From positions 1 through 32,000 of the forward strand of contig CAZGDX010000003.1 of NCBI GenBank assembly GCA_964525225.1: DNA of 32,000 nucleotides, given 5' to 3'. The position numbers and the translations under genes were made by a program. Below, piece after piece: positions 1-32,000 of the stretch (the first letter of the stretch is position 1; the number at the start of each line of letters is the position of its first letter). Origin of the DNA: an uncultured Gammaproteobacteria bacterium (GTDB lineage Bacteria > Patescibacteriota > Patescibacteriia > DYHP01). The notes beneath the pieces are model-generated. The model saw nothing but the letters and a program-made list of their open reading frames with translations, did no database searches and was not told the DNA's origin.

Positions 1-7
1 AAATCGG

Positions 8-41
8 TTTTCGTAATTTAGTTATTTTCGTAATTTCGTAG
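8..41 (+). repeat. tandem TTTTCGTAATTT motif upstream of prfA
   Basis: ttttcgtaattt at 8-19 and 25-36 (17-nt period), plus tttcgtag at 34-41. The same TTTCGTAAT core occurs as an inverted pair over the gyrB -10 box (7664-7690). Confidence 0.5.
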
Positions 42-43
42 TT

Positions 44-1087
44 ATGGACAAAATCCAAGAAAAACTTAATCGCCTGAAAGAAATAGAAACCGAGCTTCAA
101 AGCGCGGCTGTCTTATCATCCCCTGAAAAACTGACAGCCCTTACAAAAGAATACAACGAGCTGAAGGAATTGGCGGACATTGTTGAAAAAATTGCCGTTT
201 TGAATAAAGCCATATCCGGAGCCGAACAAACTTTAAAAGAAGAGACCGATGAAGACATAAAAGAAATGGCGCGTGAAGAACTTGAAAAACTTGCGAAAGA
301 AAAATCCAAAGCGGACGCGGACTTGAAAGAAATAATCAATCCGAGCGACCCGCTTGATAAAAAAAATATCATCGTGGAAATCCGCGCCGGCACCGGAGGC
401 GACGAAGCCGCGCTTTTTGCCGCGGATTTATTCAGAATGTATTCCCGTTTTGCCGAACGCCAGGGATGGAAAACATCTCTCATCTCTTCAAGTCGCAACG
501 ACCTCGGCGGTTTTAAAGAAATTATTTTTTCCGTTTCCGGAAATAAAGTTTACGGAAATCTGAAGTTTGAAAGCGGGGTGCACCGCGTCCAGCGGGTTCC
601 CGAGACCGAAAAAGCCGGCAGAATTCATACTTCCACGGCCACAGTCGCCGTTCTTCCGGAAGCCGAAGAAATTGATATAAAGATAGAACCGAAAGACATC
701 CGCATTGACACTTTTCTTTCCGGCGGTCATGGCGGACAAAGCGTGCAGACAACCTATTCGGCGGTGCGCATCACTCACCTTGCGTCCGGACTTGTGGTAA
801 CCTGCCAGGATGAAAAATCTCAAACAAAAAATAAAGAAAAAGCAATGGGAGTATTGCGCGCCCGTCTTTTTGCCATTGAACAAGAAAAAAAGATGAACGC
901 TGAAACCGCAGCTCGACGGGCACAAATCGGCGGAGGCGAACGCTCGGAAAAAATCCGCACCTACAATTATCCGCAAGACAGAATCACCGACCACCGCATT
1001 AATGAAAGCTGGCACAATATCCCAAAAATTCTGGATGGAAATATAGAAGAAATGGTCAATTCATTAAGACAAAAACTCGCACTTTAA
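44..1087 (+). CDS. prfA: peptide chain release factor 1
   Basis: 347-aa ORF with the GGQ motif ([10 protein letters not shown]) and the RF1-type P-x-T tripeptide ([17 protein letters not shown]). Class-I RF conservation is visible end to end, and prmC lies nearby. Confidence 0.95.
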
Positions 1088-1112
1088 AAAATAAAAAACA
1101 CGAGGAGAAAAA

Positions 1113-1295
1113 ATGTCCGAACGGAAAATCTGCACAAAAGAATCGCCGTACAATCCGGAAAAAAAAGTTAAAGGTGAAAGATGGCAGCATCCGGACGCGG
1201 AATTTATTGACAGTGTGGAGGACCCGCCTTATTACTACAGCGTCTACAAATGCCCAATCTGCGGGCTGAAATTCAAAGTGGAACTTCCACAATAA
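1113..1295 (+). CDS. small hypothetical protein (60 aa, possible zinc knuckle)
   Basis: AGGAG Shine-Dalgarno lies 5 nt upstream of the ATG, and a GC hairpin plus T6 follows immediately. C7, H26 and CPIC (C47/C50) could bind a metal. No family recognised. Confidence 0.5.
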   Translation: MSERKICTKESPYNPEKKVKGERWQHPDAEFIDSVEDPPYYYSVYKCPICGLKFKVELPQ

Positions 1296-1303
1296 AATCA
1301 AAA

Positions 1304-1336
1304 CCGCCCCGGCCGAAAGGTGGAGCGGCTTTTTTA
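1304..1336 (+). terminator. rho-independent terminator after the 60-aa ORF
   Basis: GC-rich hairpin ccgccccggcc-gaaa-ggtggagcgg followed by T6. Confidence 0.7.
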
Positions 1337-1393
1337 TTTTCCAAATCCATCTAACACTTTTTTGCTCGTTCGCGCAGTTTAGTGTTTTTTTCT

Positions 1394-1447
1394 AAAACAT
1401 CGTACCAAGAAAGTGCACGAACGCGCAGATTATTGGTACGATGTTTT
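1394..1447. terminator. hairpin between convergent genes (terminator of the tlyA-like gene, possibly bidirectional)
   Basis: Perfect 15-bp inverted repeat aaaacatcgtaccaa/ttggtacgatgtttt with a 24-nt loop. T-tracts follow on both strands. Confidence 0.45.
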
Positions 1448-1451
1448 TATT

Positions 1452-2006
1452 TTATTTTTTTATCCACAAAAGGTATTCCGGATTTCCGCCTTTTTTTCCG
1501 ACAATTGGAGATTTGGTAATTTCTTTTATTTTCATCCCCAATTCTTTTAATTCCTCTTTTACTTTTTCTACTGCCGGCTCTATAAATTCATCTTTTATTG
1601 TTCCGGCCTTCAGCCATTCCTTTTTCGCTTCATAATGCGGTTTTAAAAGCGAGACAATTTCCCCGCCGTCTTTAAGATATTTAAGCGCTTGCGGTAAAAT
1701 CAGTTTTTGCGGAGTCCAGCTTACGTCAATTGATATAAAATCCATAAGTTCAGGAAGCTCTGCGTGAAGCGCATTGGTTCGTTCCATCACCACCACCCGC
1801 GCATCGTTCCGCAGTTTCCAATCCAAAGTGCCGTAACCGGTTTCTATGGCATAAACTTTTTCCGCCCCGCGCTTAAGCATACAATCCACAAAACCGCCGG
1901 TAGAAGCGCCAAAATCAGCGCAAATTTTTCCGGCCACGGAGATTTTGAATTGTTCCAGGGCATATTCCAGCTTCTCTCCCGCCCGCGAGACGAATTTTTC
2001 AGACAT
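1452..2006 (-). CDS. tlyA: TlyA-like FtsJ-type rRNA 2'-O-methyltransferase lacking the N-terminal S4 domain
   Basis: The protein starts at the VSRAGEKLEYAL block that follows the S4 domain in TlyA. SAM motif DFGASTGGFVDCMLKRGAEKVYAIE is present. Length is 184 aa. Confidence 0.75.
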   Translation of the reverse strand: MSEKFVSRAGEKLEYALEQFKISVAGKICADFGASTGGFVDCMLKRGAEKVYAIETGYGTLDWKLRNDARVVVMERTNALHAELPELMDFISIDVSWTPQKLILPQALKYLKDGGEIVSLLKPHYEAKKEWLKAGTIKDEFIEPAVEKVKEELKELGMKIKEITKSPIVGKKGGNPEYLLWIKK

Positions 2007-2047
2007 ATTTTCTTGTTTATATTATTGATTCATTATAACATATAAAC

Positions 2048-2941
2048 ATGACCATAAATCAATCCTTAAACTGGGCGATTAAAGAATTAAAGAAGGCAAA
2101 AATAAACTCCGCGGTTTTGGACGCGGAAGCGCTTTTGGGACTGACTATTAAAAAACCCAAGGAATGGATATTAACTCATCCGGAAGCGGAATTAAAATCG
2201 CAAGAATATAAGAAGCTGATTAAGCGGCGGGTCAAACATGAACCGGTTGCTTATATAATAAAAACAAAAGAATTTTTTGGACTGGAATTTTTTGTTGATA
2301 AAAATGTCCTAATCCCCCGTCCGGAAACCGAGCTGATGGTTGAAAAAGTTTTGGAAATCATAAAGAGCGAAAAGACAAAAAACTTAATAGACATCGGCAC
2401 CGGCTCCGGCTGCATTCCGATTTCTATTTTAAAATGGATTCCCGCCTTCGCGGGAATGACGGCGACGGCGATAGATTATTCTACCAAGGCGCTTCAAGTC
2501 GCGCGGAAAAATGCCGAAAAACATAAAGTGAAAATAAAATTTCTAAAAGGCGATTTGCTTTCACCGATTAAAAAATTACCTAACGGAAAAATTATAATTA
2601 CCGCCAATCTCCCCTATCTTTCGGATTCGCAATACAAAAAACTTTTGCCAGAGATAAAAAAATACGAACCGAAATCGGCGCTCGTCGCGGGAAAAGATGG
2701 GTTGGATTATTACCGCAAACTTCTAACTAATTTAAGCCTAATTATTTTAACCCCTCCCAACCTCCCCTTTAAAAAAATGGGAAGAGAGCGGCGCGGGAAT
2801 GACATTATCACATTACTCGAAATAGACCCGGCGCAAACGAAAAAAATTAAAAAAATCATCAAGAAAATTTTTCCGCGCGCAAAAGTGGAGATACAAAAAG
2901 ATCTCGCGAAGCGAGACCGTTTGGTGATTATAAAAATCTGA
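2048..2941 (+). CDS. prmC: release factor glutamine N5-methyltransferase (HemK/PrmC)
   Basis: SAM motif IDIGTGSGCI is present, and the catalytic tetrapeptide reads NLPY instead of the canonical NPPY. C-terminal DLAKRDRLV block is present. The gene carries two repeat-derived in-frame segments (WIPAFAGMT; TPPNLPFKKMGRERRGND). Confidence 0.9.
   Translation: MTINQSLNWAIKELKKAKINSAVLDAEALLGLTIKKPKEWILTHPEAELKSQEYKKLIKRRVKHEPVAYIIKTKEFFGLEFFVDKNVLIPRPETELMVEKVLEIIKSEKTKNLIDIGTGSGCIPISILKWIPAFAGMTATAIDYSTKALQVARKNAEKHKVKIKFLKGDLLSPIKKLPNGKIIITANLPYLSDSQYKKLLPEIKKYEPKSALVAGKDGLDYYRKLLTNLSLIILTPPNLPFKKMGRERRGNDIITLLEIDPAQTKKIKKIIKKIFPRAKVEIQKDLAKRDRLVIIKI
2435..2460. repeat. palindromic repeat family 1, copy 1 (TGGATTCCCGCCTTCGCGGGAATGAC), in frame in prmC
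   Basis: Stem TTCCCGC/GCGGGAA with CTTC loop, read as WIPAFAGMT. Near-identical copies at 13038-13063 and 21267-21291. Confidence 0.9.
2751..2803. repeat. second repeat-derived segment in prmC, ending in a half-copy of family 1
   Basis: cccctcccaacctcccc...gggaagagag, then cgcgggaatgac (2792-2803), which is identical to the right arm of copy 1. It encodes TPPNLPFKKMGRERRGND where PrmC proteins normally have a short loop. Confidence 0.6.
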
Positions 2942-2942
2942 T

Positions 2943-4025
2943 TTATTTCACTTCCACTTTGTAATTTTTTGGCATCACTTCAATCCAAGTAATTCCGGCG
3001 TTGAATTCTATTTCAACACCAGTATCTTTTCTGTAAAATCTGGTCCGCTCTTCACGGGATGGTTTCTTCCAAACCGCCTCTATTTTTTTGCCGTCAAAAA
3101 ATACCAGCGCTTCGCCTTCGCCGATTGTTTTTATTTCGCGCCTGCCGACCTCGTCCAAAATTTTTATTTCAACAAATTGCGCCGCGATATTTTTCGCGCC
3201 GATTTCATCCCCGGCTTCATCTTTATGAACCGCGCCGTTTTGCCAGCGCGTGTAATCGTTTTTTGCCGGATTATATTTCCAGACAATTAAATGTTCCGGG
3301 CGGTTAAAATCTATAATAATTTCTTGGCTTTCTGGACGTTCGGCGCGGAGCGCGTCGTCTTTAAAAATCCATATTCCAAAATCGCGCGGCAAATATCCCC
3401 TTTCTTCAAAAGTTGTTTTCAAATTTTCCGTTGACGTCAAGAGATTGTGTGGCGACGCGCGTTTCCACGTGCGCCAAAATGTATTCCCGTTCGCGTATTC
3501 ATCAATATGTTTTATTCCCAAATTCGCCGCTTTTTTTAATGCTTCCGGACTTCCGCCGCAATGCGCGATAACAGCATTGATTTCCATTGCCCAGTCAATA
3601 TAATATGGTCTTAGAGAACGCACGGGACCGATTTTTTCCACTTCTTTATTAAGCGGGAAAATCGCCAAAAAACGGGTAATTCCCGCTTCAACCGGCGCTT
3701 CCCAAACAAAAATCGCTTTGGATAATCCCACTGCCGGACGGCTGTCAAAAAAATTATCAATCATCACCGCGGCAAGCGGGGTGTTTTCCGCATCGCGACC
3801 TAAAATTATTTTTTCTCCGCCAAGCGCGCTTCGCTCCGCTTCCGCGACAATTCCGGACGGTTTCGTATTTTCTATTTTTTCTTTTGCGACAAAAACAAAC
3901 ACGGCAAACGCCACGGCATAAACCGCCAAAACGGCTCCTAAAATCAACAAAAATTTATTGCCGAAAATTTCTCGCCGGCAAATTTGTCCCCAAACATATT
4001 TAATATATTTTTTAATTCTAATCAT
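2943..4025 (-). CDS. DUF3048 (YerB-like) membrane-anchored protein
   Basis: N-terminal TM helix, then the characteristic MIDNFFDSRPAVGLSKAIFVWEAPVEAGITRFLAIF block of the DUF3048 family. Confidence 0.75.
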   Translation of the reverse strand: MIRIKKYIKYVWGQICRREIFGNKFLLILGAVLAVYAVAFAVFVFVAKEKIENTKPSGIVAEAERSALGGEKIILGRDAENTPLAAVMIDNFFDSRPAVGLSKAIFVWEAPVEAGITRFLAIFPLNKEVEKIGPVRSLRPYYIDWAMEINAVIAHCGGSPEALKKAANLGIKHIDEYANGNTFWRTWKRASPHNLLTSTENLKTTFEERGYLPRDFGIWIFKDDALRAERPESQEIIIDFNRPEHLIVWKYNPAKNDYTRWQNGAVHKDEAGDEIGAKNIAAQFVEIKILDEVGRREIKTIGEGEALVFFDGKKIEAVWKKPSREERTRFYRKDTGVEIEFNAGITWIEVMPKNYKVEVK

Positions 4026-4040
4026 AAATTTATTCTAACA

Positions 4041-4071
4041 AAAAACCCGCCTTTATTCAAGGCGGGTTTTT
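4041..4071 (-). terminator. rho-independent terminator after rplY
   Basis: aaaaacccgcc-tttattcaa-ggcgggttttt, with a U-tract on either strand. Confidence 0.75.
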
Positions 4072-4079
4072 CTTTATTT

Positions 4080-4754
4080 TTATTTCTTTTCTTTTTCCTC
4101 GTCGCCTTCGGCGGACTCTTCATCTTCTTTCTTCGCGCCCACAACTTCAACTTTGGACACATCCGCTTCCACGGACTTATTCAATTCTTCCATTTCTTCT
4201 TCGCTGCGTGGCTCTGAAACCGTCATAATCACTATCTTGGGGTCGGCTACAAGTTCCATGCCTTCCGGAAGCGCGATATCTTCCGCGCGGATGGCATCTC
4301 CGAATTTCTCAAGTTTTGCGAGGTCAACATCAATTTCTGAAACCAACGCCCCCGGCAAACATTTAACGGCAATGGTATTCATGCTCTTGTTCAAAATACC
4401 GGCAAACTCTTTAACGGCTTTGGATTCTCCGATAAAATTCAAAGGAATATCGGCCTCCAATTTTTCCTTCATATCAATCTGGCGGAAATCCGCATGAGAA
4501 ATTTTCATAGAGAGCGGGTCTCTTTGCGCGTCTTGAATCAGAACTTTTAATGTTTCGCCGCCGACTTCCAAGTCAATAAGAGTGGTTTCGCCAACTTCAC
4601 GGTAAATTTTTTCAAACGAAGAAACCGGAAGAACAATGTGCTTCGGTTCGCTTGATTTTCCGTAAACCACTGCCGGTATAAAACCGTCCCGCCTTAACGC
4701 GTTCGGTTTTTGCCCCGCTTCGCGCGTCACAGCTTTTAAAATTTTTGTTTCCAT
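4080..4754 (-). CDS. rplY: 50S ribosomal protein L25 / general stress protein Ctc
   Basis: N-terminus has ALRRDGFIPAVVYGK, then the long Ctc-type beta domain and an acidic C-terminal tail. Confidence 0.9.
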   Translation of the reverse strand: METKILKAVTREAGQKPNALRRDGFIPAVVYGKSSEPKHIVLPVSSFEKIYREVGETTLIDLEVGGETLKVLIQDAQRDPLSMKISHADFRQIDMKEKLEADIPLNFIGESKAVKEFAGILNKSMNTIAVKCLPGALVSEIDVDLAKLEKFGDAIRAEDIALPEGMELVADPKIVIMTVSEPRSEEEMEELNKSVEADVSKVEVVGAKKEDEESAEGDEEKEKK

Positions 4755-4821
4755 AACTTAGTGAATTTATTTAAACATTATGTCTAACTTAACATATTAT
4801 TGTAATTTAGTCAAGAAGATT

Positions 4822-5907
4822 TCATCTTCTGAGCGCGATGGACTGCAAAATTCCAAACATCGCCATATGCGCCAAAAGCGAGCTTCCGCCATAGCTCAAA
4901 AACGGCAAAGTAAGTCCGGCTACGGGAAAAATACCCAAATTCATCCCGATGTTTACCATTACTTCGGTAAAAATCATAATCGCGACGCCAAGTGAAACAA
5001 GAAAAGCAAAATTATCCCCGCTTTTATAGCCAATCATTAAGGCGCGATACAAAATTACCGCGAAACAACCCAAAATAAAAAGCACCGCCACGAAACCAAG
5101 CTCTTCGGCAATAACCGCGAAAATAAAATCCGTTTGCGCTTCCGGCAAAAACCGCAACTGGCTTTGCGCGCCAAAACCAAGCCCTCTGCCAAAAATTTGT
5201 CCGGAACCGACGGCAATAATGGACTGGATTAAATTATATCCTCTGTTAAACGGATCGCGCGACGGGTCCAAAAAAGTAAGCACGCGCTCCTTCTGATAAT
5301 CGTAAATAAGAAAATTCCATGCTAACACCGAAAATCCAACCAACAAAATTGAAGAAACGACCAAGTGCATTTTTTTAACTCCCAGCACTAGAACAAGACC
5401 GGCCCACAGCGCGAACATCAAAAGCACCGAACCGAAATCCGGCTGAAGAAAAGCTAAAATCATCGGCGCTAAAAAAATCAAAAAACTTTCAACAAGAAGA
5501 CGCTTGCTTTTCCGGCGTTCCAGATTCTTCACAAAAAAACGCGCGGAAATTAAAATCAACGCCAATTTCACAAACTCCACCGGCTGAAAATTTATTCCTC
5601 CCAAAGAAAACCATCCGCTTGTTCCGCGTATGGTTTTACCGAAAAATAAAACCAAAACCAAAAATGATATTCCGATTCCGTAAATAACCCAAGCTGAATC
5701 GCGCCATAAAGTATAATTTAAAAACAATAAAACACAAACCGAAAACAAACCGATAGCCACAAATATCAATTGTTTTTTAAAATACAAAAAATCCAAGTTG
5801 TCTTGAGACAGCGCCACGCTATAAATTGTCGCCAGTCCGATTCCGACCAGCAAAAACACAGCTATAAATAAAACCCAATCAAATTTTCTGAAAAATTCGC
5901 GGTACAT
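4822..5907 (-). CDS. SEDS-family peptidoglycan polymerase (FtsW/RodA/SpoVE)
   Basis: Polytopic membrane protein with PDFGS and LPFLSYGGSSLL signature blocks. RodA and FtsW cannot be told apart by eye. Confidence 0.9.
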   Translation of the reverse strand: MYREFFRKFDWVLFIAVFLLVGIGLATIYSVALSQDNLDFLYFKKQLIFVAIGLFSVCVLLFLNYTLWRDSAWVIYGIGISFLVLVLFFGKTIRGTSGWFSLGGINFQPVEFVKLALILISARFFVKNLERRKSKRLLVESFLIFLAPMILAFLQPDFGSVLLMFALWAGLVLVLGVKKMHLVVSSILLVGFSVLAWNFLIYDYQKERVLTFLDPSRDPFNRGYNLIQSIIAVGSGQIFGRGLGFGAQSQLRFLPEAQTDFIFAVIAEELGFVAVLFILGCFAVILYRALMIGYKSGDNFAFLVSLGVAIMIFTEVMVNIGMNLGIFPVAGLTLPFLSYGGSSLLAHMAMFGILQSIALRR

Positions 5908-5940
5908 AGTACAATCAAATTAGCATATAAGAATAAAAAA

Positions 5941-5964
5941 ATAAACCTCAAATAAGAGGTTTAT
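5941..5964 (-). terminator. rho-independent terminator after the 293-aa membrane protein gene
   Basis: ataaacctc-aaataa-gaggtttat followed by T7 on the minus strand. Confidence 0.6.
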
Positions 5965-5990
5965 TTTAAAAAAATTTAAAATTTCCGCCT

Positions 5991-6872
5991 TTATCTCATA
6001 AATACGCTGTCATCCAAAATATAAATTTCCGGCTGGACTTCAATTTTTGTCACTTGTCCAATATTTTCAATCCAGGTTGACTGCATTTCGCGGATTTCTC
6101 CGGTTTTAAATTCCGCGGCGGTAACATAATTCAATCCGGCAATCGCGGCCCCGCGATACAAAATTATTCTGAATCCAACATTCCAATAATTGAAGGCAGT
6201 CGCGTTTTCAACCTTAAATGAAGCGCGGCTGACGGTTCCCTGCGCAAAAGTTGCCGCCGGAGAAAAATTCGTCTCTGTAATTTTAAAATTCAATCTCTGT
6301 TCCGACCATTGTTTGTAATCTTCTATTTCATGCGCTGGCACTCTCTCCCAAACAACATCCAAAATAGCGAATTTTCCTTGCGGAGAAGCCGACAGCGCCC
6401 GGCCCTGCGGAGGTTTAAATCCCAAATCGGTGATAAATTTGCTTTCTCCCGGCAAAATAAATCCTTCTTTTTCCCCGGTTTTCAAACTTCCGCCGATTGT
6501 GAACTGATACCTGAATTTTGCCGCCCAATCGGCATTGTTATTTTTTATAAAAGCCGCCGAATCGTAGGTCTCCTGGCTTTTTAAAACAAACACACTTCTG
6601 ATTTCAAGCGGGCGCGCCGAAAGCTGGCTGTGGATAAAACTTGTATTTACTGTTTCCTGAAGTAAGGATTCAATTGCTTTTTGCTCGCGCGGGCCGCCGA
6701 TAAACAAAAAATCTATAAAATTATATAAAACATACAGTATTAAAACCGTATCAAATATCAAAAACAAAATTTTTCCAATTTTCTTGAAAAGCGGCTTATT
6801 GGTTGCTAACCAATAGGCCAGTTTTAATTCCTGTTCCGCCGGTTCGTTATTTTGTATTATTTTTTTCGGCAT
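5991..6872 (-). CDS. hypothetical membrane-anchored protein
   Basis: 293-aa ORF with one N-terminal TM segment (ILFLIFDTVLILYVLYNFIDFLFIG) and an extracytoplasmic domain. No family recognised. It has its own terminator at 5941-5964. Confidence 0.6.
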   Translation of the reverse strand: MPKKIIQNNEPAEQELKLAYWLATNKPLFKKIGKILFLIFDTVLILYVLYNFIDFLFIGGPREQKAIESLLQETVNTSFIHSQLSARPLEIRSVFVLKSQETYDSAAFIKNNNADWAAKFRYQFTIGGSLKTGEKEGFILPGESKFITDLGFKPPQGRALSASPQGKFAILDVVWERVPAHEIEDYKQWSEQRLNFKITETNFSPAATFAQGTVSRASFKVENATAFNYWNVGFRIILYRGAAIAGLNYVTAAEFKTGEIREMQSTWIENIGQVTKIEVQPEIYILDDSVFMR

Positions 6873-6920
6873 AAAATACTACACCCGAAATTACTTCTTT
6901 ATATATTATACAATAAAAAA

Positions 6921-6946
6921 AGGCGGTTTCCAAATGGAAACCGCCT
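6921..6946 (-). terminator. rho-independent terminator after the metzincin gene
   Basis: aggcggtttcc...ggaaaccgcct followed by T7 on the minus strand. Confidence 0.75.
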
Positions 6947-6969
6947 AATTATCAACAGAAACCGTGAAA

Positions 6970-7545
6970 TCACGGACATTCGTATTCTCGGCAAAACAAA
7001 TCAACATCATATTCTGTAACTTCAGCCGGCTCGGGCCAGTTTGAAGCCAAATTAATGTTCATAATGGAATCTTCATTATTATGATCAAACCTCAACACGT
7101 GACCTAGTTCATGCAACGCAATTTCATTCAATCTCCAATAATAATAATTTTCTGATTCTACCAGACCTTCTTCCACAATCAGTTCCCAATCATAATTAAA
7201 ATAATACCACAAAACAACGACGTCTTCGTAATGATGCGTAAAAGCTGCTGCTTCCACTTCATAATCTTGCATAATTTCTTTTTCAATCTCTCTGATAAAT
7301 TTGCTGGAATTCAATGCTTTGTAAATAATTATGCGGCCATCATTATCATCATCTTCGGTAAACACCGTGTCCAACCTTCCCATATAAGTAAAAACATCAA
7401 CTCCGGTGGCGTTATTCCATTCATTCATCGCGGCGAGAATCGCCGTTTCTTCTCTTTCATCCCAATTTTCATCAAGATAAATTTCAATCGGAAGATTAGG
7501 GGCGCAACCGCAAAAAACCGCAAAAATAATGATGGCTTTTTTCAT
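6970..7545 (-). CDS. metzincin (matrixin-like) zinc metalloprotease lipoprotein
   Basis: Lipobox signal MKKAIIIFAVFCGC. Zinc site HELGHVLRFDH fits HExxHxxxxxH and is followed by a Met-turn candidate (DSIM). The conserved Gly of HExxHxxGxxH is Arg here. Confidence 0.7.
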   Translation of the reverse strand: MKKAIIIFAVFCGCAPNLPIEIYLDENWDEREETAILAAMNEWNNATGVDVFTYMGRLDTVFTEDDDNDGRIIIYKALNSSKFIREIEKEIMQDYEVEAAAFTHHYEDVVVLWYYFNYDWELIVEEGLVESENYYYWRLNEIALHELGHVLRFDHNNEDSIMNINLASNWPEPAEVTEYDVDLFCREYECP

Positions 7546-7648
7546 TTTCCGTCTTTCCTTTCTTGTTTTGATTGTTAACGAACATTAGAACATTATAATA
7601 TATCACATTTTTTAAAAAATGTCAATAGGTGACTAATTTTACAGGGAA

Positions 7649-7677
7649 TTGCCTAAAATTGGCTTTCGTGATATAAT
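7649..7677 (+). promoter_or_regulatory. predicted sigma70-type promoter of gyrB
   Basis: TTGCCT, 17 nt, TATAAT, with extended -10 (TGaTATAAT). It lies 90 nt upstream of the ATG and is overlapped by the inverted repeat tttcgtgat/attacgaaa. Confidence 0.5.
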
Positions 7678-7694
7678 TATTACGAAATTTATGA

Positions 7695-9782
<2,088 letters not shown>

Positions 9783-9789
9783 ACGGGGC

Positions 9790-9818
9790 TTGACAAATAA
9801 TCCTGCTTATTATATAAT
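9790..9818 (+). promoter_or_regulatory. predicted consensus promoter of the secE-nusG-rplK-rplA cluster
   Basis: Perfect TTGACA, 17 nt, TATAAT. Confidence 0.7.
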
Positions 9819-9837
9819 CAAAATAGAAAAAATAAAG

Positions 9838-9855
9838 CCCCCGAGAGGGGGTTTT
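9838..9855 (+). terminator. short GC hairpin with GAGA loop and U4, located between promoter and secE
   Basis: ccccc-gaga-ggggg-tttt. It may terminate gyrB read-through, attenuate the secE-nusG leader, or both. Confidence 0.45.
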
Positions 9856-9868
9856 AAAAACGAATTTT

Positions 9869-10060
9869 ATGATAAACAAAATTATAAATTACGTTAAAGA
9901 ATCCAAAGCCGAACTTCAAAAAGTGGTTTGGCCGAGCAAAAAAGAAACAATCAAGTACACCCTGCTCGTAATTGGCGTCAGTTTGGGCGTTGCCGCTTTT
10001 TTTGGCATAATTGACTTCGCTTTTTCTTTTGGATTTGAAAAGTTTTTAGAACTTAAATAA
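9869..10060 (+). CDS. secE: preprotein translocase subunit SecE
   Basis: 63 aa with ELQKVVWPSKKET followed by a single TM helix, in the canonical position upstream of nusG. Confidence 0.85.
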   Translation: MINKIINYVKESKAELQKVVWPSKKETIKYTLLVIGVSLGVAAFFGIIDFAFSFGFEKFLELK

Positions 10061-10130
10061 AACTACTATAAATTTAATACGGATATACAAATTGCAAATT
10101 TGTGTGTTTCGTTAATAATTAGGAGGCAAT

Positions 10131-10673
10131 ATGGCAAAACAAATAGCAAGGGGCCGCAGATGGTATGCGATCCACACCTATTCCGGATATGAAGAAAATG
10201 TTGTCACAAATCTGAAACAAAGAGTGGAATCAATGGATATGGGCGACAAAATCTTCAACATAATGGTCCCAACTGAAAAAAAATTCAAAATAAAAAACGG
10301 GAAAAGAAAAATTGTGGAAGAAAAAATCTTCCCCGGCTATGTTTTGGTTGAAATGATTGTCACCGACGATTCTTGGTATGTTGTCAGAAACACTCCGAGC
10401 GTTACCGGATTTATCGGCGCCGGCACAGTGCCGACTCCGCTCTCTGAAGAAGAAATAAAATCATTGCAAAAAAGAATGGGAATGGAAGAACCGCAATTCA
10501 AGATTGATTTGATTGTCGGAGATACGGTAAAAATCGCCGATGGCCCGTTTAAGGATTTTGAAGGAAAAATTTCCGAAATTGACAATGAACGTGGAAAACT
10601 GAAAGTTATGGTTACGGTCTTCGGTCGTGAAACACCCGTGGAACTTGATTTCCTCCAAGTTAAAAAAATATAA
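10131..10673 (+). CDS. nusG: transcription termination/antitermination factor NusG
   Basis: NGN domain (WYAIHTYSGYEENV, FPGYVLVEM) and KOW motif (GDTVKIADGPFKDFEGKI). AGGAGG Shine-Dalgarno upstream. Confidence 0.95.
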   Translation: MAKQIARGRRWYAIHTYSGYEENVVTNLKQRVESMDMGDKIFNIMVPTEKKFKIKNGKRKIVEEKIFPGYVLVEMIVTDDSWYVVRNTPSVTGFIGAGTVPTPLSEEEIKSLQKRMGMEEPQFKIDLIVGDTVKIADGPFKDFEGKISEIDNERGKLKVMVTVFGRETPVELDFLQVKKI

Positions 10674-10676
10674 AAC

Positions 10677-10715
10677 ATCTGATTTATGCCCCAAGGCAGC
10701 TTCTATAAATCAGAT
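10677..10715 (+). promoter_or_regulatory. stem-loop in the rplK leader (candidate r-protein autoregulatory site)
   Basis: Perfect 11-bp inverted repeat atctgatttat/ataaatcagat enclosing gcc-ccaa-ggc, ending 9 nt before the rplK ATG. Confidence 0.3.
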
Positions 10716-10724
10716 TATTAAATT

Positions 10725-11147
10725 ATGGCAAAGAAAATTAAAACACAAATTAAATTGCAGATTCCCGCGGGAAAAGCAAATCCGGCGCCGCCGGTTGGTC
10801 CGGCGCTCGGCCAGCATGGTCTTAATATCGCCGAATTCTGCGCGCAATTCAATGACCGCACAAAAGAAATGTTCGGCAATGTTATTCCTGTTATTATTAC
10901 TGTTTACGAAGACAGGACTTATTCGTTTATTCTAAAAACTCCTCCGGCATCCGAACTTATTAAGAAGGCCGCCGGCATAGAAAAAGGGTCGGGAAAACCG
11001 CTCCAGCAAAAAGTCGGAAAAATCACCCGCGAACAACTTAAAGAAATCGCGATGAAAAAAATGCCCGATTTAAACACGACAGATTTGGAAGCGGCAATGA
11101 AAACCATTGAAGGAACCGCCAGACAAATGGGCGTGGAGATAAAATAA
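10725..11147 (+). CDS. rplK: 50S ribosomal protein L11
   Basis: [27 protein letters not shown] signature at the N-terminus. Confidence 0.97.
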
Positions 11148-11264
11148 GATAAAAGGTACAAAACTTCCACTAATTTCTGCCACTAATCCGCACTAATAAA
11201 AAAATTTCAAATTCGTGCGTATTCGTGATAAAAATTAGTGGGGGTCTAGTACATATCTAACTAT

Positions 11265-11915
11265 ATGATTCAATTTGATAAGAAAAAAACTTACTCACCG
11301 GAAGAAGCGGTAAAACTGGCAAAAGAAATGTCAAAAGAAAAGTTTGACGCGACTATTGAAGTCCACATTAATTTGGGCATTGACCCGAAGAAATCAGACC
11401 AGCTGGTCCGCGGAACAATCAAACTTCCGCATTCTGTGGGAAAATCAAAAAAGATTATCGCCTTTGTCGGACAGACAAAAGAGCAGGAAGCAAAAGACGC
11501 GGGCGCTGAAATCGTCGGTGGCGAAGAATTGATTGCCGAAATTGCCAAAACCGAAAAAATGAATTTTGAAGTCGCGGTGGCAACGCCTGATATGATGCCC
11601 AAACTCGCGAAAATCGCCAAAATCCTCGGTCCAAAAGGTCTGATGCCAAACCCGAAAACAGATACTGTCGGACTTGATATCAAAAAAATTATTGAAGATG
11701 TTAAAGGGGGAAAACTCGCTTTCAAAAACGACGATACCGCGAACATCCACCAGATTATCGGAAAGGTCTCATTAGATACTGAAAAATTGATTGAAAACTT
11801 AAATGCTTTTCTTGCCGCCATTAAAAAAGCAAAACCCGCCTCTTCAAAAGGAACCTACATCAAAAAAGTTGTAATTTGCACGGTTATGGGAAAAGCGATT
11901 CAAGTCGCGGCGTAA
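11265..11915 (+). CDS. rplA: 50S ribosomal protein L1
   Basis: FDATIEVHINLGIDPKKSDQLVRGTIKLPH and LGPKGLMPNPKTDTV blocks. An in-frame stop at 11247-11249 excludes a longer N-terminus. Confidence 0.93.
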   Translation: MIQFDKKKTYSPEEAVKLAKEMSKEKFDATIEVHINLGIDPKKSDQLVRGTIKLPHSVGKSKKIIAFVGQTKEQEAKDAGAEIVGGEELIAEIAKTEKMNFEVAVATPDMMPKLAKIAKILGPKGLMPNPKTDTVGLDIKKIIEDVKGGKLAFKNDDTANIHQIIGKVSLDTEKLIENLNAFLAAIKKAKPASSKGTYIKKVVICTVMGKAIQVAA

Positions 11916-11979
11916 AATAGACAAAACTATAAAAAAATAATAAGATAGACAGAGAATTAATCTTTGCCTATTTTATTTT

Positions 11980-12510
11980 ATGGAAAATCAAAACATCCGC
12001 CCGGGGTGGGACGATTATTTTATGACAATTGCCAAGATTGTCGGCACGCGGAGCACTTGCGACCGCTTGCGCGCCGGCGCGGTCTTAGTTAAAAACAACC
12101 GCATCATTTCCACCGGATACAACGGCGCTCCGCCGGGACTTCCTCATTGCGATGGTGAAGCCGGGCATCTGATGGAAGACGGACACTGCGTCCGCACGAT
12201 TCATGGCGAGCATAACGCCATTCTCCAAGCCGCGTTAATCCCCGGAGCCACAACCGACGGCGCGACAATGTATACCAAATACTCGCCATGCATACATTGT
12301 TCAAAATATATTGTCGCTGCCGGAATTAAGCGCGTGGTAATTGGAAAAGTTTTCAGAAATGCCGGCGCGTTGGAGTACTTAATTTCTGCCGGAATAAAAG
12401 TTGATATCTACCGAGAAAACCCCGCGTGGAATTCTTTTGCTTCGCAAATTTTATACGAAGATGTGGAAGAAAAAATCTCCCCCCAAGGAGATATAAAATT
12501 GCAATTATGA
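11980..12510 (+). CDS. deoxycytidylate (dCMP) deaminase, ComEB-type
   Basis: Zinc motifs HGEHNAI and PCIHCSKYI are present, along with the N-terminal WDDYFM..A..VGTRSTC block typical of dCMP deaminases. Confidence 0.9.
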   Translation: MENQNIRPGWDDYFMTIAKIVGTRSTCDRLRAGAVLVKNNRIISTGYNGAPPGLPHCDGEAGHLMEDGHCVRTIHGEHNAILQAALIPGATTDGATMYTKYSPCIHCSKYIVAAGIKRVVIGKVFRNAGALEYLISAGIKVDIYRENPAWNSFASQILYEDVEEKISPQGDIKLQL

Positions 12511-13547
12511 TTATAGGGCTTACCGGAACATTTGCCGCCGGAAAAGACGTTGCGGCCGAATACCTGAAACAAAAAGGTTTTTTTTACACTTCCCTTTCGG
12601 ATTTGGTGCGTGAAGAATGCGTTCGTCAAAACCGTCCGATAGACCGCGATACCTGCAGAATACTCGCCAACGAGATGCGCGAAAAATTCGGCCCAAATTA
12701 TTTTGCAAAACTAGCCATACAAAAAATAAATGACTCGCGTGCGAAAAACGCGCTGGTGGTTAGTATTAGAAATATCGGCGAAGTCGCGGAACTTAAACAA
12801 AATCCTGATTTTAAACTTGTGGCAGTGGATGCGCCAATAGAATTAAGATATCAACGCGCAATTGCCAGAAAAAGTGAAAAAGACCAGATAACTTTTGATA
12901 AATTCAAAGCGCAGGAAGAAGAAGAAATGGCAAGTGCCAAAGAAAACGAAATGCAAATTGGGACTATTTTAAAAATGGCGGATTTTACGATAATAAACGA
13001 CGGAACTTTGGAAGAGTTATATAAAAAAATAGACGCATGGATTCCCGCCTTCGCGAGAATGACAACTGAAGAAATAAAAATAAAAATAAAACGCGTAGAC
13101 TCAACTCTCCCAATGCCGAAATATGAAACTCGCGGTTCTGTGGCGTTTGATTTGTACTCACGGATTGACGAGGTGATAAATCCGAGAGAACTGAAACTGA
13201 TTCCGGCGAATTTTATAATCTCCGCTCCGCCGCAAGGTTATTTTTTAATGCTTGCCTCGCGTAGCAGTTTGCCGTTAAAAAAAGGACTAATGGTGGCAAA
13301 CGGAGTCGGAATTTTTGACCACGATTATTGCGGTCCGGAAGATGAATACAGAATCCAAATTTATAATTTCAGCGACAAGCCGGCAGAAATAAAACGCGGA
13401 GACCGCCTCGCGCAACTGATGCTTATTAAGTTTGAAAAAGCTGAAATTGAAGAAATCAACGAAATAACGAATTCAAGCAGAGGTGGATTCGGCTCCACCG
13501 GCGGATACCAACAAATGCAGAATTCAGAACGCAGAATGCAGAATTAA
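12507..13547 (+). CDS. dut: bifunctional P-loop NMP-kinase-like (CoaE/UPF0200-like) / dUTPase fusion protein
   Basis: Preferred start is the ATGA overlap with the dCMP deaminase stop (MIIGLTGTFAAGKD P-loop). The C-terminal half has all five trimeric dUTPase motifs (SVAFDL, ASRSS, GIFDHDYCG, GDRLAQL, RGGFGSTG). The two halves are joined by the palindromic repeat at 13038-13063 (WIPAFARMT). Confidence 0.85.
   Translation: MIIGLTGTFAAGKDVAAEYLKQKGFFYTSLSDLVREECVRQNRPIDRDTCRILANEMREKFGPNYFAKLAIQKINDSRAKNALVVSIRNIGEVAELKQNPDFKLVAVDAPIELRYQRAIARKSEKDQITFDKFKAQEEEEMASAKENEMQIGTILKMADFTIINDGTLEELYKKIDAWIPAFARMTTEEIKIKIKRVDSTLPMPKYETRGSVAFDLYSRIDEVINPRELKLIPANFIISAPPQGYFLMLASRSSLPLKKGLMVANGVGIFDHDYCGPEDEYRIQIYNFSDKPAEIKRGDRLAQLMLIKFEKAEIEEINEITNSSRGGFGSTGGYQQMQNSERRMQN
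13038..13063. repeat. palindromic repeat family 1, copy 2 (one G>A change), forming the kinase-dUTPase linker
   Basis: tggattcccgccttcgcgagaatgac read as WIPAFARMT, lying exactly between the two domains. Confidence 0.9.
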
Positions 13548-13575
13548 AATAATCAAAAATAACTTTTTTAATACT

Positions 13576-13627
13576 AAAATTGTGTCGCACTTTTGGTACG
13601 GCCGTACCAAAAGTGCGACACAATTTT
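13576..13627. terminator. perfect 52-nt palindrome (26-bp arms), likely bidirectional terminator
   Basis: aaaattgtgtcgcacttttggtacgg|ccgtaccaaaagtgcgacacaatttt. T-tract on both strands. It lies between the convergent dut-fusion and HD genes. Confidence 0.75.
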
Positions 13628-13690
13628 TTCAAAAAATTTTATATTATTTGTTCACGGTCGTGAAAGATAGTATAATTTTTTCTAAACAAA

Positions 13691-13719
13691 AAACTTCCGG
13701 CCGAAGGGGTCGGAAGTTT
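13691..13719 (-). terminator. rho-independent terminator after the HD-domain gene
   Basis: cttccggcc-gaagg-ggtcggaag, followed by T6 on the minus strand. Confidence 0.6.
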
Positions 13720-13724
13720 AAATT

Positions 13725-14957
13725 TTATAATCTTGATTTACCGTCAATGATGGATTTAATCTCGTACAACAACGGCTGATGGGAAGAAAAAGCGTCAAAA
13801 CATTCAAATCCCTCGCTACTTTCCACAAAAACCGGATAACACCTTTTCAAAACATCCAAAAACTGCTCTTTTCCGCGTTTGTATTCCGCAAGCGCAAACA
13901 ACAAATAACTGTAATTCTTAATCGCACTAAAGAATCTCCCCTCCAAAGTTCCGGAATCGCTTTTGATGCGAAAAATCCGCTCCATCAACGCGCTCGCGGG
14001 TTTGGGCAATTCTTTGATTGCCGCGGAAAAATTCTCCGTCTCAATTTCACGGGATTTATCCATGGGAAAATTTGGATGCGCCTTAAGTTTAAAAGGCAAA
14101 ACTCCAATTTTACTTTTGGCGATATTGGAAATAACCGAACACGCAAGCACGTCAAAGCCATTTAACTGCGTTTTTTTGCGCTTCCCTTTTCGCATATTCA
14201 CTTCAAGTGGAACCATAATCGCCGAGAGAAGCGCGGTTTTCATGGTGCGTTCAAGAACAGTTTCCGTAACCATCATGCCCGGCCATGCCATAGTGGTTTC
14301 CCACGAATCAATAATTTTCCGAAGCAGATATTCCAAATTCCAACCGTATAATTCGCCGCCAATCTCGGCAAACTGGACAAAATGCCCATAAAGCGCTTCG
14401 GCTGATTTAAACTCTTTCATCAGCTCCGAAAGACGCGGATGTTTGTCACGGAGCACGTGCAGAAACTCTGCGGTATTTTCTGCGGATTTCCGTGTGGCAA
14501 GCTCCGCCAACGCGAAAGAAGCATAACCGATAAGTTCCACCATTTCAAAAAATCTGCCTTCAATCAAATCTCTCTTGCCCTGAATATGATTGGTGGCCTT
14601 CAAAAAATCTGCCGACTGAAGCGGAAGTTCGGAAATATAACGGTCAAACTCCTCTCCTTCAATTTCGTCAATTACACCGGCCAGACGCGAATCTTTTTTA
14701 ATTGGAATAATAACATCGCCACCCAAACATGCCTCGGAAATGTCGTGAATAAGCGCAAGAGTCAAAATCGGCAATTCCAAATTCTTAGTTTTTCCTGACA
14801 ATTCACGTTCAACCGCAAGAAGCGTAAACGCTTGCATTACTGTTTTCCACGAATGCATTAAATCATTTTCAAACTTGGCGTCAGGCCTCCCTTGCCACCG
14901 GCGAATTCCCTTCCATGGTTCAATGATTCCATCCAAAAAGTTTTGAAGCGTGTCCAT
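13725..14957 (-). CDS. tandem HD-domain protein: YfbR-like 5'-deoxynucleotidase module plus a degenerate second copy
   Basis: Start chosen at MDTLQNF (AAGGAAG Shine-Dalgarno) rather than the ORF-track start at 15056. The N half has H..HD..D residues in YfbR-like context (LMHSWKTV, LALIHDISEACLGGDV). The C half aligns with it (IIDSWETT, LACSVISNIAKSKIG, LEGRFFSAIKNYSYLLFALAEY) but has lost the metal ligands. Confidence 0.7.
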   Translation of the reverse strand: MDTLQNFLDGIIEPWKGIRRWQGRPDAKFENDLMHSWKTVMQAFTLLAVERELSGKTKNLELPILTLALIHDISEACLGGDVIIPIKKDSRLAGVIDEIEGEEFDRYISELPLQSADFLKATNHIQGKRDLIEGRFFEMVELIGYASFALAELATRKSAENTAEFLHVLRDKHPRLSELMKEFKSAEALYGHFVQFAEIGGELYGWNLEYLLRKIIDSWETTMAWPGMMVTETVLERTMKTALLSAIMVPLEVNMRKGKRKKTQLNGFDVLACSVISNIAKSKIGVLPFKLKAHPNFPMDKSREIETENFSAAIKELPKPASALMERIFRIKSDSGTLEGRFFSAIKNYSYLLFALAEYKRGKEQFLDVLKRCYPVFVESSEGFECFDAFSSHQPLLYEIKSIIDGKSRL

Positions 14958-15121
14958 CTTATCTTCCTTTCTTGTTTTTAAAGGCCTTTCTACTCTAAAC
15001 ATCTCACAAAAATCCGAATTTGTCAACCCCATGCTCATAATGTTAAGATATATCAAAGCTCTTTATTAAAAATAAGGCGGCCTGCTTTCGTTAAAACTTC
15101 GGCGGGCAAGGAGAAAAAAAT

Positions 15122-15826
15122 ATGTTCATAGTCATAGGCGGCATTGATGGCTGCGGAAAAGGAACAATCATTAACACTTGGGCGGAAATTCTCGCCTCGC
15201 AAGGCAAGAAAATTTTTGATTTGCGCGCCTACACCAAGCAACATGGCCGTTTTCCGGAATATGCGGATATTAAAAATTTTGACGTAATTCTTTCAAACGA
15301 AATGACTTACGCATGGGTCGGGGCCGCGCTTCGCGAAGAGATTATCCGCGACAACGGACGCGACTATTCCGCGCTTTCAGTGGCGCAAGCTTATGCCCTG
15401 GACCGCGAAGTTCTCTACCGCCGGCTTCTTGTTCCGGCAATGAAAGACGGAAAAATAATCCTGCAGGAACGCACGTTTGAAACATCCATTGTTTACCAGC
15501 CGCTTCAGGACAGCTCCATTACCGCGGAAGAAATTATGGCGATTCCCGGCAATAAGTTTGCCCTTGAAAACCGGCCGGATATTATTGTGATTCCCAAACT
15601 TTCCGCTGAAACGGCAATTAAACGGCTTGCGGCGCGCACTGAAAAACAGGACGATTCTATCTTTGAACGGCTTGATTTTCTGACGAGGGCAGCCGAAAGG
15701 TATTATTCTCCGTGGTTTAGAAATTTTTTTGAAAAGCATGGAACAAAAGTTATTTTTTTAAGCGCCGAAGGAACCCTGGAAGAAACCCGCGAAGCAGCAA
15801 GAAAAATTCTTGAAGAAATCGGATAA
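15122..15826 (+). CDS. thymidylate kinase-like P-loop kinase (divergent)
   Basis: FIVIGGIDGCGKGT P-loop and overall Tmk layout (ALDREVLYRRLLVPAMKDGKIILQERTFETSIVYQ). The usual DR(Y/H) motif reads ERT and the TREPGGT block is not conserved. AAGGAG Shine-Dalgarno upstream. Confidence 0.65.
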   Translation: MFIVIGGIDGCGKGTIINTWAEILASQGKKIFDLRAYTKQHGRFPEYADIKNFDVILSNEMTYAWVGAALREEIIRDNGRDYSALSVAQAYALDREVLYRRLLVPAMKDGKIILQERTFETSIVYQPLQDSSITAEEIMAIPGNKFALENRPDIIVIPKLSAETAIKRLAARTEKQDDSIFERLDFLTRAAERYYSPWFRNFFEKHGTKVIFLSAEGTLEETREAARKILEEIG

Positions 15827-15834
15827 AACCGTAG

Positions 15835-15857
15835 GGGACGCAAATCTGCGTCCCCTA
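15835..15857. repeat. palindromic repeat family 2, copy 1 (GGGACGCAAATCTGCGTCCCCTA), intergenic after the Tmk-like gene
   Basis: 11-bp stem (taggggacgca/tgcgtccccta) starting 6 nt after the stop codon. It differs at 1 of 23 nt from the copy in miaA. Confidence 0.85.
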
Positions 15858-15921
15858 TAATATTTTTAACTCAATTAACTTAGAAAAAGGACTCCTCACG
15901 CCCTCCAATTACGTAACAAAA

Positions 15922-15942
15922 AGACCCGCTAAAAACGGGTCT
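15922..15942 (-). terminator. rho-independent terminator after the lipoprotein gene
   Basis: agacccg-ctaaaaa-cgggtct followed by T5 on the minus strand. Confidence 0.6.
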
Positions 15943-15952
15943 ATTTCTAATA

Positions 15953-16501
15953 CTAATCCGGCGGATTAAAGGGGTACTCGCCGAAATAAACCTTGAATGG
16001 CTGCGCGCTTTCGCGTTCTACCATCTGCTTCATTCCCAAAGCAATAAATCTAGTGTTCCATCTTTGCCACCGGTCTTCCGCCTTTACGCAAATCTTATCA
16101 CATCTCGGCTGTCCGCAATCGTAGTCGCCACTTTCGTGTCTGATTAAACCGACGCGTCCGTTTTTTCCAATATAATATGACAACCCGTCCCACTCGCGTC
16201 CACCTCGATCACTCATCGAAAAAACCAATCTGCCTTGATAGCGAATCGCGTCGCGGTGTTCCGGCAAAAAATATTCGTATCTTACCGAACGGTTATAATC
16301 AAAATCGTACGCGCGTCCGTAAAAAACCATAACCGCGTCACCCAATCTCCTCGCAAAGATGCTTTCGCTTGGTTCGGTATTGACAGGGACATTATTAACC
16401 GCATCGTCGTTCTGCGCCACGGATTCATTATGCGCGTTTTCGCAACTTACGATAAAAACAAGAAGCAAAGCTGCCAAACACGCTGCAAAAACTTTTCTCA
16501 T
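15953..16501 (-). CDS. hypothetical lipoprotein
   Basis: Signal peptide with lipobox (LLLVFIVSC). Arg/Asp/Tyr-rich mature part, and visibly more GC-rich than its neighbours. It has its own terminator at 15922-15942. Confidence 0.65.
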   Translation of the reverse strand: MRKVFAACLAALLLVFIVSCENAHNESVAQNDDAVNNVPVNTEPSESIFARRLGDAVMVFYGRAYDFDYNRSVRYEYFLPEHRDAIRYQGRLVFSMSDRGGREWDGLSYYIGKNGRVGLIRHESGDYDCGQPRCDKICVKAEDRWQRWNTRFIALGMKQMVERESAQPFKVYFGEYPFNPPD

Positions 16502-16583
16502 TTTTTCTCCCCTTCTCTGTTTTTTCTTTTTTTACCGATTAACCGCCAATTTAAAAGAGCATTCTTGCATCTTATTATTTCTA

Positions 16584-16612
16584 TTGATTTTTGTCAACAA
16601 GACAGCTATAAT
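16584..16612 (+). promoter_or_regulatory. predicted promoter of the membrane protein-gatB unit
   Basis: TTGATT, 17 nt, TATAAT, 28 nt upstream of the ATG. Confidence 0.6.
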
Positions 16613-16639
16613 ATAAATAATTAAATAAACCCAAATTTT

Positions 16640-17386
16640 ATGCCTACGGTCTTAGAAATAATCCAACAAAGCTGGATAATTTACGAAGAAAACTTTAAAA
16701 AACTCCTTAAAATCATTCTTTGGGGATTTTTGGCATCATCACTTACCACAGGATTGATTTTTATTATCGGGCTATTTTTTACAGGTAATGAATGGGCTAA
16801 ATTCATTTTGGAATTTTTAGCCGGAGCGCCTCAAATTTTGGTGGCGATTTGGATGACAGTATCGCTCATAGACGCCGCAAACGACCTCTTGCTTAAAAAA
16901 AGATTGGATGTTAAAAAATCAATGCGAACGGGATTTAAACTGTATATACCGACGGTAATCGTCAGTTCGGTTGTAGCTTTTATCCAGGCAATCGGCTTTA
17001 TGCTTTTTATAATTCCCGGATTCATTTTCAGCGTTTGGTTCGCATTTGCCGTTTACGAAACGGTTATAGAAAGAAAAAAACTGACCGAATCAATGAAAGA
17101 AAGCAAAAAATTATCCGCCGGAAGATGGTGGAACGTGGCATGGCTTTATTACGCGCCGGGAATCTTTTGGGGGCTGGCGGGGTGGCTTGCGACCGCAATC
17201 CTGTTTTTTTCAATCAAGCAAATTTACTTTTTGACAAAAGTATCCTTAGACCCATTTTATGAAAAAATTATGGCGCTATTCATAACAATCTGTCAGAATG
17301 CTTTTTATGTATTCTTCGTTCCGCCAATAATTTTATCAGTGGCGATATTATACAAAAATCTTAAAAAGGAGGGCGCGATAAAATAA
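16640..17386 (+). CDS. hypothetical polytopic membrane protein
   Basis: 248 aa with about 5-6 hydrophobic helices, preceded by a TTGATT-17-TATAAT promoter. No family recognised with confidence. Confidence 0.7.
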   Translation: MPTVLEIIQQSWIIYEENFKKLLKIILWGFLASSLTTGLIFIIGLFFTGNEWAKFILEFLAGAPQILVAIWMTVSLIDAANDLLLKKRLDVKKSMRTGFKLYIPTVIVSSVVAFIQAIGFMLFIIPGFIFSVWFAFAVYETVIERKKLTESMKESKKLSAGRWWNVAWLYYAPGIFWGLAGWLATAILFFSIKQIYFLTKVSLDPFYEKIMALFITICQNAFYVFFVPPIILSVAILYKNLKKEGAIK

Positions 17387-17390
17387 ACAT

Positions 17391-18902
17391 ATGAAAAATT
17401 TAGAGACGGTAATCGGACTTGAAATTCATGTTCAGTTAAAAACAAAATCTAAAATGTTCTGCGCCTGCGACAATACCGGAGAAAACCAGCCGGCAAACAC
17501 CACGGTTTGCCCGATTTGCATGGGACATCCGGGCGTGCTTCCTGTCGCTAACGAACAGGCGATAAAGTTCGGCGTTCTTGCCGGACTTGCTTTAAATTCC
17601 ACGATTCCCGCTAAATCAAAATTTGACCGTAAAAATTATTTCTATCCGGATTCTCCTAAGGCCTATCAAATTTCCCAATTTGACGAACCGGTTGCTATTG
17701 GCGGATTTTTGGAAATAGAAATCCCGGGCGCGAAAAACAATGAAAGAAAAACCGCGAAAATCGGCATTACCCGCGCGCATTTAGAAGAAGATGCGGCCAA
17801 GTTGCAGCATTCCGATGACGGAAAATCCAGCTTCGTGGACTACAACCGTTGCGGAACTCCCCTTTTGGAAATTGTCACCGAACCGGATTTTAAAACTCCG
17901 CTTGAAGCAAAAATTTTCTTGCAGGAACTCCGCCTGATAATGCGCTATCTTGGAGTTTCTGACGCGGATATGGAAAAAGGGCATTTGCGGTGCGATGCCA
18001 ATATTTCTCTCCGCGAATCCGGAGGACCATTTAATCCCAAGACAGAAATCAAAAATCTTAACTCCTTCAAATCCGTAGAGCGCGCTTTGGAATATGAAAT
18101 CAAAAGACAAACCGAACTTGCCGGAGAGGGAAATTTACCAAAATTCCAGTCAACCCGCGGGTGGAACGAAAAAAAAGGGATAACCGAAGAGCAACGGACA
18201 AAAGAAGAAGCGCATGATTACCGCTATTTTCCGGAACCGGATTTGCCGCCATTTGAACTTTCTGAAATTAAAAACGCGCTTAATTTGCCGGAATTACCGG
18301 CGGCCAAACGCAAAAGATTTGTTGAAGAATACGATTTTTCATTATCCGATGCCAGGACTTTAACCGATGATATTCATCTCGCCGATTACACCGAGCAAGT
18401 TATTTCCGAACTCCGCTCGTGGCTTTCCACCCTTCCCGAAACCGAGGGCTCTGAAGAAGAAATTTGGGCCAAGAATAAAAACAAAATGGCAAAATTGGTT
18501 TCTGGCTGGCTTTTATCAAAACTTGGCGGGCTTATGGCGGACAATAAAATTTCAATCCGCGCGCTTAAAATCACTCCTGAAAATTTTGCTGAATTTCTGT
18601 CTTTAATTTATACAAACCGGCTCGGAAGTTCCGCGGCAATGACCGTGCTTACCGATATGCTTTTAAACAGCGCCGACCCGACGCACGTGATGGAAGACAA
18701 AAAACTCGGGCAAATGAGCGATTCGGACGAAATTGAAAAAGTGGTTGAAAGAGTGATATCAAACAATCCGAAACAAACCGCTGAATACAAAAGCGGGAGG
18801 GTTCAAATTTTACAGTTCCTTGTTGGCATGGTAATGAAAGAAACCGAAGGCAGAGCCAATCCAAAAATCGTATCAGATCTTTTAAAAGAAAAACTAAAAT
18901 AG
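17391..18902 (+). CDS. gatB: Asp-tRNA(Asn)/Glu-tRNA(Gln) amidotransferase subunit B
   Basis: IGLEIHVQL, CPICMGHPGVLPV, HLEEDAAK and a C-terminal YqeY-like tail. No gatA or gatC is adjacent. Confidence 0.95.
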   Translation: MKNLETVIGLEIHVQLKTKSKMFCACDNTGENQPANTTVCPICMGHPGVLPVANEQAIKFGVLAGLALNSTIPAKSKFDRKNYFYPDSPKAYQISQFDEPVAIGGFLEIEIPGAKNNERKTAKIGITRAHLEEDAAKLQHSDDGKSSFVDYNRCGTPLLEIVTEPDFKTPLEAKIFLQELRLIMRYLGVSDADMEKGHLRCDANISLRESGGPFNPKTEIKNLNSFKSVERALEYEIKRQTELAGEGNLPKFQSTRGWNEKKGITEEQRTKEEAHDYRYFPEPDLPPFELSEIKNALNLPELPAAKRKRFVEEYDFSLSDARTLTDDIHLADYTEQVISELRSWLSTLPETEGSEEEIWAKNKNKMAKLVSGWLLSKLGGLMADNKISIRALKITPENFAEFLSLIYTNRLGSSAAMTVLTDMLLNSADPTHVMEDKKLGQMSDSDEIEKVVERVISNNPKQTAEYKSGRVQILQFLVGMVMKETEGRANPKIVSDLLKEKLK

Positions 18903-18917
18903 AAAAAGGAGGACAAA

Positions 18918-19346
18918 TTGAGCAAAAAAATAAGCAAAAATAAAAAACACTTTTTGTTTATAATGGAAAAAATTTACCAGATTTTGGAATCAAAAAAAAT
19001 TAAAATTGCTATTTGCCCAATGTCCGTTTCCGGTTTATATGATCCTAAAAACGACCATATCTATCTTAATCCAACCGAGGACTTGTTGCCTGTCCTCATA
19101 CACGAATGTCTGCACTGTTTGATAGAACATGGCAAAATCAAAATGAAACCGTCAAAAAGACACGATAAAGAAAACGAAGAAACCAAAATAGAAGACGAGG
19201 AGGATTTTATCTGGGATGTTGTGATACTTTGTAAAAAGTATCTAAATACACGCCATTCTGCCAAACTTCTACGGCTTTTAATGGAAAATCTGACGACGCA
19301 AACTAGAACATACGATAAAAGATACGATATAAAATACCCCCGCTAA
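18918..19346 (+). CDS. small HExxH protein (minimal SprT/WLM-like zinc-peptidase candidate)
   Basis: TTG start 5 nt after an AAGGAGG Shine-Dalgarno. Motif SGLYDPKNDHIYLNPTEDLLPVLIHECLHCLIEH resembles SprT-like layouts. The C-terminal half is charged. Confidence 0.55.
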   Translation: MSKKISKNKKHFLFIMEKIYQILESKKIKIAICPMSVSGLYDPKNDHIYLNPTEDLLPVLIHECLHCLIEHGKIKMKPSKRHDKENEETKIEDEEDFIWDVVILCKKYLNTRHSAKLLRLLMENLTTQTRTYDKRYDIKYPR

Positions 19347-19414
19347 CAGCGAGGGTATTTATATTTTGGCTCTTCATTGCCAAATATTTTTAAATTTAAG
19401 GCGGGTTATATTCT

Positions 19415-20338
19415 TCATTTTTTCAAAAAATTTTTTATTTCCTTTAATGCTTCTTTTTGATTCTTTACCCATCTGATTGTTTTGTCCCGTTTAAACCAAG
19501 TTATCTGCCGTTTTGCGTAATGCCGCGTATCCCGGGCAACCACGGGACGCAGATCTGCGTCCCCTACTTCTTTTCTAAAATACATTCCAATTTGTCTATA
19601 ACCAATTCCAGACATTGACGGCAAAGTCCAGATTTTCTTTTCCGACATCCCTTTCTTTTTTAATCTCTTAACAATTCCTAAAACTTCTCCGATTAAGCCG
19701 TTTTTAAACATTTCTTCCGCGCGGAAATCTATTCTCTTATAAAGCTCCGGCCGAGGAATTGAAATTCCAATCTGAAGCGCGTTAAAAATCGGCTCGCCGA
19801 TTTTTCCGATTTCGGAAAACTTTTGTCCGGTTTTTATGCAAACTTCAAGCGCACGGATAATTTTTCTTTTATTCTTTCCTATTTTTTCCACGGATTTCAA
19901 ATCTAATTTCTTTAATTGCTCTATCAGATTTTCCAAGCTTTCTTTTTCCAATTTAGCCCGTAATTTTTTATCCGGAGGAATATTTGGAATTTCCAGATTT
20001 TTCACAATTGCATCAATATAAAGACCGGTCCCGCCGACTAAAAACGGAATTTTTCCTCGTTTTACGATATCTTTAACAGCTTTTACCGCTTTTTCTTTAA
20101 AATCCGCCAGACCGAATTCTTCGTAAGGATAAACCATATCAATTAAATGGTGTTTTATTTCTTTTTGTTCTGCTTTTGACGGTTTGGCAGTGCCGATATT
20201 CATCCATTTATAAATTGTCCGCGAATCCGCGCACACAATCTCACCATTAAATTTCTTTGCCAATTCAATAGCAAGGCCGGTTTTTCCAGACGCGGTTGAA
20301 CCTAAAATTACTATGAGTTTTGAAAATTTTTTATTCAT
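19415..20338 (-). CDS. miaA: tRNA dimethylallyltransferase
   Basis: P-loop GSTASGKT, CADSRTIY..MNIGTAKP, GGTGLY and YAKRQITWF blocks. It carries an in-frame palindromic repeat (VGDADLRPV) at 19544-19566. Confidence 0.93.
   Translation of the reverse strand: MNKKFSKLIVILGSTASGKTGLAIELAKKFNGEIVCADSRTIYKWMNIGTAKPSKAEQKEIKHHLIDMVYPYEEFGLADFKEKAVKAVKDIVKRGKIPFLVGGTGLYIDAIVKNLEIPNIPPDKKLRAKLEKESLENLIEQLKKLDLKSVEKIGKNKRKIIRALEVCIKTGQKFSEIGKIGEPIFNALQIGISIPRPELYKRIDFRAEEMFKNGLIGEVLGIVKRLKKKGMSEKKIWTLPSMSGIGYRQIGMYFRKEVGDADLRPVVARDTRHYAKRQITWFKRDKTIRWVKNQKEALKEIKNFLKK
19544..19566. repeat. palindromic repeat family 2, copy 2, in frame in miaA
   Basis: gggacgcagatctgcgtccccta read on the minus strand as VGDADLRPV, just upstream of the conserved TRHYAKRQITWF block. 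Confidence 0.85.
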
Positions 20339-21659
20339 TGTATTTACCTTTTAAAATCCATTCTTTCGCCTCTTTTATTTTAATCTTGACTAATTTTCCA
20401 ATCAAATTTTTATCTCCCGGGAATTCCACGAATTTCATCTCGCGCGACCACCCTGAACAATTTCCGTGTTCAATCCTTTCCACCAACACTTCAACCTCTT
20501 GTCCAATATATTTTTGATTTTTCCGAAACGTGGTCTGTCTCATAAATTCCTGCAACATATGCCATCTTTTCTTTTTTTCTTCTCTGGATATATCATCTTT
20601 CAGAGTTTTGGCCGCAACAGTTCCGGAACGCGGGGAATAAATTCCAAGATAAGCAATATCAAAATCGGCTTTTTTGTATAAATCCAAAGTATTTTGAAAT
20701 TTGTTTTCCCCTTCTCCGGAAAAACCAATAATAATATCGGTTCCAATCGCGATTTCCGGCCGTTTGGCGCGTATCTTATCTATAATTTTAAGATAATCTT
20801 CACGGGAATAAGGCCGGTTCATTTTTTTAAGAATTTCATCATCACCCGACTGAACCGCCAGATGCAGATAATTTATCTGATTCGGCAATACAAGCGCGTC
20901 TATTATCTCGTCATTCATATAAATCGGGTGCGCCGAAGTAAAATGCACCCGCTTGATTTCATTAATTTGATTTATCTCCCATAGCAGGGCGGCAAAGTGG
21001 TCTTTGTATGGATTATTTTTACTGAAATTTTCCGGGTCGTTTGCTTTATAATTATTTACCACTTGCCCCAGAAGTTCTATGGAAATACATCCGTTTTCCG
21101 CCAGGTTTTTTACTTCCTCCAAAACATCTTTAACCGGACGGCATTTTTCTCTTCCTCGCGCATACGGCACCGCGCAATATGAGCACATTCGGTCGCATCC
21201 GGTTTGTATCGGAACAAAAGCATGAAATTTTGAAGAATATCTTGGGACAACGGAAAAATAGCTTTCTGGATTCCCGCCTTCGCGGGAATGAAACAGTGCC
21301 CACTCCGGTCTCAATTCCGCAAGTTTAGACGGAAGCTCGTTAAGCTCGGAAATCGGGAAATATAAATCCAAACCCGGCATTTTATCTTTAAATTTTTTTT
21401 CCTTATCCCTGCCCGGCATACAACCGGTTATTGCCACAATCAACTCCGGATTCTGTTTCTTCAGAGCCATATAATTCTTAACCAGCCCAAAAATCCTGTC
21501 TTCAGCCGCTTGCCGCACAGAGCAGGAATTTAAAATAATCAAATCCGCTTCTTTGTCTTTATCAGTTTTTATAAATCCAAAACCTTCCAAAAGTCCCTGG
21601 ATGCGCTCGGAATCGGATTTATTCATCTGGCAGCCGAATGTGGCCAAAAAATACTTCAT
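20331..21659 (-). CDS. miaB: tRNA-i6A37 methylthiotransferase (radical SAM MTTase)
   Basis: N-terminal TFGCQMNKSDSE, radical-SAM cluster GCDRMCSYCAVP and a C-terminal TRAM domain. It overlaps miaA by 8 nt. It carries an in-frame palindromic repeat (FHSREGGNPE) at 21267-21291. Confidence 0.93.
   Translation of the reverse strand: MKYFLATFGCQMNKSDSERIQGLLEGFGFIKTDKDKEADLIILNSCSVRQAAEDRIFGLVKNYMALKKQNPELIVAITGCMPGRDKEKKFKDKMPGLDLYFPISELNELPSKLAELRPEWALFHSREGGNPESYFSVVPRYSSKFHAFVPIQTGCDRMCSYCAVPYARGREKCRPVKDVLEEVKNLAENGCISIELLGQVVNNYKANDPENFSKNNPYKDHFAALLWEINQINEIKRVHFTSAHPIYMNDEIIDALVLPNQINYLHLAVQSGDDEILKKMNRPYSREDYLKIIDKIRAKRPEIAIGTDIIIGFSGEGENKFQNTLDLYKKADFDIAYLGIYSPRSGTVAAKTLKDDISREEKKKRWHMLQEFMRQTTFRKNQKYIGQEVEVLVERIEHGNCSGWSREMKFVEFPGDKNLIGKLVKIKIKEAKEWILKGKYNE
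21267..21291. repeat. palindromic repeat family 1, copy 3, in frame in miaB (read on the opposite strand)
   Basis: tggattcccgccttcgcgggaatga, with the same plus-strand orientation as the other copies. It is translated on the minus strand as FHSREGGNPE, in the linker between the MTTase N-domain and the radical-SAM domain. Confidence 0.9.
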
Positions 21660-21794
21660 ACCCGGTATATCAACATCCGGAGCGTAAAATGTTAGCGATT
21701 ATCCCCGTTTCATTAAAATGATGATAATGCTAATCAAAAATTGTTTTTTTAGATTTATGGCTCGATAATACCGGATGTTGTATTACCGGGCATA
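21660..21794 (-). promoter_or_regulatory. IR-bounded leader cassette, copy A, abutting the miaB ATG
   Basis: Arms are 21661-21680 and 21771-21790, pairing as 7 bp + 3x3 mismatch + 10 bp, with a 90-nt spacer and CATA on both flanks. A paralogous copy lies at 25636-25774, and all arm differences between the two are compensated. Confidence 0.7.
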
Positions 21795-21802
21795 TTTAAG
21801 CA

Positions 21803-21831
21803 ATTATAACCCCAAACCCCAAATAAATCAA
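21803..21831 (-). promoter_or_regulatory. predicted promoter of the miaB-miaA operon
   Basis: On the minus strand TTGATT, 17 nt, TATAAT. The -10 ends 9 nt before the AUG embedded in the 5' arm of leader cassette A. Confidence 0.6.
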
Positions 21832-21842
21832 CCCTAAAACAA

Positions 21843-21865
21843 AAAGACGGTTTTAAACCGTCTTT
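21843..21865 (-). terminator. rho-independent terminator ending the thrS operon
   Basis: aaagacgg-ttttaaa-ccgtcttt followed by a T-rich tract on the minus strand. Confidence 0.65.
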
Positions 21866-21869
21866 GACA

Positions 21870-22514
21870 CTAGTTGAAATAATACTTGATGCCAACCGCA
21901 AAAATCAAATTCACGCCAACATCCCGAAAAATATCGCGGAATCCGCCCCGAAACTCACTTAAAACATGGTCAGAACTTCTATCTACAAAATCTTCCAAAT
22001 TCATTAAATCGTCCAAAGTAAAATTTTCCTCTATTTCCCGCACCGCATTCCTGCCTCGTCTTGAAGCATAAGCTCCTATGCGTTCGGGGTCCGGGATAAA
22101 GAACCTGAGATTCAAAGAGACAAAAAAATTACGCAGTCGCGGGATTGGAATATCCAATCCGGTTCCAACAACAATATCAAATTTTCTATCTATATCCAAA
22201 TTTGAAAACGGCCTGGTATCCATTGGAAAATATAATCCAAAATCGAACAAGTGCCAATTAATATGTCGCGAACGGATAATATCAATAAGCAAAACGATTT
22301 CAATTCCTCTGGCAACAAAATACCCCATTTCCAACTCAAACGGCGTAAATCGTTCAAAACGCGCATGCAAGGTCATGTTCCCTCCCACGTTGGGATGGGC
22401 AAAATTCGTAAACATGCAGCTTCCGGCGCCGACTCTGATAATTGGCGAATCGTTGGCCTCGCTTACCGAAGGAATTGATAATAAGAAAAATAACACGCCA
22501 ACGACTGTTTTCAT
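21870..22514 (-). CDS. hypothetical secreted beta-rich protein
   Basis: Start chosen at MKTVVGVLFFLLSIPSVSEA (AGGAG Shine-Dalgarno upstream) rather than 22568. Signal peptide present. Alternating hydrophobic pattern and C-terminal ...GIKYYFN are reminiscent of beta-barrel proteins. Followed by a terminator. Confidence 0.6.
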   Translation of the reverse strand: MKTVVGVLFFLLSIPSVSEANDSPIIRVGAGSCMFTNFAHPNVGGNMTLHARFERFTPFELEMGYFVARGIEIVLLIDIIRSRHINWHLFDFGLYFPMDTRPFSNLDIDRKFDIVVGTGLDIPIPRLRNFFVSLNLRFFIPDPERIGAYASRRGRNAVREIEENFTLDDLMNLEDFVDRSSDHVLSEFRGGFRDIFRDVGVNLIFAVGIKYYFN

Positions 22515-22580
22515 TCTTTTCTCCTCTTTTTTTAATGTGCGACTACGGCGAAAAACAGAAAAAATCATGTTTTTCGCAAT

Positions 22581-24434
22581 TTATTTTTTCTTCTCTATTT
22601 CGTCCTTACATCTTTCAATAAATTGTTTCAACGACATCTGTTTTGTTTCTTTTCTGCCTCGTATTCTGATATTTAATTTTTTGACGTTCGTCCAAATCCC
22701 GCTTTTTGGCGCTTCTTTATCGCCTATCACAAGCATGTATGGAATTTTCTCTTTTTCCGCTTTGCGGATTTTATACCCAACGGTCTCGCCACTCAAATCA
22801 ACACAAACTCTCGCGCCTTCGGCTCGTAAAATTTGCGCCAATTTTTCCGCTGTCTTATTGTGTTTTTCGCCAACCGGAATAATCTGAATCTGCACAGGTG
22901 AAAGCCAAATCGGAAACGCGCCGGCATAATGTTCTATCATTACTCCCAAAAATCTCTCAAAAGACCCAAAAAGCGCGCGGTGAAGCATGTATGGGCGTTC
23001 TTCCTCGCCTTTTTCATTCGTGAAGACCAAATCAAATTTTTCCGGCAAATTGAAATCAAACTGCAAAGTGGAACATTGCCATTCTCTGCCAAGGCAATCT
23101 TTTATTTTAAAATCCAGTTTCGGGCCATAGAAAGCCGCCTCGCCTTCTTCTTTCACGAAATTCAGTTTCTTTTTTTTAGCCACTTGTTCCAAGACGGTTT
23201 GCGTAAAATTCCAGCCCTCGTCATTTCCCGCGTATTTCTTTTTATTTTTCGGGTCGCGCAAAGACAGATAAACATTATATTCTTTAAACCCGAATGTCTT
23301 AAGCATAAAAGAAATAAAATCTATAACTCTTTCCAATTCTTTTTCAACTTCCGATTTCCGGCAAATAATATGCGCGTCATCCTGAGTAAAACCGCGAACG
23401 CGAGTAAGACCGGAAACTTCTCCCGATTTTTCATAGCGGTAAACCGTTCCGCATTCAGCCCAACGGATCGGCAAATCACGGTATGATTTCTTGGAAGAAT
23501 TATAAAGTTTTACGTGAAAAGGACAGTTCATTGGTTTCAAAAGATATTCTTCTTTAACCCGATTTCTCTTTCCTTGTTTCGTTTCTTCAAGCGACTGTCC
23601 TATTTCTATCGGCGGATACATGCTCTCCGAATAAAATCCCCAGTGTCCGGATGTCTCCCAAAGAGACCGCGAGCCAATGTGCGGCGTGCGGACCAAATCA
23701 TATCCGTTTTTCAGATGCTCTTTATACCAAAATTCCTCCATCAACCTCCAAATCAGCGCGCCTTTCGGCAACCACATCGGCAATCCTACGCCGACTTGCT
23801 GGTCCACGACAAACAAATTCAAATCTTTTCCGAGTTTTTTGTGGTCCCTGCGCTCGGCTTCTTCCAAAAAATTAAGATATTCATCCAAATCTTTTTGCGT
23901 TTTAAAAGCCGTACCGTAAAGTCGCGTAAGCATTTTGTTTTGTTCGTCGCCCCGCCAATACGCGCCGGCTATTTTCAAAAGTTTAAAAACTTTAACTTCT
24001 CCTGAAGATTTAAGATGCGGGCCCCTGCACAAATCAACAAATTTTCCGGTTTTATAAATCGTAACTTTTTCCAGATGATTTTTTCCGGCCTTCTCCTTGC
24101 TCTTTTCGGTTGTTCCGCGCGTTTCCAAATCTTTAATCAAATCAATTTTATAATCTTGTTTCAATTCTCCGAAAATTCCCATCGCTTCGGCAATAGAAAT
24201 TTCCCGCCGTTCAAACAACTCGTTTCTTTTTACGATTTCTTTCATTTTCTTTTCTATTTTTTCCAAGTCCTTTTCGCCGATTTCGCGAGGCAATTCAAAA
24301 TCATAGTAAAATCCGTTTTCTATTGTCGGACCAATTCCGAATTTTGATCCCGGATACAATTCCAAAACCGCGGCCGCGAGAACGTGGGCGGTTGAATGGC
24401 GGAGAATTTCTAAAGACGCGTCATTTTTCTTCAT
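22581..24434 (-). CDS. thrS: threonine--tRNA ligase (short form without TGS domain)
   Basis: The protein begins at the editing-domain HSTAHVLA block. Class II core and anticodon-binding domain are conserved (YRYEKSGEVSGLTRVRGFTQDD, FYGPKLDF). Confidence 0.95.
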   Translation of the reverse strand: MKKNDASLEILRHSTAHVLAAAVLELYPGSKFGIGPTIENGFYYDFELPREIGEKDLEKIEKKMKEIVKRNELFERREISIAEAMGIFGELKQDYKIDLIKDLETRGTTEKSKEKAGKNHLEKVTIYKTGKFVDLCRGPHLKSSGEVKVFKLLKIAGAYWRGDEQNKMLTRLYGTAFKTQKDLDEYLNFLEEAERRDHKKLGKDLNLFVVDQQVGVGLPMWLPKGALIWRLMEEFWYKEHLKNGYDLVRTPHIGSRSLWETSGHWGFYSESMYPPIEIGQSLEETKQGKRNRVKEEYLLKPMNCPFHVKLYNSSKKSYRDLPIRWAECGTVYRYEKSGEVSGLTRVRGFTQDDAHIICRKSEVEKELERVIDFISFMLKTFGFKEYNVYLSLRDPKNKKKYAGNDEGWNFTQTVLEQVAKKKKLNFVKEEGEAAFYGPKLDFKIKDCLGREWQCSTLQFDFNLPEKFDLVFTNEKGEEERPYMLHRALFGSFERFLGVMIEHYAGAFPIWLSPVQIQIIPVGEKHNKTAEKLAQILRAEGARVCVDLSGETVGYKIRKAEKEKIPYMLVIGDKEAPKSGIWTNVKKLNIRIRGRKETKQMSLKQFIERCKDEIEKKK

Positions 24435-24441
24435 ATTATTT

Positions 24442-25635
24442 CTATTTTTGAATTATTATCTCTATATTATCTTTAACGCTCGGAATGCTTTTTGACCAAA
24501 ATGGCTGTAAATCTATTTTTACGGATTCTACCGCGCTAAAAGTTTTAAAATAATTTATTGCCGCTTCTTTTTCCATTCCCGCAAGCTTGTTTTTATCAAA
24601 AATCTGGTTTGTGGATTTTAAAATTGTCTCACCTTCAATATAAACTTTTAAAATCGCATTTTCGGAAATTAAATCAAATCTTCCAACTTCGGTTTTTAAT
24701 CCGTTGTAATTTATATTTACGAGTTCCAGTTCCGATATAACGCTTTCTTCCAATTTGGTCTTCGCGGTCTGACGCAACGCCTCAATATCATAAAAAATCC
24801 CGACCACGCGCAATTCCATTGAAAAATTAAACTCGTTTGCTCTTTCCCCTTCATTGTTGTCGGAATCAAAAGAAACGATTTCGCTTCCATAAGTCCTGCC
24901 GGCAAAATTTTGCGGAGCGACCAATTCCAATTCCCTTTTCCCTTTTTCCAAAAGTTCAATGGAGAGTTTCTCGGCGGCGCGCGCGATATCTTCTTTTGAA
25001 ACCGCGGTTGCGTTTTCACTCTGAATTTTTGTCGGTCCAGAAAGTTCCGCGTAAATTTCGCTCTGCAAACTTAACGGCAATCCCGGTATCGTCATTTTTG
25101 ATGAGGAAACTTCACTGCTTGTTCCCGGCTTGTCAGCATAAACTTGCGCATTGGCGCTTCCTTTTGCGGGCACCGAAACAGTGTTGTTTAATCTGAATAA
25201 AATATTATCCTGAGTTAAAAGGCGCGTGGTTTTTACTAATGTCTGCGAATTTGAAGTATTATTATAAATAATTGCTTCGCCTGTTGCTTTCGCGTTTTCC
25301 GCCACATAAACTCCGGTTGCCGGTTCTTTTATTTCGCCCTGAATTTTTACGGAAAACAACGCCCCTGATACAGTATCGCGCGAAGCTGGTTCTTTCTCAA
25401 CATTAACGGAAAAATCAAGCGATACTTTCTCTTTCGTAGGAATAATGGTTATTGTGGCTTTAGAAAACGATAAATAAATCATTAGCCCTAAAAGAACAAG
25501 TGTCAAACCCAAAAAAACAGCCGCTATCCTTTTATAAAGCCGCACGTAAACAACCGGTTTTTGCGCCGGAAAATTCATTTCATCTTCATCCAAATATTGC
25601 CCGGCTCTATCGCCAAATTTTCTTTTATATATCAT
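24442..25635 (-). CDS. hypothetical membrane-anchored protein
   Basis: 397 aa with one TM helix (IAAVFLGLTLVLLGLMIYLSF) followed by a beta-rich extracytoplasmic region. First gene of the thrS operon. No family recognised. Confidence 0.65.
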   Translation of the reverse strand: MIYKRKFGDRAGQYLDEDEMNFPAQKPVVYVRLYKRIAAVFLGLTLVLLGLMIYLSFSKATITIIPTKEKVSLDFSVNVEKEPASRDTVSGALFSVKIQGEIKEPATGVYVAENAKATGEAIIYNNTSNSQTLVKTTRLLTQDNILFRLNNTVSVPAKGSANAQVYADKPGTSSEVSSSKMTIPGLPLSLQSEIYAELSGPTKIQSENATAVSKEDIARAAEKLSIELLEKGKRELELVAPQNFAGRTYGSEIVSFDSDNNEGERANEFNFSMELRVVGIFYDIEALRQTAKTKLEESVISELELVNINYNGLKTEVGRFDLISENAILKVYIEGETILKSTNQIFDKNKLAGMEKEAAINYFKTFSAVESVKIDLQPFWSKSIPSVKDNIEIIIQK

Positions 25636-25774
25636 ACCCAGTATATCAACTTTCAGAAATAAACGTTTGGCAAACAGATTTTACCCCATCGTTAACTCTG
25701 AAAACTGATAAAGAATTATTATAGGTTATAGGATTAATGTCCGTAAACAACTGAAAGTTGTATTACTGGGCATA
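25636..25774 (-). promoter_or_regulatory. IR-bounded leader cassette, copy B, abutting the ATG of the first gene of the thrS operon
   Basis: Arms are 25637-25656 and 25751-25770 with the same 7+3+10 architecture, a 94-nt spacer and CATA flanks. Confidence 0.7.
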
Positions 25775-25781
25775 CACTTAT

Positions 25782-25790
25782 ATTTTAACA
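25782..25790 (-). promoter_or_regulatory. predicted extended -10 promoter element of the thrS operon
   Basis: On the minus strand TGtTAAAAT. The -35 is weak (TTACTT). The -10 ends 8 nt before the AUG embedded in the 5' arm of leader cassette B. Confidence 0.4.
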
Positions 25791-25808
25791 CAAATAGAGC
25801 TAAAAAGT

Positions 25809-25844
25809 AAATGTCAGGGACTAAAATTTTCGTCCCTGACATTT
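25809..25844 (-). terminator. rho-independent terminator after dnaE
   Basis: 12-bp stem aaatgtcaggga/tccctgacattt starting directly after the stop codon, with T5 on the minus strand. Confidence 0.75.
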
Positions 25845-28800
25845 TTACGTCATTATATTTTTTATCGCCTCTTGCGCTGTGACAGATCCATCAATCATAA
25901 ATCCGGTTTCCACTTTTTGCGTTGCGCCGGCAGGATTCTTTATTAAAAGGCGAACTTTTTTGTCTCCGGGAAATTGCGCGAAAACTTTTTTTATTTCTTC
26001 AATTTTTTCCGGCGAAGTTGCCTGCCCGACAACAAGATTAAACAAATCTCCATCTACTGAACACAAATTTTGTTCAACTTCTTTTTTTGTTTCTGCAGCA
26101 GGACTCCATTGCCCATAGACCGGAGCGTGTGAATATTTTTTTAAACGCTGACTTTCTTTTCCATTTATTTTCTTTTTTATTTCTTCAATTTTTTCCGGCG
26201 TAATTATTGTTGCCGAATCGCATAAAATTTTAATTCCGTCCCTCTGATTATCTATTTTCCCGGCAACCAAAACCGGCTTGCCGTCCATCCAAACATCTTT
26301 TGTTTTTTCAAAGACCCGCGGGAAAACCACCACTTCAACTGATTCAGATTCGTCTTCAAGAGTAATAAACATCATCGGTTCATCTTTTTTGGTCATAATT
26401 TGCTTTTTAGATGCGACTATCCCGCCGACAAACACTATTTTTCCGCGCTTTTTTTCACTTGACTGATAATCCGGTTTTTCCGCTAAAAAAGACAAATCTC
26501 GTATCCGCGAAGACAAATTCTTAATCAGCGGCGCGTAATCGGAAAAAGGATGTTCCGTTATATAAAGCCCCAAAAGCTCTTTTTCCCAAGATAATTTTTC
26601 TTCTTTTTTTGCCGTCGGAGCATCTTTAAGACGTAATTTGGAAACTTCAATATTTGGCGATAAACTGAACAAATCCGCCTGTTTTGATTCAACGGCTGTT
26701 TTGCATTCGCGGTTATATTCCAAAATTAAATCAACATTCGCCAGCAATTGTCCGCGTTCGCCGAAAGAATCCATTGCTCCAGATTTTATCATTGATTCCA
26801 ATGACTTCTTATTAAAATTCTTGCTTTGGATGCGCGAAGAAAAATCGCTCAAATCCTTAAACTTTCCATTTTTCTTCCGCTCTTCAATAATTGTCCCGAT
26901 AATTTCTTCTCCCAAATTCTTCACCGCGATAAGCCCGAAACGGATTGTTTTGTCGTCAATAAAAGTAAAATTAAGCAAACTCTCCTGCACGTCCGGAGGC
27001 AACACTTTTATTCCCATCTTTTCACATTCTTCAACCACGCGCGCCACTTCTTCTATATCGCCGGATTCAGCGGTTAAAACCGCTGCCATAAATTCCGAAG
27101 GATAATGCGCTTTAAGATACGCTGTTTGATAAGAAACCACCGAATAACTTGCCGCGTGGGCGCGATTAAATCCATAACCCTGGAACGGACGGAACAAATC
27201 CCAAAGTTTCGCGGCATTTTCCGCCGTCAATCCGCCAACAGCCACACATCCTTCTTTAAAAATCTTTTCCTGTTTTGCCATTTCTTCAGGAATTTTTTTG
27301 CCGATGGCTTTGCGCAATTTATCGACTGTCGCCCAAGTGTAGCCGGCAACCGCAATGGCGATTTCCATAATATCTTCCTGATAAGTTATAATTCCGTAAG
27401 TATTTTTAAGAATCGGCTCAAGCCGTGGATCTATATATGTGATTGGAGATTTCTTATGTTTGCGATTAATATATTCGGGAATTGATTCTATTGGACCCGG
27501 GCGATAAAGCGCGATCATGGCCGCAAGGTCAAAAATGGTTGAAGGCGCGAGTTCTTTAAGATATTTCGTCATCCCGGAACTTGAAAGCTGAAACACTCCG
27601 ACAGTAAATCCGTTTTTAATAAGCTCATACGGCTTCGGGTCATCCAGCGGCAATTTTTGCAGATTTATTTCCACGCCTTTTGTTTTTTTGATGATTCTGA
27701 CCGCGTCTCCCAAAATGGAAAGATTGCGGATGCCTAAAATATCCATTTTAATAAGACCTGATTTTTCCGCGCTTTTCATTTCGTACTGAGTAATAACTTT
27801 CTCGCCCCCAGGTTCGCGTTGAACCGGAGAAAAATCCGTAAGCAGTGTCGGGCTGATAACCAAACCGGCGGCATGAACCGAAAGATGCCGCGCGCAACCC
27901 TCGATCCGTTCCGCCAAATCCACCACTCTTTTTACATTCGGTTCGGTATTATAAAGTTCCAAAAATTCAGGAACTTCCTTTTTTGCCCGCTTAAGAGTCA
28001 TCGGAAAACCTTGTTTGCCCATCGGAATAAGCTTTGAAATCCTGTCGCCAAAAGCATACGGAAAACCGAGCGACCGCGCCACGTCGCGCACTCCTCCGCG
28101 GGCAAGCATAGTTCCAAAAGTGCAGATTTGCGCCACTCTTTCCTTGCCATAACGCCCGGTAATGTAAGCCACCGCTTCATCGCGCCGGTTATCCGCGAAA
28201 TCAACGTCAATATCAGGCGGAGACGGGCGGAAAGGATTTAAAAACCGCTCAAACGGCAAATTGAAAAATAAAGGATTCACCGGCACAATATCCATAGCAT
28301 ATGCCACAAGCGACCCTGCGGCCGAACCTCTGGTTGTAACCGCGATTTCGTGGTCACGCGACCATTGCACATAATCGGCAACAATCAAAAAATACGCGGC
28401 ATAACCTTTTTGATTGATGACATCAAGCTCGTAATCCAGACGTTTTAAAACATCTTCCGAAGGATTTGGAATTAAGTTGCGGATTCTCCGGCGCGATTCG
28501 TCGCGCAAATATTCTGCCGCGGTTTTCCCGTCCGGAATTTCAAATTTCGGAAAATTCCATTCCCCCAAAGTTATCTCCACATTGCACCGCTCCGCGATTT
28601 TCACGGTATTATCCAAAACTTCGGAGATATCCTTAAACGCTTCAGCCAGCTCTTCCGGCGAAGTCATTGAATAATCTTCTTTTCTCATTGAAAGCCGGGT
28701 TGGGTCGTCCACGGTTTTGCCGGTTTGAATACAAAGCAAAACATCTTGCGCCTCCGCGTCCTCTTTGAGAACATAATGGATATCTTTTGTGACAACAAGC

Positions 28801-29402
28801 TGAAGCCCGGTTTTTTTTGAAAGTCGTATTAATTTTTCATTAACATCAACCTGCTCCCGCATTTCCGGATGGTGTTGCATTTCCAGAAAAAAATTATCCT
28901 TGCCGAAAATTTCCGCGTATTCAAGAGCGATTTTTTCCGCTTTTTCTTCGTCGTTATTCATTAATGCGCGGCTCACTTCCCCGGCCAAGCAGGCGGAAAG
29001 AGCGATAACGCCATTATGATATTCCCGCAGCGTGTCTTTATCCACACGGGGCTTGTAATAAAATCCGTCCAAATGCCCGATACTTGTGATTTTCAAAAGA
29101 TTTTTATAGCCCTCGTTATTTTCCGCAAGCAATACCAGATGATACGGCTTGGCATCAATGCCCGGCTGTTTATCGCTCATTTTCCGCGGGGCAACATAAA
29201 CTTCAACACCGATTATCGGCTTAATTTCGTGTTTCTTGCAGGTTTCGTAAAATTCAATGGTTCCGTACATGGAACCATGGTCGGTAAGCGCGAGCGCGGT
29301 CATTCCCAATTCTTTGGCGCGCTTAACCAAATCCGGGACTTTTCCCAAACCATCAAGAAGAGAATAGTGGCTGTGAGTGTGAAGATGGACGAAATTAGGC
29401 AT
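25845..29402 (-). CDS. dnaE: DNA polymerase III subunit alpha
   Basis: PHP domain FVHLHTHSHYSLLDG, and palm/fingers blocks conserved (PDIDVDF, GLIKMDILG, FNRAHAASY). About 110 aa of C-terminal extension contain an internal repeat. Confidence 0.97.
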   Translation of the reverse strand: MPNFVHLHTHSHYSLLDGLGKVPDLVKRAKELGMTALALTDHGSMYGTIEFYETCKKHEIKPIIGVEVYVAPRKMSDKQPGIDAKPYHLVLLAENNEGYKNLLKITSIGHLDGFYYKPRVDKDTLREYHNGVIALSACLAGEVSRALMNNDEEKAEKIALEYAEIFGKDNFFLEMQHHPEMREQVDVNEKLIRLSKKTGLQLVVTKDIHYVLKEDAEAQDVLLCIQTGKTVDDPTRLSMRKEDYSMTSPEELAEAFKDISEVLDNTVKIAERCNVEITLGEWNFPKFEIPDGKTAAEYLRDESRRRIRNLIPNPSEDVLKRLDYELDVINQKGYAAYFLIVADYVQWSRDHEIAVTTRGSAAGSLVAYAMDIVPVNPLFFNLPFERFLNPFRPSPPDIDVDFADNRRDEAVAYITGRYGKERVAQICTFGTMLARGGVRDVARSLGFPYAFGDRISKLIPMGKQGFPMTLKRAKKEVPEFLELYNTEPNVKRVVDLAERIEGCARHLSVHAAGLVISPTLLTDFSPVQREPGGEKVITQYEMKSAEKSGLIKMDILGIRNLSILGDAVRIIKKTKGVEINLQKLPLDDPKPYELIKNGFTVGVFQLSSSGMTKYLKELAPSTIFDLAAMIALYRPGPIESIPEYINRKHKKSPITYIDPRLEPILKNTYGIITYQEDIMEIAIAVAGYTWATVDKLRKAIGKKIPEEMAKQEKIFKEGCVAVGGLTAENAAKLWDLFRPFQGYGFNRAHAASYSVVSYQTAYLKAHYPSEFMAAVLTAESGDIEEVARVVEECEKMGIKVLPPDVQESLLNFTFIDDKTIRFGLIAVKNLGEEIIGTIIEERKKNGKFKDLSDFSSRIQSKNFNKKSLESMIKSGAMDSFGERGQLLANVDLILEYNRECKTAVESKQADLFSLSPNIEVSKLRLKDAPTAKKEEKLSWEKELLGLYITEHPFSDYAPLIKNLSSRIRDLSFLAEKPDYQSSEKKRGKIVFVGGIVASKKQIMTKKDEPMMFITLEDESESVEVVVFPRVFEKTKDVWMDGKPVLVAGKIDNQRDGIKILCDSATIITPEKIEEIKKKINGKESQRLKKYSHAPVYGQWSPAAETKKEVEQNLCSVDGDLFNLVVGQATSPEKIEEIKKVFAQFPGDKKVRLLIKNPAGATQKVETGFMIDGSVTAQEAIKNIMT
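25987..26200 (-). repeat. 28-nt direct repeat inside the 3' extension of dnaE
   Basis: ttttttatttcttcaattttttccggcg occurs at 25987-26014 and 26173-26200. Both copies are read as (T/S)PEKIEEIKK. Confidence 0.85.
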
Positions 29403-29415
29403 AGATTAACTGTTC

Positions 29416-29448
29416 TGTGGATAACTATTGACTTTTTTATGTGGATAT
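29416..29448 (-). promoter_or_regulatory. two DnaA-box-like 9-mers upstream of dnaE
   Basis: On the minus strand TTATCCACA (29424..29416, perfect match to consensus) and aTATCCACA (29448..29440, 8/9). Same orientation, 24 nt apart, 14-46 nt upstream of the dnaE ATG. Confidence 0.35.
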
Positions 29449-29474
29449 GTTATATTATATATAGAATACACATG

Positions 29475-29515
29475 AAAAACACCTCCTAATGGTTTCGTCC
29501 TTAGGCGGTGTTTTT
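29475..29515 (-). terminator. rho-independent terminator overlapping the NYN gene stop codon
   Basis: aaaaacacctcctaa / ttaggcggtgttttt (one mismatch) with an 11-nt loop, and T5 on the minus strand. Confidence 0.6.
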
Positions 29516-30019
29516 CTTTTTATACTCCAATTTTTCCCTTAGATTATCCATATAAACTATCTTTTCTTTAGCTGACTTTCTTAAAAGTTCTGAACAGGTT
29601 TCGCGATAAGGGCTTAATACTAATCTTAACTTGTCAGCTTTATATAAATAATCTACCAAACAATAGAAATCTCCGTCGCTAGACACTATTACTGCCTTAT
29701 CGTATTTATCAAAATCAATCATAGCTTGCAATACCAAATTTGCATCCACATTCCCCTTAGGTTTTCCATCTTTGTCCGGTTTGGTGGGTTTAAAAATCAA
29801 TACATATCCGCTCTCTTGCAACGAAGAATACATATCTGTATTTTGTGGCACAAAACCAATAAATAAATACGCGGTTTCTACATTATATTTTTCTTTTAAA
29901 TAGACCCTGAATCTTTTAAAACCCAATTTCCAATCCAAGCTTTGGATACCCAAATTTAAATTTTGAGCATCTATATAGGCATAAATTTTTTCTTTTACAT
30001 TTTTCATAATTATCCGCAT
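29501..30019 (-). CDS. NYN-domain (LabA/DUF88-like, PIN-fold) protein
   Basis: AYIDAQNL ... GNVDANLVLQAM ... VIVSSDGDF acidic-residue pattern of NYN nucleases. The alternative start at 30007 (MKNVKEK) is equally plausible. Confidence 0.75.
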   Translation of the reverse strand: MRIIMKNVKEKIYAYIDAQNLNLGIQSLDWKLGFKRFRVYLKEKYNVETAYLFIGFVPQNTDMYSSLQESGYVLIFKPTKPDKDGKPKGNVDANLVLQAMIDFDKYDKAVIVSSDGDFYCLVDYLYKADKLRLVLSPYRETCSELLRKSAKEKIVYMDNLREKLEYKKKNTA

Positions 30020-30072
30020 AATATTTGCGTTATATTATTCACCCAGATTTTAGCAGAATTTTGATATACAAA

Positions 30073-30096
30073 AAAGACCCTTTGGCAAGGGTCTTT
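30073..30096 (-). terminator. rho-independent terminator after the two-small-gene operon
   Basis: aaagaccctt-tggc-aagggtcttt followed by T5 on the minus strand. Confidence 0.7.
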
Positions 30097-30102
30097 ATGA
30101 AA

Positions 30103-30324
30103 TCACTTTTTCAATGTTTTCAGATACTGCAGAATCAGCGCTTCGGTCAGCTCGCGGACTCCGCCTTCGCGCGCCCAACAATACGCTTCAAACAATATCG
30201 CCGCCATCATCTTATTTTGCTTCCATGCTATCCGATACACCAATTCTTCGGTTTCAGGACAAAACTGCACAACTTTTATATTCCCATCAACATAAAAACA
30301 ACCGCATCTGACATTTTTTGTCAT
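30103..30324 (-). CDS. small hypothetical protein (73 aa)
   Basis: GGGGGAG Shine-Dalgarno upstream, second gene of a two-gene unit, terminator directly downstream. No family recognised. Confidence 0.5.
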   Translation of the reverse strand: MTKNVRCGCFYVDGNIKVVQFCPETEELVYRIAWKQNKMMAAILFEAYCWAREGGVRELTEALILQYLKTLKK

Positions 30325-30342
30325 TTTTTTCTCCCCCTTTTT

Positions 30343-30603
30343 TTACAAAACCACTTTAAACAGCAAACAGCCGTGCTCTTTTCTTAACAACCCGACCAAC
30401 ACTTTCTCTGTTTCGTCCGGCAACTCAACAAAAGACATTGTAGAATCAACTCCCAATTTCTTAATCATTGGAAATCTTTTGAGAATTTTATTAAGAGAAC
30501 TTTCCCTCAAGGCCTTAAGAAATTCGTGCAACTCTTTATCGCTTTTGCCAAAAAAATTGGTGTTGGGTGGCAAAAAACTATGAAACAAAATAAATTGCGC
30601 CAT
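30343..30603 (-). CDS. small hypothetical protein (86 aa)
   Basis: AGGGAGAA Shine-Dalgarno upstream, preceded by a TTGACA-16-TAATAT promoter and a nested palindrome. No family recognised. Confidence 0.5.
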   Translation of the reverse strand: MAQFILFHSFLPPNTNFFGKSDKELHEFLKALRESSLNKILKRFPMIKKLGVDSTMSFVELPDETEKVLVGLLRKEHGCLLFKVVL

Positions 30604-30618
30604 TTCTTTTCTCCCTTT

Positions 30619-30675
30619 ACCCGGTTAAATGCGCCTACGGCGCAATTTCGCCGCGGTGAAATTATTTAACTGGGT
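30619..30675. promoter_or_regulatory. nested triple palindrome (operator or three-way-junction RNA) between promoter and first small ORF
   Basis: The outer 12-bp pair acccggttaaat/atttaactgggt encloses, with no spacer nucleotides, gcgcc-tac-ggcgc and the 20-nt palindrome aatttcgccgcggtgaaatt. Confidence 0.6.
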
Positions 30676-30702
30676 GAATTTTAAAAGAACTTCTTTAGAT
30701 TG

Positions 30703-30730
30703 ATATTACTCTTTTTCGGGGTTTTGTCAA
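30703..30730 (-). promoter_or_regulatory. predicted promoter of the two-small-gene operon
   Basis: On the minus strand TTGACA, 16 nt, TAATAT, located between the upstream terminator and the nested palindrome. Confidence 0.55.
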
Positions 30731-30737
30731 TAATAAA

Positions 30738-30761
30738 ACACCCCGCATTGCGACGGGGTGT
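30738..30761 (-). terminator. terminator after the small membrane protein gene (T-tract on both strands)
   Basis: acaccccg-cattgcga-cggggtgt. Confidence 0.65.
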
Positions 30762-30767
30762 CTTTTT

Positions 30768-31025
30768 TTATTTCTTATGACGTTTCTTTTCAATCATATG
30801 TTTCACCGCTTCTTTGGCGATATCCACTATCAGCCCAAGATGTGTTGCCGAACGTTCCAGCGCGGTTTCAAACTTTTCAATCTTTGCCTTTATATCTTTC
30901 CCGATTTTATGAAAATTCCTGATAATCATCGCCACATAAAACATTATCAAACAGGAAAATATTGCAACCAACCCAACCGATACGCCGATGATTAAATATA
31001 AAATATCTTGCGAAGTATTAAACAT
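30768..31025 (-). CDS. small single-pass membrane protein
   Basis: N-terminal TM helix (ILYLIIGVSVGLVAIFSCLIMFYVAMII) followed by a charged helical tail. Terminator downstream. Confidence 0.55.
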   Translation of the reverse strand: MFNTSQDILYLIIGVSVGLVAIFSCLIMFYVAMIIRNFHKIGKDIKAKIEKFETALERSATHLGLIVDIAKEAVKHMIEKKRHKK

Positions 31026-31063
31026 AATTTCTTTTTTATAAGACTTATGTTTATATTATACCA

Positions 31064-32000
31064 CTAAGAACGCAATTTGGCATCAAGTTTGTTCTCAAGA
31101 TTTTTTACAACCGCGCCCATCGCGCCGTCAACTTCCTCGGAAGTTAAAGTTCGTTCATTTGAAGAAAATATCAAATGGAAGGCCACGCTCTTGCGCCCGG
31201 ATTCAACGCCCTTGCCGCGGTACAGGTCAAAAAGTTCAACGGAATTCAAAATATTTCCCGCTGATTTTCTTACCGTTTCTTCAATTTCTTCCCAATTTTT
31301 ATCTTCCGGGATTATTACAGACAAGTCGCGCGCCACTTCCGGATACGCGGATACCGGCGCATATTTCTTTTCCCCGCCAGCCACTTGCATCAATTTTTCC
31401 AGATTCATTTCAAAATAAACCAGACCTGATTTTAATTTCCACTGCTCTTTTTCAAATTCGCTAAAAATCCCGATTTGCGTTTCCACCCCCCTTTCCGCGC
31501 CCAAATTTTCCAAAATCATTTTTTTCGCGCCCAAAAGCTCGCGATACAAACTCGCGTCATCCAAAAGTTTTGAAGAAATTACCGCCCCGACGCGCAATTC
31601 TTCTTCCGGCATTCCCGCGCCTTTAGGCAAAAATACCCTGCCGATTTCAAACATTTTTATTTCGTCAAACCGGCGCGCGTTTTCCGACACGGATTTAAAC
31701 ATTAACGGCAAAAGAGAAACGCGCATATATTTCTGGTCCGGATTCATTGGATTTTCAAGTTCCAGATGGCCTTCGGCTTTCAGATTCAAAATGGAAATTT
31801 CTTTATCGCCGTAAAAAGAATAATTGTAAATTTCATTAAATCCGGCGCGAACGAGCAATTCACGAATTTTATTTTCCCAATTATGTTTCAAATTTTCCGC
31901 CGGCGGAACAAGCTCGGCTTCCAGATATTTTTCCGGCAATTCGTTGTATCCGTACACGCGCGCCACCTCTTCCACCAAATCCGCTTCGCGATTAACATCG
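31064..32000 (-). CDS. pheT: phenylalanine--tRNA ligase beta subunit (C-terminal part; 5' end outside window)
   Basis: B5-domain block (D)LVEEVARVYGYNELP, then the B6/B7 and C-terminal FDX-ACB domain. The reading frame stays open to position 32000, so the TTG at 31978 is not the true start. Confidence 0.9.
   Translation of the reverse strand, partial: DVNREADLVEEVARVYGYNELPEKYLEAELVPPAENLKHNWENKIRELLVRAGFNEIYNYSFYGDKEISILNLKAEGHLELENPMNPDQKYMRVSLLPLMFKSVSENARRFDEIKMFEIGRVFLPKGAGMPEEELRVGAVISSKLLDDASLYRELLGAKKMILENLGAERGVETQIGIFSEFEKEQWKLKSGLVYFEMNLEKLMQVAGGEKKYAPVSAYPEVARDLSVIIPEDKNWEEIEETVRKSAGNILNSVELFDLYRGKGVESGRKSVAFHLIFSSNERTLTSEEVDGAMGAVVKNLENKLDAKLRS

Follow-up and report, generated by a model that had tools for sequence, protein, structure and literature searches.

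The window, a 32,000-nt stretch of DNA, contains two cassettes of about 130 bp on the minus strand, here called copy A (21661-21790, 130 bp) and copy B (25637-25770, 134 bp), each of which adjoins a start codon. In both cassettes, 20-nt arms pair over 7 bp, are interrupted by a 3x3 mismatch and pair over a further 10 bp. The 5' arm of copy A, cccggtaatacaacatccgg (21790-21771, minus strand), and its 3' arm, ccggatgttgatataccggg (21680-21661, minus strand), form 7 bp, AUA opposite AUA, and 10 bp across a 90-nt spacer, and 1 nt separates the 3' arm from the miaB ATG (21659-21657). Copy B has the same architecture, with arms at 25770-25751 and 25656-25637 that lie 94 nt apart, and is in direct contact with the ATG of an ORF at 24442-25635. 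The two copies differ at four arm positions, with 4/4 of the differences compensated. An earlier note on this DNA had described the arms of copy A, their 90-nt spacing and abutment to the miaB ATG, a TTGATT-17-TATAAT promoter at 21831-21803, a second copy of identical architecture and the four compensated differences, all of which were confirmed on the sequence and by comparison of the arms. Overlooked by its author were the direct TATG repeats that flank both copy A (21794-21791, 21660-21657) and copy B (25774-25771, 25636-25633). The features of the two loci are listed below.

21803..21831, minus strand: host promoter of miaB, TTGATT-17-TATAAT, with the -10 box ending 9 nt before the upstream ATG copy
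21791..21794, minus strand: upstream TATG duplication of copy A, with its ATG (21793-21791) where miaB originally started; TATG is single in relatives
21771..21790, minus strand: 5' terminal inverted repeat of copy A, CCCGGTA-ATA-CAAC-ATCCGG, from arm pairing
21755..21793, minus strand: short upstream ORF of copy A from the duplicated ATG, MPGNTTSGIIEP and stop, in the nuclease-ORF frame of full-length relatives, cut short
21681..21770, minus strand: interior of copy A, 90 nt, without nuclease ORF and unconserved between subfamilies
21661..21680, minus strand: 3' terminal inverted repeat of copy A, CCGGAT-GTTG-ATA-TACCGGG, from arm pairing
21657..21660, minus strand: downstream TATG duplication of copy A, with its ATG (21659-21657) as the miaB start codon
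20331..21659, minus strand: miaB, the host gene hit at its start codon (Pfam UPF0004, Radical_SAM, TRAM)
25782..25811, minus strand: host promoter 5' of copy B, TTTACT-18-TAAAAT with TG, from the promoter motif
25771..25774, minus strand: upstream TATG duplication of copy B, from the flank repeat
25751..25770, minus strand: 5' terminal inverted repeat of copy B, CCCAGTA-ATA-CAAC-TTTCAG, from arm pairing
25726..25773, minus strand: short upstream ORF of copy B from the duplicated ATG, MPSNTTFSCLRTLIL and stop, by translation
25657..25750, minus strand: interior of copy B, 94 nt, without nuclease ORF, from the sequence
25637..25656, minus strand: 3' terminal inverted repeat of copy B, CTGAAA-GTTG-ATA-TACTGGG, from arm pairing
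25633..25636, minus strand: downstream TATG duplication of copy B, with its ATG (25635-25633) starting a 397-aa ORF

The 397-aa ORF 3' of copy B is the first gene of an operon that includes thrS. A terminator-like hairpin (21865-21843) lies just upstream of the copy A promoter, and a near-perfect palindrome (25809-25844) lies just upstream of the copy B promoter and overlaps it. Read in frame with the upstream ATG, the 5' repeat of copy A translates as M-P-G-N-T-T-S-G, and a TGA in its 3' repeat (21672-21670) corresponds to the stop codon of the nuclease ORF carried by full-length relatives. The upstream ORFs of copies A and B extend for only 12 and 15 codons, and no nuclease gene was found within the 32-kb window. 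RNA folding gave -42.0 kcal/mol for copy A (z = -5.0) and -42.4 kcal/mol for copy B (z = -4.6), with 0/200 shuffles as stable. A start codon lacking a Shine-Dalgarno (SD) sequence is normal in the window, because only about 5/28 gene starts have an AGGAG-type site; the statement that many other genes carry such sites was overstated.

A pattern scan of genomes recovered at least 115 loci and at least 125 bona fide copies, nearly every one of them in a Patescibacteria MAG, with many copies per genome; the patterns fixed 10 nt per arm, so that the invariance of those positions is by construction, the copies are phylogenetically non-independent, and ORFs were called mechanically. What the earlier note took for a two-member family has hundreds of copies in front of unrelated genes, including those for DnaB, NusG, MreB, PGK, DnaE, Fpg and ribosomal proteins. 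Identical 4-nt flanks were present in 107/125 copies and comprised at least 17 different tetranucleotides, with TATG accounting for 73 and sometimes replaced by ATGA or CATG. Across 147 unique sites, sequence information is confined to the four duplicated positions. Three miaB relatives (loci L238, L239 and L240; 81%, 77% and 63% amino-acid identity) carry a single, empty TATG in the arrangement promoter-TATG-AAG, and these empty sites have a promoter of like type 9-15 nt before the ATG. The miaB "leader" is an insertion and not a miaB regulator. Copies without an ORF also form tandem arrays. In a 14-nt arm scan of viral contigs, only chance matches were seen, none with a partner arm.

Insertion is strongly concentrated at gene starts. 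Of 112 evaluable copies, 96 lie on a start codon (89 co-oriented with the gene, 5 reversed, and 2 serving genes on both sides), as compared to an expectation of ~23% under random TATG use and loss of within-ORF insertions (345 start sites vs 1151 other non-ORF sites). The remaining 16 copies are away from start codons, several of them in -35 boxes (TTGA/CA, split at the slash) or terminator loops. Location away from 5' ends had been put forward as the sign of a plain MITE, a guide that would have misled here because this mobile element is almost always found at start codons.

In a set of 64 diverse copies taken from other genomes, pairing held for 98.9% of arm cells, as compared to 82.6% in shuffles and 20-38% with slid partners, and double-sided arm changes numbered 162 vs 33 in shuffles. 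At the six arm pairs that vary, 96-99% of copies have Watson-Crick bases. The selection on pairing suggested from two copies is thus borne out by very strong covariation in more than 100. The 750 variable-pair cells include 6 G.T (G.U) and 4 A.C, with no wobble excess. Since G.U is not in excess over A.C, the arm pairs point to pairing at the level of DNA rather than RNA. Of the two options first offered for the helix, the recombinase-type inverted repeat was close to the truth; the RNA helix is not favored by these counts. Interiors are unrelated between subfamilies and have no conserved core, so the "gatt..cccc" spacer block described as conserved is not a family feature, and neither base-composition skew nor SD-like motifs were found in the interior. 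Among ORF-less copies, frame 0 is stop-free through the interior in 17/54 sequence clusters, as compared to 1-7/54 for each of the five other frames and 6.8% in shuffles. An early stop interrupts the upstream ORF in both window copies and in roughly two thirds of ORF-less copies.

The same ~20-bp arms also bracket a longer form. In a metagenome scan, 88 single elements were recovered, most commonly 312 bp in length. The sole ORF in 81 of them is a GIY-YIG ORF that shares the frame of the flanking ATG; it is intact through to the 3'-arm TGA in 72 of the 88. The ATG-to-ATG distance is 1 mod 3 in 82/88, and a host ORF directly follows 81/85 evaluable elements, including those for DnaB, NusG, MreB, PGK and a GltX-type synthetase. 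From the duplicated host ATG, the reading frame crosses the 5' arm (M-P-S/G/R-N-T-T) and ends at a TGA 10 nt before the host ATG. The first ~8 nuclease codons and the stop codon are built into the repeats, and likewise in other repeat variants. The TGA stop in the 3' arm arises from the three-base "mismatch" between the arms, and in three repeat variants the sole arm-to-arm difference creates a stop codon (TGA, TAA or TAG).

The product is a ~101-aa GIY-YIG nuclease resembling Slx1/UPF0213. It scores 47-58 bits against Pfam PF01541 (cutoff 22.6), its alignment has invariant Y, G, R, H and E columns, and UPF0213 and Slx1 are the closest folds to its AlphaFold model (pLDDT 87.5); the top-ranking entries by sequence and fold were 1zg2, 7cq3, 4xm5 and 6sei. 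A median dN/dS of 0.13 indicates purifying selection on the nuclease. Both ORF-bearing and ORF-less copies are present in the assemblies Kerfeldbacteria JACRFN01 and Saccharibacteria CAYJKV01. Apart from the arms, ORF-less copies showed no similarity to the nuclease gene; it is the shared ends that suggest a derivation of the short copies from the full-length form. Other GIY-YIG genes in the same loci (L008, L024, L025, L028, L039, L076, L081 and L084) do not have these arms and fall on more distant branches. Strains seemed to differ in spacing 3' of the nuclease gene (L241-L248), but the differences proved to be runs of masked N and not polymorphism.

Judged from these sequence comparisons, both window cassettes are probably non-autonomous, ORF-less copies, of MITE type, of a very small mobile-element family widespread in Patescibacteria. 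The copies have terminal inverted repeats, a duplication of fixed length and empty orthologous sites, and are small and multi-copy with no gene for movement; the longer form with identical ends (88 examples) encodes only the GIY-YIG nuclease, whose role in movement is putative. The earlier distinction from a MITE does not survive the target duplications and empty sites. The family is apparently undescribed, as searches of Rfam and the literature found no description of the element. It resembles the Correia/NEMIS (Neisseria), ERIC (enterobacteria) and RUP (pneumococcus) MITEs, which are likewise 100-150 bp long with terminal inverted repeats and target duplications, occur in many copies per genome, are co-transcribed with neighbors and can fold over the whole element. 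Those elements duplicate TA or a similar sequence, are scattered in intergenic DNA and derive from DDE insertion sequences, whereas the Patescibacteria family has a 4-bp duplication, lies exactly on the start codon in ~86% of evaluable copies and in one orientation, and has an ORF-bearing partner that encodes a GIY-YIG nuclease in place of a transposase. Rickettsia palindromic elements and mitochondrial "byp" elements are also small palindromic mobile inserts that translation tolerates in or against coding regions; these sit inside ORFs and are translated in frame or bypassed, while the family sits on the start codon, with its own stop just before the regenerated ATG.

The repeats, the duplicated targets, the placement on start codons, the orientation and the site of the stop codon are direct observations; the mode of movement and the continued expression of host genes are proposals. 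Insertions carry a duplicated 4-bp target, which almost always includes the host start codon, and run in the same direction as the host gene. The upstream ATG copy, with the host promoter and initiation context, becomes the start of the element reading frame. The nuclease, whose relatives cut branched DNA, may move the element by acting on a hairpin or cruciform formed by the repeats. Insertions must be compatible with expression because they precede essential genes (DnaB, DnaE, NusG and ribosomal proteins), and host expression could be kept if ribosomes finish the element frame and re-initiate at the nearby host ATG. Alternatively, the passage of ribosomes might open the helix that hides the host ATG. 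Simple coupling by stop and restart cannot explain host expression for the window copies and the other ORF-less copies with early stops in their upstream ORFs. With truncated ORFs of 12 and 15 codons, the window copies would be mobilized in trans, if at all.

Taken to its full extent, the proposal is that the family may represent a new class of autonomous DNA transposon, at ~312 bp the smallest known, in which a ~101-aa Slx1/UPF0213-type nuclease would act on the end hairpin or cruciform, start codons would be targeted, the host promoter and ATG would be borrowed and ribosomes returned by way of the stop in the 3' repeat; the window cassettes would be its non-autonomous offspring. We consider this extended reading about evenly balanced between right and wrong. 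We know of no GIY-YIG nuclease that serves as a transposase.

One alternative is that a conventional transposase encoded elsewhere, such as a DDE enzyme of the IS1380/piggyBac type, mobilizes what is an ordinary MITE, with the GIY-YIG gene as a passenger or a repeatedly hit host gene. Terminal repeats with a 4-bp duplication are a classic mark of DDE transposases. The termini of piggyBac (CCC...GGG) and its 4-bp duplications, rare TATG among them, are shared with the family, and IS1380 is its bacterial relative (PMC10813416). Unlike piggyBac/IS1380, however, the family targets TATG at start codons and not TTAA, the whole element is ~312 bp, and no DDE transposase was found in the flanks, while elements with matching ends hold the nuclease only; the piggyBac/IS1380 lead was kept as a resemblance only. 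A search of ~0.8 Mb of flanking DNA for unpaired arms and repeated ORFs returned no repeated IS-like ORF. Moreover, the nuclease is the sole ORF in 81/88 elements and has its ends built into the repeats, which is not expected of a passenger; it is also under purifying selection. We therefore regard a conventional transposase as unlikely. The longer arm pairs encountered here came from a different small element, with ends CCCAGTACCAGAG, present as nested copies.

A second alternative is that the cassette is maintained chiefly as an expression module: the 3' arm (TGaTATACT) would act as an outward-facing extended -10 promoter and restore a leaderless mRNA, or RNase cleavage at the hairpin base would release an mRNA beginning with AUG. 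The 3' arm does match TGnTATAAT, followed by GGG, the reversed arm has no such match, which would explain the orientation bias, and most host genes lack an SD sequence and have a -10 box 5-9 nt ahead of the ATG. However, the start codon is only 3-5 nt past the putative -10 hexamer, as compared to 5-9 nt or more at native promoters of the same loci, and ~35% of copies have C or G in place of the final T at the critical last hexamer position. The cassette is also present at operon-internal starts. These data make an outward promoter in the 3' arm unlikely and the expression-module reading as a whole distinctly improbable.

The nuclease gene could instead be that of a homing endonuclease, which cuts empty alleles and is copied into them during repair, with inverted repeats serving RNA-level purposes only. 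GIY-YIG domains are classic homing endonucleases, and the small selfish GIY-YIG genes of I-TevI and T4 Seg, whether free-standing or borne by introns, also lie between or before host genes and use host expression signals. GIY-YIG ORFs have been described in non-intron insertions of Patescibacteria rRNA genes (PMC11270868). Homing enzymes such as I-TevI and Seg recognize one long target and leave neither terminal repeats nor target duplications, whereas the family hits dozens of unrelated genes with only TATG in common, its flanks are duplicated, and its ORF-less copies multiply into arrays. The family nuclease also lacks a DNA-binding extension and groups with Slx1/UPF0213 rather than I-TevI, so that homing appears very unlikely. 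It has the minimal GIY-YIG fold in common with Slx1/UPF0213 (YhbQ-type) proteins. Slx1 itself cuts flaps, junctions and stem-loops. The Slx1/UPF0213 lineage is regarded as one of vertically inherited repair enzymes and not selfish genes (PMC1564403); unlike these, the family gene is multi-copy and has both ends encoded by the element's inverted repeats.

A gene-specific cis-regulatory RNA leader, riboswitch-like or a translational operator, that hides the start codons of miaB and the neighboring operon would agree with the stable RNA folds, a helix that would bury the AUG region, the strong covariation and the location of copies at 5' ends, but is already contradicted and deserves hardly any credence, as the cassette is missing from orthologous miaB genes with empty TATG sites, precedes dozens of unrelated genes, carries 4-bp target duplications, has an unconserved interior and arm pairs free of wobble bias, and has no Rfam match at gathering score or E <= 1. 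The earlier note had preferred this reading while recognizing no named RNA family, in which it was correct. Further copies in other genomes, to which it had looked for support, do exist (at least 125, with arms 98.9% paired); the regulatory-leader reading fails all the same.

If the proposed steps of the insertion mechanism hold, they would extend the short list of enzymes known to move DNA transposons by one nuclease type, and would describe a parasite "designed" to be harmless, which takes over a start codon and then hands it back. Such insertions would explain why, in Patescibacteria genomes, gene starts are recurrently mis-called and spurious small ORFs arise. In these bacteria, which are difficult to cultivate, the elements may also offer a natural test bed for initiation without Shine-Dalgarno sequences and for re-initiation past a stop codon, and tool builders could take an interest in a nuclease that is very small, structure-guided and directed at a defined DNA substrate. 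Finally, several copies lie at contig ends, and assembly breaks may therefore share a cause with these elements.

Two related cassettes occupy the minus strand of the window: copy A abuts the miaB start codon and copy B precedes the next operon (first gene: ORF 24442-25635).

Features of copies A and B and of the DNA directly upstream
21865-21843: terminator-like hairpin directly upstream of the copy A promoter
21831-21803: sigma-70-type promoter directly upstream of copy A
21790-21771, minus: copy A 5' arm
21680-21661, minus: copy A 3' arm, 90 nt from the 5' arm
25809-25844: near-perfect palindrome directly upstream of and overlapping the copy B promoter
25811-25782, minus: sigma-70-type promoter directly upstream of copy B
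25770-25751, minus: copy B 5' arm
25656-25637, minus: copy B 3' arm, 94 nt from the 5' arm

In both copies the arms pair as 7 bp, a 3x3 mismatch (ATA opposite ATA) and 10 bp, and all four arm positions that differ between them are compensated; the earlier note had described this correctly, together with the copy A promoter. The RNA folds are far better than those of shuffled sequence (copy A, -42.0 kcal/mol, z = -5.0; copy B, -42.4 kcal/mol, z = -4.6), and the same hairpin is possible on both DNA strands. As the note had surmised, no named RNA family was matched in Rfam. Overlooked was a direct repeat, TATG, flanking each copy, the 3' member of which supplies the gene's ATG. Family-wide conservation of a gatt..cccc spacer block was not borne out, nor was the statement that many genes here carry AGGAG sites: AGGAG-type sites occur at only ~5 of 28 window gene starts, so a start lacking a Shine-Dalgarno site is nothing unusual for this genome. 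In copy A, a further ATG within the variable part of the 3' arm (window 21665-21680, minus strand) opens a 6-codon mini-ORF (ATG TTG ATA TAC CGG GTA TGA); its stop and the miaB ATG overlap as ATGA, possibly by chance.

Rather than the two members proposed, a scan of one genome per species with the pattern GTAATACAAC-N(90-120)-GTTGATATAC returned at least 115 loci (numbered with L below) holding at least 125 copies whose outer ends are complementary. Patescibacteria MAGs account for nearly all listed copies (Doudna-, Kerfeld-, Uhr-, Azam-, Lipton-, Terry-, Komeili-, Portnoy- and Yanofskybacteria, and Saccharibacteria). Several copies are present in many of the genomes, and copies are not independent samples. 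MAG labels are partly doubtful, as with "uncultured Gammaproteobacteria" assemblies rich in copies; one of these, CAZQSS01, has more than 10 copies of one subfamily (L004, L063, L066, L074, L086, L088, L092, L096) amid Patescibacteria-like gene content, and its label is probably wrong.

Identical 4-base flanks are present at both ends of 107 of the 125 listed copies and comprise at least 17 tetranucleotides: TATG (73 copies), ATGA (9), CATG and TTGA (4 each), TCAA (3), TTTA and CATA (2 each), and TGTG, CACG, CCTA, CAAA, TGAA and others (1 each). This repeat is a 4-bp target-site duplication; tandem arrays with a shared TATG are also present (L081, L016, L106). The closest miaB relatives, in L238, L239 and L240 (81%, 77% and 63% amino-acid identity to the window protein), lack the element and have a promoter of like kind, 9-15 nt, a single TATG and AAG/AAA. 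Copy A is therefore an insertion. At the level of sequence, terminal repeats, 4-bp duplications and empty sites show a family of mobile elements, and the window cassettes are MITE-type copies, an already known kind that the earlier note had argued against. Two Doudnabacteria species have a copy at the same CCTA site upstream of an orthologous gene (L078, L079), and two Uhrbacteria species have one at the rplV start codon (L038, L046); these are either old insertions or sites struck twice.

With ORFs and gene starts called mechanically, 89 of the 125 listed copies sit at the start codon of a co-oriented ORF of at least 60 codons, 5 at a start codon in reverse, and 2 serve genes on both sides; 8 have another copy next in tandem, 5 are too close to a contig end for evaluation and 16 lie elsewhere. 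Start-codon position is found for 96 of the 112 evaluable listed copies. GTG and TTG starts are also targeted (L002, L097, L024) and the duplication may be offset by 1-2 bases from the ATG (ATGA, TTTA/TG, CCAT/G, TGAA); what the sites share is therefore a start codon, not the word TATG. When TATG was recounted in the same loci with elements removed, 345 occurrences coincided with the first start of ORFs 100 codons or longer, 1151 lay elsewhere in non-ORF DNA and 3687 within ORFs. Random TATG use with loss of intra-ORF insertions would place ~23% at starts, and essentially all TATG-flanked copies are there. Taken together, the mapped copies show a strict start-codon position and orientation.

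Across 147 unique sites, sequence information is limited to the four duplicated positions. The T at position -1 merely reflects what normally precedes start codons in this genome (~77% of window genes). Upstream flanks are devoid of Shine-Dalgarno sites; many have a -10 box placed 5-9 nt ahead of the ATG, and others adjoin the preceding gene's stop codon (e.g. rpsS and rplV in L038). Among the 16 off-site copies, several fall in -35 boxes (TTGA/CA; L031, L073, L080, and L018 reversed), one occupies a -10 box (L012) and two occupy terminator loops (L055, L062), with mixed orientation at -35 sites (4 versus 3). Most window genes lack a Shine-Dalgarno site, and for several a -10-like box is located only a few nt upstream, a pattern suggestive of widespread leaderless or very-short-leader mRNAs.

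The invariance of 10 bases in each arm arises by construction, because the search pattern fixed them; other variants of the ends exist. The six variable positions beside CAAC/GTTG are Watson-Crick paired in 96-99% of the 125 listed copies, with three to five pair types each, and pairing collapses just beyond. In 64 diverse copies, 98.9% of arm cells are paired (82.6% in shuffles, 20-38% with slid partners), with 162 double-sided changes versus 33 in shuffles and a covariation score of 0.42 versus 0.09. The suggested selection on pairing is upheld by this covariation. Its reading as an RNA helix is not, since the rare non-canonical cells are unbiased (6 G.T versus 4 A.C); the pairing appears to fit a DNA-level or both-strand requirement.

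At two genome loci a small gene is enclosed by the same ends. In L019 a canonical 5' arm continues in frame into MFYYVYVLES..YIGYTNNLKRRLLEH, ending at the contig end. In L091 variant arms (CCCAGTAACAATACTTCCCC and GGGGAAGTAGTTGTTACTGGA) bracket a 100-aa GIY-YIG ORF that starts at the flanking ATG and stops inside the 3' arm, followed by a canonical ORF-less copy and an ABC permease gene. A protein search found more than 250 relatives; about 40 of the closest have ~100 aa, their N-termini (MPSNNTSP, MPSNKTS, MPSKTTS and similar) and C-termini are arm-encoded, and more distant 84-aa relatives lack such tails. DNA context before DnaE, Fpg and a membrane protein confirmed this architecture, and L253, interrupted by a contig end, has the same ends and a flanking TATG; three more end variants are represented at these loci. 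In L255 the canonical element is complete and measures 313 bp.

When metagenomes were scanned for the same two 10-mers at a spacing of 270-300 nt, at least 120 loci matched, and these contain at least 88 single elements with complementary ends (modal length 312 bp). Among the 88 listed, 81 have a GIY-YIG ORF in frame with the flanking ATG, and in 72 this ORF runs unbroken from that ATG as far as the TGA within GTTGATATAC (100-103 aa); in 82 the two ATGs are separated by a distance of 1 mod 3, and 60 have TATG on both sides. A host ORF begins at the 3' ATG in 81 of 85 evaluable listed elements, with Pfam assignments including DnaB, NusG, MreB, PGK, a GltX-type synthetase and a ComM-like protein. 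A median dN/dS of 0.13 (593 pairs, arm-encoded ends excluded) indicates purifying selection on the nuclease ORF, and these comparisons show a single constrained gene built into the element ends. The protein matches Pfam GIY-YIG, and its AlphaFold model (pLDDT 87.5, low confidence only in the arm-encoded tails) is predicted to resemble UPF0213 BH0048 and the Slx1 nuclease domain best, more closely than I-TevI and UvrC. Slx1 enzymes act by cutting branched DNA. The bacterial relatives of Slx1 have been viewed as a lineage of repair enzymes that is not selfish (PMC1564403). Pseudogenes, with either a premature stop or an A-run frameshift, occur among the ORF-bearing copies (L254 319-510; L255 1001-1120; L258; L329), consistent with a cycle of decay.

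In the ORF frame the canonical 5' arm reads AGT AAT ACA AC. (S-N-T-T) and the 3' arm ..GGA AGT TGA TAT AC. The ATA/TAT asymmetry creates the ORF-ending TGA, 10 nt before the host ATG; in two other end variants the sole asymmetry is a one-base bulge, creating TAA or TAG at the equivalent place. The same asymmetry places a TAA in the 5' arm, which in ATGA-type insertions would end host-initiated translation after three codons. ORF-less interiors are unrelated to the nuclease gene, and their upstream-ATG frame is stop-free in 17 of 54 sequence clusters (1-7 for each of the other five frames; 6.8% in composition-preserving shuffles). The encoded peptides showed no conservation when compared, and among the 22 copies whose spacing is in frame, none has a frame that continues into the host gene. 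Judged from these reading frames, it is openness that is kept, not a protein. Neither window copy has the long open frame (copy A: spacing 134, 2 mod 3, stop after 12 codons; copy B: 138, 0 mod 3, stop after 15).

The nuclease would move the element, and we infer this because other enzyme genes were not found in the ~0.8 Mb of flanking DNA surveyed, its relatives are structure-specific and the pairing seems DNA-level. The host gene would be translated by re-initiation after the built-in stop or, alternatively, once the helix has been opened by translation of the upstream ORF. For movement, the main rival is a conventional transposase encoded elsewhere, which the likeness of ends and duplication length to piggyBac/IS1380 favors (PMC10813416). 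Cleavage at the hairpin base may be an extra feature, and so may an outward promoter in the 3' arm; the promoter reading agrees poorly with the spacing, since a mere 3-5 nt separate the putative -10 box from the start codon. Full-text literature searches turned up no account of the element. The closest statement in print concerns GIY-YIG ORFs in non-intron insertions of Patescibacteria rRNA genes, in a pattern unlike homing (PMC11270868); the family and its start-codon lifestyle appear undescribed.

A second small inverted-repeat element (ends CCCAGTACCAGAG...CTCTTGGTGTCTGGG, with a common CCCAGTA terminus) is nested inside copies at L016 4316-4590, L111 1180-1720 (+) and L084 3125-3710 (-), apparently flanked by GCTCGCC repeats. 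In L003 (-, about 5575-5835) and L071 (-, about 1805-2065) a ~250-nt relative with ends CCCAGTAAACAAAAC...GTTATTGTTACTGGG immediately precedes a canonical copy, one TATG being common to both. The copy at L003 2113-2252 (+) lacks the 3x3 mismatch because both arms are of the 5' type (AATAC); its flank repeats do not match, and two copies may have recombined to produce it. GIY-YIG genes that are more distant and lack these arms directly adjoin or sit between tRNA-like sequences (L028, -, about 4194-4470; L076 2355-2694; L008 1855-2200) and may represent a different GIY-YIG insertion type. The window itself holds a 42-nt imperfect inverted repeat at 11156-11252 (76% complementary, 13-nt spacer) with recurring CACTAAT/ATTAGTG-like words, and a perfect, spacerless 26+26 bp palindrome at 13576-13627 (AAAATTGTGTCGCACTTTTGGTACGG / CCGTACC...).
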